Source of the DNA: an uncultured Gemmatimonadales bacterium
Lineage (GTDB): Bacteria > Gemmatimonadota > Gemmatimonadetes > Gemmatimonadales > GWC2-71-9
Reading direction: 5' to 3'
NCBI GenBank assembly: GCA_963779755.1
Contig: CAVZZO010000003.1
Location: 1,440,001-1,504,000 of the forward strand
DNA length: 64,000 bases
The position numbers and the translations under genes are program-made. This document shows positions 1-64,000 of this stretch, one piece after another. The notes under the pieces were generated by a model. It was given only the letters and a program-made list of their open reading frames with translations, was not told the origin of the DNA and searched no databases. Every line of letters begins with the position of its first letter. Position 1 is the first letter of the stretch.

Positions 1-227
1 GCGAGTGCAACCACCTGCTGCGGTGTAACACCGCTGGTGTCGATCGGATCATGTTCAGACTCATACGCCTCAATCAGGACTGAGAGAAACACCATGCGAT
101 CGTACGCCTCAGTGCGCTCGTCGGGATTGGCATAGGCCAGGGCATCGAGTTCCGCCACGGCGGCCTCGTACTCGCGCTCATCGCGGAGAACGTGGGGGTG
201 GGAAAAATCGAGCATCGCTGTTGACAT
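1..227 (-). CDS. higA: HigA-like antitoxin (runs off window edge)
   Basis: Manual translation MSTAMLDFSHPHVLRDEREYEAAVAELDAL...FLSVLIEAYESEH; lies directly downstream of a HigB-like gene. Confidence 0.8.
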   Translation of the reverse strand, partial: MSTAMLDFSHPHVLRDEREYEAAVAELDALAYANPDERTEAYDRMVFLSVLIEAYESEHDPIDTSGVTPQQVVAL

Positions 228-240
228 GGTGTACCTCGCC

Positions 241-540
241 CTAACGCTGTCGTCGTTTCACTGTCCAGGCGTCGTACCCCTTGTGGTCGAATACGCCCAG
301 GATCAGCACTCGTCCAACAGAATACAGAATGCGAGCCACTATTCTGTACTTCTTGCCACCCAGGTTGAACACCGCCAGTCCGTCGCCCAGGAAGTCGGTC
401 TGCCCAAACACCTTCCTGACATCGTGAGGTGAGGATAGCCGGCTCGTCTTCATCAGCCGAAACCACACCTTTAATGTTTCCTTCGCGCCGGGATGCTCTT
501 TCCAAAAATCTCTGAGCCGTCGCTCTGTGATTACATGCAT
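241..540 (-). CDS. higB: HigB-family mRNA interferase toxin
   Basis: MHVITERRLRDFW...VFNLGGKKYRIV...DHKGYD, typical of HigB. Confidence 0.85.
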   Translation of the reverse strand: MHVITERRLRDFWKEHPGAKETLKVWFRLMKTSRLSSPHDVRKVFGQTDFLGDGLAVFNLGGKKYRIVARILYSVGRVLILGVFDHKGYDAWTVKRRQR

Positions 541-547
541 GGTGGCT

Positions 548-641
548 GTTCCCAATATGGGAACCCAAAGCGAGAAAGTCAATATCGCCGAAGCTGTTTA
601 ATCTCTTGTGTTTACAAAGTTGATGTTCCCACAAAGGGAAC
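548..641 (-). promoter_or_regulatory. higBA promoter with two palindromic operators
   Basis: GTTCCC-N5-GGGAAC at 548-564 and 625-641; TTGACT-N17-CATATT on the minus strand overlaps the first. Confidence 0.6.
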
Positions 642-769
642 CAACAACAGGTCGTTGGTTCTGAGCGCGGGCTCAAGGCCGCGGGACATACCCAAATCTG
701 GGGTCAGCGTGCGCTGATCCAGGGAGCGGAAAAACGCCACAGAGAGTGGAAAGGCGGGACGGGCGCGCG

Positions 770-1310
770 CTGTCACCCTGAGCGATAGCGAAGGGGCCGA
801 AGCCGATCGAAGGGTTCCGGGGCGACCTAACCCCCTGTCCCCCTTCCCTGGCGGGAAGGGGGAACGGTCCCTTGAGATCCGCTGTCATTGCGAGCCCGCG
901 CCAGCGGACGAAGCACCTAACCCCCTGTCCCCCTTCCCTGTTGGGAAGGGGGAACGGGGACATTGAGCATCGCGCGCTGTCACCCTGAGCGATAGCGAAG
1001 GGGCCGAAGCCGATCGATTGATTCCGGCGCGACCTAACCCCCTGTCCCCCTTCCCTGCTGGGAAGGGGGAACGGTCCCTTGAGATCCGCTGTCATTGCGA
1101 GCCCGCGCCAGCGGACGAAGCACCTAACCCCCTGTCCCCCTTCCCTGTTGGGAAGGGGGAACGGGGACATTGAGCATCGCGCGCTGTCACCCTGAGCGAT
1201 AGCGAAGGGGCCGAAGCCGATCGAAGGGTTCCGGCCGCTTCGCTGCGCTCAGCGTGACAGTGCATTTGCAGTCGCCGTCATTGCGAGCCCGCACAGCGGG
1301 GAAGCAATCT
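770..1310. repeat. Mosaic array of REP-like palindromes
   Basis: Four CCTAACCCCCTGTCCCCCTTCCC..GGGAAGGGGG copies (826, 916, 1033, 1123) alternate with GTCACCCTGAGCGATAGCGAAGGG and GTCATTGCGAG units. Confidence 0.9.
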
Positions 1311-1311
1311 C

Positions 1312-1758
1312 CTACCCATTCTTCGAAAGCACGAACCTCCCCGTCGTCCTTACCCCGGTGATGGTGACCCAGTCCCAGGTTCCAACCAGCTTGCTGCCGT
1401 CCCATTCGCCGATCAGGCCCGCATTGTTATCGGCGTTCTGGGGATTTAGCTCGATAGTAACGCTATCGCCATGCGGCATGCCCCTGAAGAAGCCGGTGCC
1501 GATCTGGGGACCAACCTCGGCCATAGTGTCGGCGGCCGGGTACCAATGGAAATCCCAGGACCCGTTGATCTCGTTACCGGGCCCGAGGGTGGGATCGAGG
1601 GTCAGGGTACCCACCACCAGCGGGGCGCCGGCCTCCGAGGTGGCGAGATAGGCATAGGTGCCGGGCCCCATTGCCACCACATCCGGACTCAGCGGCGCCG
1701 GTTTGCCGCCGGAGCAAGCGGCGAGGGAGAGCAGGGCGAGGAGGGCGAGGTGGCGCAT
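1312..1758 (-). CDS. Hypothetical lipoprotein
   Basis: Signal peptide with LAAC lipobox. Confidence 0.75.
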   Translation of the reverse strand: MRHLALLALLSLAACSGGKPAPLSPDVVAMGPGTYAYLATSEAGAPLVVGTLTLDPTLGPGNEINGSWDFHWYPAADTMAEVGPQIGTGFFRGMPHGDSVTIELNPQNADNNAGLIGEWDGSKLVGTWDWVTITGVRTTGRFVLSKNG

Positions 1759-1964
1759 AGGGATGAAGAGAAAAGAGAAAGGAGAAAGGAGAAAAGGTGG
1801 CCCGTGGGGCGGTTTCCTGTACCCCTGAAGACCCGGCCAGGGGCCGGGAGGTCACGAAACCGCGCGCCGGTCATTGCGAGGCCGCGTAGGCGGCCGAAGC
1901 AATCTCCCTGGGCTGCGCCAGGAGCATTACCCCCTGACCCCTCTCCACTGCCACCTGTAGCCCC

Positions 1965-2477
1965 TCAAAACCTCGTCCTCACCCCCACCTGCACCCCGCC
2001 GGCGCCGGGCGCGATAAGCATGCTGGTGCGTGGTGCGGCGTCGGCCGGGACCCAGGCATAGCGTGGAATGGCGGTGCCGATCAGCCCGCCGAGAATCGCA
2101 CCGGCCAGGGTCGAGCCTGCCACCACACGATCGGACGCGAAGTAGAAGTAGTCGCGATCGGCCGCAACCACCGTGAGGCCGGTGAGCAGTCCCACGCCGG
2201 TGCCGACGAGAAAGCCGATAGCCGTTTGGCGTCCCACCTGCCGGCGCAGGTCCACGCCGGCGATGGCACCGGAGGGGATCGCCACGGGCCCGTCGTCGGG
2301 GCCGGCGGCGGTGAGCTGGATGCCCGCGGAGTCGCGGCGGATGAAGACTCCCTCGATTGGCCTGAGTGAGCGGTTCGCCTGGCGCACGCGGATGTGATCG
2401 CCGTACTGCTGGGCGGCGCCGGCATGGGCGATGCCCAGGCAGCAGCCGAGGGCGAGCAGGAAGACGGGAGAGCGCAT
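1965..2477 (-). CDS. Hypothetical exported/membrane protein
   Basis: GAGGAGG RBS, signal peptide MRSPVFLLAL, Gly-rich hydrophobic segments. Confidence 0.7.
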   Translation of the reverse strand: MRSPVFLLALGCCLGIAHAGAAQQYGDHIRVRQANRSLRPIEGVFIRRDSAGIQLTAAGPDDGPVAIPSGAIAGVDLRRQVGRQTAIGFLVGTGVGLLTGLTVVAADRDYFYFASDRVVAGSTLAGAILGGLIGTAIPRYAWVPADAAPRTSMLIAPGAGGVQVGVRTRF

Positions 2478-2590
2478 GGTGTCCTCCTCGGGTTCAGAAG
2501 GCCAGCCGCAGACCCAGGGCGGACCGGCCCTGGATGCTGGTGGCGATGGTCCAAGGAGGGATGGGAGGGTCAAGGGGGAGTCAAGGAGGA

Positions 2591-2840
2591 CGGCAGGGCG
2601 GCAGGACGGCAGGACGGCAGGACGGCAGGACGGCAGGACGGCCCTAAAGGACTTCCTCGCGGCTCTCTATTGGAGGCCGCTCGGTCGCAGGACGGCAGGG
2701 CGGCAGGGCGGCCCTAAAGGACTTCCTCGCGGCTCTCTATTGGAGGCCGCTCGGTCGCAGGACGGCAGGACGGCAGGACGGCCCTAAAGGACTTCCTCGC
2801 GGCTCTCTCTTGGAGGCCGCTCGGTCGCAGGACGGCAGGG
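2591..2840 (+). repeat. GGCAGGAC 8-mer tracts interleaved with three copies of a ~50-bp hairpin unit
   Basis: CCTAAAGGACTTCCTCGCGGCTCTCTATTGGAGGCCGCTCGGTCGC occurs three times; inverted copy near 21385-21485. Confidence 0.85.
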
Positions 2841-2984
2841 AACATTGCTGTCATTGCGAGACCGCGCTAGCGGGCGAAGCAATCCCCATAGGCCGCGCGC
2901 GGAGGCCCGCTACCTAACCCCCTGTCCCCCTTCCCTGGCGGGAAGGGGGAACGGGGACATTGAGCATCGCGAGCTGTCACCGTC

Positions 2985-4238
2985 CTACCGCCCTCGCCGG
3001 ATCTTCCTCCGGTAGCCCTCCGCCACCCTGGACTCGGCGACGCTCATGGCCAGGTGGTACTTCCGGTCCGAGGCGGACCAGCCCTCCTGTTCCTGGCGGA
3101 GCGCTTCGGTTTCCAGGTCCTCGCGCATCTCCTGCAGCGCGGCGTCACCAGGCGCGGCTTGGGCGATACGGGTCGCCATCTCCCGCAGGCAGCGTACCGC
3201 GCCATCGGCGTCACCGCGATCGGCATGGGCCACCGCCTCGGCGCGGGCACGGGCCACCTCGAAGCGCAGGAAGGTATGCTCCACCGTGGGCTCCAGGTGA
3301 TCCTCGCCATCCAGGTTTGCGGCGACGGGAAAGGTCAGCGTGGCCTGCTCGATTCCCTGTTCCGTCACCCGGTCGTAGCGGATCCTGAGGCCGGCCAGTT
3401 GGACCGGCCCCAGCTGCGATACGTCTTCCACGTGCAGCCGGAACGCGAGCGCCAAGGGCGAGGTGGCGTAGAGATCGCCCAGCAGCACCCGCCAGTCGCC
3501 GGCCGCGGTGTGCTCCACCGGATAGTCCTGCAGCAGCGTCATGCCGGATACCCGCCGGTGGGCGGGGTGGATCGTGGCCTCCACATTCTGCGCCGCCAGG
3601 GCCACCAGGCCTTCGATCTCTTCCTCGAAGATCCCGGCCATCTGGTCGGTCGTCTCCACGTACCAGGAGTTCCCCCGGCCGGCCCGGGCCATGGCGGCGA
3701 GGAGATCCTCGTTGAACTGCGGCCCGAAGCCGATGCAGGTGGTGGAGATCCGCTGCTCTGCGGCGCCTCCTGCCATGCCCTCCAGCCGAGCCGGATCGGC
3801 GATGCCGCGGTTGGCCAGCCCGTCGGTGAGCAGGACCACCCGGTTGGTGCCGTCCACCAGCCCGCTGCCGACCAGCCGCTGCCCCATGAGCCAGCCGCCG
3901 GAGAGGTTGGTGCAGCCGCCGGACTGGATGCGCTCGATCGCCTCCAGGGCGGTGGGGCTGCCGCCGGGGAGGGGGCCATAGACCACCGACACATCATCGT
4001 CGAAGGTGACGAGACTCAGGCGGTCGGCCGGGCCCAGGAAGCTCACGAACCGCCGGGCGGCCTCTTTGGCGGCGGCCAGGGGCGCGCCGTCCATGGAGCC
4101 GGAGCGGTCGAGCACCAGGGCCACGTTGATGGGCGGCCGCCGGAGCGGCGACTCGCCGGTGAGGGTGACCAGGACGCCCACCTGATGGGCGTTCTGGGTG
4201 GTGAGGACGCGGGTGGAGAGGCGGATGTCGTGTTTCAT
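2985..4238 (-). CDS. vWA domain protein (YfbK-like)
   Basis: MIDAS motif DRSGSM, TNLSGG, LLTDG. Confidence 0.9.
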   Translation of the reverse strand: MKHDIRLSTRVLTTQNAHQVGVLVTLTGESPLRRPPINVALVLDRSGSMDGAPLAAAKEAARRFVSFLGPADRLSLVTFDDDVSVVYGPLPGGSPTALEAIERIQSGGCTNLSGGWLMGQRLVGSGLVDGTNRVVLLTDGLANRGIADPARLEGMAGGAAEQRISTTCIGFGPQFNEDLLAAMARAGRGNSWYVETTDQMAGIFEEEIEGLVALAAQNVEATIHPAHRRVSGMTLLQDYPVEHTAAGDWRVLLGDLYATSPLALAFRLHVEDVSQLGPVQLAGLRIRYDRVTEQGIEQATLTFPVAANLDGEDHLEPTVEHTFLRFEVARARAEAVAHADRGDADGAVRCLREMATRIAQAAPGDAALQEMREDLETEALRQEQEGWSASDRKYHLAMSVAESRVAEGYRRKIRRGR

Positions 4239-4289
4239 AGAGGCTCCCGGTGTAAGGGGAGCCATTAAGGTGTGGGAGGGGTGGGACAG

Positions 4290-4500
4290 TTGGACCTAAC
4301 CCCCTGTCCCCCTTCCCTGATGGGAAGGGGGAACCGGATCTCATCATCGACTTGTGATTGCGGGCCCGCGCAGCGGGCGAAGCAATCCCCAAGGTGGGCT
4401 GTCACCCTGGGGCCGCGCAGCGGCCGAAGGGGCCGAAGCCGATCGCATGATTCCGGCCGACCTAACCCCCTGTCCCCCTTCCCTGATGGGAAGGGGAAAC
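4290..4500. repeat. REP-like mosaic
   Basis: CCTAACCCCC palindromes at 4295 and 4461 plus ATTGCG..GAAGCAATC and GTCACCCTG units. Confidence 0.85.
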
Positions 4501-4545
4501 CGGGAGAACAGGCCGACGCCTTCGTGGAGACGGGAGCGGGGCGTT

Positions 4546-5208
4546 TTACAGTTCCGCGCCCCAGTGCCGCAGGATGGACCTGCCGAGCGCCTTGTAGTCA
4601 GCGTAGCACGTGAGGTAACCCTCATTGCGCATCCATCCCCTGAATTGCCGCAGGGAACTGAATATCCCATACCAGGTGGTGATCGTTCCCGGGCCCCCGC
4701 GGATGCCAAAACCCAGCACGGCTTCTCGCCCGTCGCTGCTCTGGATCGGGAGGACGGCGCAGGCAGGCACGGCATCCGAATCCATGTCGATCTCTTCCTC
4801 GAAGTAGCGTTTCGCCTGCTTATCCAGATACTCCAGGCGCTGTTGGTCGGTGATTTCCGTCCTGGACGGCAGGCCGGCTGCTTCGATGACCTCCTCATCG
4901 CTCCGCCAGTCGCACAGAAATTCGGGGCGCGACGCGTTGAAGTGCCCGGGCGGGGTCTGGCTGATCGCCTCGCCCAGGCAGTCGTGTTCGCTCTCGTGCT
5001 CTTCGTACCAGCGGGTCAGCTGCTCATACGCCGGACTGGCCTCCGGGAAGGCGGCCAGCTCCGGATCTTCCAGCAGGGTATCTATCCATACCTGGGGCTC
5101 GGCCGGCGGGCGCTGCGGCTCCAGATCCTGCTCCTCGTCATCTTCCCAGCCCGGATGCCAGCGGGACATCGGCGTTCTCCAATTGAAGGTCAAAGAGTGT
5201 TCAAGCAC
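4546..5208 (-). CDS. Hypothetical acidic protein (start uncertain)
   Basis: Protein-like composition; no recognised motif. Confidence 0.6.
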   Translation of the reverse strand: MLEHSLTFNWRTPMSRWHPGWEDDEEQDLEPQRPPAEPQVWIDTLLEDPELAAFPEASPAYEQLTRWYEEHESEHDCLGEAISQTPPGHFNASRPEFLCDWRSDEEVIEAAGLPSRTEITDQQRLEYLDKQAKRYFEEEIDMDSDAVPACAVLPIQSSDGREAVLGFGIRGGPGTITTWYGIFSSLRQFRGWMRNEGYLTCYADYKALGRSILRHWGAEL

Positions 5209-5378
5209 ATCACCGGCCCGGATCAGTGGCTATACCCTGGTGATGCCAGGGGCGGGGCCGAATCCGTTTCCAAGGCCTGGAACAGCTCCGAGCCGCGTTT
5301 GGAACAGGTGCATGGAGAGATCCGGCATGTCCGGGAAGGGCACGAGTCAGAGACCTGGCAGGACAGCGCCGATGAAGC

Positions 5379-5443
5379 CTTCGCGCATGGTTCCGGCTAC
5401 CAGGAGTGGCTGCCGGCCGGCATTGCCACCGTGCGCTCCCCTG
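5379..5443 (+). other. Conserved stem-loop element, copy 1
   Basis: Arms identical to 6447-6510; different but still paired inner stem. Confidence 0.6.
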
Positions 5444-5470
5444 GGGGGCCGTGCCCGCATGGCTCGAGCC

Positions 5471-6316
5471 TCAGTACTCCCTGCTCACCAGCACATCGAG
5501 CCTGACACTTAGAATCTGCGCCGCCCGGCGGACAAGATCGCGTGGGAAGAGGGTTCGCTGGCTCATGACCCCGTGCGGAGTCATTCGGATCCAGCTGCGG
5601 ATTTCCGGGGATACCAGTCGTGAATAGCGGGCGTCGAGTGTCACCCGCCGGCAGTGGCCGCGCCCTTTGAGCCGCCAATCGCCGCCCAGTTCCTGCTCGG
5701 CCCGGACGAAGGCGACGACGACATCCGCGGTCCGCAGGCCGTGAGAGGTGTAGCCACGCTTCGGGCGGTGCCGGATGGGACGCGTCCGGCAAGCAGGCCC
5801 TCCGGCCGGAGGCCCCTGATCCGGGCGCCCGGTGCCGCGCGCAGGGGGGTATCCCGCGAGAGCCCTTCTCCCCAGCAGGCGCCGGCCGCGGGAGCGATAG
5901 AGCAGATCGAGGTTGAGCAGTGTCACCTCGTTCCAGCCGGTTCGCTCCTGCCCCGATTGCTGCTGCACGGCAAGGGAGCGGAGATAACAGGTCTCCGCGT
6001 CCTCCTGATTTCCCATACAGTGATGGGTGTAGCCGAGCCGGTCCCAGGCGAATGCAACCCGCCGCTCGGCGCCAAGGGATGAGGTATAGAGGCACATGGC
6101 GGCATGAAAGCAGCGCCGGGCCACAAAGAAGTTGGGGGAGCCGGAGCGGATTTGAGCGATGCCCACCGCCATGAGGCGCTCGGCCCGGCGGAACTCGCGC
6201 TCCCGGCCATCGCGAATCTCCCCGCCACGAGGCGGGCCGTTCCACGAGGTGATGACCTCGCCATCCGGGCGGCGGTGGGCGGGCGCAGCAAAGATTTCGG
6301 GCACCTGTTCACTCAT
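5471..6316 (-). CDS. Hypothetical protein with TPR-like segment
   Basis: WDRLGYTHHCMGNQEDAETCYLRSLAV resembles a TPR. Confidence 0.55.
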   Translation of the reverse strand: MSEQVPEIFAAPAHRRPDGEVITSWNGPPRGGEIRDGREREFRRAERLMAVGIAQIRSGSPNFFVARRCFHAAMCLYTSSLGAERRVAFAWDRLGYTHHCMGNQEDAETCYLRSLAVQQQSGQERTGWNEVTLLNLDLLYRSRGRRLLGRRALAGYPPARGTGRPDQGPPAGGPACRTRPIRHRPKRGYTSHGLRTADVVVAFVRAEQELGGDWRLKGRGHCRRVTLDARYSRLVSPEIRSWIRMTPHGVMSQRTLFPRDLVRRAAQILSVRLDVLVSREY

Positions 6317-6446
6317 GGTGCCACCCCTGGGCCGGCATGAGCGCGGCCACGGCATGAGACTCCCTGCCTAACGGGGCTGGTAGGGTGAACGCAGGGGAAA
6401 CGGTATCTGGATCTTCCGGCATGGCCCGACCCTTTCGAAGATGGTT

Positions 6447-6510
6447 CTTCGCGCATGGTTCCGGCCTCCCGGGAGGAGGCCGGCCGGCATTGCCACCGTG
6501 CGCTCCCCTG
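6447..6510 (+). other. Conserved stem-loop element, copy 2
   Basis: See 5379-5443. Confidence 0.6.
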
Positions 6511-6799
6511 CAGGGACCAGGGCGACGGTTGGCGGACGGGTCAGCGAGCCGGTGCTCTCGCCGTCCTCTTCATGGCTCCCGGCAGATTATGGCCGGGGTG
6601 TGACAGTTCTGCAAAGCAAAGCGGCCCGCGCATATCATCGCGGGCCGCCGGCCGCGACTTAGATGGATGTTACCGGATTGCTCCGGCCGCGCGGCCCATC
6701 AAATCGGGGAAAGCACCGCACGTGGATAAAAGGATTTAGCTCGCGGTGGACTCTGGCGCAACCCTGGGTGGCAGGACGGAGCGTCAGGCTAAGGGCTAT

Positions 6800-7770
6800 C
6801 ATTGCGAGGCGCCGCAGCGGGCGAGGCAATCTACCCGAGGTGCGCACGCTGTCACCCTGAGGCCGCGCAGCGGCCGAAGGGACCGAAGCCAATCGCATGA
6901 TTCCGGCCGACCTAACCCCCTGTCCCCCTTCCCTGCCGGGAAGGGGGAACCGGGACCGTGAGATCCGGCCTGCTCGCGCCTGCCGTCTTGCCTGACCTAA
7001 CCCCCTGTCCCCCTTCCCTGCCGGGAAGGGGGAACCGGGACCGTGAGATCCGGCCTGCTCGCGCCTGCCGTCTTGCCTGACCTAACCCCCTGTCCCCCTT
7101 CCCTGTCGGGAAGGGGGAACCGGGACCGTGAGATCCGGCCTGCTCGCGCCTGCCGTCTTGCCTGACCTAACCCCCTGTCCCCCTTCCCTGTCGGGAAGGG
7201 GGAACGGTTTCTTGAGATCCGCTGTCATCGCGAGGCGGCGCAGCCGCCGAGGCAATCTCCCGAGGTGCGCACGCTGTCACCCTGAGGCCGCGCAGCGGCC
7301 GAAGGGACCGAAGCCAATCGCATGATTCCGGCCGACCTAACCCCCTGTCCCCCTTCCCTGTCGGGAAGGGGGAACGGTTTCTTGAGATCCGCTGTCATCG
7401 CGAGGCGGCGCAGCCGCCGAGGCAATCTCCCGAGGTGCGCACGCTGTCACCCTGAGGCCGCGCAGCGGCCGAAGGGACCGAAGCCAATCGCATGATTCCG
7501 GCCGACCTAACCCCCTGTCCCCCTTCCCTGCCGGGAAGGGGGAACCGGGACCGTGAGATCCGGCCTGCTCGCGAGGCGGCGCAGCCGCCGAGGCAATCTC
7601 CCGAGGTGCGCACGCTGTCACCCTGAGGCCGCGCAGCGGCCGAAGGGGCCGAAGCCGATCGCATGATTCCGGCTGACCTAACCCCTGTCCCCCTTCCCTG
7701 ATGGGAAGGGGGAATGGTCCCTTGAGATCCGCTGTCATTGCGAGGCGGCGCCAGCGGCCGAAGCAATCCC
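6800..7770. repeat. Large tandem mosaic of REP-like palindromes
   Basis: CCTAACCCC palindromes at 6911, 6996, 7081, 7166 (85-bp period), then 7336, 7506, 7677 (about 170-bp period). Confidence 0.92.
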
Positions 7771-7961
7771 CATGCTACCGGCTGGGAGTTACGCCACCGC
7801 TCACTGCTCACCGTCCTCCCTTTCCCCTGTCCCCGCTCCACTTGGTGGAGAAGGGGAAGGACGATTCGTCGCGCGTTTTTTTGATACCAAATTGGACAGC
7901 GGGCGGCCGCAGATTGGGCCATGGTCCACCCTTGCGCGCCTTTCGCCGAGGCATCAATCAT

Positions 7962-8510
7962 ATGGGCATGGCTTCACCGGCATATTACAGCGCGGAAATG
8001 GTCCGGGCACTGCCCGAGGACGGCAACAAGTACGAGGTCGTCCACGGGGAGTTGCTGGTGACCCCGTCGCCGCGACCACTCCACGAGCTGGTCCAGAACC
8101 GACTGCTGCTGGTGCTGGGCACCTACCTCGAGCGGGAGGACGTCGGCGTCCTCCTCGGCCCCAAAGGTGACATCTCCTGGGGGCCGGACATTCTGGTCCA
8201 GCCCGATCTGTTCGTCGTCCCCAAGCCGGAGTTCCGCACGCTCACCTGGGAGGGGATGAAGACGCTGCTCCTCGCGGTCGAGGTCCTGAGCCCTTCCACC
8301 GCACGCTATGACCGGTTCACCAAGCGCAGGCTGTTTCAGGAAGTGGGTGTGCCCCTCTACTGGATCGTGGATCCGGACGGGGGCCAGGTGGAAATCTGGA
8401 CCCCGGAGGCAACGTTCCCCGTGATCGAGCGGGAACGGCTGCGCTGGATGCCGGAGGGGGCAGAGATGCCGTGCGAGGTGGAGCTGGGATGGGTGTTTCG
8501 GGCGGTGTGA
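7962..8510 (+). CDS. Uma2 (DUF820) family endonuclease
   Basis: YEVVHGEL..PSP...H, VQPD, VEVLSPST..D...K...YWIVDP. Confidence 0.92.
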   Translation: MGMASPAYYSAEMVRALPEDGNKYEVVHGELLVTPSPRPLHELVQNRLLLVLGTYLEREDVGVLLGPKGDISWGPDILVQPDLFVVPKPEFRTLTWEGMKTLLLAVEVLSPSTARYDRFTKRRLFQEVGVPLYWIVDPDGGQVEIWTPEATFPVIERERLRWMPEGAEMPCEVELGWVFRAV

Positions 8511-8549
8511 CGGCAGGCCGGGGCAGGCCGGGGCGGGACAGAATGTCGC

Positions 8550-8920
8550 GCGCTGTCACCCTGTGCGAGAGCGAAGGGGTCGAAGCCCGACCTAGCACTC
8601 TGTCATTGCGAGGCGGCCGCAGGCGCCGAAGTACCTAACCCCCTGTCCCCCTTCCCTATTGGGAAGGGGGGACCGGGCCTTGAGGTTCGATTGTCGTGGA
8701 GCCTTCCCGCGCTGTCATTGCGAGGCGGCCGCAGGCGCCGAAGTACCTAACCCCCTGTCCCCCTTCCCTATTGGGAAGGGGGGACCGGGCCTTGAGGTAT
8801 GCGGTCATTGCGAGGCAGCGCAGCCGCCGGGTGAAAGAGGTGGGGGCGAGGGAGTTCAGGTTGGGGGCTTCTCGCTGAACCGATTGTCACCCTGAGCGAT
8901 AGCGAAGGGACCGAAGCCGT
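8550..8920. repeat. REP-like mosaic
   Basis: Palindromes at 8634 and 8746 with GTCATTGCGAG and GTCACCCTG units. Confidence 0.85.
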
Positions 8921-8922
8921 CC

Positions 8923-10824
8923 CTAGGACAGACCACCAACCAACCGCTTCCAGTACTCCAGAATCAGCACCATGCTCAGCGTATCCAGCTTGCAGTACTG
9001 CCTGAGAAGGCGGCTCCAGCCCGCCCTGGCCGCCGGGTCCCGGCTGGACTCCCCGTACATCATCTCCTGATACCCCCGCATGGCCCCGGTGCCTTCATGG
9101 ATGTCCTGGAGGACGCCATGGATCATAACCGGCGGGAGGGCCGAGTAGGGGTCCTGCTCCGGATCCCCAACCAGACCGGTCCAGGCCTCGAACTGCTGCC
9201 GCAGGGCTTCGTCCGTCCTCCAGAGCGCGTCCAGCACGGCCTTGATTGACGCGCTCCCCCGCATGCCGGGGTGGTAGAACCCGTCCTTGCAGCAGGCGTG
9301 CATGTCCTGGATCCGGTTCTCGAAGACATCCTCCAGCCACTCGACCAGCTCCGGAACCTCCCGCCCGAACTGCTCCAGGTCCCGGACGATCTCCTTCAGC
9401 ACGCTGGCTTCGTAGTGCGACCAGGTCAGCACCGGTCCCGTGTCCCCGATGGCCGACCGCAGCGACTCGGCGAAGAGCTGGTTGGGCCATAGCTCGGAGT
9501 CGTTGAGCCATTCCTGGTGTCCGCGGTCCGCGCCCAGTCATCCGGACCGTAGTGGACGCTCCACTGGAAGGTGACCAGGCCATAGGGCCGCATCCCGGCA
9601 TGGTAGGGGAGGGCGAGCCGGGAGGTCTCGAAATCAATGAAGTAAGTGGCCCCCTGCAGGCTCTCGATCCGCGGCAGGAGGCCAGGGCCGAGCATAAATG
9701 CTGTTATCGCGGGTACAGCTGATCTGGCGGCGCTGGCGTTCGGCGATCCGCGCCCACGGTGCCGTCGGCCCGGGCCAGCCCATCCTCCGGGATGTCGAGC
9801 AGGCTGGACTTGCCATGCTGGAGCATCCAGGGCACGAGGTTGCTTCGATCCGGCGCCCTGGCGCTCCCGACCTTGTACAGTTCCAGCATGTGAGGCCGAG
9901 TGTCCGCGTAGGGGCCCCAGCAATCCCGGAAACCGTCCTTGGTCCTCGGCCGGCGCGTTGAATTCGCAGCTCTTGCACTGCGAGCCGAGCTCGCACCTGC
10001 TCCCGGTGGACGGCCAGCGGCTGCGTCCAGGAGGGATTCGTACAGGGCCGCGGCGTCTTCCACCTCGTCCCGCAGCAGATCCACTTCTTGCGAAACGTCC
10101 ACCTCCGTCACCAGGTCCAGCTGCGCGAGTTGCTCCCCGGTTCCGATGTACTGGCCGGTATGGAGCCGGCTGGACCCATCCGGCGGCACCTGGTGGACCA
10201 GCTGGAAGAGCCGTGGAGCCTGGTCCAGGGCGGTACGCTTGCTCTTGTCCACCAGAGCCAGTACCGGCTGGACGGTAACGCCCGGAAGGACCTTCTCCAG
10301 CAGGAGCGCCTGATAGGTGATGTCCTCCAGTTTTTCCCGCCATTCCGATCGAATGCTGGAGCCTTTCTTGGTACGGAAGCAGCCGGCGGCCTCTTCCAAA
10401 AGGAGCTGGTGCTCGGCGCCGTCGAATGACTTCGCCTTGACCTCAACGAGTCGGACGATATTACCGCGCCTCTCCAGGATATCCACCCGGGCGAGCCGCC
10501 TGCCGACCAGCAGCGTAGCTTCGAACAGGGTGACCTCCGGCCGCTTCAAGCAGCTCGCGGGTGCGCTCGAAGTCCGCCTGCGGATCGCGCCCGTATTCGA
10601 GTGCTATCCCTTCGGGGATACCTGGCCTTGGCCAACGCCTCGACCATGTAGCCGCCCTCGGCCAGGAGGCCGAGGTAGGGGTCGGACTCCCGGTTATCGG
10701 GGTAGCCGTTCTCCCGGTAGTAGAGCTTGGCGTCGCAGGTGCGAGCCAGCTTGAAGTCGGATTTGGAGAGGGTACGCAGCCGAACCGGCCCTTCCAGGGG
10801 TGGATCACGCGGGATAGACAGCAT
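8923..10824 (-). pseudogene. DUF2779-domain nuclease-like protein, multiply frameshifted
   Basis: Pieces TLSKSDFKLARTC.AKLYY, RVDIL..LVEVKAK, FIDFET..PY..FQWS.H, SIKAVL, YCKLDTLSM spread across several frames. Confidence 0.75.
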
Positions 10825-10899
10825 CTTTCAATCCTCTCCTGGCGGCGCCAGGTGACGGGTGCTGGCTCCCATTGGAGGCAGACAGGCTTGAACCGGCCA

Positions 10900-12050
10900 T
10901 CATCCTGACCGGCTCAAGCTGGCCCAAAGGTGTGACAATTCCACCAGCACCCCCTCGCACCCCACCCCCGCCAACCGGTTCCGCCACCCGGTCGCAGCCT
11001 TCCGGTCCACCCGCCGCTCGTGGGTGCCGGGATTGCGGACCTCCTGCACGAAGCGATCCAGAATGGCCGGATACTGGGCCGCGAACCACCTGCCGTTCTT
11101 GGACGCGCCGGTGAGGAACCTGGCTCGGGCTTCGTCGCCGCCAAGAACGCGGGGGAGCTGCCCCAGCGTCAGCCTCTGCCGCCGCAGGTCTCTGCTCACC
11201 CCCTCCAGGTTCTCCCAGGCGAGCTCCTCCGAGGCCTTCTTGAGGAGTATCCGTAAGATCCGGTTGGTCTCCAGTTCCAGCGCCTTGGCGTAGCCGCCCA
11301 TCACCGACTGGAAATCGAAGCTTTCGTCGTTCCGGTGGTCGCGGAAGACTTTCTCGGCCGTGGCCAGGAAGGCCCTGGTAGCGGGATCAAGCGCGGCCCA
11401 GACCTGTTCCCCAAACAGGTTCTCCCGCAGCTCCCGCAGCATCGCCCCTGCCCCGCCGGCCTCGGCATCGAACTCGGCCCAAAGCCGGTCGCCGATGATG
11501 GCGTCGCGACTCTCCTCATCGAAGAATCGGGTCTCGTCCTCCCGGGTCACCACCAGGGGCAGGTCCACCATGCCGCCATAGAGGGACACCGGGCGATCGT
11601 TGTAGTGCACATTCCGGAGCCGCTTCAACTCGGCGATCACCGCCAGAGTGTCGTCCTGGGCCAGCCGGCGGATGTCCAGCAGCTTGAACCAGCAATCGCA
11701 CCGCAGCGATTGGTGACGGTAGTAGTCCGGGACGTGGGCGGGGTCGGCCTGGCTCACGTCTTCAACCGTGATCCGGTCCACGTGGCCGACGTACAGGGAC
11801 CGATAGTCGGTCAGATAGAGATGAACCTCGCGATCGGGGTTCTCCGACAACTCGGCCTCGAGCTGTTGGAGGTCCTCGGGGTGCTCCAGCGGCTGCTGGC
11901 GATTGGGCGAGCGGACCTTACCCCACCAGACGTAGATCTCGTCCGGATCTTCCTGGTCTCTCGCCCTGCCGAGGAGGATGGCGAGATGCTCCTCCATGGC
12001 GTTGGTGGCGTAGGAGGGGTTCCAGACGGCGACGAGGTGGCGGGATGTGT
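10900..12050 (-). CDS. Hypothetical protein resembling HP0729 family (start uncertain)
   Basis: WNPSY..MEEHL.IL, WWGKVRS, LYLTDYRSLYV; C-terminal RNxxxH (RNPGTH); ORF 10900-11997 is intact. Confidence 0.6.
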
Positions 12051-12140
12051 TGGGCGTGGATCCCTGTCCGGAAATGGGGGGCAGGGCTAACCTATCCCTG
12101 GGGCTCGGGGCCGCAAGGGGGTGCGGAGGTCATTCGAACC

Positions 12141-12260
12141 TCAGTACTCCCTGCTCACCAGGACCTCGAGTCTGACACCCAGGATCTGTGCCGCCCTGAG
12201 GACAAGGTTGCGCGGGAAGATGGTTAGACGACTTCCGACCCATTCGGAGTCCTACGGGTC
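12141..12260 (-). pseudogene. 3' fragment paralogous to the 5471-6316 gene
   Basis: FPRNLVLRAAQILGVRLEVLVSREY* versus FPRDLVRRAAQILSVRLDVLVSREY*. Confidence 0.65.
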
Positions 12261-12290
12261 CAGAAGTGGGCTCAGGCCTTTCGTGAGAAG

Positions 12291-14266
12291 TCAGTCAAGC
12301 ACCGGTATGCCGAGTCCTGCGAGGTAGCAGAATGTGCTGTCATAGAACGAAGGTGCGCGCGTTGTATCGGCGGAGTCGCCATTCGGTACGCAGACAACCA
12401 TCCCCTGTCGTGCACGGGTCAGGAGAACCCGGTACGCGTTACGGAGGTACTGCTGGCGCTCAGGCTTGTTCACCCGATTCCACTTGCTCCCGCGAAATGT
12501 GTAGTAGTTCCAAGCCCCGCCCGCATACCTGAGATCTGCATCCCAGGTAACACAGGTCCAGTCCAGCTCAAGCCCCTGGACCTGGAACTCTGTTGCAGCA
12601 TCCTCCAAATAATAGGGACGAGCGCGTATCCTCGGGGCCATTCAAGAACCAGTGGATCGGATTGACCTCGACGCGAACATCTATCGCAAGAGGCTTCAGT
12701 CTCTGAGCATCGGACGACACAACTAGGCCGTAACGCTCCGATCCCCGCCCGTGCTCTCTAAGCCAGCGCCTGGCTAGGCCAAGATCTCGGGTAAGTGCTA
12801 TCGGATAGCGTCCTGCCATAGATGAGAGTATTTCCTGCGCTCCCACCTCGTCCAGATCCAATACGGTCTTCACGAATCTCGAGACATTCTCACTGCGGAA
12901 TGAACGCACGGACACGGCGAGATGGAGCCTGGCGTCTCTGACTACGTGTGGCCGGCCTTCTAACGCGTCCAGTGCCTTGCCAGCTCCATATTCGCTGTCA
13001 CGGAGTTCGGGAGAGATATCAGACTTCCCAGTCCGGAAACCCGTCGCGTACGGCCTCCAGCCAGGCCCCGATCCCTGCTTCTCCGCGATTGATCTCCTGA
13101 CCACCGCCGACCAGGCAAATAACGACGGCCCAATCGGGCTGGCGATCCATGTAGGACAGTAGGAACTCTGGCTCCGATTGACAAATTCGGGATGGCCCTT
13201 CTTTCGTTTCATGAAGTCGGCGGTCATCTTCCGATTCCAGGCGCGCTGGGCCTCATCGAAGATGACGACGTGATCTGCTGGAGGGCCGGCATTGTTCAGG
13301 CCTTCATCTCGAAAATGATGGACGTTCTGGATGAAGGACTTTACCTCTTGACCAGCCTGCCCCTTCCGCACCTTGAGTCCTTGGGCCTCGCGGCGCTTGA
13401 TCGCGTCTCTGGTCAGGGCCTCTCTCAAGACCTTTACCAACGGTCCATTCCCAGAGAGGTATACGGCATGCGTTGGCTCAGCCGGATCCTGCTTCCGAGT
13501 CGCGAATTCAGGCCAACTAATGTCTTGCCAGCTCCGGGCACTCCGGTCAACAAGACGATGGATTTCCTTCGCAGCTTCTGAGCGTGGGCAATCACCTGTT
13601 CTATGGTCCGCGTAGTCTCCTGCAGATCAAGGGGACCCGCCTCCGTCCGGGAGATTGCCTCGACGGACTGACCGGCAAAGAGGGCCTGGGCCGCCTCAAC
13701 GATTGTCGGTGTCGGGAAATATGGCGAGTCGGCCCATTCAATCGGATCCAATGGAAGACCACGCTGGTTCGCCAACCCGGCAAGAATGAGTTGCCGGAGA
13801 CCGACCGCATTGGCGCGGAGCGGTGGATACACCCAATCGTTGTATGGCTTGGAAAGATGGGGATCGGACTCTGGGGCCTCGGTGGCGATCAGAATGGGAA
13901 TGACACGGGCGCTGTGGCTCGCGAGGTGGAAGTTCTTGAGATCAAGAGCATAGTCCCACGCCTGCTCCAGGTCCGCCCGGAGAAAGCGGGTTTGAGCTAC
14001 CTTGAATTCGAGAACAAAGACCACATCCGCCGAGATGACGACGGCGTCAATGCGACTGCCCGATTCGAGGAACCACAAATTCGAGGTGAATCGCACCGTC
14101 GATTCCCCTGGAGCGCCGCCTTGAGGATCGGGATCTGCTGGCCCCATGCCCCCATCTGGGCCTGCTCGATATCGCCTTCGGACCTCTTGCCCAATATCCC
14201 AAGAATTGCGTCCGCATCGGCGGCGAGGAAGCCTTGAATAGACGCCGTGTAATAGGCCCGAGGCAT
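12291..14266 (-). pseudogene. DUF2075 / Schlafen-group-3-like nuclease-helicase, frameshifted
   Basis: RID..LEFK, Walker A GVPGAGKT, DEAQR, QGLELDW, NAYRVLLTRAR. Confidence 0.85.
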
Positions 14267-14316
14267 GCTGATGCTAGACTCCCTCACTGCTGGGCGATTC
14301 GGATGACCTGACCCGA

Positions 14317-16636
14317 TCATAAGGCCAGTTCCCGGAACCGGCAGAATGCGTTGGCCAGGCGCATCTGATCGGGCGTCCTGCAATCCGGCGCGAAGATTCT
14401 AGTGCCCGCCACTATCAGAGCAATACAACGTGCCCGTGACGTAGCGACGTTCAGCCGATTTCCACTATAGAGGAACCCCATGCCCCGAGGTGCATCCTCC
14501 GCGCTCGAGGTTGCTATGGAGTAGATGACGATTGGGGCTTCCTGGCCCTGGAACTTATCTACTGTCCCAACTCGTGCCCCGCCCGGAAGTGCATCAAGAA
14601 GAGCACTAACCTGCGCATTGTAAGGTGCGACGATGAGTACGTCTTCCAGCCCCAGCGGCTTCCGTCTACCGTCCTGGTCGGTCCAGGCAGAGCCGCCTGA
14701 CAACAGCTGCGCCATCATGGCTCTGATCAGATCGACCTCTTCGGGACATTCGTCTGGCCGGCCGGCATGCTCAGCCGGTACGAGCCTGAGACCGGTCTTG
14801 TCCAAGGGAAGCTGGCCGAAGACGCACTGCGCTTCAAGGCCGTCCCGCGACCGCAGTCTGCCCTGGTAGAAGACCTCAGAGGTGAAGCGGCAAACGTCCG
14901 GATGCAATCTCCACGTCTCGTTCAAGAACAGCCCACGATCAGGCGGCATCGTGCCCTGCCCCTGCAGCAGGTGCTCCAAAGCCGACATATCCGTTCCAGG
15001 AGGATGGATGCCCTGCTGCGGTTGCTCGAGCTGCCTCGGATCTCCCAACAGGATGAGATTGCGGGCGGCCGGTGCAACTGCCAGAGCATTCGCCAAAGAG
15101 AACTGGCCGGCCTCATCGACGAATAGGAGGTCGACTGAGCCTTGCATCTCCGGACGGCTCCAGAGCCAAGCGGTTCCCGCCGCCAGAGTCACCTTGCCTT
15201 CCTGGAGCGCGTCAGGCACGTCATCGTTGTTGCGGGCTACTACGATCTCCTTCGCGGCACACCTCTGTTCATCGCGTGCCTTCTGTATACCCCGAACTTC
15301 GACGCCTCTTGCCCTGGCGAGTGAACACACCTTCTCAAGCAGGTTGCCAATCACCTTGTGGCTGGTGGCGGTGATACCCACCCTCTTCCCTTCACCGAGT
15401 GCTTTCAGGATCATCAGAGCCCCGGTATGAGTCTTACCGGTTCCGGGGGGACCCTGGATAGGCAGGATGGTATCTCCGAGGGAGGACACCAGCCGTTCCG
15501 CAGCCGCCCCAGCTATCTCCCCATCCGCAGCGAGCCGTTTCCCTTCCGTGAGCCCCGCGACTCGAGGTCTCTTGGCCGTTAACATATCGAGCGCTGCGTT
15601 GTACGGTGCCTGACGCATCATTCCATTGGTAGCCACGAACTCCCCGAATGCTCAGCGAACTCCGCCGAAGCACACCGTCAGAGATGTACTCGTAAGGAAT
15701 GAGAGCCTCCGGATGCGGCACCTGACTATTCTTACCTCGCTGAAGGTCAATCGTTCGTTCCATGTCATCCACCCCCACGATCACCCCGGGGCTCGCGCCG
15801 GTAGTGGGGTCTGTGCGCACCATCGCCGGGATGGAATGAGTGGTCCTGCGGCGGGAATCGGTATCGGTGTATCGTTGACTTGCGTACATGCCCCACTTCT
15901 CCCAGGTATTGCAGGCCGCCCAGTGTCCCACTGTCTTCGGTCAGCTCGTCCAGCGTCATCTCGCACCAGTTGAAGTATCGCCACCACATGGCCTTCGCCT
16001 CGCGCCGATGAAACTCGAGTAGCTGGGCCAGTAGCCACTTCGCCCGTTGTTCCGGAGTCCACGTCCCGGGGTCTCACGGGAAGATCAAGGGTCAGCCGGT
16101 CTCGTACCTGCTGCACTTGCTCTAGTCGTTGCGCCTGGTCTTGATCTGGCTCGACGGAAGCGGGGGAGGCGCGTGGGATATCTTCCCCAGTCCTGATTCT
16201 TCAGCTGATCCCGAAGGGTCTCCAGCCAGTCTCGTAGCCGCTTGGCTGGAGAGGCAGTCATCCCGGTTATAGCCCTCGATCTCCTGGAGGAGCTCCCCGC
16301 CGTTCACGCTGTTGCCGCCAAGTTCAAGCCAGGCCTCGAAGCTGGCCAATGCGGCGCGATGCGCTAGAGATTGACCGCCCTCGTGAAGCCGTAGAACGCC
16401 TCCATTCTCTTCTTGATCGAATAGCTCTCCACCGAAGCCCGAAGACCCTGGTGTACGACGAGGTCCACAAACACCTTACCCCTCAGCAGCCGGTCGAGCT
16501 CTTCAATGCGGGTGTCATAGCGGCCGGCCAGTCGCTTGAGAGCAGTTTGTTCATAGGCGGCATAGTGATACACGTGGAGATCGGGATACTGTTCCAGACG
16601 GGCGGTTAGCAGATCCATGAACCATTCGAACACCTC
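14317..16636 (-). pseudogene. TM0106-family RecB-like nuclease/SF1 helicase, 5'-truncated and frameshifted
   Basis: HVYHYAAYE.TALKRL, SYSIK, YNRDDC, QGPPGTGKT, DEAGQ, GTVDKFQGQE, NRLNVATSRA. Confidence 0.85.
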
Positions 16637-16645
16637 CGATCGCGC

Positions 16646-19600
16646 GTGCAGGAGTCGCTTGCCTCCAGCTACACCCTGGAGCGGGAGCTGGGCGGCGGCG
16701 GCATGTCGCGCGTCTTCGTGGCCCAGGAACACCGGCTCGGCCGCAAGGTGGTGGTGAAGCTGCTGGCGCCCGAGCTGGCCGCGGCGCTCTCGGCCACCCG
16801 GTTCGAGCGGGAGATCCAGGTGGCCGCCTCGCTGCAACAGGCCAACATCGTCCCGGTGCTGGCGGCGGGCGAGGTGGACGGCCTTCCTTATTACACCATG
16901 CCGTTCGTGGAGGGCGAGAGTCTCCGCGCCCGGCTGGGCCGCGGCCCCCTCACCATCGCCGAGGTGGTGAGCATCCTGCGCGATGTCTCCCGCGCCCTGG
17001 CCTACGCCCACGAGCACGGCGTGGTCCACCGGGACATCAAGCCGGACAACGTCCTCCTCTCCGGCCACACGGCGGTGGTGACCGACTTCGGCATCGCCAA
17101 GGCGATCGCGGCCGCCGCCCAGGGCCCGGCCGGCGCCACGCTCACCCAGCTGGGCACCGCCGTGGGGACGCCCATGTACATGGCGCCGGAACAGGCGGCG
17201 GGCGATCCGGCGACGGACCACCGCGCCGACATCTACGCCTTCGGCTGCATGGCCTACGAGCTGATCACCGGGCAGGCACCCTTCGCCGGCCTGACGCCCC
17301 ACCGGCTGCTCGTGGCCCATATGAGCGAGAGCCCGAAGCCGGTGGCCGACCTGCGCCCCGACTGCCCGCCCGCCCTGGCGTCGCTGGTGATGCAGTGCGT
17401 CGCCAAGGAACCGGGTTCGCGCCCGGCCGGCGCCACCGAGCTGCTGCAGCGGCTCGACGCGGTCACCTCGCCGTCGGGTTCAGGGGCGGCCGTGCCGGCC
17501 ATCCTCATGGGCGGCCGGAACATGCTCTGGCGCGCGCTGGCCATCTACGCCGGCGCGTTCGTGGCGGTGGCCATCGTGGCCCGGGCCGCGATCATCGCCA
17601 TCGGCCTCCCCGACTGGGTCTTCCCCGGCGCGCTGGTGGTCATGGCGCTGGGCCTCCCGGTGGTGCTCTTCACCGCCTACACCCAGTACGTCGCCCGCCG
17701 GGCGGCCGCCGCCACGCCCACCTTCACCCCCGGCGGCTCCCGCTCGCTCACGGCCGGCGAGGGGACGATGGCCACGCTGGCGATCAAGGCGATGCCGCAC
17801 GTCTCCTGGAAGCGCACCGCCCGCGGCGGGATCATCGCGGTAGGCGCGTTCATTCTGCTCATCACGGGCTGGATGGTGACGCGCGCGCTGGGCATCGGGC
17901 CGGCGGCCTCGCTGCTCTCGTCCGGCAAGCTCTCCGCCAGCGACAGGGTGGTGGTGGCGGCATTCGATGCGCCGGGCGCCGACTCGTCGCTGGGCAGCAC
18001 CATCGCCGAGGCGGTGAAGACCAACCTGTCGCAGAGCAGCGCCGTGCACGTGATGCCCACCAGCGCGGTCGTGGCCACGCTGGAGCAGATGCAGCGGCCC
18101 GACACGGCGCGGGTGGACTATGCCACCGCGCGGGAGATCGCCCAGCGATCGGGTGCCAAGGCGGTGGTGACGGGGAGCATCGTGCCGGCGGGGAGCGGGT
18201 ACATCATCACCGCCAAGCTGGTGGAGGCGACCTCGGGCAACGATCTGGCGTCCTACACCGAGTCGGCGAAGGATGCGGGCGATCTCATCGCGGCGGTGGA
18301 CCGGGTGACCAAGTCGCTGCGCGGCAAGATCGGCGAGTCGCTCAAGTCGGTGCACGACGCGCCCCGGCTCGACCAGGTGACCACCGCGTCGCTCGGCGCG
18401 CTCAAGAGCTACACCGCCGGGCTCTTCGCCAACGACGTGCAGGGCGACTACCCGGCCGCCATCCAGCACTTCCGCGACGCCATCCGGCAGGACAGCACCT
18501 TCGCCATGGCCTGGGTGCAGCTCGTCCTACTCGCTGGCGTCGAAGGGCGGCACCGGTTCGAGCGCGGCAGCGGACGCGGCGCTGACCCAGGGTTTCCAGC
18601 TGCGCGACCGGCTGCCGGAGCGGGAGCGGGCCAATGTCGAGGGGGCGTACTACTGGCTGGTGGCGAACGACCGGAAGAAGGCGATTCCGGCGCTGCGGCG
18701 CGCGGTGGAGCTCGACTCCACCAATGTGGACGCGGTCAACAACCTCGCCATCGCCCTCTCCAATACGCGCGACTATGCCGGCGCCGAGCGGATGTACCGG
18801 CTGGCGATCGCGGGCGATCCGGGGAACGGCACGCTGATCACCAACCTGGCGACCCTGTACACCATGATGGGGCGGCATGCTTCGTTCGATTCGGTGATGG
18901 CGGCGGATGGAGCGCGACAGCATCCCCTTCCCCACCGCGCCCGCCCGTTTCACCGAGCTGCTGGCCGCGCCATCAGTACGACTCGGCCGAGGCGCTCGCC
19001 CGCGCCGGGGCCGACACGGCCAGGCCGGCGAACCGGCCGCGCGCCCAGGAAGCCGTGATCCAGTTGGCGGTGCTGCACGGCCGGCTGCGCGAGGCGGAAC
19101 GGATGTACCCCGCCTGGCTGGACGCGACGGCTCGTCTCCGCGGCGATTCGGTCAGCCCGTACCAGATCGCCTACTGGCATGCCATGGTGGACGGCGCCCT
19201 GCGGGGCAACACCGCGAGAGCCACCGCCATGCTCGACTCGACGCTGCGCGCCCATCCGGTGGCCTCGGAGCCGCTGGAGCGGGACCAGAGCCAGTACCTG
19301 GCCCTGGCCTATGCCCTCATGGGCGATGCGGCCAAGGCGCGAACGGTGATGAGCCAGCACGTGGCCCGGCTCGATTCGCTGGGCCAGACGCAGCAGTATC
19401 TCTGGCGGGTCTGGCTGCAGGGCGCCACCGCCCTGGCGGAAGGAAAGACCGACAGCGCCATCGTCTATTACCGCCAGAGCGACTTCGACGCCGACGGCCT
19501 GCCGATGAACAGACGGCACCGTGTGGCCCCCCCTCACGCTGGGCCAGGCATTCGATCGCGCGGGCAAGCCCGACTCGGCGCGGAAGTACCTCACCCAGTA

Positions 19601-19823
19601 TGCCGAGATGGCGGGGACCGGTCATTATAATGCGGACCCCTACAACATGGCGCCCACGCTCTTCCGGCTGGGCCAGCTGTACCAGGACGCGGGCGACACC
19701 GCACACGCGATGGAGTACTACGGCCGGTTCGTGGATCTGTGGAAGAACGCCGACCCCGACCTCCAGCCGCGGGTGACCGAGGCGAAGAAGGCGATGGCGG
19801 AGCTGGCGCCGGATCGGCGATAG
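16646..19823 (+). CDS. Ser/Thr protein kinase with TM, TolB-N-like and TPR regions (frameshifts near 18530, 18900-18970, 19520)
   Basis: LGGGGMS, HRDIKPDN, DFG, YMAPE; C-terminal part continues in other frames. Confidence 0.85.
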
Positions 19824-19845
19824 CCTCACCCCCTCCCTCTCTACC

Positions 19846-20229
19846 TCACCCCTGTCCCCTCTCCACTTGGTGGAGAGGGGGACCGAACCTCAGGATCCCA
19901 ACCAGCGCTTCGCGGGACACTTTTTCATTTGCCAGCCGGACAACCCGGTAACCGCGCCGAATGAGCCATTCGGTCCGTGCATGGTCTTTCGCGGTTTGTG
20001 CAGGATCCAGATGTATCGGCCCGTCAATCTCCATGATGAACCGCAACTCGGCACAATAGAAGTCGACAACGAAGGGACCAACGGGGTACTGGCGGCGAAA
20101 CCTGAGTCCAAACAGCTGCCGGTTGCGGACGAGCTGCCAGACCTTGTGCTCGGCAGGCGTAAGATGCTTCCGAAGCCCTCGAGCGATCTGCTTCCTCGCA
20201 ACCATGCGGCGGCGGATGGGGCGATGCAT
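19846..20229 (-). CDS. DUF559 (Vsr-like) endonuclease
   Basis: ARGLRK..TPAE..W, FRRQYP, VDFYC, EIDG..H; flanked by inverted CTCTCCAC..GTGGAGAG palindromes. Confidence 0.9.
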   Translation of the reverse strand: MHRPIRRRMVARKQIARGLRKHLTPAEHKVWQLVRNRQLFGLRFRRQYPVGPFVVDFYCAELRFIMEIDGPIHLDPAQTAKDHARTEWLIRRGYRVVRLANEKVSREALVGILRFGPPLHQVERGQG

Positions 20230-20435
20230 ACGGACACGATAGATATAGACCGGCCTGCACGTCACACCATACGAACGCAAACAGAGCCGATGAAACGCGG
20301 GAATCCCGAGTGCCGCGTCCCCCTCTCCACGAAGTGGAGAGGGGACAGGGGTGAGGTAGCAGCGGAGAGCGGACAATGGTAAGGCAGCGACAGAGGTGAG
20401 GGAGGACGCACTGGAGAGGGGGCCAAGGGGTGAGC

Positions 20436-20849
20436 CTACGGCACCATCCGGAACCGCTCTACATGTCTCGCCCGCACCACCCCGAAATGCCGCCGGTCCG
20501 TCGTGAGCACGCTGGTGATATCCAGGCGCTCGGCCATGGCCACGAGTGACGCATCCACGAAACCGAGCGGCAGGGACTGGTAGATGGAAACGAGATCGGC
20601 AACGCGGGGGAGATCCTCCTCCTCCTGCGGCTCGATCCGGAACTCGCCATCGGCCAGCGCGCGGACGAAGGCCTGCTCCGCCGCGGGGCCGATCCGGGTC
20701 TGGAGGAGATAGCAGATTTCGGGAAGGACAGGGGCCGGCACCAGGATGTCCTCTTTGCCGCGCTCCCACCAGCTCCGCACCCGGTTGTGCCAGGCATCGC
20801 TCCGGTCAATGAGCGCGTACAGGGGCCCGGTGTCGGCCAGGACGGTCAG
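20436..20849 (-). CDS. vapC: VapC/PIN toxin (probable CTG start)
   Basis: TVLADTG, LPEICY, LGFVDASL, LTTDRRHF. Confidence 0.85.
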   Translation of the reverse strand: MTVLADTGPLYALIDRSDAWHNRVRSWWERGKEDILVPAPVLPEICYLLQTRIGPAAEQAFVRALADGEFRIEPQEEEDLPRVADLVSIYQSLPLGFVDASLVAMAERLDITSVLTTDRRHFGVVRARHVERFRMVP

Positions 20850-21082
20850 GCGTGCGGCTCCTGCCAGAGCAGGTCTTCCTGCCGCTCAGCCGTGTCCCCG
20901 CACCCGCTGGCGAACTGCCCGGCGATCGTGGGTACCCTCCGCCCGGACTCACCGCTCCCCCGCCCCAGATAGAACGCGACAGCCTCGCGCAGTACCGCCG
21001 CGAAGCTTTTCCCTTCGCGCCGAGCCGCCTGGCGCAGGCCCTTGAGGAGAGCTTCGTCGAGAAAGACGGTGGTGCGCTTCAT
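20846..21082 (-). CDS. RHH/CopG antitoxin
   Basis: MKRTTVFLDE..L...A...G.S....REAV; overlaps the PIN gene. Confidence 0.85.
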   Translation of the reverse strand: MKRTTVFLDEALLKGLRQAARREGKSFAAVLREAVAFYLGRGSGESGRRVPTIAGQFASGCGDTAERQEDLLWQEPHA

Positions 21083-21139
21083 CGCATATATATGCTATTA
21101 TGGTGACATACAGTCAATGCCCGGGCGGCAAGGCGGGCC

Positions 21140-21485
21140 GAAGGTCGCTGCTTCGGTCGCTCCGCGCCCTCGCAATGACAGCCAGGGATGGCGCCACGAC
21201 GATCGAGACTCAAGTCCCGGTTCCCCCTTCCCAACAGGGAAGGGGGACAGGGGGTTAGGTCAGAAGGGGGGCAGGGGGTTAGGTCGAGAAAGCCAGAAGG
21301 GCCCGGAGCCCGGTCACGGCTTCGGCCCCTTCGCTGCGCTCAGGGTGACAGCATTGCCCCGCCGCGCCCATTCTGCCCACTCACCTGCCGTCCTGCGACC
21401 GAGCGGCCTTCAATAAGAGCCGCGAGGAAGTCCTTTAGGGCCGTCCTGCCGTCCTGCCGTCGTGCCGCCCTGCCGCCCTGCCGTC
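21140..21485. repeat. Inverted-orientation REP mosaic and 8-mer tract
   Basis: Reverse complements of the units at 770-1310 and 2591-2840. Confidence 0.8.
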
Positions 21486-23321
21486 TTCCACCACGAACGC
21501 CTCCATCGCGAAGTACTCCGCCAACCCCAGCCGGTCCAGGTCCGCCGCGGTGCCCTGGTTGCGCGCCTCCACCCGCTGCCAGAACTCCCGCTCGTCCGGC
21601 CCCGGGAAGGGCGCGGTGTCCTTCTGCGACTGGTGCTTGAAGATGGCCTGGATCTTGAGCCGCAGCTCCTCCTGGCTCATGGGCACCAGCCAGGTGGCCT
21701 CCGTCACCGGCCACTCCTGCCACGCGCCGCGATAGAGCCAGACCTCCGGCGCCGGGTGGCCCGCCTCCACATACTCCGCCAGCGCCGAGTCCACCGCCTG
21801 CCTGCACATGCGGTGGGTGCCGTGAGGGTCGGACAGATCGCCCGCCACGAAGATCATCTCCGGCCGCAGCTCCTCCAGCAGTTCGCGCACCCGGCGCACA
21901 TCACCCGGGCCGATGGGATCCTTGCGTACCCGGCCGGTCTGGTAGAACGGCAGGTTGAGGAACCGGGCGGACTCCTCGCTCAGGCCCAGCGTGCGGATGC
22001 CGGCCACGGCCTCGGATTCGCGGATCACCCGCTTGATCTCCTGCACCTCGGGGATATCCACGTCGCCCGGCTGTTTCCGCGCCAGCGCGGCCTCCACCTT
22101 GTCGGCCAGCTCGCTCGACGCCTCGGGCGCGATGTGCCGCTCGGCCGCCAGCCGCTGGAGGAAATCGAGGTGCCGGCGGACGTCGTGGTCGAACACCGCC
22201 AGGCTCCCGCTGGTGAGATACGCGACGGTGATGCGGTTTTCGTTCAGCACCAGCTTCCGGAGCGTGCCGCCCATGGAGATGACGTCGTCGTCCGGGTGAG
22301 GCGAGAAGCAGATCACTCGCTTCTCCCGGGGCAGTTTCGATTTCCCCCGGATCTTCGCCCCCAGCTGGTTGAACACCAGCCCGTTGAGCACGCCCGCCGC
22401 CCCGTACTGTGCCACCAGGCTGCTCAGCCGATGCTCGGCGTAGTGCCGCTGGGTGAGCTTGAGGATGGCGGTCTGGGTCTGGCGCGAGAGCCAGACCACC
22501 GCCCGGAGCGCCAGCTCGGGTGTCCATTCGACATAGCCCAGCAGCCAGGGTGTGGCGATGCGGGTGAGCGCGGCCGCCGCCGCGCCGTCGAGGTAGAACG
22601 TGGCGTGCGGATGTTCCTGGAGAAAGGTGGCCGCCACCTCGTGATCCACCTCGCCCTCGACCGCCCGGCGCACGATGTCGGCCTTGTGCTCGCCGGTCGC
22701 CAGCAGGACGATCTCCCGTGCCTCCAGAATGGTGCCCACGCCCATGGTGACCGCTTCACGCGGCACGTTCTCCTCGCCGAAGAAGTCGGCGGCGGCGTCC
22801 TTGCGGGTGACCAGGTCGAGCGTGATGAGCCGGGTACGGCTGTCGGCGCCGCTGCCGGGCTCGTTGAAGCCGATATGTCCGGTGCGTCCGATCCCCAGCA
22901 GCTGGAGGTCGATCCCGCCCGCGGCGCGGATCGCCTCCTCGTACCGCTCGCACTCGGCGGTCACCCGCGCGCGCGCGATGTCGCCCCGGGGGATGTGGAC
23001 GTTCTCCCGCCGGATATCGATGTGGGAGAAGAGGTTCTCCCACATGAACCGATGGTAGGAGTGGACGCTCTCCGGGTCCATCGGGTAGTACTCGTCCAGG
23101 TTGAAGGTGACCACGTCGGCGAAGCTGAAGCCGTCCTCCCGGTGCATGCGGATGAGTTCGCGGTAGACGCCGATGGGCGTGGAGCCGGTGGCGAGGCCGA
23201 GTACCGGGGCGGCGCCGGCGGCGCGCCGGTCCCGGATGACGTCGGCGATGCGCTGCGCGACGACGCGGGCAAGTTCCTCGTGGTCGTCGAAGATGAGGGC
23301 GGGGAGGCGTTCGGGCGGCAT
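21435..23321 (-). CDS. nagB: Glucosamine-6-phosphate deaminase, long form with PIG-L-like domain
   Basis: LGLATGSTP, FNLDEY, GHIGFNEPG, SPHPDDD, DPHGTH. Confidence 0.95.
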   Translation of the reverse strand: MPPERLPALIFDDHEELARVVAQRIADVIRDRRAAGAAPVLGLATGSTPIGVYRELIRMHREDGFSFADVVTFNLDEYYPMDPESVHSYHRFMWENLFSHIDIRRENVHIPRGDIARARVTAECERYEEAIRAAGGIDLQLLGIGRTGHIGFNEPGSGADSRTRLITLDLVTRKDAAADFFGEENVPREAVTMGVGTILEAREIVLLATGEHKADIVRRAVEGEVDHEVAATFLQEHPHATFYLDGAAAAALTRIATPWLLGYVEWTPELALRAVVWLSRQTQTAILKLTQRHYAEHRLSSLVAQYGAAGVLNGLVFNQLGAKIRGKSKLPREKRVICFSPHPDDDVISMGGTLRKLVLNENRITVAYLTSGSLAVFDHDVRRHLDFLQRLAAERHIAPEASSELADKVEAALARKQPGDVDIPEVQEIKRVIRESEAVAGIRTLGLSEESARFLNLPFYQTGRVRKDPIGPGDVRRVRELLEELRPEMIFVAGDLSDPHGTHRMCRQAVDSALAEYVEAGHPAPEVWLYRGAWQEWPVTEATWLVPMSQEELRLKIQAIFKHQSQKDTAPFPGPDEREFWQRVEARNQGTAADLDRLGLAEYFAMEAFVVEDGRAAGRHDGRTAGRP

Positions 23322-23602
23322 GGAGGAAATGTAGGGGGAGTGGGCCGGGAAGGCGGCAGGGCGGCAGGGCGGCAGGGCGGCAGCCAAACATCGCTATCAT
23401 TGCGAGCCCGCGTAGAGCCGGTGAGACCTAACCCCCTGTCCCCCTTCCCGACTGGGAAGGGGAACTCGCGAGGACCTAACCCCCGTCCCCCTTCCCGACT
23501 GGGAAGGGGGAACTCGCGAGATAGGATCAGGTCGCGCTTCCGGGTACCGGCGTGCGATGATTTTGGTTTCCAGTATCAGGCAGGGCCAGGACATCTTCGG
23601 GC

Positions 23603-24010
23603 ATGAGGAACGTCAATATCGTTCTCGGACGCCGGGTCAAGCCCGAAAAGCTCCAACAGGCAAAGCACCTTCGCGGGAGGATGACGCCCGCCGAGCGTAT
23701 GCTATGGCGTCAGCTTCGGAGAAACCAACTGGGGGTGCATTTCAGGCGTCAACAGATCATCCGGGGCTTCGTGGTCGATTTCTACTGCCATACGGCCCGG
23801 CTTATCGTCGAGGTCGACGGCGGCATTCACCAGACCCAGCTTGACTATGACCGCGCACGCGAAGATGCCCTCCGAGAGCTCGGCCTGAGAATACTCAGGG
23901 TCAGCAATGAAGATGTGCTGCGACACTGCGGAGCTACTCTGGCTCGGATCCGGAGGGTACTCAAGCTCCCGGTCCCCCCTTCCCGACAGGGAAGGGGGAC
24001 AGGGGGTTAG
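23603..24010 (+). CDS. DUF559 (Vsr-like) endonuclease
   Basis: LRGRMTPAE..LW, FRRQQ, VDFYC, EVDG.IH; flanked by inverted CCTAACCCCC..GGGAAGGGGG palindromes. Confidence 0.9.
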   Translation: MRNVNIVLGRRVKPEKLQQAKHLRGRMTPAERMLWRQLRRNQLGVHFRRQQIIRGFVVDFYCHTARLIVEVDGGIHQTQLDYDRAREDALRELGLRILRVSNEDVLRHCGATLARIRRVLKLPVPPSRQGRGTGG

Positions 24011-24088
24011 GTCAGGGGGGACAGGGGGTTAGGTCAAAGGGGGAACAGGGGGCTAGATCAGCCTGAAGACGGAGGACACGGGATCAGG

Positions 24089-25382
24089 TCACCGGTACCG
24101 CTCTCCGCCCTTCCACACCGCCTCGACGTTGCGCAGAGTCGAGATGTCCTTCGTCGGATCCCCCTTCACCGCCACCAGGTCCGCCAGCAACCCCACCGCG
24201 ATGCGGCCACGGTCGTTCAGGTGGAAAATCGCGGCGTTGCCGCTGGTGGCGGCCTTCGCCGCGGCGAGCGGGGTCATGCCGTGCGCTACCATCAGCTCGG
24301 CTTCCCGCACGTTGGTGCCGTGGGTGAAGACACCGACATCGCCGCCGAAACAGATGGTGACGCCGGCATCCAGCGCCGCCCTTGAACGAGGCCCATTTGG
24401 CCTTGAGGCCTGCGGGCTCCGGCGTCCTGCCCGGCAGGTAGCCGGCGAAGTACTCGGCATAGGCCTCGCTCGCGGCCAGGGTGGGGCAGAGCGCCACGCC
24501 CTTGTTCTTCATCAGCTGAAAGACCTCGGGTGTTCCTTCGCCGCCGTGCTCGATGGTGGTGACGCTGGCCAGGATGGCCCGCTTCATGCCTTCCGGGGTG
24601 TTGGCGTGCGCCGCCACCGGCCGGCCGGCGTCGGTGGCCGTTGCCACCAGGGCGTTCAGTTCCTCCTGGGTGAAGGTGGGGCGCGACTCGCCGCGCGGCC
24701 CCCAGCCATAGTCGGCATAGACCTTGACCCAGTCGGCGCCGTGGCCGATCTGGCTCCGGGTGACACGGGTGATCTCCTCGACGCCCGAGGCCTCTTCCCC
24801 GCCCTGCGGCGGGTCGAACGAGTAGTTGGTGCGCCGGGGGCCGTAGCTGCCGGTGGCCACGATGGCACGGGTAACCGCCAGGATCCTCGGGCCGGGGACG
24901 ACCCCGTCATTGATGGCGTGCTTGAGCTGGACGTCGTAATCGAAGACGCCCTCGGTCCCCAGGTCGCGGGTGGTGGTGATGCCGGCCATGAGGGTGGCGC
25001 GGGCGTGCGCCACGGCCTCGGCCATGCGGTAGCCGGCCTTCTCCTTCAGGACCTGGTCGTCCCAGAGCGTTTCATTGTAGGGATGGAGAAAGAGATGGCT
25101 GTGGCCCTCGATCATGCCGGGAATGAGCGTGGTGCCGGGGAGGCTGATGCGTTCGGTACCGGCCGGCGCCTTGAAGCCGGCGGCCGGCCCGACAGCTTCG
25201 ATGCGGTTCCCGTGGACCAGAACCACCCAGCCTTTCTGCGGGCCGTCGGCTACCCCGTCCCACACCGCATCGGGAACCAGCAGGGTGCGTTTTACGGAGT
25301 CGGCGGCAGGCTGCTGCGCGTGGGCAACGGGCGCGGCCAGGATCAGCGCGCCAAGGATTGCCAGGTGGCTGGGACGAAGCAT
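24089..25382 (-). CDS. Secreted amidohydrolase (one frameshift near 24380)
   Basis: PGMIEGHSH, TTTRDLG, VKVY, AAHA, IEHG; C-terminus GGD..ADLVAV.GDP in another frame. Confidence 0.85.
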
Positions 25383-25454
25383 GGGAGTGGCTCGGGATGA
25401 TTTGAAACCGCAGATTACGCAGATTACGCAGAAACGGCAACGACGCGAGGTTGA

Positions 25455-25865
25455 TCAGTCCGCTCCCACGCAGGTGCTATTTTTTGTCAGCACAAAGCGG
25501 TAGTATCCCAGGCTCGGCGTTCCGAAATTGAGCAGGAGAGCGCGGGTCAAACGGCTGGCTTTGAGATAGTTGATAACCTGGGCTCTCTCAATGTCAGTGA
25601 CGGTGGGAAGGGCCTTGATCTCGACGACCAGGTGCTCATAGCAGACAAAGTCGGCGCGGTAGCCGGTTTTCAGGAATTGCCCATTGAAGCGGATTGGGAA
25701 CAGTACCTCCGACGCAAAAGGGATCCCGGCCGCGCTCAATGCCAGAGCCAGCGCCTCGTGGTACACAGCCTCCAGAAAACCCGCTCCCAGTTGTCGATGC
25801 ACCTGCAGAGCTGCCCCAATAACGGCATACGTTTCGCTGTCGCGCCTGGTGCGTAAGATGCTCAT
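25455..25865 (-). CDS. GxxExxY protein
   Basis: GFLEAVY, YRADF, VEIKA, QVINYL, LLLNFG; bracketed by inverted (CGCAGATTA)n repeats. Confidence 0.92.
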   Translation of the reverse strand: MSILRTRRDSETYAVIGAALQVHRQLGAGFLEAVYHEALALALSAAGIPFASEVLFPIRFNGQFLKTGYRADFVCYEHLVVEIKALPTVTDIERAQVINYLKASRLTRALLLNFGTPSLGYYRFVLTKNSTCVGAD

Positions 25866-25981
25866 TAGTAAGTAGTGAAACCAACTGCCGCTACGGCGCA
25901 TCATCATTTCAGCGCACGGCAGGGCATTTTCAATCTGCGTAATCTGCGTAATCTGCGGCTCCACCCATCGGACTCCTGAAA

Positions 25982-26455
25982 ATGCTCAGAACCCTGACAC
26001 TGGCAGCTGTGGCAGCCTGCATATCCGCCTCGACCGGATTGGCTCAAGCCACCATCCCCGATTCGCTCGCCTACCGGGAGTACCGCCTCACCGACTCGAC
26101 CCTGACGAAGTTCGCCGCGGCGTCCAAGGCCATCCTGGAGGCCAACCAGCGGAACGAACTCCCGTCCATGAACCTGGACGACGTCGAAACCATCGACGGG
26201 ATGGCCGCCTTCTACGACCGCACTCCCGCCCTGCACGATGCCCTGGCCCGGGCCGGGATCAGCGCCCGCGACTTCGTCCTCTTCATGACCACCGCCTTCC
26301 AGGCCGGTGTCGGCTCCTGGATCGTGGAACGCAGCGGCTGGAAGGCTCTGCCCCACAACGTGGCGCCGGAGAACGTCCGGTTCTATCGCAAGCACGCGCC
26401 GGAGCTCGCCCGGATGAACCAGGAGCTGGCCCGGCTCCGGGAAGGGCAGCAGTGA
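25982..26455 (+). CDS. Hypothetical secreted protein
   Basis: Signal peptide; strong GC3 bias. Confidence 0.75.
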   Translation: MLRTLTLAAVAACISASTGLAQATIPDSLAYREYRLTDSTLTKFAAASKAILEANQRNELPSMNLDDVETIDGMAAFYDRTPALHDALARAGISARDFVLFMTTAFQAGVGSWIVERSGWKALPHNVAPENVRFYRKHAPELARMNQELARLREGQQ

Positions 26456-26566
26456 CCCCGCGGTTTCCGGCCGTGGCGGGCGGGCTATCGCAAAATGGGG
26501 AGCCAGCAATATCGTTGATCATCCCCAGCGCAACCTGACCGCACCTCCCTTCTCGCCGGCGAACCC

Positions 26567-29521
26567 GTGTCCGATCCTGTCGCCCATCTCCAGGCCGTGC
26601 TCGCCGGCCGGTACCGCTTCGAACAGAAACTCGGCCGCGGCGGGATGGCCACGGTCTTCCTGGCGCAGGATCTCAAGCACCAGCGGCCGGTGGCGGTCAA
26701 GGTGCTCCATCCGGAGATCTCAGCCGCCCTGGGCCCGGAGCGGTTCCTCCGCGAGATCCGCATCGCGGCCAGCCTGAACCATCCCCATATCCTGACGCTG
26801 ATCGACTCGGGGGAGGTGCCGGCCGGAGACGCCTCTCCCCGCGGAGCGCCCCTGCTCTACTACACCATGCCCTACGTGGAGGGCGAAAGCCTGCGGGACC
26901 GGCTCAACCGCGAGGGCCGGCTGCCGCCGGGGGACGCCGTCCGCATCATGCAGGACGTGCTCGATGCGCTGGCCTATGCCCACCGCCAGGGCATCGTGCA
27001 CCGCGATATCAAGCCGGAGAACATCATGCTCACCGGCCGCCACGCGCTGGTGGTGGATTTCGGGGTCGCCAAGGCCGCCAGCGACGCTGCCGGGGGGCTG
27101 GGAGGCAGCGAGGCACTGACCAGCATCGGCCTGGCCATCGGCACCCCCGCCTATATGGCGCCGGAGCAGGCGGCCGGCGACGCCGCCATCGACGGCCGCA
27201 CCGATCTCTACGCCGTCGGCGAACTCGGCTATGAAATGCTCACGGGGCAGCCCCCCTTCACCGGCCCGACGCCGCTGGCCGCGGTCGCCGCGCACCTCAC
27301 CGAGTCGCCTACCCCGATGTCGGTGCTCCGGGCCGGGCTGCCGGAGCCGCTCGCCACGGCCACCATGCGCTGCCTGGAACGGGACCCGGCCGACCGCTGG
27401 GAATCGGCGGAGGCGTTGCTGCAGGTGCTGGATTCGTTCAGCACCCCCGCGGCCGGCACGGCGGCAACGCGGTTGCCGCGCCGGCGGAGCCGGCGGGCGC
27501 TCATCGGGCTGGCGGTCTTCGCGGCGGTAGCGGGCGCCTGGATCTGGACCGGGCCGCTGTCGCGGGCACGCGGCCAGGACTGGGCCCACCGGCAGGCCAT
27601 TCCACGCCTGCTGGCGCTGGCGGAATCAGGGGACTGGGAGAAAGCCTATGCGCTGGCGAAGGAGGTGGACCGGCGGGTTCCCGGCGACTCGCTGTTCAAT
27701 GCCCTGCTCCCCAGGTTCGCCCAGCGCTATCGGGTCCATACCGTCCCCGAGGGCGCCGAGGTGTGGCGCAAGCCGTATGGCGCGCCGGACTCCGCGTGGG
27801 AGCTGCTGGGGCGGACACCGCTCGACAGCGCGCTGGTGGCCCTGTCGGGTCCCGGCGGCCGCACCTATGACGCCAACCGCATCCGGATTCGGGCCCCCGG
27901 GTACCGGACGCTGGAACTGGTGGGGCTGCCCTTCGCCGATTCGGTGATCACCCTCGACCGGGACGGCGCGATTCCCCCGGAGATGGTGCGCGTGGGCGGC
28001 GGGCGGCTCAGCCCCCAATACGCGGGCTTCGAGAACGACGAACCGATCACGCTGGCCGATTTCCTGATGGACCGCTTCGAGGTGGCCAACCGCGAGTACC
28101 AGCGGTTCGTGGACAGCGGGGGATATCGCCGGCCGGAATTCTGGACGGAGCCGTTCGAGAAGGACGGAGCGAAGATCTCCTGGCAAGCGGCCATGGCGTT
28201 GATGACCGACCGCACCGGCCGAACCGGCCCGTCCACCTGGGAAGCCGGGGAATATCCCCGGGGCAAGGAGGACGACCCGGTCGGCGGGGTGAGCTGGTAC
28301 GAGGCCATGGCGTACGCCCGGTTCGCCGGCAAGTCCCTGCCCACCCTGCTGCACTGGAGCCGGGCCGCCAGTCTGCGGAACAGCGCACTGGTGGTGCCGC
28401 GAGGCAACTTTGCCGGCCAGGGAACCGTCCCCGCAGGCAGCACCGGTGCGATGAGCGCCTTCGGGACCTACGACATGGCGGGCAACCTGCGCGAATGGGT
28501 CCAGAACGCGAACGGCGGCGACCGCTACATCCTGGGCGGCGGATGGGCCGACCCTCCCTTCCGGTTCAACGATGCCTACGCCCAGGTGCCCTTCGACCGC
28601 TCGGCACTCAACGGGATCCGCCTGGTATCCTACGACTCGTCGGACGCCAACCTGGCCCGGGCGGCCGCCCCGGTCGAACGGCGCCTGCGCGATTTCGTGC
28701 GCGCCACCCCGGTGAGCGATGCGGTCTTCGCCGCCTACCGCGAGGCGTACGCCTATGACCGGAAACCGCTCAATGCGCAGGTACTGGAGAAGGTGGATGA
28801 GGGCAGCTGGACCCGGGAACTGGTACGGCTCGACGCCGCCTACGGCGACAGTCTGCTGGCGTATCTCTTCCTCCCGAAGCAGGGCACCCGGCCCTTCCCG
28901 GCGGTGGTGTTCTTCCCGCCCGGCATCTCCTTCGTCCTGCCCGGGCTCCCGGCCGACGAAACCCGGCACTTCGATTTTCTGCTGAAGAGCGGCCGCGCGG
29001 TGCTCTATCCGATCTACAAGGGAACCTTTCAGCGGCGGGACTCGCTGCGCAGCTACGTGGCGAACGGGTCCATCGCCTATCGCGACCACGTGGTGATGTG
29101 GGCCAAGGACCTGGGGCGCGCCATCGACTACCTGGAGACGCGGCCGGAGATCTCGACCGGGCGGCTGGCTTACTATGGCGTGAGCTGGGGTGGGGCCATG
29201 GGCGGGCTGATGCCGGCGATCGAGCCGCGGATCAAGCTCTGTGTTCTCCAGGTGGCCGGGCTCCAATTCACGCCGGTGCGGCCGGAAGTCGACCCGGTGA
29301 ACTATCTGCCCCGAATCCACGTCCCCACGCTGATGATCAATGGCCGGTGGGATTTCTACTTCCCCATCGAGACGTCACAGATCCCGATGTTCCGCCTGCT
29401 GGGCACCCCGCCGGATCAGAAACGCCACGTGATCGAGGAGGGGAGCCACTTCGTGCCGCGGGTCCGGCTGATCCAGGAGACGCTGGCGTGGCTGGACCGG
29501 TACCAGCCGTCGGGCAAATAG
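26567..29521 (+). CDS. Ser/Thr kinase - FGE/SUMF1-like - alpha/beta hydrolase fusion
   Basis: HRDIKPEN/DFG; FEV.N..Y, VSWYEA, DMAGN.REW; GVSWGG. Confidence 0.9.
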   Translation: MSDPVAHLQAVLAGRYRFEQKLGRGGMATVFLAQDLKHQRPVAVKVLHPEISAALGPERFLREIRIAASLNHPHILTLIDSGEVPAGDASPRGAPLLYYTMPYVEGESLRDRLNREGRLPPGDAVRIMQDVLDALAYAHRQGIVHRDIKPENIMLTGRHALVVDFGVAKAASDAAGGLGGSEALTSIGLAIGTPAYMAPEQAAGDAAIDGRTDLYAVGELGYEMLTGQPPFTGPTPLAAVAAHLTESPTPMSVLRAGLPEPLATATMRCLERDPADRWESAEALLQVLDSFSTPAAGTAATRLPRRRSRRALIGLAVFAAVAGAWIWTGPLSRARGQDWAHRQAIPRLLALAESGDWEKAYALAKEVDRRVPGDSLFNALLPRFAQRYRVHTVPEGAEVWRKPYGAPDSAWELLGRTPLDSALVALSGPGGRTYDANRIRIRAPGYRTLELVGLPFADSVITLDRDGAIPPEMVRVGGGRLSPQYAGFENDEPITLADFLMDRFEVANREYQRFVDSGGYRRPEFWTEPFEKDGAKISWQAAMALMTDRTGRTGPSTWEAGEYPRGKEDDPVGGVSWYEAMAYARFAGKSLPTLLHWSRAASLRNSALVVPRGNFAGQGTVPAGSTGAMSAFGTYDMAGNLREWVQNANGGDRYILGGGWADPPFRFNDAYAQVPFDRSALNGIRLVSYDSSDANLARAAAPVERRLRDFVRATPVSDAVFAAYREAYAYDRKPLNAQVLEKVDEGSWTRELVRLDAAYGDSLLAYLFLPKQGTRPFPAVVFFPPGISFVLPGLPADETRHFDFLLKSGRAVLYPIYKGTFQRRDSLRSYVANGSIAYRDHVVMWAKDLGRAIDYLETRPEISTGRLAYYGVSWGGAMGGLMPAIEPRIKLCVLQVAGLQFTPVRPEVDPVNYLPRIHVPTLMINGRWDFYFPIETSQIPMFRLLGTPPDQKRHVIEEGSHFVPRVRLIQETLAWLDRYQPSGK

Positions 29522-29556
29522 CTCCGGCTGACAAAGGACCCGGGTGCCGGGCACCG

Positions 29557-29625
29557 GGAATCAGGAATCAGGAATCAGGAATCAGGGGCTTGTCGCCTCA
29601 CTCCCGATTCCTGGTTCCTGATCCC
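29557..29625. repeat. Inverted heptamer tracts (GGAATCA)n
   Basis: Tandem GGAATCA followed by an imperfect complement, between convergent genes. Confidence 0.7.
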
Positions 29626-31296
29626 TCAGAACACCTTGAACCCCGGCGACACCGCGTGCGGGGTGTAGGTCAGGAAGAACGGCCCGTAGGCGATCAGGAT
29701 GAACAGGATGGCCAGGATGAACCACCAGCCCAGCCGGTCGAGCCGCAGCTCCCAGCCGCTCCTGGCCGGGGCAGTGAGCGTCTGGGAGACGGGAATGTCG
29801 GCCGGCTGCTCGCCCCGCTTCCCGGCCAGGATGGTCATCAGGATCACCACGAAGAACATCATCACGCCCAGGAACATGATGGACCCGCCGATCCCGGTCA
29901 GGATTCCCGGCAGATGCCAGGAGGGGCTGTCGTAGGTGGCGGTGGCCATGAAGGTGCGGCGCGGCATGCCGTGCAGCCCGCCGGAAATCATGCCGCGGGC
30001 GAAGATCAGGATCCCGAGGGTGTAGGTCCACGACGACACCAGCGCCAGCTTGCGGCTCCAGAGCCCGCGCCCGGTGAGATAGGGCACCAGCCAGTAGGCC
30101 ACCCCCATGAGTGTCAGCGCCACCGCGGTGCCCACGGTCATGTGGAAGTGTCCCGGCACCCAGGTGGTGTTGTGGATCACCTGGTTCATGGTGTAGCTGG
30201 CGTTGATGAGGCCGGTGGCGCCGCCCAGAATGAACGTGAGCATGGCCAGCAGCTGGGCGGTGACCGATGGGTCGCCCCAGGGGAGCTTCCGGATCCAGCC
30301 CAGGAGGCCGGCCCCCCCACGCCGCCGCCCGCCGATCTCCAGCGCGGCCATCACGCTGAACGCGGTGGCCAGGCTGGGGAAGAAGATCCCGAACGTCAGC
30401 ACCCCATGGAACGCCTTGAGCTTGGTGCTGATCCCCGGGTCGGTGTACTGGTGGTGCAGCCCGGTGGGTATGGACAGCACCAGGAAGAGAATCCAGACGA
30501 TGCGGGTGTAGCTGTCGCTGATGAGCGCGCCGCCCACCTGGCGGGGAATCAGGGCATACCACGAGACGTAGGCCGGCAGCAGCCAGGCATACACGATGGC
30601 GTGGCCGGTGAACCAGAACAGCGTGCGGGTGAGCAGCGGATCGACCAGAGCGCGGATACCCAGCGACCAGGGCAGCAGGAAGACCAGAAACGACACCGCC
30701 ACCGGCAGCGACGCCAGGAACCACATCAGGTAGGAGCTGACCGAGATGTACGCCAGCAGCGGGATGCGCTCGCCCCGGTGCTCCCGCCGCCAGCCGCGCA
30801 GGTTGAGCAGCATGCTGAACAGCACCAGCCAGGTGCTCACCACCACCAGCACCAGGCCCAGGTAATAGGTCCAGTGCGCCTGCAGCGGGGCGTAGGAGGT
30901 GTAGAGCACGCTCGCCTGGTTGCTGACTACGGCATAGATGACCAGAAGATTGCCGGCCACCAGCGAGCCGAAACTGGCCCAGAGGAACTTCCCGTTGAGC
31001 GGCCGGCTCAGCGCCCGGGCGGTCATCAGCGGCAGGAAGCAGTTGGCGAACGAGAAGGTAAAGATGATGACGTTCGCCACCCCATGCGCCGTCAGGCCCT
31101 GATAGTAGGTGTGCAGGCCGGGGAAATACCCGATGATATTGATCCGGGCGTAGGAGAGCGCATTGGCGAGGCCGTGGAACACGCCGGCGGTAAGCGCCAG
31201 GTAGCCCACGTAGAGGGTCCAGCGCAGCGCCCGCCGCTGCCCTTGGGGCAGATCGTAGCCGGCCGGATCGAACACGGTGGAGGTGAGCGTCGCCAT
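29626..31296 (-). CDS. cbaA: ba3-type (B-family) cytochrome c oxidase subunit I
   Basis: YYQGLTAHG, LFWFTGHAIVY, GLHHQY, HNTTWVPGHFH. Confidence 0.93.
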   Translation of the reverse strand: MATLTSTVFDPAGYDLPQGQRRALRWTLYVGYLALTAGVFHGLANALSYARINIIGYFPGLHTYYQGLTAHGVANVIIFTFSFANCFLPLMTARALSRPLNGKFLWASFGSLVAGNLLVIYAVVSNQASVLYTSYAPLQAHWTYYLGLVLVVVSTWLVLFSMLLNLRGWRREHRGERIPLLAYISVSSYLMWFLASLPVAVSFLVFLLPWSLGIRALVDPLLTRTLFWFTGHAIVYAWLLPAYVSWYALIPRQVGGALISDSYTRIVWILFLVLSIPTGLHHQYTDPGISTKLKAFHGVLTFGIFFPSLATAFSVMAALEIGGRRRGGAGLLGWIRKLPWGDPSVTAQLLAMLTFILGGATGLINASYTMNQVIHNTTWVPGHFHMTVGTAVALTLMGVAYWLVPYLTGRGLWSRKLALVSSWTYTLGILIFARGMISGGLHGMPRRTFMATATYDSPSWHLPGILTGIGGSIMFLGVMMFFVVILMTILAGKRGEQPADIPVSQTLTAPARSGWELRLDRLGWWFILAILFILIAYGPFFLTYTPHAVSPGFKVF

Positions 31297-31300
31297 GGCG

Positions 31301-31810
31301 CTAGTCCTCCCTCTGTTCTTCGTGTTCGTCGTGGGCCTGCGCGGGCGTGACGATCACCTTTCCCGCCATGTTCTGGTGCCCCATGCCGCAGTATTCGTGG
31401 CAGATGAGCAGGTGGGTGCCCGGCTCCTTGAAGGTGTAGCTGTTGCGGGAGATCTGGCCCGGGATGAGCATCATGTTGATCCGGGTCCCCTCGATGTTGA
31501 ATCCGTGAATCACGTCCACCGTCGTGGCCACGAAATCCACCCGCGCGCCGGCCGGCACCCGGATCTCCGGCGGGTTGAAGGCCCAGGTCTGCGCCACCAC
31601 CACCGCTTCATAGTGCCCGGGCGCGATCTCGCGCACGCCGGGTTTGTTGAACGGCGGCGTCTGGTAGGCCTTGCGCGGGTCCACCCGCCCCGCCTTCCCC
31701 GGCAGGTGGATGCCCATCTCCACCGTGGTGTAGAGCAGCACGCCGAGGCAGGAGATCAGCACCAGAATGCCGACCGCCAGGAACCCTCGTTCGTAGGTAT
31801 GGACTTTCAT
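31301..31810 (-). CDS. cbaB: ba3-type oxidase subunit II (CuA)
   Basis: DVIHG...CHEYCGMGHQNM. Confidence 0.93.
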   Translation of the reverse strand: MKVHTYERGFLAVGILVLISCLGVLLYTTVEMGIHLPGKAGRVDPRKAYQTPPFNKPGVREIAPGHYEAVVVAQTWAFNPPEIRVPAGARVDFVATTVDVIHGFNIEGTRINMMLIPGQISRNSYTFKEPGTHLLICHEYCGMGHQNMAGKVIVTPAQAHDEHEEQRED

Positions 31811-31853
31811 CGCGTCGCTCGGCCTGGGTTGAAGGGCGGCACGGCGGGAAGGC

Positions 31854-32036
31854 TCAGCGCTGGAGCAGGTCGCGGTAGATCACCACCCAGAACCCGGCGA
31901 TGATCATCAGGATGATGATGTTGAGAAAGAGCGTGCCCGGGGTGGACGGCTCTTCCTGCAGCGACAGCTCGGTGTCGGCCGGATCGTCCGACCCGGTGGC
32001 CGGCGCCCGCGGAGGAGGGGTTGGATCGGGTGTCAT
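31854..32036 (-). CDS. Probable oxidase subunit IIa (single TM helix)
   Basis: P.GT...FW..IY...L.R directly upstream of subunit II. Confidence 0.65.
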   Translation of the reverse strand: MTPDPTPPPRAPATGSDDPADTELSLQEEPSTPGTLFLNIIILMIIAGFWVVIYRDLLQR

Positions 32037-32040
32037 GGCA

Positions 32041-32298
32041 TCAGGGGGCGCTGGGGGGATGGATTTGGCCCTGCCGCTCCGACTCCCAGCCGCGGACGGT
32101 GCGGGAGAGCAGGGCGAAAACGCCAAACAGCACGATGAGGAGCCCGAGGGCGATCAGATCGTTTCTGGGATTCACGATGCCGCCCAGCAACTGATTGAGC
32201 GTTTCCCAGATGTAGCCCACCAGGGGAACGCCCACGATCATGAAACCTGCGATACTGAGGATCAGTTTTCCGAGCGAGAGCGACGTCTGCTGAGTCAT
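32041..32298 (-). CDS. Small two-TM membrane protein
   Basis: Hydrophobic ORF in the oxidase operon. Confidence 0.65.
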   Translation of the reverse strand: MTQQTSLSLGKLILSIAGFMIVGVPLVGYIWETLNQLLGGIVNPRNDLIALGLLIVLFGVFALLSRTVRGWESERQGQIHPPSAP

Positions 32299-32374
32299 GG
32301 CCACTGCCTGACGCAACGAGGAGTGGCTTGCATTATCAGGAGGGACCGGCGGAACGTCAAGGACGGGGGCAGAA

Positions 32375-32450
32375 CGGGAAAGGGGAACGGGAAAGGGGAA
32401 CGGGAAAGGGGAAACGGGAAATGGGAAACGGGATGGGGAACAGGGAGCAG
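32375..32450 (+). repeat. Purine-rich GGGAAAGGGGAAC tandem tract
   Basis: Seen directly. Confidence 0.7.
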
Positions 32451-32478
32451 GCTATTCCCCATTCACCATCCGCCCATT

Positions 32479-32931
32479 CTACCTGTAGATATACCCCAGC
32501 ACTCCCCCATACACCACGTGTCCCAGCAGGCTGCCGAACAGCATGTGGAGATCGCCCCGGGAAAAGAACCCGCCGCCCACCGCGGGCATGAAGACGATCT
32601 GGGCCAGGAAAAAGACCAGGACGCCGAAGAGGACGCCGCGCAGGAACGAGGCGCCCGGCAGGCGGCTGGAGAAAACGCCGGCGTAGACCAGCGCGAAGAT
32701 CACGCCGACCAGGAACGCCACCACCCAGCCGCCGAAGGCGCCGAGGGAGAGGTGCGCCGAGGTCAGCGCGATCGAGGAGCTGAGAATCTGGCCGATGGCG
32801 ATCTGCGGCAGCCCGATGGACGGCTCGATCAGCAGGAGGGCCGTCATCGTGGCGGTGGCGATCAGACCCGCGGCAACGGCGCGACCGGCGTGCATGGCTT
32901 CCCTCCGGGCCGACAGGGGTATCGCGGTCAT
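32479..32931 (-). CDS. Four-TM membrane protein
   Basis: Hydrophobic; ends LLGHVVYGGVLG. Confidence 0.75.
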   Translation of the reverse strand: MTAIPLSARREAMHAGRAVAAGLIATATMTALLLIEPSIGLPQIAIGQILSSSIALTSAHLSLGAFGGWVVAFLVGVIFALVYAGVFSSRLPGASFLRGVLFGVLVFFLAQIVFMPAVGGGFFSRGDLHMLFGSLLGHVVYGGVLGYIYR

Positions 32932-33332
32932 GGCTGGGCCATCCCGTGGCTCACGGCGTAGACGTAGGCGGCGACCAGTTTGATCTGGTCGTCGTTGATG
33001 CCGCCGGGGTGGGCCGGCATCACCGTGCCTTTGAGCCCGTTGGTCACCCGGTTGACGATCGAGGCATAGGTGCCGTCGATGTGCCGCCAGCCGGGCCCCC
33101 GCAGCGACGGGGCGATGGGGCCGCCCTTCAGCTTGTCGCCGTGGCAGGCGTGGCAGGTGCCCCGGCCATGGAAGATCTGACGGCCCTGCTCGATCATGGC
33201 CGGCGTGATCCGGGCGGAATCGGAGGCAGCGGCGGCCGTGCCGCTGTCGGCGGCCTGGGCGCGGGCGGTCTCCACGTGCAACAGGGCGAGCGCAAGGACC
33301 CCGAGGACCAGCGAAGTTGTGAAGCGCCTCAT
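32928..33332 (-). CDS. Monoheme c-type cytochrome
   Basis: Signal peptide, CHACH, distal MP. Confidence 0.9.
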   Translation of the reverse strand: MRRFTTSLVLGVLALALLHVETARAQAADSGTAAAASDSARITPAMIEQGRQIFHGRGTCHACHGDKLKGGPIAPSLRGPGWRHIDGTYASIVNRVTNGLKGTVMPAHPGGINDDQIKLVAAYVYAVSHGMAQP

Positions 33333-33758
33333 GAATGGAATAACCGTCGTGTCAGGATGATCCATTCTAGGGCCGGCGCCCCACCCGTCAAGCATGACAG
33401 TCTGTCCGGGACAAGGTGTCCGGCGATGACGGGCTGGCCGGGCCGCGAACGGACTTCCGGCCGGCGGGCCTCCGTGAGCGGGACAGATCCGGTGGTATCG
33501 ATCCACAGATTACACCGATTACGCGGATGGCTCCGAAGGGCCGGGAGCCATCTGGGTAATCTGTGGATCGGCAACCCCGGTAGAGGCGCCTGGCGCAGGC
33601 CGAACCGTGTAAGGCCCTGCACTACAGCGGTTTGCCCCCTTCCGGTCGAGGACGGCCGGAGCGGCTGCCGGCGCCCCGGCAGACGGTGCGCCCTATCGCA
33701 AACCGTCCCCGACCCATACCGTTGTACCAGAAGGACTCCCCCAAACCCAGAGGTCGTC

Positions 33759-34235
33759 ATGCGATACCCCACCCCCACCAGGTGGCTCCCGGTTCTGCTG
33801 GCCCTTGCGGTTGCCACACCGGTTGTGGCACGCGCTCAGATCGAGGAGCCGCGGATCCCGCTCCGCACCGCGATCAACGAGATCAACACCTTCCGCTCGG
33901 CGTACCAGGACGCCTACAACAAGAAGGACGTCGGCGCGCTGGTGGCCATGTACGCGCCCGACGCCGTGGTCATCTCCGGTGACGGGTCCATCGCCAAGGG
34001 CTCCGACGAAACCCGGGCCGCGCTGCAGAAGGAAATGGGCATGCTGAGCCAGATCACCATCACCTCGGATTCCATGGCGGTCTTCGGGCATACGGCGTGG
34101 GATGTGGGAACCCTGAGAGGCATGGACCCCGACGGCCATCAGCAGGTCAGCCACTACCTCGCGGTCCTGCGGCGTGGGCTGACCGAATGGCAGCTGAGCA
34201 GCGTGGCGGTGGTGCCGGTCGCAACGAAGATGTGA
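33759..34235 (+). CDS. Secreted NTF2-like (DUF4440/YybH-like) protein
   Basis: Signal peptide; AYNKKDV.AL..MYAPDAV. Confidence 0.8.
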   Translation: MRYPTPTRWLPVLLALAVATPVVARAQIEEPRIPLRTAINEINTFRSAYQDAYNKKDVGALVAMYAPDAVVISGDGSIAKGSDETRAALQKEMGMLSQITITSDSMAVFGHTAWDVGTLRGMDPDGHQQVSHYLAVLRRGLTEWQLSSVAVVPVATKM

Positions 34236-34417
34236 GCCACCGATTGCGCAGATAACACGGATGAGGGCGGTAGGCCGGCCGGCGGCGGCATGGAACAGGA
34301 TCGCGCTGCTGCCGGCCCCCTGCCCACCGGTACCGGCTGTGGATCTGTGACTCCGCAGGCAGGTTCCGCCGGCCGCTTCGATGAGACGAAGTCCGCCAAC
34401 TCAGCCCGCTTGCAGCT

Positions 34418-37387
34418 TTGTCCGATCTCCTCTCCACGCTGAGCGCCGCCCTCGCCGGCCGCTACCGCTTTGAACGGGAACTCGGCCGCGGCGGGATGGC
34501 GACCGTCTTCCTCGCCCAGGACCTGAAACACGACCGGCCGGTCGCGCTCAAGGTCCTGCACCAGGAGATCGCCGCCGCGATCGGGCCGGAGCGGTTTCTC
34601 CGCGAAATCCGCATCGCCGCCCAGCTGCAGCATCCCCACATCCTGACGCTGATCGACTCGGGTGAGGTGGCTATCGAAAGCGGCCGGGCCCCTGGGGCGC
34701 CGTACCTCTACTACACCATGCCCTTCGTGGATGGAGAGAGCGTGCGGGACCGGCTGGCCCGGGAAGGGCGGCTCTCTCCGGGGGAGACCGTGCGCATCCT
34801 CCAGGATGTGCTAGATGCGCTGGCCTGCGCCCACCGGCAGGGGATCGTCCACCGCGACATCAAGCCGGAGAACGTCATGCTCTCCGGTCGCCATGCGCTG
34901 GTCGTGGATTTCGGCGTCGCCAAGGCGGTCAGCCCCGCGACCGGTCCGGCAGCGGCGTCCCTCACCACCACCGGCCTGGCTATCGGCACACCGGCATACA
35001 TGGCGCCCGAGCAGGCGGCCGGCCAGTCCGCGGTGGACGGCCGCACCGACCTCTATGCGGTGGGAGTGCTCGCCTATGAAATGCTGACCGGTCGCCCGCC
35101 GTTCACCGGGGCGACTCCGCTCGCCATGGTCGCAGCGCACCTGAGCGACCTCCCGGCGCCGGTCTCGTCAGTCCGGCCCGACCTGCCGGTACCGCTGGCC
35201 ACGACGATCATGCGGTGTCTGGAAAAGGACCCGGCCCACCGCTGGCAGTCGACCGACGAGCTGCTGCACGAGCTCGAGTCGATCGCGACGGCGTCCGGAG
35301 GGCTGGCCGGCACCGGCGCCGCCCGGGTCGGCCGGCCGATCTGGCGCCGTCCGACCCTGCTTGCGGCCGCCCTGGCCATCCTCGTCCTCGGCGCCTGGCT
35401 CTGGACCGGGCCCCTGGCCCGCGCGCGTGACCGCCGCTGGGTGCGGGACCGCGCCATTCCGCGGCTCCTCGTCCTGGCCGATTCGGGCGACTGGGAAGCG
35501 GCCTATCAACTGGCCCGCACCGTCGACCGGCGGGCGCCGGGCGATTCCCTGTTCAACGCCCTGGTGCCGAGGTTCGCGGTGCGGTACCGGATCCGCACGG
35601 CGCCGGAAGGCGCGCGGGTCTGGCGCAAGGCCTATGGCGCGCCCGATTCCGCCTGGACCCTCCTCGGGCAGACGCCGCTCGACAGCGCCCTCGGCGCGCA
35701 GAGCGGCCCGGGCGGGCAGTTTCTTGACGCCAATCGTATCCGGATCGAGGCGCCGGGCTACCGGACCCTGGAGCTGATCGGCCTGCCGTTCGAGGACTCG
35801 GTCATCCGGCTCGATCCGGACAGCGCCATTCCACCCGGCATGGTGCGGGTCGGGGGCGGCTCGGTCGCGGCGCAGTACCCCGGGTTCGAGAACGCGGAGC
35901 CGATTCGGCTGGCCGACTACCTGATGGACCGGTTCGAGGTCACCAACCACGAGTATCAGCGATTCGTGGACAGCGGGGGCTACCGGCGCCGCGAATTCTG
36001 GCAGGAGCCGGTTGCGGTGGACGGGCGGACCATCCCCTGGGAGCAGGCGATGGCCGTGATGACCGACCGCACGGGACGCATTGGCCCGTCTACGTGGGAG
36101 GCGGGGCGCTACCCCACCGGGGCCGGGGACGAGCCGGTGGGCGGGGTCAGCTGGTACGAGGCCATGGCCTATGCCCGCTTCGCGGGGAAGTCGCTCCCCA
36201 CGGTGGTGCACTGGAACCATGCCGCCAGTGTGCGCAACAGCGCCTGGATCGTGCCGGCCAGCAATTTCTCCGGCCAAGGGGCCGTCGCGGTCGGCACGAC
36301 CGGCGGCATCAGCGCGTTCGGGACGTACGACATGGCGGGAAACGTGCGCGAGTGGTGTCTCAACGCCAGCGGATCCCAGCGGTTCATTCTGGGAGGGGGG
36401 TGGGCGGATCCGCCGTATCGATTCAACGACACCTATGCCCAGGCACCGATGGACCGCTCGCCGTTGAACGGGATTCGCCTGGTGCGGTACCCGCCATCGG
36501 ACTCGAATCTTGCCCGCGCGGCGGCCCCGATCACCCGGGAGCGGCGCGACCTGCAGCACGTGACGCCGGTGAGCGATGCGGTCTTCTCGGCCTATCGCGA
36601 GATGTACCAGTACGACCGCAAACCGCTCGACGCCCGGATCGAGGAAACGGTGGATGAGGGCGACTGGACCCGCCAACTGATACGGATGGACGCGGCCTAC
36701 GGAGGCGACAGCCTGCTGGTGTACCTCTATCTGCCGAAGCGGGGAGCCCGCCCCTTCCCGGCCATCGTCTTCTTCCCGCCGGGCATTGCGATCGTTCTGC
36801 CCACCCTGGGGCCCTCGGAGAGCCGCCATTTCGATTTCCTGCTCCGGAGCGGCCGGGCGGTGCTGTACCCGGTCTACAAGGGGACCTATCAGCGCCGAGA
36901 TTCGCTCCAGAGCGACACGCCGGACTCGACCAATTTCTATCGCGATCATGTGGTGATGTGGGCCAAGGACATGCGCCGCGGCATCGACTACCTGGAGACC
37001 CGGCCGGATATTGCTACCGACCGGCTGGCGTATTACGGCGTGAGCTGGGGCGGCGAGATGGGCGGCCTGATGCCGGCGATCGAGCCGCGGATCAGGGTCA
37101 GCGTGCTGCAGGTGGCGGGAATCAGCTTCGCGCCGGTGCGCCCGGAGGTGGATCCGGTGAACTACCTCCCCCACATCCATGCCCCCACCCTGATGATCAA
37201 CGGGCGCTACGATTTCTATTTTCCCATCGAGGCCTCACAGATCCCCATGTTCCGGCTGCTGGGCACCCCACCCGACCAGAAGCGGCACGTCATCGAAGAA
37301 GGAAGCCACTTCGTACCCCGCGTCCGGCTGATCCAGGAGACGCTGGCCTGGCTGGACAAGTACCAGCCAGTGCAAGAGCCGCATTGA
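34418..37387 (+). CDS. Ser/Thr kinase - FGE/SUMF1-like - alpha/beta hydrolase fusion (paralog of 26567-29521)
   Basis: Same motifs, collinear throughout. Confidence 0.9.
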   Translation: MSDLLSTLSAALAGRYRFERELGRGGMATVFLAQDLKHDRPVALKVLHQEIAAAIGPERFLREIRIAAQLQHPHILTLIDSGEVAIESGRAPGAPYLYYTMPFVDGESVRDRLAREGRLSPGETVRILQDVLDALACAHRQGIVHRDIKPENVMLSGRHALVVDFGVAKAVSPATGPAAASLTTTGLAIGTPAYMAPEQAAGQSAVDGRTDLYAVGVLAYEMLTGRPPFTGATPLAMVAAHLSDLPAPVSSVRPDLPVPLATTIMRCLEKDPAHRWQSTDELLHELESIATASGGLAGTGAARVGRPIWRRPTLLAAALAILVLGAWLWTGPLARARDRRWVRDRAIPRLLVLADSGDWEAAYQLARTVDRRAPGDSLFNALVPRFAVRYRIRTAPEGARVWRKAYGAPDSAWTLLGQTPLDSALGAQSGPGGQFLDANRIRIEAPGYRTLELIGLPFEDSVIRLDPDSAIPPGMVRVGGGSVAAQYPGFENAEPIRLADYLMDRFEVTNHEYQRFVDSGGYRRREFWQEPVAVDGRTIPWEQAMAVMTDRTGRIGPSTWEAGRYPTGAGDEPVGGVSWYEAMAYARFAGKSLPTVVHWNHAASVRNSAWIVPASNFSGQGAVAVGTTGGISAFGTYDMAGNVREWCLNASGSQRFILGGGWADPPYRFNDTYAQAPMDRSPLNGIRLVRYPPSDSNLARAAAPITRERRDLQHVTPVSDAVFSAYREMYQYDRKPLDARIEETVDEGDWTRQLIRMDAAYGGDSLLVYLYLPKRGARPFPAIVFFPPGIAIVLPTLGPSESRHFDFLLRSGRAVLYPVYKGTYQRRDSLQSDTPDSTNFYRDHVVMWAKDMRRGIDYLETRPDIATDRLAYYGVSWGGEMGGLMPAIEPRIRVSVLQVAGISFAPVRPEVDPVNYLPHIHAPTLMINGRYDFYFPIEASQIPMFRLLGTPPDQKRHVIEEGSHFVPRVRLIQETLAWLDKYQPVQEPH

Positions 37388-37518
37388 TCCACAGATGACG
37401 CAGATTGATCCCCTGACCGGACGGTGCGGCGCTCCCGCTTCACCCCAGTCACTCTGACCCATCGGTCTTTCATGGTCGTAGCCCGGCAGGTATCGGGGCC
37501 ATCTGTGTAATCTGTGGA

Positions 37519-38907
37519 TCAGCGCCAGATAGCCATGACTCCGTGAGTGTCGTGGCGGTTGGCGTTGCCCTCGGTCACGACAATCATCCCATTGGCCACG
37601 ATGGGGCTGTTCCAGTGGCCGCCGCCGCAGTCGAGCGTCTTGAGCAGGCGGCCGCTGGGCGCGTCGTACACGCGGAGTCCCCCCGCGGGATCGTACACCA
37701 AGAGCATGCCATCGGCCACCACGGGGCTGGTGCCGCCGTTCTCGTTGTGCCACGCCGGCTGGAGCTGCTTGCCGCTGACTGTCCAGGCGGCGGTGCCGCC
37801 CCCATCGGCCGCGAACAGCCAGGTCCTGCCGTTCTGGTGCCAGACCGCCGGGGCACTGAAGAGACGGTCGCCCGATGGCGTATCCACCGACTGAAGTTCA
37901 TGGCCTCGGTGTGGGGCCGTTCCCCGTTCCTGCGCCCACTCCAGCAGATGGATCTTTCCCGCCTTCCCCCCCTGCGCCACCAGGCCGTCACCCAGTAGCA
38001 CCGGCGAGGTGGACCCCAGGTCCACATCGGCGTCATCCAGCCGGTGGGTATCCTCCGGGGTCCAGTTTCCCAGGAGGCGCGAGGCGGCCGGGTCCAGCTC
38101 GAGTACCGCGTCGCCCCAGTGGGTCTTTCCGTCCCAGTATCCGTCGCCCGTCGCCACGAAGATGTTCCCGCTGGAGGAATCCACCACCGCGCCCGCCCGG
38201 CCCCAGATGGCGGCGCCGCTCTGGGGACACTGTGCGGGCGTGAGCAGGCCGGCCCGGTCGCTGCAGAGCGAATTCCACACATTGATGATGGTTCCGCTCG
38301 CGGCATCGAGCACCGCCACGTGTCCCTGATAGGGCGGCCGGTCGCCGATGTAGCCGCCGGTGACCGCGATGACATGCCCGCGGGAGTAGTTGAGCGACGC
38401 CGCGATCTTCTCGCGCTGCGGCAGCCGGGTGATGGCGGTACTCCAGACCTCATGGCCGTCGTCCAGCGACAGCTTGCGGATCGCTCCGTCGGGCGCCGCG
38501 GCGTAAATGTGCTGCCGGTCGGGGTCGGCCACGGGAGTAGCGTTGGTGATCCGGTAGGTGCCGGCCCAGCTCTGATAATCGGGAGGGATATAGGTCCAGA
38601 GGACGCTGTCGCCCGCCGCGTCGATTGCCTGGGTCTTGCCGTAGGTCGTGGTAACCACCAGCACGTCGCGGGACTGTCCCTTCACCCGCACCCCGGCCAG
38701 AAAGATCGGGGACGCGTCCACGGTGCCATCGAGCTGGATCTGGTGGCGCTCCAGCCCGTCGAGCCGGGCCGGGCTCAGCCCCATGGAAGCAGGGGGCGCG
38801 CTGGAGCGCTGGGCATCCCAACCGAAGCGGGTCCAGTCCCGAGCCAGCGAGACACTGTCGTGTGGAGCGAAGAGCAGCAGGAGCGAGAGCAGGAGGAAGC
38901 GAGACAT
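37519..38907 (-). CDS. Secreted PQQ-like beta-propeller protein
   Basis: Signal peptide, Trp-docking repeats, DLGSTSP. Confidence 0.8.
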   Translation of the reverse strand: MSRFLLLSLLLLFAPHDSVSLARDWTRFGWDAQRSSAPPASMGLSPARLDGLERHQIQLDGTVDASPIFLAGVRVKGQSRDVLVVTTTYGKTQAIDAAGDSVLWTYIPPDYQSWAGTYRITNATPVADPDRQHIYAAAPDGAIRKLSLDDGHEVWSTAITRLPQREKIAASLNYSRGHVIAVTGGYIGDRPPYQGHVAVLDAASGTIINVWNSLCSDRAGLLTPAQCPQSGAAIWGRAGAVVDSSSGNIFVATGDGYWDGKTHWGDAVLELDPAASRLLGNWTPEDTHRLDDADVDLGSTSPVLLGDGLVAQGGKAGKIHLLEWAQERGTAPHRGHELQSVDTPSGDRLFSAPAVWHQNGRTWLFAADGGGTAAWTVSGKQLQPAWHNENGGTSPVVADGMLLVYDPAGGLRVYDAPSGRLLKTLDCGGGHWNSPIVANGMIVVTEGNANRHDTHGVMAIWR

Positions 38908-38921
38908 AGTGGGTGTTCTCT

Positions 38922-39605
38922 TTATGTGTTCCTGGACCCGGGCGCCGTCGCAGGAGTGCCGGTTGGGCGGGCCCGGGCCGGCCGGCGAACCGCCCGGACC
39001 TTGCCCGACGCTGCGCCTCCGCAGAAGAACCGATCGGTGCCGTTGGACTCGAGACCCGAAATGAGCTGGCCGGGCGGCATCCCGATGCGCTCCAGGACCT
39101 CTCCCGATCGAGGGTCGACCCGCCTCATGTCGCTCTCGTCATCCTCCAGGGTCGCATGCCAGAGCTCGCCGTCTACCCACGTTACCCCTGTGACGAAGCG
39201 ATTGGACTCGATGGTGCGCAGGATCGCTCCCGTTTCGGGGTCCACCTGGTGGATCTTCCGGTCGCGATACTCCCCGACCCAGAGGGTCCCTTCTGCCCAC
39301 GCGAGACCCGAGTCGCCGCCACCGGCCGGCGCCGGGATAGTCGTGAGCACCTCGCCCGTTCCCGGATCGATCTTCTGGATGCGATCCTCGGCGATCTGAA
39401 ACAGGTATCGGCCGTCGAAGGCCGTCCCCGCGTGGGCCGCGACGTCGATATGCCGCACCGCCTGTCCGGTGGCCGGATCGAAGGCGTTGAGCGTATTTCC
39501 GGCGGCGAACCACACCCGTTCGCCGTCGTAGGTCACCCCATGCACCCGCTCGGTGCCGGCGAAGGGCCCGTACTCCTCGATAACCTCAGCGGGCGAGTCT
39601 TTCAT
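38922..39605 (-). CDS. Glutamine cyclotransferase/Vgb-like beta-propeller protein
   Basis: VHGVTYDG, SGLAWAEG, FVTGVTWVDG repeats. Confidence 0.75.
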   Translation of the reverse strand: MKDSPAEVIEEYGPFAGTERVHGVTYDGERVWFAAGNTLNAFDPATGQAVRHIDVAAHAGTAFDGRYLFQIAEDRIQKIDPGTGEVLTTIPAPAGGGDSGLAWAEGTLWVGEYRDRKIHQVDPETGAILRTIESNRFVTGVTWVDGELWHATLEDDESDMRRVDPRSGEVLERIGMPPGQLISGLESNGTDRFFCGGAASGKVRAVRRPARARPTGTPATAPGSRNT

Positions 39606-39614
39606 ACGGGTACG

Positions 39615-40832
39615 TTAATCAAACGGCAGCGACGCAGGGAGTAACAGGACCGTCGTGATCCCGGGGACCGGCCGGGTCACCCAGCGGCGAGCGCGGCCGC
39701 GCCCGAAGGGCTGCACCTTGCCCGAGGCGGCGAGCGCATCCAGGGCCCGCTGCACCGTGCGCTGGCTCGTTCCCAACGCGAGCGCGAGGGCCGAGCTCGA
39801 CCAGGATTCGCCGTCGGCGAGGAGGGCAAGCAGGGCGGCCGCCGCGTCTTCGGCGGGCGGCGCCAGCACGACCACTTCGCGCGCGCGGCGCGGCGCAAGG
39901 GCAAACCCCCGTTCCGTCGCGCTGATGGCCGCCCGCGTCCGGAGCAACCTGCGAAGCCGCGCGATTTCCACTCGCAACCGGGCGCGATGCGATTCATCGG
40001 TGAACTTCGCCCCGAGGGCCCGGAGGAGCCGGGCCCTCGACGCATCTCCAGGCCACGCCTCACCCAGGGCGCGCGCCAGCGCGAACAGCACCGGCCGTTT
40101 TGCGAGCGACACGACCGTGCCTCCGTCGTGCACCACCCGGCGGCAGGCATCCACGACCAACGCGTCCGATGCCAGCAATTCTTCGACTTCTTCCAGCAGG
40201 AGGAGCCGCTCCTCGCCGCCCGTAATCAGGCGCGCCGCGGGGGTGTTCAGGACGACAGCCGCGCCTGCAACCTCCGCCGCAAGAGCCGGGATACCGGCCT
40301 GGCGGGCGGCGTCCGCGGCCCGGGCCAGCGCTGCTCGCGCCGCTTTCGTCCGGAGGCGCCGCAGCGCGACCCCCGCGAGGACGAGTTCGTGGGCCGCGCG
40401 GGCGGCGGACGGACGGGACGCCTGATCGCCCTCGGCCAGCAGACGCTCCGCCTCGTCCAGGCGCCCGATCAGCAGGAGATGCCGCACCTGAAGATCCCGC
40501 GCATGCGCCGCGTTCAACCGATCACCCCGCTCTTCCAGGGTCGCCCTGGCCGAAGCGAGCGCTTTCGCCGGCCAGCCGAGATCGCGCGAGACCAGCGCGA
40601 TTTCGGCCTCGGCCACGACGCATCGCGCGCGAGCCACGGCTTCGGTCGGGCCGAAAGCGCGCCCGGCACGTCGCAACAGCGCCTTCGCCCGCGCAAGGTC
40701 GCCGAGCTGCGCCATGGCGATGCCCCGGAGCGCGAGCGCAGACGGGTCGTCCCGTAGCGCGACGCGCTTCAAGGCGCCGAGGGGATCGCCGGCCGCGAGT
40801 GCCCGCCCCGCCGCGGTGATCAGCGAATCCAT
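39615..40832 (-). CDS. Helix-turn-helix domain regulator
   Basis: MDSLITAA...; C-terminal WSSSALALALG.SQRTVQRAL. Confidence 0.8.
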   Translation of the reverse strand: MDSLITAAGRALAAGDPLGALKRVALRDDPSALALRGIAMAQLGDLARAKALLRRAGRAFGPTEAVARARCVVAEAEIALVSRDLGWPAKALASARATLEERGDRLNAAHARDLQVRHLLLIGRLDEAERLLAEGDQASRPSAARAAHELVLAGVALRRLRTKAARAALARAADAARQAGIPALAAEVAGAAVVLNTPAARLITGGEERLLLLEEVEELLASDALVVDACRRVVHDGGTVVSLAKRPVLFALARALGEAWPGDASRARLLRALGAKFTDESHRARLRVEIARLRRLLRTRAAISATERGFALAPRRAREVVVLAPPAEDAAAALLALLADGESWSSSALALALGTSQRTVQRALDALAASGKVQPFGRGRARRWVTRPVPGITTVLLLPASLPFD

Positions 40833-40937
40833 CGGAATCCCGCCAGACTTGTAACTCCCACCGTAGCGCCGTCCGGCGTTAGAGTAGGCCCGCAGTTCAC
40901 GAGCAGCCAATCCTATCGGTGGAAGGAGCCGAGAACA

Positions 40938-41771
40938 ATGACGACGCACCCGACCAAGGCAGCAGGCAGGGAACCCGGAAAAGGGCATCTCCCCGCGACC
41001 ACTCCCACGGTCCTCTCGCCGCAGGAGTGGGAGAAGGCGCTTCAGCAGATGCTCGTGAAGGAAAAGGCCATGACGCGGGCCCGCGACGCCCTGGCCGCCG
41101 AACGCCGGCGGATGCCGTGGATGCCGGTGGAGAAGAGCTACCAGTTCGACGGTCCCGGGGGCAGGGTCAGCCTGCTCGATCTGTTCGAGGGACGCCGGCA
41201 GCTGATCGTCTACCGGGCCTTCTTCGAGCCCGGCGTGCACGGCTGGCCGGAACATGCCTGCATTGGCTGTTCCCTGGGGGCCGACCAGGTCGCCCACCTG
41301 GCCCATCTGAACGCCCGCGACACGACGCTGGTGTATGCGTCTCGCGCGCCGCAGGCCGACATCGCGCGCCTGAAGGCACGGATGGGCTGGGAGATGCCGT
41401 GGTACACCATCACCGACAGCTTCGACGCCGACTTCGGGGTGGATGAATGGCACGGCCACAACGCGTTCATCCGCGACGGCGAGCGCGTGTTCCGCACTTA
41501 CTTCATCAACGGCCGCGGCGACGAGGCGATGGGCACCACCTGGAGCTACCTCGACATGACGGCGCTCGGGCGGCAGGAGACCTGGGAGGATTCGCCGGAA
41601 GGCTATCCCCAGGACCGCCCGTACAAGTGGTGGAACTGGCACGAGAGCTACTTCCCCGACGCCGCGCCCGACCCGAAGTGGGTCGCGGTATCGGACGCCG
41701 GCGAGGCCGCCTTCCGCAAGCGCGCCGCAGAGAGCACCCAGCCTTTGCCGCAAGAAGAGACCGATGGGTGA
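40938..41771 (+). CDS. DUF899 thioredoxin-like protein
   Basis: RRRMPW, LLDLFEGRRQL, CIGCS, GRQE.WEDSP.G. Confidence 0.9.
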   Translation: MTTHPTKAAGREPGKGHLPATTPTVLSPQEWEKALQQMLVKEKAMTRARDALAAERRRMPWMPVEKSYQFDGPGGRVSLLDLFEGRRQLIVYRAFFEPGVHGWPEHACIGCSLGADQVAHLAHLNARDTTLVYASRAPQADIARLKARMGWEMPWYTITDSFDADFGVDEWHGHNAFIRDGERVFRTYFINGRGDEAMGTTWSYLDMTALGRQETWEDSPEGYPQDRPYKWWNWHESYFPDAAPDPKWVAVSDAGEAAFRKRAAESTQPLPQEETDG

Positions 41772-42024
41772 CATCACGAAAAATGAACCCGCAGTGCCCG
41801 GGATAGCGGATCGGAGCGCCTTCCAGGCGGAGTTGGACGCGCTGCGGGTTCGGCTGAGCGCGGATCGGCTGCTGTCCTTCGCCGCCGCACCGACCTTCGC
41901 GGTCATGGCATACCTGACGGCCATCCACGGCGGTGGCATGCCGGACCACGGCATGTGCCTGATGTACTGGTTGATGAGCGCGTTCCACTTGGGGCCCTGG
42001 CTGAAGCTGATCTCCCGGCGCTGA
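41764..42024 (+). CDS. Small membrane protein, possibly chimeric
   Basis: AAAPTFA..MC..MSAFHL.PWLKLISRR. Confidence 0.55.
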   Translation: MGDITKNEPAVPGIADRSAFQAELDALRVRLSADRLLSFAAAPTFAVMAYLTAIHGGGMPDHGMCLMYWLMSAFHLGPWLKLISRR

Positions 42025-42135
42025 GCGGAGGGCAGCGCGGCCGCGCGCAGGCATCGTCGCTCAGCGCGGGCTGGCGGGGAGGGCCGCGGCTCCGGCCCGG
42101 TTGCTGCCCCTTGCGGCCTCGGTAGATTCCTTCCC

Positions 42136-42363
42136 ATGTCCGCTCGCCGACCTGCCCCCGCTGACCTGCCCCGGAGCCGGGGCCCGGTTCGCATTTACCG
42201 CCTGGGAGCGGAGCCCGGGGACGACCTTTCGGCGACGACCACGCCCGAGGAGCGGGTGGCACTCGTCTGGGAGCTGAGCCGGCGGCTGTGGGCCCTGACC
42301 GGCCAGCCCAGCCTCGCGGGTCCGCGCGACCAACTCCCGATCCGGGTCATTCGCCCCACGTGA
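42136..42363 (+). CDS. Small partner of nucleotidyltransferase
   Basis: TPEERVALVWELS; GTGA overlap with the next gene. Confidence 0.65.
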   Translation: MSARRPAPADLPRSRGPVRIYRLGAEPGDDLSATTTPEERVALVWELSRRLWALTGQPSLAGPRDQLPIRVIRPT

Positions 42364-42821
42364 ACGACGATTGGTTCGACCTGCTGCAGGCCCTGGTCGG
42401 CGCCCAGGCCCGTTTCCTCGTGGTCGGGGCGCATGCGATGGCGGTCCACGGGGTCCCGCGCGGCACCCAGGATCTCGACGTCTGGATCGAGCCGTCGCCC
42501 GAGAACGCCGAGCGGGTGTGGCAGGCGCTGGCGGCCTTCGGGGCCCCCTTGTCCAGCCTGGGCATCACCCGGGATGACTTCGCGCAGCCCGGCGCGATCA
42601 TCCAGATCGGCCTCCCGCCCAACCGGATTGATGTGCTCACCGCGATCAGCGGGATTCCCGATTTCGGCACGGCCTGGGGGGAGCGGCGCGTCCACCCGGT
42701 GCGGGGCTGCCCAGTACCGTTCCTGGGCCGGGCCGAGCTGATCCTCAACAAGCGCGCCAGCGGCCGGCGGAAGGACTTGGCGGATCTGGAAGCCCTGGGG
42801 GAGCTGCCGCCACTACCATGA
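42360..42821 (+). CDS. Nucleotidyltransferase-fold protein (TA-like)
   Basis: VVGAHA..HG.PR.T.DLD, K.ASGR.KD..D. Confidence 0.85.
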   Translation: MNDDWFDLLQALVGAQARFLVVGAHAMAVHGVPRGTQDLDVWIEPSPENAERVWQALAAFGAPLSSLGITRDDFAQPGAIIQIGLPPNRIDVLTAISGIPDFGTAWGERRVHPVRGCPVPFLGRAELILNKRASGRRKDLADLEALGELPPLP

Positions 42822-42971
42822 CCGGCGCGGTGACCGCCCCGGATTCGGCAGCCGAAGATCCGCGGAGACATCGCCACTCCGGCGACCTTGATCTGTCCCG
42901 CCATCTCAAGCCTCCGCATGTCGGTACGCCGCCTGCCAGGCCGTCAGTCCGCCCCCCAGGTCGTACCGCGA

Positions 42972-43430
42972 TCAGGCCGCCGGACCTCCCTCCGGCCACG
43001 GGGCCGTGAACTCGAAGCGTTCGACTTGCCGGAGCCGGGTAAAGTCCTGGGTATTGGAGGTAATCAGGACCAGACCCTCTTCACGGCACGAAGCGGCGAG
43101 GAGAGCATCGTTGAGGAAAGATCGGGTGAAGCCGCCCCGGCTCAGGGTGCCGCGCTGAATGAGGAGGGACACCAACTCGCCGCTGCGAACCCAGGCCTGG
43201 TAGGAAGGCACGATCACTCTGCCCCGGGTTTCAAAGGGCCGCAGGTAGGCTTTCCGGATCTGGCGCCGCCCCTGTGGGCTCAGGCCTCCCAGCATGAGCT
43301 CCTGGCCCACGGTCGCGTGGAGATAGGTCACTGGAAGCCAGGCGGCATAGAACGTAACCAGGGCCTCTGCCGCACGGGTGTCCCGGGCGGCCGCAACGTA
43401 AATATTCGTATCCAGTACATATTTCGGCAC
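42972..43430 (-). CDS. vapC: VapC/PIN toxin
   Basis: VLDTNIY, NDALLA, ITSN..DF. Confidence 0.88.
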   Translation of the reverse strand: MPKYVLDTNIYVAAARDTRAAEALVTFYAAWLPVTYLHATVGQELMLGGLSPQGRRQIRKAYLRPFETRGRVIVPSYQAWVRSGELVSLLIQRGTLSRGGFTRSFLNDALLAASCREEGLVLITSNTQDFTRLRQVERFEFTAPWPEGGPAA

Positions 43431-43436
43431 CGTGCC

Positions 43437-43643
43437 TCAGTTCTCCGCAAAGGGATCCTGAAGGGCCCGGCGTCCGGCCAGGCGGCGGACCCCCGTGGTG
43501 ACCTCCTGTCGGAAGGCCACGAGGTCCAGGGCCTGTTCCACGGTCTCGGTTTCGGTTGTGGTGCCGAGGATCCGGCGAGCCCGGTCGAGCTTGGCCTGGC
43601 TGAGGCGCAGGTTCTTCCGGACCCGGGGCGAACTGTGAGCCAT
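43437..43643 (-). CDS. VapB-like antitoxin
   Basis: ARRILG..TETETVEQAL, upstream of PIN. Confidence 0.8.
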   Translation of the reverse strand: MAHSSPRVRKNLRLSQAKLDRARRILGTTTETETVEQALDLVAFRQEVTTGVRRLAGRRALQDPFAEN

Positions 43644-43752
43644 CCCGACCTCCGAATGATTGTACAGCCATAATCTACCAACTGTACAGGCGGGCCACAA
43701 GAGAAACTGTTCATCCTATCGTTCGCTCGACGCCGGACCGCTGACTTGACTA

Positions 43753-44859
43753 GTGGACTGTACCAGATAAGTGTTTAGTGTTAGATTGGTGGGCATGGAA
43801 ACTCAACCACTCGTGCTGACCCCCGCCGAGCGCGCCGAGTTGGAGCGTCGGACGCGCAGTCGGACGGGGCGCGCCCAGGATGCTATGGTCGCGCGTGTGT
43901 TGCTGCTGTTGGCGGCGGGCCTGACCTACCGCGACATCGCCGCACGCACGGGGCGCTCGGAACCGTTCATCAGTAAGTGGAAGCGCCGGTTTGTGGAGGC
44001 GCGCCTGGCCGGGCTGTACGTGCGGCACGCGGGGCGTCCCGTCCGAGTCCGGACTCCCCAGCTGGAAGCACGCATTCTCGATGCGACGCGCACGGCCCCG
44101 CCGGACGGGTCGACGCATTGGAGCACCCGGCGACTGGCGAAGCGCCTCAAGCTGCCGCACATGACGGTCGCACGGGTCTGGAGGAAGCACGGGATTCAGC
44201 CGCACCGGATGGAGCGTTATATGGCGTCGAACGATCCCGACTTCGAGACCAAAGCGGCGGATGTGATCGGGCTCTACTTGCATCCGCCGCAGCATGCCGC
44301 CGTTTTCTGTGTGGATGAGAAGACGGCGATCCAGGCCCTCGAGCGCAAGGATCCGATGCTGCCGCTGTCGCCCGGCCGCGCGGAACGCCATGGGTTTGAA
44401 TACGTCCGCCACGGCACGCTGTCGCTGTTCGCCGCCCTCGAGACGCGGACGGGCCTGGTGATCGGCCAGACTGCCGAGCGCCACACGAGCCAGGCCTTCA
44501 TTGCGTTTCTGGCCGATCTCCTGACGCGCGTGCCGGCGCGGCGTGAGGTGCACATCATCTGCGACAACTTGTCGGTGCATAAAACGCAACGCGTCGCGGA
44601 ATTCCTGGCCGAGCATCCGCGCGTGCAGTTGCACTTCACTCCGACCTACAGCTCTTGGTTGAATCAAGTGGAGCTCTGGTTCGCCAAAATCGAACGCGAT
44701 CTGATTCATCGGGGCGTCTTCACCTCCACCAAAGACCTCGCCCGCCGCATCAGGAAGTACATTCGGCAGTACAACCGCGACCCGCGACCGATTCGGTGGA
44801 AGTACGATGATCCCGCTCACCGCATCCACGTCGCTTAACGTTCAACTGGTACAGTCCAC
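43753..44859 (+). mobile_element. IS630-family element
   Basis: TIRs GTGGACTGTACCAG / CTGGTACAGTCCAC with TA duplication. Confidence 0.93.
43795..44838 (+). CDS. IS630 transposase
   Basis: CVDEK, Y.RHGT, DN...HK, SSWLNQVE. Confidence 0.95.
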   Translation: METQPLVLTPAERAELERRTRSRTGRAQDAMVARVLLLLAAGLTYRDIAARTGRSEPFISKWKRRFVEARLAGLYVRHAGRPVRVRTPQLEARILDATRTAPPDGSTHWSTRRLAKRLKLPHMTVARVWRKHGIQPHRMERYMASNDPDFETKAADVIGLYLHPPQHAAVFCVDEKTAIQALERKDPMLPLSPGRAERHGFEYVRHGTLSLFAALETRTGLVIGQTAERHTSQAFIAFLADLLTRVPARREVHIICDNLSVHKTQRVAEFLAEHPRVQLHFTPTYSSWLNQVELWFAKIERDLIHRGVFTSTKDLARRIRKYIRQYNRDPRPIRWKYDDPAHRIHVA

Positions 44860-44888
44860 TAGTCTGACTAGATCGGCCAGATTCAGGC

Positions 44889-45161
44889 ATGCGCGATACC
44901 TATTCCCTCTACGAGGCCAAGGCCCGCCTTTCCGCCATTGTGCGGCGCGTGCGCGACGGGCATCGGGTCATTGTCACCGTGCGGGGCGAACCGGTGGCCG
45001 AGATCCGCCCGCTGGTGCCGCCGGCCGCCGGGCTCGCGCGCCGGGTGGAGCAGCTGGCCGAGCGGGGCGTGCTGGTGCGGGGCGCCGGCCCCGCGCCGGG
45101 GCGGTGGCCCGTGGCGCGGCGGCCGGGCGCCCTGGCCCGGTTTCTGGCTGAGCGCGAGTGA
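44889..45161 (+). CDS. Phd/YefM antitoxin
   Basis: EAKARLS..VR.V..G....T.RG.PVA. Confidence 0.88.
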   Translation: MRDTYSLYEAKARLSAIVRRVRDGHRVIVTVRGEPVAEIRPLVPPAAGLARRVEQLAERGVLVRGAGPAPGRWPVARRPGALARFLAERE

Positions 45162-45509
45162 TGCGGGTGGCCTACGTGGATACGTCCTGCCTGGTGGCGA
45201 TGGCATTTGGCGAGCGAGGCGGGACGGCGGTGGCGCGGCGATTGGCCGGCTTCGAGGAGTTGGTGGCGGCCAATCTGCTCCAAGCCGAGCTGAGGTCGGT
45301 GTTCGTGCGCGAGGGTCTGGGCGCCGGTCTCCTGGGTCATTCCGGACCGGCCGTTGCATCAGGAGATCGCCCGGGTGCTCGCGGCGGGATATGTCCGCGG
45401 GGCTGATTGCTGGCACCTCGCCACCGCCCTGTTCCTCGCCGAAGACCCCGGCGAGCTCACATTTCTCACCCTGGATGAGCGGCAGCGGGGATTGGGCTTC
45501 GCCGTGTGA
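45161..45509 (+). pseudogene. PIN toxin with internal frameshift/deletion
   Basis: AYVDTS in one frame; RGADCWHLATA..FLTLDERQ in another. Confidence 0.75.
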
Positions 45510-45611
45510 GTGAAGCCGCTCAGGCGCCAAAGACGCCGGCTCGGCTACTCCGTCGCTGCCCGACTCCGGCCCGAAGGTTCGTCGCATTCGCGACAGTTGG
45601 GGTCGACCAGG

Positions 45612-45765
45612 TGAATCGCCCCGGGATTGCCGGAGGTTGGAGCCATGGACAAGCGCACACGAACTCCCAGAGGTGCGGGAGCGGACCGTCCGGCTGGTGC
45701 GGGAGCACGGGCCGGAGCATGACTCGCAATGGGCGGCGATCCGGTCCGTTGCAAGCAAGGTGGGC
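45612..45765 (+). mobile_element. IS3-family left-end remnant
   Basis: TGAATCGCCCCGG IR; PEVRERTVRLV..SQWAAIRSVASKVG. Confidence 0.8.
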
Positions 45766-46027
45766 CGGCCAGCCCTGTGCGTGCGCTGCGGGTTGGTCCG
45801 CGTTTCCAGTCGCCACCCAGTTCGCCTGCATCCCGCTCATTTCCTTCAGTTCATGGCCGAGGGCAATCGGTCGATTAATTGGCCCGCCAGATCGGGCGAT
45901 CCACCGAGGGTCGGTAAAGAGCTCCGTCCCGCACGCTGCATTCGCCCTACACTCATCCATGGACTGCTGACCACCAGCATTCCCAGCCTGCACAGTATCC
46001 AGCCCAAACGGATCACGAAACGCGACA
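45766..46027 (-). pseudogene. Orphan Rhs-CT fragment A (truncated at both ends)
   Basis: VAFRDPFGL followed by unique sequence. Confidence 0.65.
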
Positions 46028-47630
46028 CCCCTATTGCCCGATGGGGGTGGAGGGTGACTATCAGCTCCTAGCCCGTCGGCCTCGGCCGGCGCACCCTCGG
46101 AGCACCCCTAACGAGGAGTGCTCCCATGATTTCCTTCCCCAGGCGCGAGCGCGCCCAGACCGCCGCCGCCGTGGTCGGCGTGGACGCCGGCAAGTTTTCC
46201 CATACCCTGGTCATGCGTCCCCGGGGCCAGCCCGATTCCAAGCCGTTCAGCTTCCCCACCACCCGCCCGGGTTTCGAGGCCGCGGTGGCCTTCCTGCGCC
46301 AGAAGGCGCCCGGCGCCGAGGTCTCCACGGTGCTGGTCGGGATCGAGTTCGCCGGAAACTACGGCTTCACCTTCGCCCACTTCCTGGCCCACCTCGGCGT
46401 CCCGGTCGTGAGCGTCCTTCCGGCCCACACCAAGCGCTGGAAGGACGTCGCGCACAATCAGCCCTTGAAGACCGACGCCAAGGATGCCGGCACCATCACC
46501 GACCTCCTGGCCCAGGGGCACTTCGTGAGCTTCCCATTCCTGGCCCCGGCCTATGCCGATCTCCGTTACCTGGTGGCCGCCCGGGAGCGGCTGTCCCTGC
46601 TGCGGCGCGGCGCGATGACTCAGCTCCGCTCCCTCTTACAGGTGGTCTTCCCCGAGTTCGAGGCCATCTTCCCCCTGTTGACGAAGAAGACGCCGAGGTC
46701 CCTCCTCCGGGCCTTCCCCACCCCGGAGGACCTGCTCCGGGCGTCCAAGGCCAAGGTGCTCCGCGTGCTGCACACCGCCAGCCGCGGCCACTTGGGTCCC
46801 GAAACTTACGAGAAGCTGATCACGGCGGCCCGCGCCACCCTGGGCCTCCCCCGCGCCCAGGGCCGGCTTGGCCAGGAGATCGGTCTGGTCCTCGAGCGGC
46901 TGGCACTCTTCGAGACCCAGATCAAGACCTTGGAGGCGGCGATGGTCGACGCGCTCCAAGGCGTGCCCGAGACGCCCTATCTCCTCAGCATCCCCAAGAT
47001 CGCGCCCGTGACCGCCGCCGTCTTCCTCGGCTCGATCGGCGATCCGCGGGCCTATGAGTCCAGTGCCCAGATTCTCCGGGTGGCCGGGCTCTCGCTGATC
47101 GAGCGCTCCAGCGGCATCCTCCGCGGCACCAAGCGGATCTCCAAGCGAGGCCGGCCGCTGCTCCGGCAGGCGGCGTACATGTTTGCGGTCCGAAGCATCA
47201 CCAAGGGCGGCCTCTTCCGAGCCGAGTACGAGGCCCTCTGCCGCCGCAATGGCGGGCAGAAGATGAAGGCCGTGGTGGCCGTCATGCGCTCGGGCCTGCG
47301 GCTCCTCTACAGCGTAGCCCGGGACCGGCGGGTGTTTACGGCCGAGCCCCCGGTCTGGCGGGATCGTCCTGCCCGGCGGGTCGCCATGGCCTGAGCCTGA
47401 CGCACGACGGCTGGCCGGCCGGGGCTGAGGAGCCCTTGTTCGCTTGAAGGAGCCCCCGGGCTCGCTTCCCATCCTACACGGCTCTCCCTGGCCGAGGGTC
47501 CGCTCGAGTCTCCGATAATGGGGTGTCGAGGGTCGCCCGCCTGTGCGGGCCACGCCTTCGAGTGGTGCTAGCATCGAGCTACGCGGCCCGTGTCCACCGG
47601 CAGGTGCTCTTTGACAATTGTTGTACCATG
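46028..47630 (+). mobile_element. IS110-family element (ends approximate)
   Basis: Left junction at Rhs core; about 230-bp downstream non-coding region ending near TTGACA (47611). Confidence 0.55.
46126..47394 (+). CDS. IS110-family recombinase/transposase
   Basis: VGVDAGK, GIE, KTDAKDA (DEDD); AGL...RSSG...ISKRG. Confidence 0.95.
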   Translation: MISFPRRERAQTAAAVVGVDAGKFSHTLVMRPRGQPDSKPFSFPTTRPGFEAAVAFLRQKAPGAEVSTVLVGIEFAGNYGFTFAHFLAHLGVPVVSVLPAHTKRWKDVAHNQPLKTDAKDAGTITDLLAQGHFVSFPFLAPAYADLRYLVAARERLSLLRRGAMTQLRSLLQVVFPEFEAIFPLLTKKTPRSLLRAFPTPEDLLRASKAKVLRVLHTASRGHLGPETYEKLITAARATLGLPRAQGRLGQEIGLVLERLALFETQIKTLEAAMVDALQGVPETPYLLSIPKIAPVTAAVFLGSIGDPRAYESSAQILRVAGLSLIERSSGILRGTKRISKRGRPLLRQAAYMFAVRSITKGGLFRAEYEALCRRNGGQKMKAVVAVMRSGLRLLYSVARDRRVFTAEPPVWRDRPARRVAMA

Positions 47631-47871
47631 CTCCATTGTGGGCCTCGGGCCCGACGCGGGATGAGGCGTGACGTGCGTAGCTCCCGGTCTTCGGCGTACG
47701 ACTCGATCGCGCCCGGGCCGCTCCGTTTCTCTGCCCAGCCGGGGCCGACGCGGATCCAATAATCCGAACGACGGGCGCCCCGGCGCCGCGTCCCACGCGA
47801 CACGCGATCGCGCCGGGGGGTGGGTCCGCCCCGATGACCCGAACGCTTCCGCACGATCCGCCGGGAACTGG

Positions 47872-48357
47872 CTACCCTGGACGTTTGAGCTCGTAGCCTG
47901 TCGCGCCCGCCTTCGCAGGCCCGACACCAAGCTCAAGCCCGTCAGTTCCGAGAATGACCCACGCATCATCTCGGTCCTCGTTGCTGTCGGCGAACACGTG
48001 CAACTCGTCACCACCTTGAAAGGCGATGAAAAGATCCCAGCCAGGAGGGTGGGCCCGAGCCTCAGTGATCTCTTGACCGACGAGGGGCCTAACCGCCTCT
48101 AACAGATGACCGGTCACGCCTCCGGAAACATTCCAGTCGGCAATCACTTCTTTGGCTGTTTGAAGCCGCCAAGGAGAGAGGATCGTCAGGTGTCTCCAGC
48201 CATGTGGCCGCGCTAGGGGTGCATCGTCTGGACGATGTCCCATGGGGCCAATATCCAAGCAAAGCACTGAGCCGTGCGGATTGTCGATCCCCTCGCACCG
48301 CTTCCCCACTAGCTCGGCGAGTACTCCGCGGACCTCACTGGCACTGAAAGTAGTCAT
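47872..48357 (-). CDS. Putative immunity protein for CT-B
   Basis: Starts 8 bp after the CT stop. Confidence 0.7.
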   Translation of the reverse strand: MTTFSASEVRGVLAELVGKRCEGIDNPHGSVLCLDIGPMGHRPDDAPLARPHGWRHLTILSPWRLQTAKEVIADWNVSGGVTGHLLEAVRPLVGQEITEARAHPPGWDLFIAFQGGDELHVFADSNEDRDDAWVILGTDGLELGVGPAKAGATGYELKRPG

Positions 48358-48365
48358 GGCGATGG

Positions 48366-48944
48366 TTACGGGTTCTTGAGATACTTTGCCTGCTTCGCCA
48401 GCTCTTCCGCGGTGGCTCGGATGTCGTCTGCCGAAAGGTCCTGGCCTGTGATCGCGTCGTGAAGAGCTCGCCGGCCCGCTCGGTTCAGACCAAGATCCTT
48501 CACGATTCGATCGACTTCTCTGTTCGGGCCTGCGTTGTCGCCACGCCCCTTGCCGGCTTGAGCAAACTGCACAGAGCCGTCGACCAACGCGCCGATGGCA
48601 GCACCCACGGCGGCACCTTTAATAGCCCCGGCAGTGGCGCCAGCCGAACCTCCGCCGATTGCGCACAGAGCCGCAACCGGACCTGCGGGAGAACATGCGA
48701 CGGCTCCGGCAGCAGCGCCTCCTGTCCCACCCCCTACCGCACCGATAATCGCCCCGACGCCTGTTCCCAACAAGGTCCAGAAGCCGGGGCAAGATGGACC
48801 AAAGTTGCTATCTTGGGGCGGGCAGAGTCCAAACGGATCGGTGTAGGCTACCGGATTCCCCCCCGCGTAGTCATACAGATTCACTCCACCGGCGAGCCCG
48901 ATGGGATCCTGGGTGAGGAACCGTCCCGTCCTGGGATCATACCA
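48366..48944 (-). CDS. Orphan Rhs-CT cassette B
   Basis: [40 protein letters not shown], Gly/Ala hydrophobic linker, small helical tip. Confidence 0.88.
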
Positions 48945-49083
48945 ATCCGCCGATTACCCAGATTACACCGATTCCATGTAAGAGGAAGGGCAATCGGTCG
49001 AATCTGCGTCATCGGCGGATTCCGAACCACGCCGGCGTTACAATGGTGACGCGGGTGAAGCGGCGGGCGGGTAGCATGGCGGG

Positions 49084-49515
49084 ATGCCGGCCCCCGCCTT
49101 GCCCCACGACCCCGACACTTACGCCATCATTGGCGCGGCCATGGAGGTCCATCGTGCCCTGGGCCCCGGCTATCTGGAGGCGGCCTATCGGGAGGCCCTG
49201 GCTTTCGCCTTCGCCAGTCGGCGGATTCCGTTCGCCAGCGAAGTACCCTTCCGGCTCTTCTTCAACGGCCGCCCGCTCATCACTCGTTACCGGGCCGACT
49301 TTGTCTGCTTCGACCAGGTCGTTGTGGAACTCAAGGCGTTGGCCGCCCTGACGGGCGTCGAGACGGCCCAGATCCTCAACTATCTCAAGGCGAGCGGATT
49401 GACCCGGGGACTCCTCCTGAATTTTGGGAATCCCAGCCTTCAGTACCGGCGCTTCGTCTGGAGCCAGGTGCTGTCTCCCGAACCATCGGCGCCATCGGCG
49501 CCATCGGCGGATTGA
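49084..49515 (+). CDS. GxxExxY protein, copy 1
   Basis: GYLEAAY, YRADF, VELKA, QILNYL. Confidence 0.92.
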   Translation: MPAPALPHDPDTYAIIGAAMEVHRALGPGYLEAAYREALAFAFASRRIPFASEVPFRLFFNGRPLITRYRADFVCFDQVVVELKALAALTGVETAQILNYLKASGLTRGLLLNFGNPSLQYRRFVWSQVLSPEPSAPSAPSAD

Positions 49516-49692
49516 TGCTGGGTGAGGAACCGTCCCGTCCTGGGATCATACCAATCCGCCGATTACCCAGATTACACCGATTCCATGTAAGAGGAAGGGC
49601 AATCGGTCGAATCTGCGTCATCGGCGGATTCCGAACCACGCCGGCGTTACAATGGTGACGCGGGTGAAGCGGCGGGCGGGTAGCATGGCGGG

Positions 49693-50115
49693 ATGCCGGC
49701 CCCCGCCTTGCCCCACGACCCCGACACTTACGCCATCATTGGCGCGGCCATGGAGGTCCATCGTGCCCTGGGCCCCGGCTATCTGGAGGCGGCCTATCGG
49801 GAGGCCCTGGCTTTCGCCTTCGCCAGTCGGCGGATTCCGTTCGCCAGCGAAGTACCCTTCCGGCTCTTCTTCAACGGCCGCCCGCTCATCACTCGTTACC
49901 GGGCCGACTTTGTCTGCTTCGACCAGGTCGTTGTGGAACTCAAGGCGTTGGCCGCCCTGACGGGCGTCGAGACGGCCCAGATCCTCAACTATCTCAAGGC
50001 CAGCGGATTGACCCGGGGACTCCTCCTGAATTTTGGGGGTCCCAGCCTTCAGTACCGGCGCTTCGTCTGGAGCCAGCCGCCGTCCCCCGACCCATCGGCG
50101 CCATCGGCGGATTGA
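49693..50115 (+). CDS. GxxExxY protein, copy 2
   Basis: Near-identical tandem copy, 609-bp period. Confidence 0.92.
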   Translation: MPAPALPHDPDTYAIIGAAMEVHRALGPGYLEAAYREALAFAFASRRIPFASEVPFRLFFNGRPLITRYRADFVCFDQVVVELKALAALTGVETAQILNYLKASGLTRGLLLNFGGPSLQYRRFVWSQPPSPDPSAPSAD

Positions 50116-50390
50116 TGTTGGGTCAGCAAAGACCCGGTTGCGATCCGTCGTACCGCTGCCCGCCGCTAACTTGCTGCTGTTGTTTTTCTTAGTCGCCCCG
50201 CGTCAGCCGTCTGCATCATAACTTACGCGTTTTGGCCCTAGACGCGAGTTTCGAGATCGACTCACCCGGGCCCGAGGGCCGGCGGCCAGGCGCGGCCTCA
50301 ACGGAGGGATGCCGGAGTCTCCCGGGTCATGCTATCGTTCGGGGGTCTGTTGGCCGCCGTCACTATGGATCCGCCCTCGGACAGGCCGGT

Positions 50391-50651
50391 ATGCCGCGCA
50401 TCAGCCAGTTCTTTGGAGTCACGATTGTGATGTACTTCAACGATCACGCGCCACCACATTTTCATGCCCGGTATGGCGAGCATGAGTCCGCTATCGCGAT
50501 TGACACGCTGGGCCCCATCTGGGGGGACCTACCGCCCAGGGCGTTGGCACTGGTTCTGGAGTGGGCGGTGGGGCACCGAGCGGAATTGCTGGCCGACTGG
50601 GGGCGCGCCCGCGAAGGGCGGCCGCTCCTGCCGATTGCACCCCTGACTTGA
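50391..50651 (+). CDS. DUF4160 protein
   Basis: MPRIS.F.G..I.MY.NDH.PPHFHA.Y. Confidence 0.88.
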   Translation: MPRISQFFGVTIVMYFNDHAPPHFHARYGEHESAIAIDTLGPIWGDLPPRALALVLEWAVGHRAELLADWGRAREGRPLLPIAPLT

Positions 50652-50667
50652 GCAAAGGGAGGTAGGT

Positions 50668-50949
50668 ATGTCGACTCGCGTTCGGCTCCGGGCGGTTCAG
50701 CCTCTCGAAGGCACTACCGTGCAGCTTGAATTGACCACGGGTGAAGAGCGCCGCATCGATCTGGCGCCCTTCCTTCGGGGTCCCGTGTTTGCGGCGATCC
50801 GTGAGTCAGCGGAACTGTTCCGACAGATCTCCGTGGACCCGGAGCTCGGCACCGTCGTCTGGCCCAACGGTGCCGACATCGATCCGGACGTACTGATCGG
50901 GGGGTTCCGTCCCGCTTGGCAGGACGAACCGGCCCCGACCTCCAGATAG
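50668..50949 (+). CDS. DUF2442 protein
   Basis: GTVVWPNGADIDP; paired with DUF4160. Confidence 0.88.
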   Translation: MSTRVRLRAVQPLEGTTVQLELTTGEERRIDLAPFLRGPVFAAIRESAELFRQISVDPELGTVVWPNGADIDPDVLIGGFRPAWQDEPAPTSR

Positions 50950-51009
50950 TCCAAGGTCCCCCGGCGCTGCCGGGGGCCATGCTCGCGGAGTTGGCGCAAG
51001 CGCTGAAAG

Positions 51010-51296
51010 TCTCCGCCGCGTTCGCCACTCGGGGGATTCCGTTCGCCAGCGAAGTGCCTTTCCGGCTCCTCTTCAACGGCCGCCCGCTCACCACCCGTTA
51101 CCGGGCGGACTTTGTCTGTTATGAACGGGTCATCGTGGAACTCAAGGCCCTGAGCGCACTCACCGACGCCGAAACCGCCCAGGTCCTGAACTATCTCAAG
51201 GCCAGCGGCCTGAGTCGTGGGTTGTTGATCACCTTCGGGGGCCCGAGTCTGCAGTACCGCCGCTTCGTCCCGACCCCGAAAGGCTCCTCGGCGTAA
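51010..51296 (+). pseudogene. 5'-truncated GxxExxY gene
   Basis: IPFASEVPF..YRADF..QVLNYL. Confidence 0.85.
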
Positions 51297-51387
51297 TCGG
51301 TGCAATCTGCGGATTGGTGAGGAACCGTCCCGTCCTGGGATCATACCAATCCGCCGATTACCCAGATTACACCGATTCACGAGTCGG

Positions 51388-51616
51388 GAGGCCGTACGGC
51401 TCCGTACGACGGCGGCCAAGCGCTACAAACGGGTCGAGAACGCATGCGCGCTCATCTGGAAACTGCTGACGGTTGCGGAGACAACCTTCAGGAACCTGAA
51501 CGCGCCACACCGGCTCCGCGACGTTGCCGCCGGGCGGAAATACGAGAACGGCATCGCCGTTCACTCGAAACGGGTCGCCGCCTGATTCTCGTTTACACAC
51601 CTATTGAAACGAGCTC
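51388..51616 (+). mobile_element. IS256-family 3' remnant
   Basis: AVRLRTTAAKRYKRVENACALIWKLL.VAE..F..LNAP; TTTACACACCTATTGA terminal motif. Confidence 0.7.
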
Positions 51617-51668
51617 ACCAAAGTGCGCGTGGCAGGCTAGGCTCCGCCATTGGGCGCAGTAGAAGGCA

Positions 51669-51695
51669 ATGAGGGCGCCGCTGAGGCGCCCTCAT
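51669..51695. terminator. GC-rich hairpin downstream of immunity gene
   Basis: ATGAGGGCGCC..GGCGCCCTCAT. Confidence 0.4.
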
Positions 51696-51725
51696 GCGAT
51701 CATCAGTTGGAATCTCAGAGATGAG

Positions 51726-51968
51726 TCAGGGCAGGCCCAAACACGGCTCGTGCCACAGTCCAGGAATCCCTTCGAGTTGGTACAACGGATCACCACCGTG
51801 ATAGAAGCCGACGTCCTTCACCGTGGCGACCCTCCCAGCATACCCGAGCTGCTCAGAACTCAGCGGATGGTGAAGCTTCCATTCGTGGGCGAAGCGCTCC
51901 AAGTTCGCCTGTGCAGAGATCCGCACCTGTGCACCCACATGAAACCTGGCTTCATACGGCGTTGACAT
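51726..51968 (-). CDS. Putative immunity protein for CT-C
   Basis: Starts 12 bp after the CT stop. Confidence 0.65.
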   Translation of the reverse strand: MSTPYEARFHVGAQVRISAQANLERFAHEWKLHHPLSSEQLGYAGRVATVKDVGFYHGGDPLYQLEGIPGLWHEPCLGLP

Positions 51969-51980
51969 TTATCACCCATT

Positions 51981-52676
51981 CTATGGGGTAGGAGTGAAGG
52001 TGCCAGGCGCCACCGGGATTGGTTGCGTTGTCTGAAACTGTGCTGCCCCGCCGCTCGTGGCGGGACCGTTGAAAGGTGTCTTGAGCGCATCCGCCGGTAC
52101 CCTGAAAGTCGCTTGCATGGCACCCTTGCCTCCGTCGATCTCGAGAAGCGCCTCCGCCTCAGCAGCACTCTTGCCAGCGACTTCACCAGATGGGGTGACG
52201 AAACTGCCCGCACGAAGGGCCCCAGAACCTTCGATTGCAGCCGCCCCCTCGACACTTGTGAAGTGGGTGATAGCAACTGAGCGAAGCGAGGTACCGACCC
52301 TGCTCGCTACAATGCCGGCGACCTTCGCTCCCCCAATGAGCAGTGCCGCCTCAGCAGTGCCACGAAGAACGTGCCCGCTGCCGATATCGTTGCCCGCCGT
52401 CGCCGCCGCATTTAGACCCGTAGCGTGGAATGTCGCATTGAGAGCGGCTCCTGCATTAAGGGCCAAACTGCCAACAGCGCCACCTCGCCGAGCTCCCCAG
52501 TTTGCCAATCCTTGGGCGAGGCATTCTGTCCACGCCGACGACCCCTTGCATGGGTCCAACCCGAAGGGATCGCTAAAGCCGACCGGATTCCCCCCCGCGT
52601 ACGCATACAGATTGACCCCGCCCGCGAGGCCAATGGGATCCTGGGTGAGGAAGCGTCCCGTCTTGGGGTCATACCA
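51981..52676 (-). CDS. Orphan Rhs-CT cassette C (HFT motif, possibly ART-like)
   Basis: [20 protein letters not shown]; tip ITHFTSVEGAAAIEGSG. Confidence 0.85.
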   Translation of the reverse strand, partial: WYDPKTGRFLTQDPIGLAGGVNLYAYAGGNPVGFSDPFGLDPCKGSSAWTECLAQGLANWGARRGGAVGSLALNAGAALNATFHATGLNAAATAGNDIGSGHVLRGTAEAALLIGGAKVAGIVASRVGTSLRSVAITHFTSVEGAAAIEGSGALRAGSFVTPSGEVAGKSAAEAEALLEIDGGKGAMQATFRVPADALKTPFNGPATSGGAAQFQTTQPIPVAPGTFTPTP

Positions 52677-52767
52677 ATCCGCCGATTACACAGATTGCGC
52701 GGATTCGCGAATCCGGAAAACCCAAGGAGGCAAATCTGAGTAATCAGCGTAATCTGCGGATTCATCC

Positions 52768-52968
52768 CGCTACCGGGCGGACTTTGTCTGTTCTGAACGG
52801 GTCATCGTGGAACTCAAGGCCCTGAGCGCACTCACCGACGCCGAAACCGCCCAGGTCCTGAACTATCTCAAGGCCAGCGGCCTGAGTCGTGGGTTGTTGA
52901 TCAACTTCGGGGGCCCGAGTCTGCAGTACCGCCGCTTCGTCCTGACCCCGAAAGGCTCAACGGCGTAA
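52768..52968 (+). pseudogene. GxxExxY 3' half
   Basis: [24 protein letters not shown]. Confidence 0.88.
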
Positions 52969-53112
52969 TCGGTGCAATCTGCGGATTGGTGAGGAACCGT
53001 CCCGTCTTGGGATCCTACCGATCCGCCGATTACACAGATTGCGCGGATTCGCGAATCCGGGAAAACCCAAGGAGGCAAATCTGAGTAATCGGCGTCATCG
53101 GCGGATTCATCC

Positions 53113-53313
53113 CGCTACCGGGCGGACTTTGTCTGCTATGATCGGGTCATCGTGGAACTCAAGGCCCTGAGCGCACTCACCGACGCCGAAACCGCCCAGG
53201 TCCTCAACTATCTCAAGGCCAGCGGCCTGCGTCGTGGGTTGTTGATCAACTTCGGGGGCCCGAGTCTGCAGTACCGCCGCTTCGTCCTGACCCCGAAAGG
53301 CTCCTCGGCGTAA
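53113..53313 (+). pseudogene. GxxExxY 3' half (tandem copy)
   Basis: Same breakpoint as 52768; 345-bp period. Confidence 0.88.
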
Positions 53314-53332
53314 TCGGTGCAATCTGCGGATT

Positions 53333-53470
53333 GGTGAGGAACCGTCCCGTCCTGGGATCATACCACCGGTTCCGGAAGTAGGTGAACCCGCCCGTCTGGT
53401 TCGGGGTGCTCCCACCGGTGAAGCCGGTCTCGGTGTTGGTCTGGCCCGCCGAGAGGCTGCCCATCCCCCA
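53333..53470 (-). pseudogene. Upstream Rhs core fragment
   Basis: [34 protein letters not shown]. Confidence 0.85.
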
Positions 53471-53475
53471 CCTGC

Positions 53476-53570
53476 GAGGAAAAAGGGCCGCCAAAGCCCT
53501 CCTCGATGCCCTCATCCTCAACACCCACGCCAAACGCTGGACCGGTACCGGGTTGAAGAGGGGCCGCTAA
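53476..53570 (+). pseudogene. Probable XRE-regulator C-terminal remnant
   Basis: KRAAKALLDALILNTHAKRW. Confidence 0.45.
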
Positions 53571-53627
53571 AACGAAGAGCCCAGCGCTGAGAGCCCCGGG
53601 CCCATCGCAGCCTCGCTCACAGCCGCT

Positions 53628-53915
53628 CTACTGCGCAGGCGGCTGCAATTTGTCGATGATACCCTCCAGCGCCTTCCCCTCGGGATTCGCATTCCAGTCT
53701 TCATCAAACCCGGCACGCTGAAGCTGATCGGCCACTGCTTCGCGCAAGGCATTCACTTGGGGCCGTGTGAAGCGCACCGGCTGCGTGCGCTCAGCATCGT
53801 CCGCCACGATCTCGCGTATCTCAGCCGACACTTCGCATCGCTCCCTGATCAGCTTGCGCTCGAGGCGCGTGAGGCTCAGCCAGATCTCAGCTGTCACAGC
53901 TTCTCCTAGAGCCAA
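53628..53915 (-). CDS. Putative immunity protein for CT-D
   Basis: Starts 10 bp after the CT stop; GFDEDW..N.EG..LE.IIDKL. Confidence 0.7.
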   Translation of the reverse strand: MALGEAVTAEIWLSLTRLERKLIRERCEVSAEIREIVADDAERTQPVRFTRPQVNALREAVADQLQRAGFDEDWNANPEGKALEGIIDKLQPPAQ

Positions 53916-53925
53916 TCGAGTGTGG

Positions 53926-54567
53926 TCACTGACGCCATGCTGTGACTACCTTCCCCAGCAGGTTGATAGCGAAAGCAGCGGTCTGACCAGTGATCCGCAA
54001 GCTCTCTCGCCCCAATTGGTCAACAAGCGGCCCCGTAGTGGTGCCGTTCCGAGCCGCGTCCAGAAGAGCACCGGGGCTCACGCCTCGGTTGATAATCTGG
54101 TTGATGCCGTGCCCCGTGAATCCAGAGATCGCATTGCCGATGAACCGCGAGCCTACTGCGGCCACCGTCGCCCCCGCAGCACTCGCCTGCGTGGCGGCCC
54201 CGCTGGACAGCAGAGCCGAGCCAGCGGCGACTAGACCGTCCACAACCACTGCGCCGGTAACAACAGCCCCTGCAACTGCAGCTACAGCGCAGCCGGTGCT
54301 CTCCTTGCACGACGCGGCTGCGCCCTTGAGATCATTCAGGAGCCCGCCGTTGCCCTGAGCCGCCTCGTGCGCGTAGTAACCCGAGGACCCCTCGGGACAG
54401 TCGTCGTATTCGTCCGTCTTCCCGTCACCACCAGCATCCTCGGGACACAGACCAAATGGGTCAGCAAACGCGACCGGATTCCCCCCCGCGTACGCATACA
54501 GATTGACGCCACCCGCGAGGCCGATGGGATCCTGGGTGAGGAACCGTCCCGTCCTGGGATCATACCA
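53926..54567 (-). CDS. Orphan Rhs-CT cassette D (probable BECR-type RNase tip)
   Basis: Open frame from WYDP; tip FTGHGINQII.RGV.P..LLDA..N...GKVVTAW. Confidence 0.85.
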   Translation of the reverse strand, partial: WYDPRTGRFLTQDPIGLAGGVNLYAYAGGNPVAFADPFGLCPEDAGGDGKTDEYDDCPEGSSGYYAHEAAQGNGGLLNDLKGAAASCKESTGCAVAAVAGAVVTGAVVVDGLVAAGSALLSSGAATQASAAGATVAAVGSRFIGNAISGFTGHGINQIINRGVSPGALLDAARNGTTTGPLVDQLGRESLRITGQTAAFAINLLGKVVTAWRQ

Positions 54568-54699
54568 ATCCGCCGATTGCGCAGATCCTTCACCTTACAT
54601 CTTCCAATTTACTCAAGAAGGATTCCACAGACAGCGCCGCGCCGCCTGGAGTACCGCCGGATGGTCTTCAGCCCTCCCCGAAGCGGCTGATCTGTCCGC

Positions 54700-54971
54700 T
54701 GCTCCAGGCCCAACGCGGGGAGCACGCCGTCACCGCGAAGCGGCTGAAGGGCGACCTGGCCGGGCTGGTGGAGATCGTCGACGACTTCGACGGGAATACC
54801 TACCGGGCTGTGTACACCACCAAGCTGGCCGGCGTCGTCTACGTGCTGCACATCTTTCAGAAGAAGGCGACGCACGGCATCGCGACGCCCAAGCGGGAGC
54901 TCGATCTGATCACGACCCGGCTCCGGCGGGCGAGAGAGCATCATACAGCACAGAGAGACCGGGAGACCTGA
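54700..54971 (+). pseudogene. 5'-truncated RelE/ParE (Gp49-like) toxin
   Basis: TYRAVYT...YVLH.FQKK; paralog of 59602-59964. Confidence 0.8.
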
Positions 54972-54972
54972 C

Positions 54973-55275
54973 ATGGCGGAACGGATCACGATCACCAAGG
55001 GAAGCGGGAACGTCTTTGCCGATCTAGGGCTGCCCGATGCCGAGGAGCTCCTGGTCAAGGCCACGCTTCTGGCGCGGGCGCTCAAGGTGTCTGCGGACGA
55101 GTTGCTCGGGCTTAAGGCCGTGACAGAGAAGACCACCCCCAAGGCGGCCCGCCTCCTCAAGCGGCTGCAGAAGATCACCGACCTTCCGGCGGCTGATCAG
55201 CGCACCGTACTCAAACTCCTCGACGCCCTCCACGAATCCCGCCAGCGCACCAACCGGCCCCGCGCCACGGGTTAA
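54973..55275 (+). CDS. Chimeric HTH protein
   Basis: N-terminus matches 59274-59600; C-terminus matches 60073-60420. Confidence 0.75.
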   Translation: MAERITITKGSGNVFADLGLPDAEELLVKATLLARALKVSADELLGLKAVTEKTTPKAARLLKRLQKITDLPAADQRTVLKLLDALHESRQRTNRPRATG

Positions 55276-55291
55276 GCCCCAGCAAGAGGAA

Positions 55292-55320
55292 AGCCCGGTC
55301 AGTTGACCGGGCTCCTTTGT
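55292..55320. terminator. Hairpin between convergent genes
   Basis: AGCCCGGTCA..TGACCGGGCT followed by T-rich sequence. Confidence 0.5.
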
Positions 55321-55354
55321 TGTCAGTTCATGGAAAGCACGGACCAATCTTCGA

Positions 55355-55945
55355 CTACTGGGCGTTTGCGGGAATCTCAATACTTTCAGCGATGTGCATC
55401 AAGGGCGCGAGAGAATCCGAGTCTGCGACTGCGACGAAGGAGAGAAACGTCAGACTATCAATTTTCCAGTATGCCTGCATATGAACCCCGGTACCGGTTG
55501 CCTGATGGCCCACGAACACTTGGGCGATGAAATCTCTGCCGTTGCTGTTGCCGATGCACCATCCATGGGTGGCCGCCTCAGAGTCCTCCAAGACACGCCG
55601 TACGAGCGCATGTGCCTCCCTGTCAACTGTGATGCCGATGCTTCCGTAGCCATCAAGCATCCAGCTTCTCACGGCGGAATCTCGAGGGAGCGGCTTGGCA
55701 TTGGATGGAAGGGCTAAGCGCACCCCCAACAGGCCAAGAGGCGATGTCTGCCAGTCAAGAGGACTGGATGGGGAGACACTACAGGAATTGAGCTTCGCCC
55801 GTTGGGCACGAGGTGGTTGTTCGGTCCTTGTGCAGTCCATCCCACTGGCGAGGATGAAGCTAATGAGCCCCATCGATATCGCCCTTCGGGACAGCGCATT
55901 TCGGCTGGCCGGCGGACGAATCGCCCGATGCCTAGAACCCACCAT
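55355..55945 (-). CDS. Putative exported immunity protein for CT-E
   Basis: Overlaps the CT stop; hydrophobic N-terminal segment followed by Cys. Confidence 0.55.
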   Translation of the reverse strand: MVGSRHRAIRPPASRNALSRRAISMGLISFILASGMDCTRTEQPPRAQRAKLNSCSVSPSSPLDWQTSPLGLLGVRLALPSNAKPLPRDSAVRSWMLDGYGSIGITVDREAHALVRRVLEDSEAATHGWCIGNSNGRDFIAQVFVGHQATGTGVHMQAYWKIDSLTFLSFVAVADSDSLAPLMHIAESIEIPANAQ

Positions 55946-56510
55946 GATCGCACCTCGGAGCCTTTCCGCGCTGCGAGTTGTAGACGTTGTCTCCGTGGAC
56001 GATGGCGAACTGCTCACTACGGTTCATGGACTTCCCGAGGGCCACCGGAGCATGATGGAGGAGCTCGTGTGCGAAGACTTGGCCCAAAGTAAACGATTCG
56101 CCCCCGCCGTCACATTTTCCCCATTCCCCAGTGTTATACCCGATCTTATCAGAGTTTCGAAACACCGTGACGGCAAGCGGATCGAACTGCTCCGAGCTCA
56201 TGTCATCTGACAAGTGGAAGTTGAAAGTCACCTTCCCGGTGAAGACCATGTGTCGGAAGGCCGCCTGGATCTCGGCAAACTTCTCATTCCCCCTTGCCTT
56301 GAAGCTCTCAACGCAGTTGGACTTGTCCCAAGTGATGTCCGTGTCCGTGGCATCGCCAGTGGCCTTCTTCGCCTTGTCGAGGTCTTCCGGCGTCTTCCCC
56401 GTAGCGCACACCTTCAGCCCGAACGGATCACTGAACGCTACCGGGTTCGACCCCGCATAGGCATACAGATTGACCCCGCCGGCGAGCCCGATGGGATCCT
56501 GGGTGAGGAA
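55932..56510 (-). CDS. Orphan Rhs-CT cassette E, HExxH metallopeptidase
   Basis: [23 protein letters not shown]...N....G..PR..H. Confidence 0.85.
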   Translation of the reverse strand, partial: FLTQDPIGLAGGVNLYAYAGSNPVAFSDPFGLKVCATGKTPEDLDKAKKATGDATDTDITWDKSNCVESFKARGNEKFAEIQAAFRHMVFTGKVTFNFHLSDDMSSEQFDPLAVTVFRNSDKIGYNTGEWGKCDGGGESFTLGQVFAHELLHHAPVALGKSMNRSEQFAIVHGDNVYNSQRGKAPRCDHGGF

Positions 56511-56548
56511 GGATCCCTGGCCGGAATCGTACCCTCAGGCTGTTCGAC

Positions 56549-56947
56549 CTAACGCCAAGCCACGGTCGTGATCTCGGGCGCCAAGGCAAAATGGGAGTCG
56601 CGAGTGGCGAGCGCGAGATCATGCTCCAGCGCCAGCGCCGCGATCCAGATGTCGTTCTCGGGAATCGGGGTTCCGCGGGCTCGCAGACCGGCCTTCACTT
56701 CCCCATACCGCTGTGCGGTCTCCACTCCGCACGGCAGCACGGCGGCAATCCGGCTCAACTGCTCGATGGCCTGGAGGTTCTGGGCCGGACGGGCGGACTT
56801 CTGGGCCCCGTAGTACAACTCCCCGAGCGCGATGGCCGGCACGAACACTGCCGCCGCGCCCGCTACCGCCGCCGTGACCGCCTGCTCGTCGGCGAGAAGG
56901 GCAATGAGAATATTGGTGTCGAGAAGGTACCTACCAGCCGGCGGCAT
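56549..56947 (-). CDS. vapC: VapC/PIN toxin
   Basis: LLDTN, GELYYG, PENDIWIAA, TRD.HF. Confidence 0.92.
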   Translation of the reverse strand: MPPAGRYLLDTNILIALLADEQAVTAAVAGAAAVFVPAIALGELYYGAQKSARPAQNLQAIEQLSRIAAVLPCGVETAQRYGEVKAGLRARGTPIPENDIWIAALALEHDLALATRDSHFALAPEITTVAWR

Positions 56948-57146
56948 CAGTCCGCTCGCAGTCGGCCTCGATCGCCGCGGCCATTCGCCCTAGGTCGTCA
57001 GGCGGAATCGCTCCGGACAATGCGAGCAGGGGACCGCGGGCGCTTGCCTGCTCCAACACCCGGATGTAGGCAAGCGCCCGCTCCTGGTCGGGCGGAGGAA
57101 GCCGCCGTACCCGGGCGGCGAGGTCATCGGATGGCGATGCGGTCAT
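56931..57146 (-). CDS. Antitoxin
   Basis: Small ORF overlapping vapC, GGAGG RBS. Confidence 0.75.
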
Positions 57147-57208
57147 CAGGCCTCCTTGTTCCCCGGAATATAATCTCCCGCGGGCCAGCGCCCTCGCCCA
57201 GAGGGCGC

Positions 57209-57869
57209 GGTGCATGGCGGAGACGCTGCGCCGGTGGGTACGGCAGGCGGAACGGGATGCCGGGCAGCGGCCGGGGCTGACCACCGAGGAGCAGCAGCGG
57301 CTCAAGGCGCTGGAGCGGGAGAATCGGGAACTGCGCCGGGCCAATGAGATTCTGCGGAAGACGTCGGCGTTTTTTGCCCAGGCGGAGCTCGACCGCCGCG
57401 GGCCGTGATGCCGGAGTTCATGACGCCCACCGGGAGACGTACGGAGTCGAGCCGATCTGTACGCAGACTGCCGCGCTCCAGGACCGGGACACCGATGCGG
57501 GGCTGATTCATCAGAGCGATCACGGGGTGCGGTACCTCTCAATCCGGCACACCGAGCCCTTGGCGGAGGCCGGGATCTAACCCTCGGTCGGGAGCCGGGG
57601 GGATTCCTACGACAACGCCCTGGCGGAAACGGTACTCGGGCTGTTCAAGACGGAACTCATCCGCCAGGCCGGCCCCTGGCGCGGGCTGGACGACGTCGAG
57701 TACGCCACGCTGGAGTGGGTGGCCTGGTTCAACACCCAGCGCCTGCTGGAACCCCTGGGCTATCTTCCCCCCGCGGAGTCGAGGAGCAGTTTCACCGTAC
57801 CGCATCGGCTCAACTCACTGATGGGGTACTCGCGTGTAACCGAGTCTCCGGAAAAGCCGGGGCGATTCA
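57209..57869 (+). mobile_element. IS3-family remnant (orfA 3' part, deleted orfB, right IR)
   Basis: [45 protein letters not shown]. Confidence 0.85.
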
Positions 57870-57911
57870 CCGAGGCGATTCAGTCCACGAAATCGGGGCC
57901 GGACCACCGAG

Positions 57912-58214
57912 CTATGCTCGACCCGCCTTCCCCGGCCGTTTGCGCCGCGCGCGGGCCTTTGGTGTTCCGGCTGCCACCTCGAGTTTGTCACCGGGGGCAG
58001 GAGTGGCATCCGGCACCTTGCCCAAGGCCTTCAGATAGGCCGGCCGGGACCCGCGCTTCGCCCGGGCCCCCAGGTACTCTTCGGTCAGCAGCGCCGCCAG
58101 CTTCTCCGCCACCGCGGTGCTCACAAACTGGTTCAGCGAAATCCCCTCCCGCTCGGCGAGTTCCCGGGCGCGGGCGTGAAGGGAGTTCGGCAATCTGAGA
58201 CTCAGAGCGCTCAT
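57912..58214 (-). CDS. RHH/HicB-like antitoxin
   Basis: LSLRLP.SLH..A..EGISLNQF. Confidence 0.85.
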   Translation of the reverse strand: MSALSLRLPNSLHARARELAEREGISLNQFVSTAVAEKLAALLTEEYLGARAKRGSRPAYLKALGKVPDATPAPGDKLEVAAGTPKARARRKRPGKAGRA

Positions 58215-58636
58215 AGCATTCCTCCGATCTGTTCGAGAAAGGCAACCGGAGATACCGGTGTCACCCCGAAGCGCTCGCTCCCCGCGAAGTCCCGGTGGTT
58301 GAAGGTGAGAATCCGGTTGCATTGCCCGTTGACCGCCGCTTCCAGGACCATGTCATCCCTGGGGTCCGGCAACACGGGCCGCCACAGGAAGTGGATCGGC
58401 TGGTGTTCGCCCGCGGCACAGAGGTAGTCGAGGACGGCGTCAACCTCCGCCTTGGAGAGCTGGTGCCCAGCCCCGCGACGCTTCAGCACCTCTTCATACT
58501 CCAGCACCAGAGGGACCGACACCACGTGTGCGAACCGCTTGGTACCGACCAGGGTCAGCAGCTGGTATGACGCGCCGCGCTGCGAGCGCAGGCCGGCCAC
58601 CAGGACATTGGTATCGAGCACGACCCGTGGCACCAT
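58211..58636 (-). CDS. PIN-family toxin
   Basis: VVLDTNV, EYEEV, DP.DDMVLE.A, TFN.RDF. Confidence 0.9.
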   Translation of the reverse strand: MVPRVVLDTNVLVAGLRSQRGASYQLLTLVGTKRFAHVVSVPLVLEYEEVLKRRGAGHQLSKAEVDAVLDYLCAAGEHQPIHFLWRPVLPDPRDDMVLEAAVNGQCNRILTFNHRDFAGSERFGVTPVSPVAFLEQIGGML

Positions 58637-58959
58637 GCGGTATTATAGGTGATACCGCATCAGCTGGCAAACGCCCGCCGCGGATGACGGCGACGATCGC
58701 AGTACCTGCTCACGACGCGGGTCGAATCGCAGGCACTTCCTGCCCGCCCTTACGACAGCCTGACCTACGCCTTCGACCGCCGGGGCAATCTGCTGGTCCC
58801 GGCCGAAGCGCGTGGGGCCGGCAAAGGAGGGTATGTCCTCTGTCGCCGGCAAGACTGCGGCAGCTATCCTGAAGAAGGCAAGTACACTGGATTGGAGGAC
58901 AGACGATGGAAGATCATGCCCGGCCTCCATCTCTGAATCGTTGCGTAGGGCTCGTCCAG

Positions 58960-59017
58960 GAGCGCAATGGGCCGCGATCCGGTCCGCTGCGACCAAGCTG
59001 GGTGCACTGCGGAGACA
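58960..59017 (+). mobile_element. Small IS3 orfA remnant
   Basis: QWAAIRSAATKLG then CTAET. Confidence 0.5.
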
Positions 59018-59273
59018 TTTCGACAGATCCGCAGATTGCACAGATGGGGCCGGACGGCATCCGCGGATTGCGCAGATGGGCAGCAACGCCTCCGCCTTCA
59101 GGCAGGACGATTCCGCAGATGCAGGATGGCCCCGATTCCGCGCCAACCGGGTACCAGGTGCCCGGAACAGATCACTGCTCTTGCTCCATGATCGGTCGGC
59201 ACGACCCGGCTCCCGGCGCCCGAATAGTGCCGAAAGCCGCGGCTAGCGAAGAAGACGAGCGCCGCGCGTGGAC

Positions 59274-59600
59274 TCAGGCGACGACGCGGAGCCGGCCCCG
59301 TCCCCGGCGTCGCGCGGGCTTCCGGATCACGATGTCAATATCGCGGCCCAGGGCGCGGAGAAAGCCGATCAGCCGCTCGGTGGAGTAGTCCGCGAGCCGG
59401 CCATGGAGGATGTGGGAGACCTTGGGCTGGTCCACCCCCATGAGCTTGGCCGCAGCCCGCTGGGTCAGGCCCCGCCGCTCGATAATCTCGCCGATCTGGA
59501 CCGCCAGCATCGCCTTGGCCAGCCGTTCCTCGGGGTTCGGCAGCCCGAGATCCGCAAAGACGTTGCCGCTCCCTTTGGTGATCTTGATCCGTCCCGCCAT
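59274..59600 (-). CDS. HTH antitoxin
   Basis: SGNVFADLG, LTQ..AA..G..QPKVS. Confidence 0.9.
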   Translation of the reverse strand: MAGRIKITKGSGNVFADLGLPNPEERLAKAMLAVQIGEIIERRGLTQRAAAKLMGVDQPKVSHILHGRLADYSTERLIGFLRALGRDIDIVIRKPARRRGRGRLRVVA

Positions 59601-59601
59601 C

Positions 59602-59964
59602 TCACTCCTCCGCGTGTCGGTGCGCCGCGTGATGCTCCCGGGCCCGCCGGAGCCGGGCCTTGATCAGCGCGAGCTCCCGCTTGGGCGTCGCAATGCCGTG
59701 GATCGCCTTCTTCTGAAAGACGTGCAGCACGTAGACGACGCCGGCCAGCTTGGTGGTGTACACCGCTCGATACGTGCTCCCATCGTAATCCTCGACGACT
59801 TCCACCAGCCCGTGCAGATCCCCCTTGAGCCGCTTGGCCGCCGGATGCTGCCTCCCGATCTGGGCCTGATAGAGCGCGTAGCCCACGGTGTCCTGGATCG
59901 GGTCCGGACAGGCGCGGAGATCGTCGAGGCTCGAGCCCATCCAGTGCACCGGGGTGAGCGGCAT
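59602..59964 (-). CDS. RelE/ParE (Gp49-like) toxin
   Basis: W.GSS..DL, YRAVY, LH.FQKK. Confidence 0.9.
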   Translation of the reverse strand: MPLTPVHWMGSSLDDLRACPDPIQDTVGYALYQAQIGRQHPAAKRLKGDLHGLVEVVEDYDGSTYRAVYTTKLAGVVYVLHVFQKKAIHGIATPKRELALIKARLRRAREHHAAHRHAEE

Positions 59965-60072
59965 GATAGAATATGCGGATACTGGCATGTAGGCGCCAGT
60001 CCCCGCTCCGCCGGATGGGTCCGGCCATGCACCGCCTTGAGCTGGGCGATGGCCACCCGGGTGTAGAGCGCC

Positions 60073-60420
60073 GTGGTGGCGGAGATTCGCCAGCGCCGGG
60101 GGCTGACCCCGGAAGAATTAGGGAAAGCGGTGGGCGTGTCGAACCGGGTGGTGGCCTACTACGAGGGACACACCGCGCAGCCGCCCGGGGCCATGCTGGC
60201 CGATTTGGCCCGCGCCCTCAAAGTCTCGGCCGACGAATTACTCGGTTTGAAGCCCACCACAGACAAACAGCCGCCCAAAACGGCGCGGCTGCTCAACCGC
60301 CTCCAAAAGGTGGCTGACTTACCGGCCGCCGATCAGCGCACCGTCCTCAAGCTCATCGAGGCACTCGCAGAGGCGCGGCGGTCGGCGCGACCTCGCAAAA
60401 AGGCCCGCGCAGCCAGCTGA
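60073..60420 (+). CDS. XRE-family HTH regulator (5' end possibly clipped)
   Basis: GLT.EEL...G.S.R...YYE...LARAL.VS.DELLG. Confidence 0.85.
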   Translation: MVAEIRQRRGLTPEELGKAVGVSNRVVAYYEGHTAQPPGAMLADLARALKVSADELLGLKPTTDKQPPKTARLLNRLQKVADLPAADQRTVLKLIEALAEARRSARPRKKARAAS

Positions 60421-60492
60421 CGGAAGGAGAGAGAGCCTGGTCACCACGACCAAGCTCTCAGGGCTAACGGCCCGCAGCCGAGTGGTGGTAGA

Positions 60493-60792
60493 TCATTCGG
60501 GAACATCTGATGCAGCAAACAATACGAGCTCGGGACCCTCGTGGGCCTTCTCCGGCTGACCAACGAGCTTGCTGTCGGCAGGCAAGTGCACATGTAGCGT
60601 CTTAGTGTAGCCGCCCACTGCGAGGCGGGCAAACACCTCAGCAAGGTAGCGCAAGCCAGCGGAATTGCCCCACACATAGAAGTCGCCGTCCTTGACTTCA
60701 ACCAAGTAGTTGCCTCCGGTGCGGAGCAACTGATTAGGCAGATCGATCTGATTCGGGTCCTTCACGTCAAACTTTATCTCAAGGCTAGGCAT
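60493..60792 (-). CDS. Putative immunity protein for CT-F (Imm32-like)
   Basis: GN.AGL.YLA..F..LA....HVHL. Confidence 0.7.
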   Translation of the reverse strand: MPSLEIKFDVKDPNQIDLPNQLLRTGGNYLVEVKDGDFYVWGNSAGLRYLAEVFARLAVGGYTKTLHVHLPADSKLVGQPEKAHEGPELVLFAASDVPE

Positions 60793-60809
60793 TTCCTTCT
60801 CCCGAATTG

Positions 60810-61460
60810 CTATGGCTGAACATGGCTGTTGCTGTAGGAGCCGTCAGCTCCCCACACCTCGACATTCCCGTGAAGCTGAGGAGAGCCCCCACGAGTTAGC
60901 GGGTGCGTCTCCACGCGAATGTCTACCTTTGTGCCGTCAGGAAAAACAATCGCTACTCCCTGACCGCCTCTGGTAGCATGCGGCTCAACTGTGGCCCCTG
61001 CATCCGATACTGCCTGAACAATCTGCTCGTTGGTAACCTGTGAAGAGCCGTCCCCCAACGAGCCGATAGTTCTACCGAGGACTGTTCCTTCCGCAGCACC
61101 AACCACCTTGTTCAGTACCGCACCCGCCACCTTGATCCCGCCGAAGAGAAGGGCGACGTCCTTAGCTCCCCCGGAAATGTCCCCACTTCCGATCTTGTCG
61201 CCGGCAGCAGCCGCGAAGTTAACCCCAAGAGCCTCAAGGCCAGCGTTAGCGGCGGCGCCTGTCCACAATGCGGCCTTACCGACTATGCCGCCTCGAGAAG
61301 CACCCCAGTTGGCTAATCCTTGGGCGAGGCATTCTGTCCACGCCGACGACCCCTTGCATGGGTCCAGCCCAAACGGATCACGAAACGCAACCGGATTCCC
61401 CCCCGCATACGCATACAGATTGACCCCACCGGCGAGCCCGATGGGATCCTGGGTGAGAAA
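60810..61460 (-). CDS. Orphan Rhs-CT cassette F
   Basis: [14 protein letters not shown]; His-rich tip IRVETH..HGNVE..NSH. Confidence 0.85.
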   Translation of the reverse strand, partial: FLTQDPIGLAGGVNLYAYAGGNPVAFRDPFGLDPCKGSSAWTECLAQGLANWGASRGGIVGKAALWTGAAANAGLEALGVNFAAAAGDKIGSGDISGGAKDVALLFGGIKVAGAVLNKVVGAAEGTVLGRTIGSLGDGSSQVTNEQIVQAVSDAGATVEPHATRGGQGVAIVFPDGTKVDIRVETHPLTRGGSPQLHGNVEVWGADGSYSNSHVQP

Positions 61461-61688
61461 ACACCTGATAGCGTTTCCCGCCTACGATCCCGCGCTCCTA
61501 AGCCGCTTCAGTTGTTCAGTTTAGCCGCTCCGCTCTTGCCGATCTTGATCATAAGATGCACCCGAAAAGGCCGGGACGTGAGTTTCGGGGCCGACTCCGC
61601 CGTCCTCTACCGGCGTCAAGGTACTTCATGCGGTGCGTGGCCGAATCGTGAGTGCGCGGGCAGCCAGTTCGCTGGAGGATCGTTCATG

Positions 61689-62099
61689 CTAGATGGTGGC
61701 CTTCTCACGGGGGATGGGCTTCGAGAGTAGGCTGTACGTGAGAAGACCGACGATAACTCCTGGGCCAAGCCGTATGAGGTAGTCCAATCGGACAAGGAGC
61801 AGCAGGACAGAAAGAGTGACTGGGCTTGACACGATCCAGGCGACGCGACGACCGAGCGCGGACCACCTCCGGCTGACCCTGAGTATCAGCAGCTGATGGA
61901 GGATGCTGCCCACTGAAACCGGCAAGAGCGCGACCAATAGGGGGAGAAGGAGGTCGCCAAACGAGGAAACCTCCGTTGGGCCAGGGAGAAAGCGCTCACT
62001 GATCACGAGGGTGAGGACAGCCAGTGGCAGCGCGACGAAATCCATGATCGCCACATTGCGCACCAGCTGCCTCATCTGGTGGTCGTCCAGTTTTCTCAC
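61689..62099 (-). CDS. Membrane protein, putative immunity for toxin G
   Basis: Three to four TM segments; starts 21 bp after the upstream stop. Confidence 0.65.
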   Translation of the reverse strand: MRKLDDHQMRQLVRNVAIMDFVALPLAVLTLVISERFLPGPTEVSSFGDLLLPLLVALLPVSVGSILHQLLILRVSRRWSALGRRVAWIVSSPVTLSVLLLLVRLDYLIRLGPGVIVGLLTYSLLSKPIPREKATI

Positions 62100-62491
62100 C
62101 CAACACTCCCTGAAAGCACTCTAAGGCTTAGCCTCATTCTTAATTCGATCAACTCCACAGGCCAAGGCACACAGTGAGGTCGAGGATTCCGTTTGCTGTA
62201 GGACAGTGTGCGCCTTGCCGTCGGCGTCGTAATAGTATGCTTCAAGAGAAGGGTAGTGACTCGCGAACCCGTCAACGCTGTAGCTTCCGCTCCCGTTTGG
62301 CTTGAATTCCAAATACCCAGCGACGCCTGGTACCGTTGTCTTCGAATCGTGTCCCTCAAGCGAGATGGTAATCTTCCCGTCTGGGCCGAATGACGCCCCG
62401 ATTTGATTGAAGGGCGACGGACTCTTGCTGCATGACCCACCCGACGTACATGAAGGGGAGAATCCATGTGTGATCTCGCGCTGGTTCTTAG

Positions 62492-63865
62492 GGTGCCGTC
62501 CCGATTCGTGTAGAAAATTGAAATGGCGTATGCTTCCGGGATGATCGAACCCCGATCCGCCGAAGTGCGGATCTAACCCGGAGGCATACGCCATGAGAGA
62601 AGTTACGGCCACGGAGCAGGGGTGGGAAGCACTGGTCGGGGCGGACCCGCTTACGGCGGCCCTGCGCCGCGAAGCGCGGCGCTGGATTGAGCGCATGTTG
62701 CACGAGGAATTGGCGGCCGTCTTGGGCAGCGGCCGGCATGAGCGGACCGCCGCCCGGCAGGGATACCGGCACGGCACCCGGCGGCGGCGGGTGACGACCA
62801 GCCTGGGCCCCGTGGATCTCGCCATCCCGCGAGGGCGGGTGCAGGCGGGCGCCGAGCTGCGGGAATGGCAGAGCGGGCTGCTCCCGCGGTACGCGCGCCG
62901 AGCCCGGGCGGTGGATGCGGCGCTGATCGGCTTCTACTGCGGGGGCGGTAATCAGCGGCGGCTCGCCCGGGCGCTCCGCTCGCTGCTGGCCGACGGTCCC
63001 GCCTCGCGGAGCACGGTCTCGCGCGTCGTGCGGGGCCTGCGGCAGGGCTACGAGGCGTGGCGCGACCGCCCCCTGGGAGCGTTAGGGGTGCAGTATCTCT
63101 ATCTGGATGCGATTCACCTCCACGTGCGGGTGCTCAAGCGGGTCGAGCCGCTCCCGGTCCAGGTGGCGGTCGGGGTGCGGCCCGACGGGCAGAAGGTGCT
63201 GCTGGATCTCCGGCTCTACGTCGCGGAGAGCGCCGCGGCCTGGGGCGACTTCGTGCGCGGTCTGGTGGAGCGCGGCCTGGTCGCGCCGGCGCTGGTGATC
63301 ACCGACGGCAGCAAGGGTCTGCGCCGGGCGCTGAGCGAGATCTGGCCGCAGGCTGCGGTGCAGCGCTGCACGGTGCATAAGCTGCGCAACCTGGCGGCCC
63401 ACTGCCCGCAGCGGCTCTATCCGGCCGGCAAGCGCGACTACCACGCCATCGTGTATGCCGCCGATGCGGAGGCGGCGCGGCGGGCCTGGGGGCGGTTTAC
63501 CCGCCGCTGGGGCCGGGAGCTGCCGGGGGTGGTGGCGAGCCTGGAGGAGGCGGGCGAGGAGCTGCTCACGTTCTATCGCCTGCCGAAGGCGCAGTGGAAG
63601 AGCCTGCGCACGACGAATATCGTCGAGCGCGTGCTGGAGGAGGTGCGACGGCGAGTCAAAACGCAGGGATCGCTGCCCAGCACCGAGGCCGTCCTGGTGC
63701 TCGGCTACGGTCTGATCGCGACGGGGCAACTGCCCTTGCGGCGGATTGCCGGCTGGCGAACCTTGCCCCGTGTCAGTAACCGTCAAGCGGCTGCATGAGC
63801 GCCTGACACGCTTGGAGGCCCGGAGACAGCGCCCATTGATTTTCTACACAACTCGGGACACGACC
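62492..63865 (+). mobile_element. IS256-family element
   Basis: 25-bp imperfect TIRs ending GTGTAGAAA; 9-bp TSD GGTTCTTAG at 62483-62491 and 63866-63874. Confidence 0.93.
62593..63798 (+). CDS. IS256 transposase
   Basis: YLYLDA, ITDG.KGL, QRC.VHK.RN, RTTN..ER. Confidence 0.95.
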   Translation: MREVTATEQGWEALVGADPLTAALRREARRWIERMLHEELAAVLGSGRHERTAARQGYRHGTRRRRVTTSLGPVDLAIPRGRVQAGAELREWQSGLLPRYARRARAVDAALIGFYCGGGNQRRLARALRSLLADGPASRSTVSRVVRGLRQGYEAWRDRPLGALGVQYLYLDAIHLHVRVLKRVEPLPVQVAVGVRPDGQKVLLDLRLYVAESAAAWGDFVRGLVERGLVAPALVITDGSKGLRRALSEIWPQAAVQRCTVHKLRNLAAHCPQRLYPAGKRDYHAIVYAADAEAARRAWGRFTRRWGRELPGVVASLEEAGEELLTFYRLPKAQWKSLRTTNIVERVLEEVRRRVKTQGSLPSTEAVLVLGYGLIATGQLPLRRIAGWRTLPRVSNRQAAA

Positions 63866-64000
63866 GGTTCTTAGTATCGACAACGATATAGCCCCGGGAC
63901 TGCGCCGGGTCGGACGAACTGGAGAAGCCCCGGCCGTCACCCTTTAGCCCCGGAAAGACGGTCTTGGACTGGATGAAGAAGGAGAAACAGAGTGTGTTCG

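Follow-up and report, generated by a model that had tools for sequence, protein, structure and literature searches.

Along one Rhs locus of an uncultured Gemmatimonadales bacterium, orphan Rhs toxin cassettes and cassettes carrying a GxxExxY nuclease gene alternate on opposite strands and meet at copies of a 33-bp piece of the Rhs core. Does the nuclease element recognize this piece as an att-like site and create or capture toxin cassettes, as an earlier note on this DNA had proposed, or is the arrangement the product of ordinary insertion and recombination? We address this question in a stretch of 64,000 nucleotides (the window), in the genome around it and in 150 other genomes of the order.

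A 33-bp piece of the Rhs core recurs along one array

A genome-wide search for the 33-mer, allowing up to 8 mismatches, returned 11 sites, all within a single Rhs locus (C3:1488912-1507453) and four of them just beyond the window end. The seven window positions given in the earlier note were confirmed: five copies are exact (48912, 49521, 51316, 53333 and 54535) and two carry 3 mismatches each (52644 and 52988), against matches in 0/100 shuffles. The flanks described for them also held, with ATCCGCCGATT following six of the seven, the copy at 53333 running instead into Rhs core sequence, and AATCTGCGGATT standing directly before three (51316, 52988 and 53333). The hairpin noted around 51316 is well supported, as positions 51288-51378 fold with the 33-mer as the loop (-23.3 kcal/mol, z -4.68, 0/200 shuffles as good). 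The copies in the window, with a related degenerate sequence (the P site), are as follows; here and below, a slash between sequences marks a joint.

48912..48944, no strand: 33-mer copy 1, exact, within orphan cassette A; a left arm adjoins its right side
49521..49553, no strand: 33-mer copy 2, exact, separates cassettes e1 and e2; left joint GATG/CTG+33-mer
50114..50154, no strand: P site, degenerate and Rhs-site-like, 41 nt, right of e2; GATGTTGGGTCAGC..GTACC, minus strand ..TGSLLTQ
51316..51348, no strand: 33-mer copy 3, exact, isolated, with a right arm on one side and a left-arm stump on the other; hairpin loop
52644-52676: 33-mer copy 4, 3 mismatches, inside cassette C
52988-53020: 33-mer copy 5, 3 mismatches, separates e4 from e5
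53333-53365: 33-mer copy 6, exact, terminal part of an Rhs core fragment
54535-54567: 33-mer copy 7, exact, inside cassette D

The array runs on past the window to an intact main Rhs gene (1390 aa), and the locus consists of this one main gene and six or more orphan cassettes, in each of which a tip is joined to a toxin domain. In an NCBIfam search, TIGR03696 (Rhs_assc_core) matched the main gene and cassettes A, C and D, the last three (48366-48944, 51981-52676 and 53926-54567) over the final 40 of its 76 positions (37-76), and the 33-mer encodes 11 residues on its minus strand, as the earlier note had read it. The copy in cassette C was said to differ mostly at third positions; it carries two synonymous third-position differences and one R-to-K replacement. 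The main protein has no Pfam RHS_repeat match, and the C-terminal toxin domain of cassette A belongs to no known family and found no match in a Pfam search.

47872..48357, minus strand: candidate immunity gene of cassette A, 161-aa ORF, role assigned from its position downstream of A; weak DUF6188 match below cut-off in Pfam, none in NCBIfam
48366..48944, minus strand: orphan Rhs cassette A, 40-aa core end; TIGR03696 37-76 of 76, E 2.5e-14
51726..51968, minus strand: candidate immunity gene of cassette C by position, 80-aa ORF, no Pfam match
51981..52676, minus strand: orphan Rhs cassette C; TIGR03696 E 1.4e-14
53333..53451, minus strand: Rhs core fragment, 119 nt, 97.5% identity to the main gene; left edge meets the right arm of e5
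53628..53915, minus strand: candidate immunity gene of cassette D by position, 95-aa ORF, no Pfam match
53926..54567, minus strand: orphan Rhs cassette D; TIGR03696 E 1.6e-14
56415..56534, minus strand: orphan Rhs tip x56, diverged site (GYDSGQGSFLTQ), no GxxExxY arm
61365..61460, minus strand: orphan Rhs tip x61, homology stops 6-7 nt inside the 33-mer position, no GxxExxY arm

The tips x56 and x61, which the earlier note overlooked, do not share the start point of the cassettes at the 33-mer.

The nuclease of the array matches PF13366 (Pfam) and TIGR04256 (NCBIfam), and its cassettes are bounded by inverted 9-mer arms. Nine of the genome's 12 GxxExxY loci (e1-e9) sit inside this 18-kb array; another cassette stands alone elsewhere in the window.

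25410..25956, minus strand: solitary GxxExxY cassette, 62% identical protein, CGCAGATTA-type inverted arms, no flanking direct repeat
48945..49520, plus strand: cassette e1, an intact type I copy; 9-mer units form a hairpin upstream, CCATCGGCG units the right arm
49084-49515, plus strand: e1 GxxExxY gene, 143 aa; PF13366 121.7 bits, TIGR04256 131.4 bits
49554..50113, plus strand: cassette e2, likewise an intact type I copy, 98.5% identity to e1; its gene (49693-50115) encodes 140 aa
50232..50949, plus strand: DUF4160 + DUF2442 gene pair (Pfam E 6.5e-18 and 2.3e-14), within a duplicated module
50975..51315, plus strand: cassette e3, type II, gene 5'-truncated; right arm ..CGGTGCAATCTGCGGATT; PF13366 positions 33-116, E 1.4e-21
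52677..53332, plus strand: cassettes e4 (52677-52987) and e5 (53021-53332), type II with an internal deletion, each a hairpin, the 3' half of the gene and a right arm; tandem period 344-345 nt
54568..54588, plus strand: left-arm stump, ~20 nt (ATCCGCCGATTGCGCAGATCC), then a Gp49-like (DUF891) + HTH gene pair

The repeated joint is best explained by descent

Large parts of the array are copies of one another. On the window scale, 48912-49500 matches 64787-65375 at 99.3% identity, the module 49277-51202 matches 64561-66468 at 94.7%, and 52551-53365, which covers a tip, two cassettes and three 33-mers, matches 64014-64819 at 90%. The tandem e4/e5 units (52644-53019 and 52988-53364) are 95.5% identical and e7 and e8 92.4%; overall, duplicate modules fall at 90-99% identity. 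Judged by these identities, the joints form groups that go back to segmental or tandem duplications. In the 6 pairs formed by cassettes A, D, E and the main gene, the 33-mer itself shows 0 differences, whereas the 87 nt next to it show 0.169 per site; an identical 33-mer beside tips diverged at 17% of sites is the outcome expected from unequal crossing-over with the main gene.

Orphans with one fixed start point also arise without GxxExxY, 5 to 12 of them per relative. In G018 and G037, neither of which has a GxxExxY element there, 5/5 orphans begin at GGGATCYTGCTGACCCAG and 12/12 share a 15-nt start (CCCCGCCACGCAGCGC-type), respectively, and the orphans of G045 have a conserved upstream block in common, again without such an element. 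Because of the module duplicates, the identical 33-mer and these single-start orphans, the apparently fixed joint is best explained as shared by descent.

The main rival is that the nuclease and its 9-mer arms form a site-specific or homing-type system for the 33-bp Rhs site, inserting repeatedly and independently and capturing or shuffling toxins. It draws on the left joint, which is identical at four cassettes with different toxins and at five sites between cassettes, with no fewer than three variants of the arm (v1-v3) and two types of cassette at that base, and on the arm contact, on at least one side, of every 33-mer in the genome except the main-gene copy. The order right arm-33-mer-left arm, moreover, resembles a core between inverted binding-site arrays. 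The left arm, however, begins with the same 30 nt in both cassette types, the arm variants agree over their first 11-30 nt, the joints group by duplication, and x56 and x61 are untouched.

Other genomes weigh further against this rival. In an order-wide survey of 150 other genomes (listing ~150 of the 164 matches to PF13366 and 150 of the 220 to the tip), no GxxExxY gene lay within 30 kb of an Rhs tip among the matches listed, the nearest pairs among them (G136 and G154) being ~30 kb apart. An Rhs motif stood within 1.2 kb of 0/40 GxxExxY cassettes and near 0/10 further loci scanned from a set of 33. Within the genome itself, unrelated sites are occupied by two other GxxExxY loci and by 58 left/right arm pairs that enclose no gene and often stand in tandem clusters. 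One observation favors the rival: in a second genus (G007), an orphan tip directly adjoins a hairpin that has this type of arm but no gene, which may point to separate origins of arm-Rhs joints within the family, although that joint is at a different base, 29 nt away, and has no repeat. A site-specific Rhs system is not supported, and we consider it unlikely; nothing in the analysis indicates that toxin cassettes are made or taken up by the nuclease. With grouped duplicate joints, identical 33-mers, fixed starts free of GxxExxY and no proximity across the order, all joints appear, on sequence alone, to trace to one ancestral event spread by duplication, the very outcome that the earlier note had named as contradicting its proposal.

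One insertion probably duplicated its target

On the plus strand, the e4/e5 block reads tip-33-mer/left arm-e4-right arm/33-mer/left arm-e5-right arm/33-mer-core fragment. With two cassettes but three 33-mers, the outermost of which continue into tip and core, a duplicating event is needed, and the geometry in this one genome suggests that at least one insertion duplicated, or recombined through, the 33-bp Rhs core piece. The genomes closest to it are of other genera, and the best GxxExxY relatives are 57-66% identical.

A second cassette, 63% identical (C3:1553.6-1554.2 kb), offers an independent parallel for duplicating insertion in the same genome. Around it the 3' end of a tRNA-Gln is duplicated over ~35 bp in two parts (21 + 14 nt, genome-unique), and both arms of the cassette adjoin this duplication with a gap of 0-2 nt. 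The left tRNA-Gln copy retains its ancestral neighbors (hairpin and integrase remnant), as it does in G039. The proposal of integration at an att-like core piece thus survives in part: direct 33-mer repeats flank arm-bounded cassettes, the core fragment at 53333-53451 preserves a joint, and the tRNA-Gln repeat is comparable, but recurrent, site-specific targeting of Rhs finds no support, as the joints group by duplication. The 10-mer TCCTGGGATC is common to both duplicated targets (0.0023 shared 10-mers expected, post hoc) and is out of register with the joints. A target-like direct repeat abutted both arms in 0/40 and 0/33 (0/73) other GxxExxY cassettes, with L043 (27 nt) and L052 (19 nt) left out of closer inspection for the 0/40 count, and long duplication is accordingly no general footprint of the GxxExxY family.

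The reading that we favor, and hold to be somewhat probable, is that an undescribed REP-like cassette colonized an Rhs orphan array, inserting with a long duplication of its target, and that amplification and crossing-over followed. One cassette, or at most two, would have entered an Rhs copy where core meets tip, duplicating the 33-bp target in a recombinase-free insertion of the type described for restriction-modification units. Sequence relationships show that the repeat-flanked unit then multiplied in tandem (periods of 344 and 609 nt) and that whole modules were duplicated later. Unequal homologous crossing-over between main gene and orphan, in the ~45-nt identical block (33-mer + 12 nt), may have followed; every such event would leave a former main-gene toxin behind the same arm/33-mer joint, which would account for four different toxins with one joint.

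A Campbell-type origin, in which a circular cassette carrying the Rhs site or the tRNA-Gln end recombines through RecA or a tyrosine integrase acting in trans, and the repeat is an att-like identity block, strikes us as quite unlikely. It would fit the site-like sequence always found to the right of type I cassettes, including the P site, which recurs right of e9 outside the window and only partly resembles the 33-mer; P sites right of e2 and e9 could mean that the element carries a site-like sequence, a point against the duplicating insertion that we favor. The deviating type I right joint (GATG/CTG..), missed in the earlier note, also tells against that insertion: at 49520/49521 it reads ..GGATTGATGCTG/GGTGAGG, so that Rhs-like sequence is 3 to 7 nt longer there. 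The site between e1 and e2 looks like a P/B hybrid (GATG/CTGGGTGAGG). The tRNA-Gln cassette has a complete tRNA on one side and a 3' fragment on the other, and an integrase-bearing island has left a remnant next to it; in G039 the order is integrase-hairpin-46-nt tRNA-Gln fragment. Classical att sites include tRNA 3' ends (PMC2853133). The Rhs array, however, has no integrase in or beside it, its neighbors being IS110- and IS630-type transposases, and two unrelated cores are not expected for one integrase. A repeat of 33 bp is also close to the shortest that RecA-mediated recombination can use. No circles or circle joints appeared in the short contigs of public runs, which break at the repeats, so that this absence weighs little.

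Still less likely, in our estimate, is that no insertion duplicated its target, and that the right arm/33-mer and 33-mer/left arm joints came from two illegitimate events, or from a tandem duplication that chanced to take in 33 nt of the cassette, followed by gene conversion. Microhomology lies by both joints (ATCCTG versus ATCTG and CCGGTT versus CCGATT, offset ~5 nt each), and family hairpins form tandem arrays with repeated spacers elsewhere (C1:709-711, 717-718 and 726-728 kb). Tandem duplication of 33-mer plus cassette, however, predicts a right arm joined to core without a 33-mer, whereas right arm/33-mer-core is observed, and the tRNA-Gln case shows the same geometry independently. That misassembly of a repeat-rich metagenome bin produced the array is highly improbable: although the genome is in 4 contigs, repeats of 340-600 nt are hard for short reads and public runs yield only short contigs that end at the repeats, the copies have diverged (e4/e5 95.5%, e7/e8 92.4%, modules 90-95%) and have unique flanks, and a contig of run X1, possibly the source sample, crosses the 33-mer/arm joint (48915-49051) with no difference.

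Relation to known systems

Poole et al. are said to have described, in 2011, an Rhs main gene with orphan rhs-CT/rhsI arrays and C-terminal displacement. The present array is similar in having a large core-domain protein followed by fragments with a conserved core end and variable toxin, a small downstream ORF (candidate immunity) after A, C and D, and main-orphan homology that permits duplication and fusion, of which the 33-mer beside diverged tips is the expected trace. Recombination between main and orphan rhs following duplication is reported by Koskiniemi et al. (2014, PMC3967940). Here, by contrast, the block kept by four orphans is just 33-45 nt and ends exactly at a foreign repeat arm, opposite-strand nuclease cassettes separate the orphans, and the main protein lacks the RHS_repeat match.

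Insertion of restriction-modification gene units with long target duplication was reportedly found by Nobusato et al. in 2000. Furuta, Abe and Kobayashi (2010, PMC2853133) describe target duplication of >30 bp on insertion and propose amplification via the repeats. Our locus is alike in placing a small PD-(D/E)XK-type nuclease unit with no recombinase between direct repeats of >30 bp (33 and ~35 bp), and the tandem amplification proposed there is seen here. Unlike those units, the cassette has neither a methyltransferase nor a restriction-modification family match and has its own inverted 9-mer arms abutting the repeats; most other GxxExxY cassettes are without such repeats.

Compared with REP/REPIN elements and their RAYT transposase genes, as reported by Bertels and Rainey (2011, PMC3116915, PMC3337134), the family shares short hairpin-forming repeats scattered genome-wide, a few of which bracket its single small enzyme gene. 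It differs in having a PD-(D/E)XK enzyme rather than the HUH Y1 fold of RAYT, and arms that are phased arrays of 8-9-nt units, varying in sequence between cassettes, in a layout seen across phyla.

H-rpt (ISAs1-family) elements, which are DDE insertion sequences, occur inside classical E. coli Rhs elements and likewise place a repeated mobile-type element downstream of Rhs toxin/immunity modules; we know of no report that connects H-rpt to the core through one constant nucleotide or that places it between duplicated stretches of core. Integrative elements accrete in tandem at tRNA att sites (tyrosine integrases; CIME-type elements). The tRNA-Gln cassette resembles them in its setting, but it has no integrase of its own, its arms reach within 0-2 nt of both repeats, and no integrase lies near the Rhs repeats.

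Together, these results describe a REP-like family of hairpins built from inverted arrays of 9-nt units, some of them around a GxxExxY PD-(D/E)XK nuclease gene. The array of this soil bacterium most likely reflects one old target-duplicating insertion, copied by ordinary recombination, with no dedicated toxin-shuffling system; nothing requires the nuclease to act on Rhs, and cassettes and 33-mers would serve as portable homology.

Orphan Rhs cassettes share a 33-bp core-end repeat

The 33-mer picked out in the earlier note was recovered in the window as five exact copies and two with three mismatches (0 of 100 shuffles matched), and across the 4.23-Mb genome (4 contigs, 68.5% GC, with the window at C3:1440001-1504000) we found 11 copies at up to 8 mismatches, all within C3:1488912-1507453. 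ATCCGCCGATT directly follows six of the window copies and AATCTGCGGATT directly precedes three, as had been noted, and the proposed hairpin with the 33-mer as its loop is predicted at 51288-51378 (-23.3 kcal/mol, z -4.68). Read on the minus strand, the 33-mer codes inside the RHS repeat-associated core domain, also in line with the note: the orphan Rhs cassettes A, C and D match TIGR03696 at profile positions 37-76, and the protein of the intact main Rhs gene, past the window's right end, matches it at 69.7 bits (residues 1152-1230 of 1390 aa).

Rhs gene and orphan cassettes with TIGR03696 matches
48366-48944, orphan cassette A
51981-52676, orphan cassette C
53926-54567, orphan cassette D
C3:1506883-1511055 (L097:2883-7055), minus strand, main Rhs gene, 1390 aa, intact, outside the window

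The core domain, with its DPxGL-type boundary, is followed by a variable C-terminal domain, which in the main protein contains a Colicin_E5 match (26.3 bits against a cut-off of 25); colicin E5 is a tRNA anticodon nuclease. Because the 1390-aa main protein has no match to PF05593 (RHS_repeat), even at E up to 5, we name the locus an Rhs core-domain toxin and claim no canonical RHS-repeat shell for it; a 1481-aa paralogue near the main gene does match RHS_repeat, at 151 bits. In the direction of the Rhs genes (right to left along the plus strand), the main gene is followed by the orphans E, x61, x56, D, C and A, of which x56 and x61 have start points unlike the others and no arm.

The array belongs to a large multi-rhs region: at C3:1514-1548 kb, no more than 45 kb to its right, are at least five further Rhs core-end matches, in open frames of 385-1665 aa. 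The left end of the array adjoins an IS110-family (DEDD) transposase gene (46126-47394, plus strand), with an IS630-type DDE_3 transposase gene (43771-44838, plus strand) 2 kb beyond it; IS110 elements often target repeat hairpins. A short open reading frame (51390-51600, plus strand) past the left-arm stump at 51349-51389 looks, in our own reading, like the C-terminal end of a transposase, and a longer related frame lies at C3:1503400-1503800, just before cassette E.

GxxExxY genes are enclosed by inverted arrays of 9-nt units

The plus-strand genes between the Rhs cassettes encode GxxExxY proteins, as the note had stated, matching TIGR04256 at 131.4 bits (cut-off 35) and, for the two intact window genes, PF13366 (PDDEXK_3) at 121.7 and 120.2 bits (cut-off 22). 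The translated protein contains GYLEAAY and ADFVCFDQVVVELK, which we take to be the GxxExxY and D..(D/E)xK nuclease motifs. Of the genome's 12 GxxExxY loci, nine sit in this array; in the deleted copies e4 and e5 the N-terminal half is missing.

GxxExxY cassettes of the array
e1, e2 and, outside the window, e9: intact type I copies
e3 and, outside the window, e10: 5'-truncated type II copy behind a DUF4160/DUF2442 pair
e4, e5 and, outside the window, e7, e8: internally deleted type II copies, about 311 nt

Both arms of a cassette are built of 9-nt units, the left reading AATCCGCCG ATTACCCAG ATTACACCG.. and the inverted right ..CGGTGCAAT CTGCGGATT. We saw this inverted-array layout in each of 40 cassettes drawn from 151 genomes of the order and in the 10 loci inspected out of 33 from distant phyla; the unit sequences vary between copies. 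The layout resembles that of REP/REPIN-RAYT systems, but the enclosed gene here is of the PD-(D/E)XK type rather than an HUH Y1 transposase, which places the cassettes outside that group. Several of the distant-phyla arm arrays (L062, L078, L081, L063) open with TTATCCACA, which matches the DnaA-box consensus, to be compared with the window arms at 48945-48975; units of the TTACGCAGA type, 9 nt long, resemble degenerate forms of that consensus.

The genome holds 58 left/right arm pairs, mostly gene-less and several in tandem clusters. Gene-less hairpins of the CCGCAGATT/AATCTGCGG family recur in tandem about every 270 nt, their spacers repeated as well, so tandem amplification of a hairpin together with its adjoining DNA is common in this genome. 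Another gene-less hairpin (C1:1557835-1557908) occupies the gap between two tRNA genes, beginning at the 3' end of one of them with no duplication.

Tandem arrays of CCGCAGATT/AATCTGCGG hairpins in the genome
C1:620.6-621.6 kb
C1:709.2-710.9 kb
C1:717.0-718.4 kb
C1:725.8-728.2 kb
C3:1766.0-1766.4 kb

Cassette arms abut long direct repeats at two targets

The stretch at 52644-53451 reads tip, 33-mer, left arm-e4-right arm, 33-mer, left arm-e5-right arm, 33-mer, core fragment. It thus holds three 33-mers for two cassettes, and the outer copies continue into the Rhs tip and core, the last extending 86 nt into core sequence with 97.5% identity to the main gene. On this reading of the sequence, the structure needs either an insertion that duplicates 33 bp or a Campbell-type crossover through the 33-bp identity. 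CRISPR-type (Cas1-Cas2) integration was considered as the source of the duplication and set aside, the inserts being 300-600 nt rather than spacer-sized. Tandem duplication of a 33-mer plus cassette would leave a joint of right arm and core without a 33-mer, and unequal crossing-over between two elements cannot give three 33-mers for two cassettes. The intact main-gene site at C3:1507453 holds a single copy of the 33-mer within the same genome; the 60 relatives searched include none of the same genus.

The right joint of e1 reads GATG/CTG followed by the 33-mer. To the right of e2 and e9 lies a degenerate site, GATGTTGGGTCAGC.., whose minus strand encodes ..TGSLLTQ (compare GILLTQ at the orphan starts of the relative G018). 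Both features would fit a crossover between two short sequences that resemble each other, and they would also fit an element with a site-like end of its own. Comparing 48900-48912 and 48945-48956 with 67441-67500 (alignment A1), we also saw a 5-of-6-nt similarity between the arms and the Rhs sequence that borders the 33-mer on either side (ATCTG/ATCCTG; CCGATT/CCGGTT), offset by about 5 nt each, which may be microhomology used at insertion.

A second, independent cassette with long flanking repeats lies 46 kb further on (C3:1553.6-1554.2 kb) and encodes a protein 63% identical to that of the window. On the right, the arm directly adjoins an intact tRNA-Gln(CTG) at its 3' end. On the left, the arm borders a duplicate of the tRNA's final 35 nt, which a 76-bp GC-rich hairpin-forming insert divides into two exact pieces, 21 and 14 nt long. 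The 21-mer occurs nowhere else in the genome, and the insert has no repeated copies there. Beyond the left copy come a hairpin and the last 25 or so codons of a gene that we label, from our own reading of its motifs, tyrosine-integrase-like; these codons are fused to a primase/VirE-like part in a 221-aa open reading frame of what looks like a decayed island (L122, near C3:1552.7-1554.4 kb). Since another genome, G039, has the order integrase-hairpin-tRNA-Gln fragment, these neighbors suggest an ancestral tRNA-hairpin-integrase arrangement whose tRNA end the cassette entered. A search for the empty tRNA-Gln site found only partly comparable contexts, in G039 and G037, and among 40 cassettes scanned, one had a nearby tRNA (tRNA-Ala, L028), with no repeat there.

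Both long direct repeats hold TCCTGGGATC (48929-48938 and C3:1554197-1554206). Sharing a 10-mer by chance is unlikely (0.0023 expected, calculated post hoc). TCCTGGGATC has 9 copies elsewhere in the genome, and we rejected it as a recognition motif because it stands at different distances from the joints of the two targets and is thus out of register.

Repeats longer than 30 bp around inserts shorter than 20 kb that carry no mobility gene characterize insertion with long target duplication, and the cassettes show this pattern, with 33-bp repeats around 311-576-nt cassettes at the Rhs target and 21 + 14 nt at tRNA-Gln. Such insertion is described as leaving repeats of more than 30 bp in the absence of a recombinase, with later amplification via the repeats (PMC2853133). 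It is the closest known mechanism for the proposed initial insertion. The long target repeats resemble those of the restriction-modification (R-M) units of Furuta et al. 2010, but GxxExxY is the sole gene here and restriction or modification genes are absent; the cassettes behave like the long-duplication kind but are not R-M units.

The repeated joints probably descend from one event

The earlier note had taken the fixed nucleotides at the joints as a sign of a candidate site-specific system. The joints themselves are real; repeated independent events were not borne out, the joints being related by duplication. The 33-mer with e1 and the 33-mer with e9 are 99.3% identical, e1 and e2 98.5%, the modules at 49277-51202 and 64561-66468 94.7%, and the tip-33-mer-cassette-33-mer-cassette-33-mer blocks of arrays C and E 90% over 816 nt; the left-arm variants have their first 11-30 nt in common. 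Pairwise tip identities all fall at 85-93% over about 120 nt, which is uninformative on single origin by phylogeny. The repeated fixed joints are probably one event.

Cassettes A, D and E carry the same 33-mer as the main gene without a single difference, whereas the adjoining 87 nt differ at 16.9% of sites, as expected if the orphans arose by unequal crossing-over with the main gene. Each orphan would then have come from a crossover with the resident main gene inside a short identical block, which would leave the former main toxin behind an already present joint of arm and 33-mer. Experiments in Salmonella have demonstrated recombination between main and orphan genes following duplication (PMC3967940). 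For the spread, ordinary Rhs orphan-array dynamics are the closest known mechanism.

Fixed orphan starts also occur in relatives without GxxExxY, in a survey of 65 tips from 18 genomes, and this counts toward the single-event reading of the fixed nucleotides. In G018 all five orphans begin at GGGATCYTGCTGACCCAG, and each is preceded by unrelated DNA; in G037 the start is identical in twelve orphans; and G045 has a conserved block upstream of its orphans. The G018 locus (L096, C40:72000-91000) carries a 9-bp inverted repeat at the boundary of the five starts (GGGATCCTG CTGACC CAGGATCCC), which may be a signal for recombination or else a fold-back scar. At the G037 locus (L104, C2:576000-593000), the twelve cassettes lie in 17 kb, each starting ..CCCCGCCACGCAGCGC (..PATQR DP..) and having unique flanks, an integron-like regularity with no recombinase visible in the rows examined.

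The joint in other genomes

A search for the joint in relatives, as the note had suggested, found no recurrence: with a 151-nt joint query, BLAST gave matches in 10 of 60 relatives over the Rhs part only (query 1-85), none continuing beyond the W end of the 33-mer toward an arm. Nor did GxxExxY genes lie beside Rhs cores, none being within 30 kb of an Rhs tip on the same contig in the 150 other genomes of the order, among the matches listed (about 150 of 164 GxxExxY and 150 of 220 Rhs tip matches); both tallies take in the unpublished genomes G014, G105 and G117, on which no single claim depends. No Rhs motif was found within 1.2 kb of any of the 40 cassettes, or in the 10 loci scanned among relatives of the nuclease (14 loci in genome contigs and 21 in metagenome contigs, the best 57-66% identical). 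A target-like repeat abutted the arms in none of the 73 other cassettes (40 of the order, 33 distant), with direct repeats read as arm units or second hairpins and those of L043 (27 nt) and L052 (19 nt) left out. One exception points the other way: in G007, of a different genus, a gene-less hairpin of the same arm kind ends ..CTGCGGATT/CACCCAAGATCCC and adjoins an orphan tip, with no repeat and with its joint 29 nt downstream of the one described here. Three soil-metagenome runs of one study gave only short contigs on the stretch (137-374 nt), which bear on neither excision nor the assembly; apart from one contig that spans the joint of 33-mer and arm (48915-49051), they show no joints, circles or empty sites.

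Site-specific integrative elements have a recombinase and reuse the same target in independent genomes, and neither was found. The cassettes contain no recombinase, the neighbors of the array are IS110- and IS630-type transposases, and an integrase remnant occurs only at the tRNA-Gln locus. With no reuse of the target among the matches listed for other genomes, the dedicated site-specific system on Rhs cassettes proposed in the note is unsupported. The observation is real and its geometry informative; the locus shows no new toxin-cassette recombination system.

Discussion

GxxExxY proteins form a large family present in many phyla. They have no published function, and the full-text literature on 'GxxExxY' and 'PF13366' yielded nothing on mobility and no description of their hairpin cassettes. 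Interest now centers on the long-duplication footprint of this otherwise undescribed cassette family. We offer as a tentative and rather unlikely proposal that GxxExxY hairpin cassettes are an undescribed mobile element whose insertion would duplicate about three helical turns (33-36 bp), leaving two independent footprints here (Rhs core end and tRNA-Gln 3' end, both with TCCTGGGATC), and that, after entering an Rhs locus, the cassettes and their duplicated site might serve as portable recombination modules by which toxin/immunity cassettes are multiplied and reshuffled.

Two cassettes with arms abutting 33-35-bp target duplications in one genome are a rare structural clue to movement, and they tie the GxxExxY family to the insertion with long target duplication seen for R-M units. 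For Rhs biology, the locus indicates that orphan toxin cassettes can acquire a foreign repeat as their fixed upstream border, and that a block of about 45 nt can apparently sustain exchange between a main gene and its orphans.
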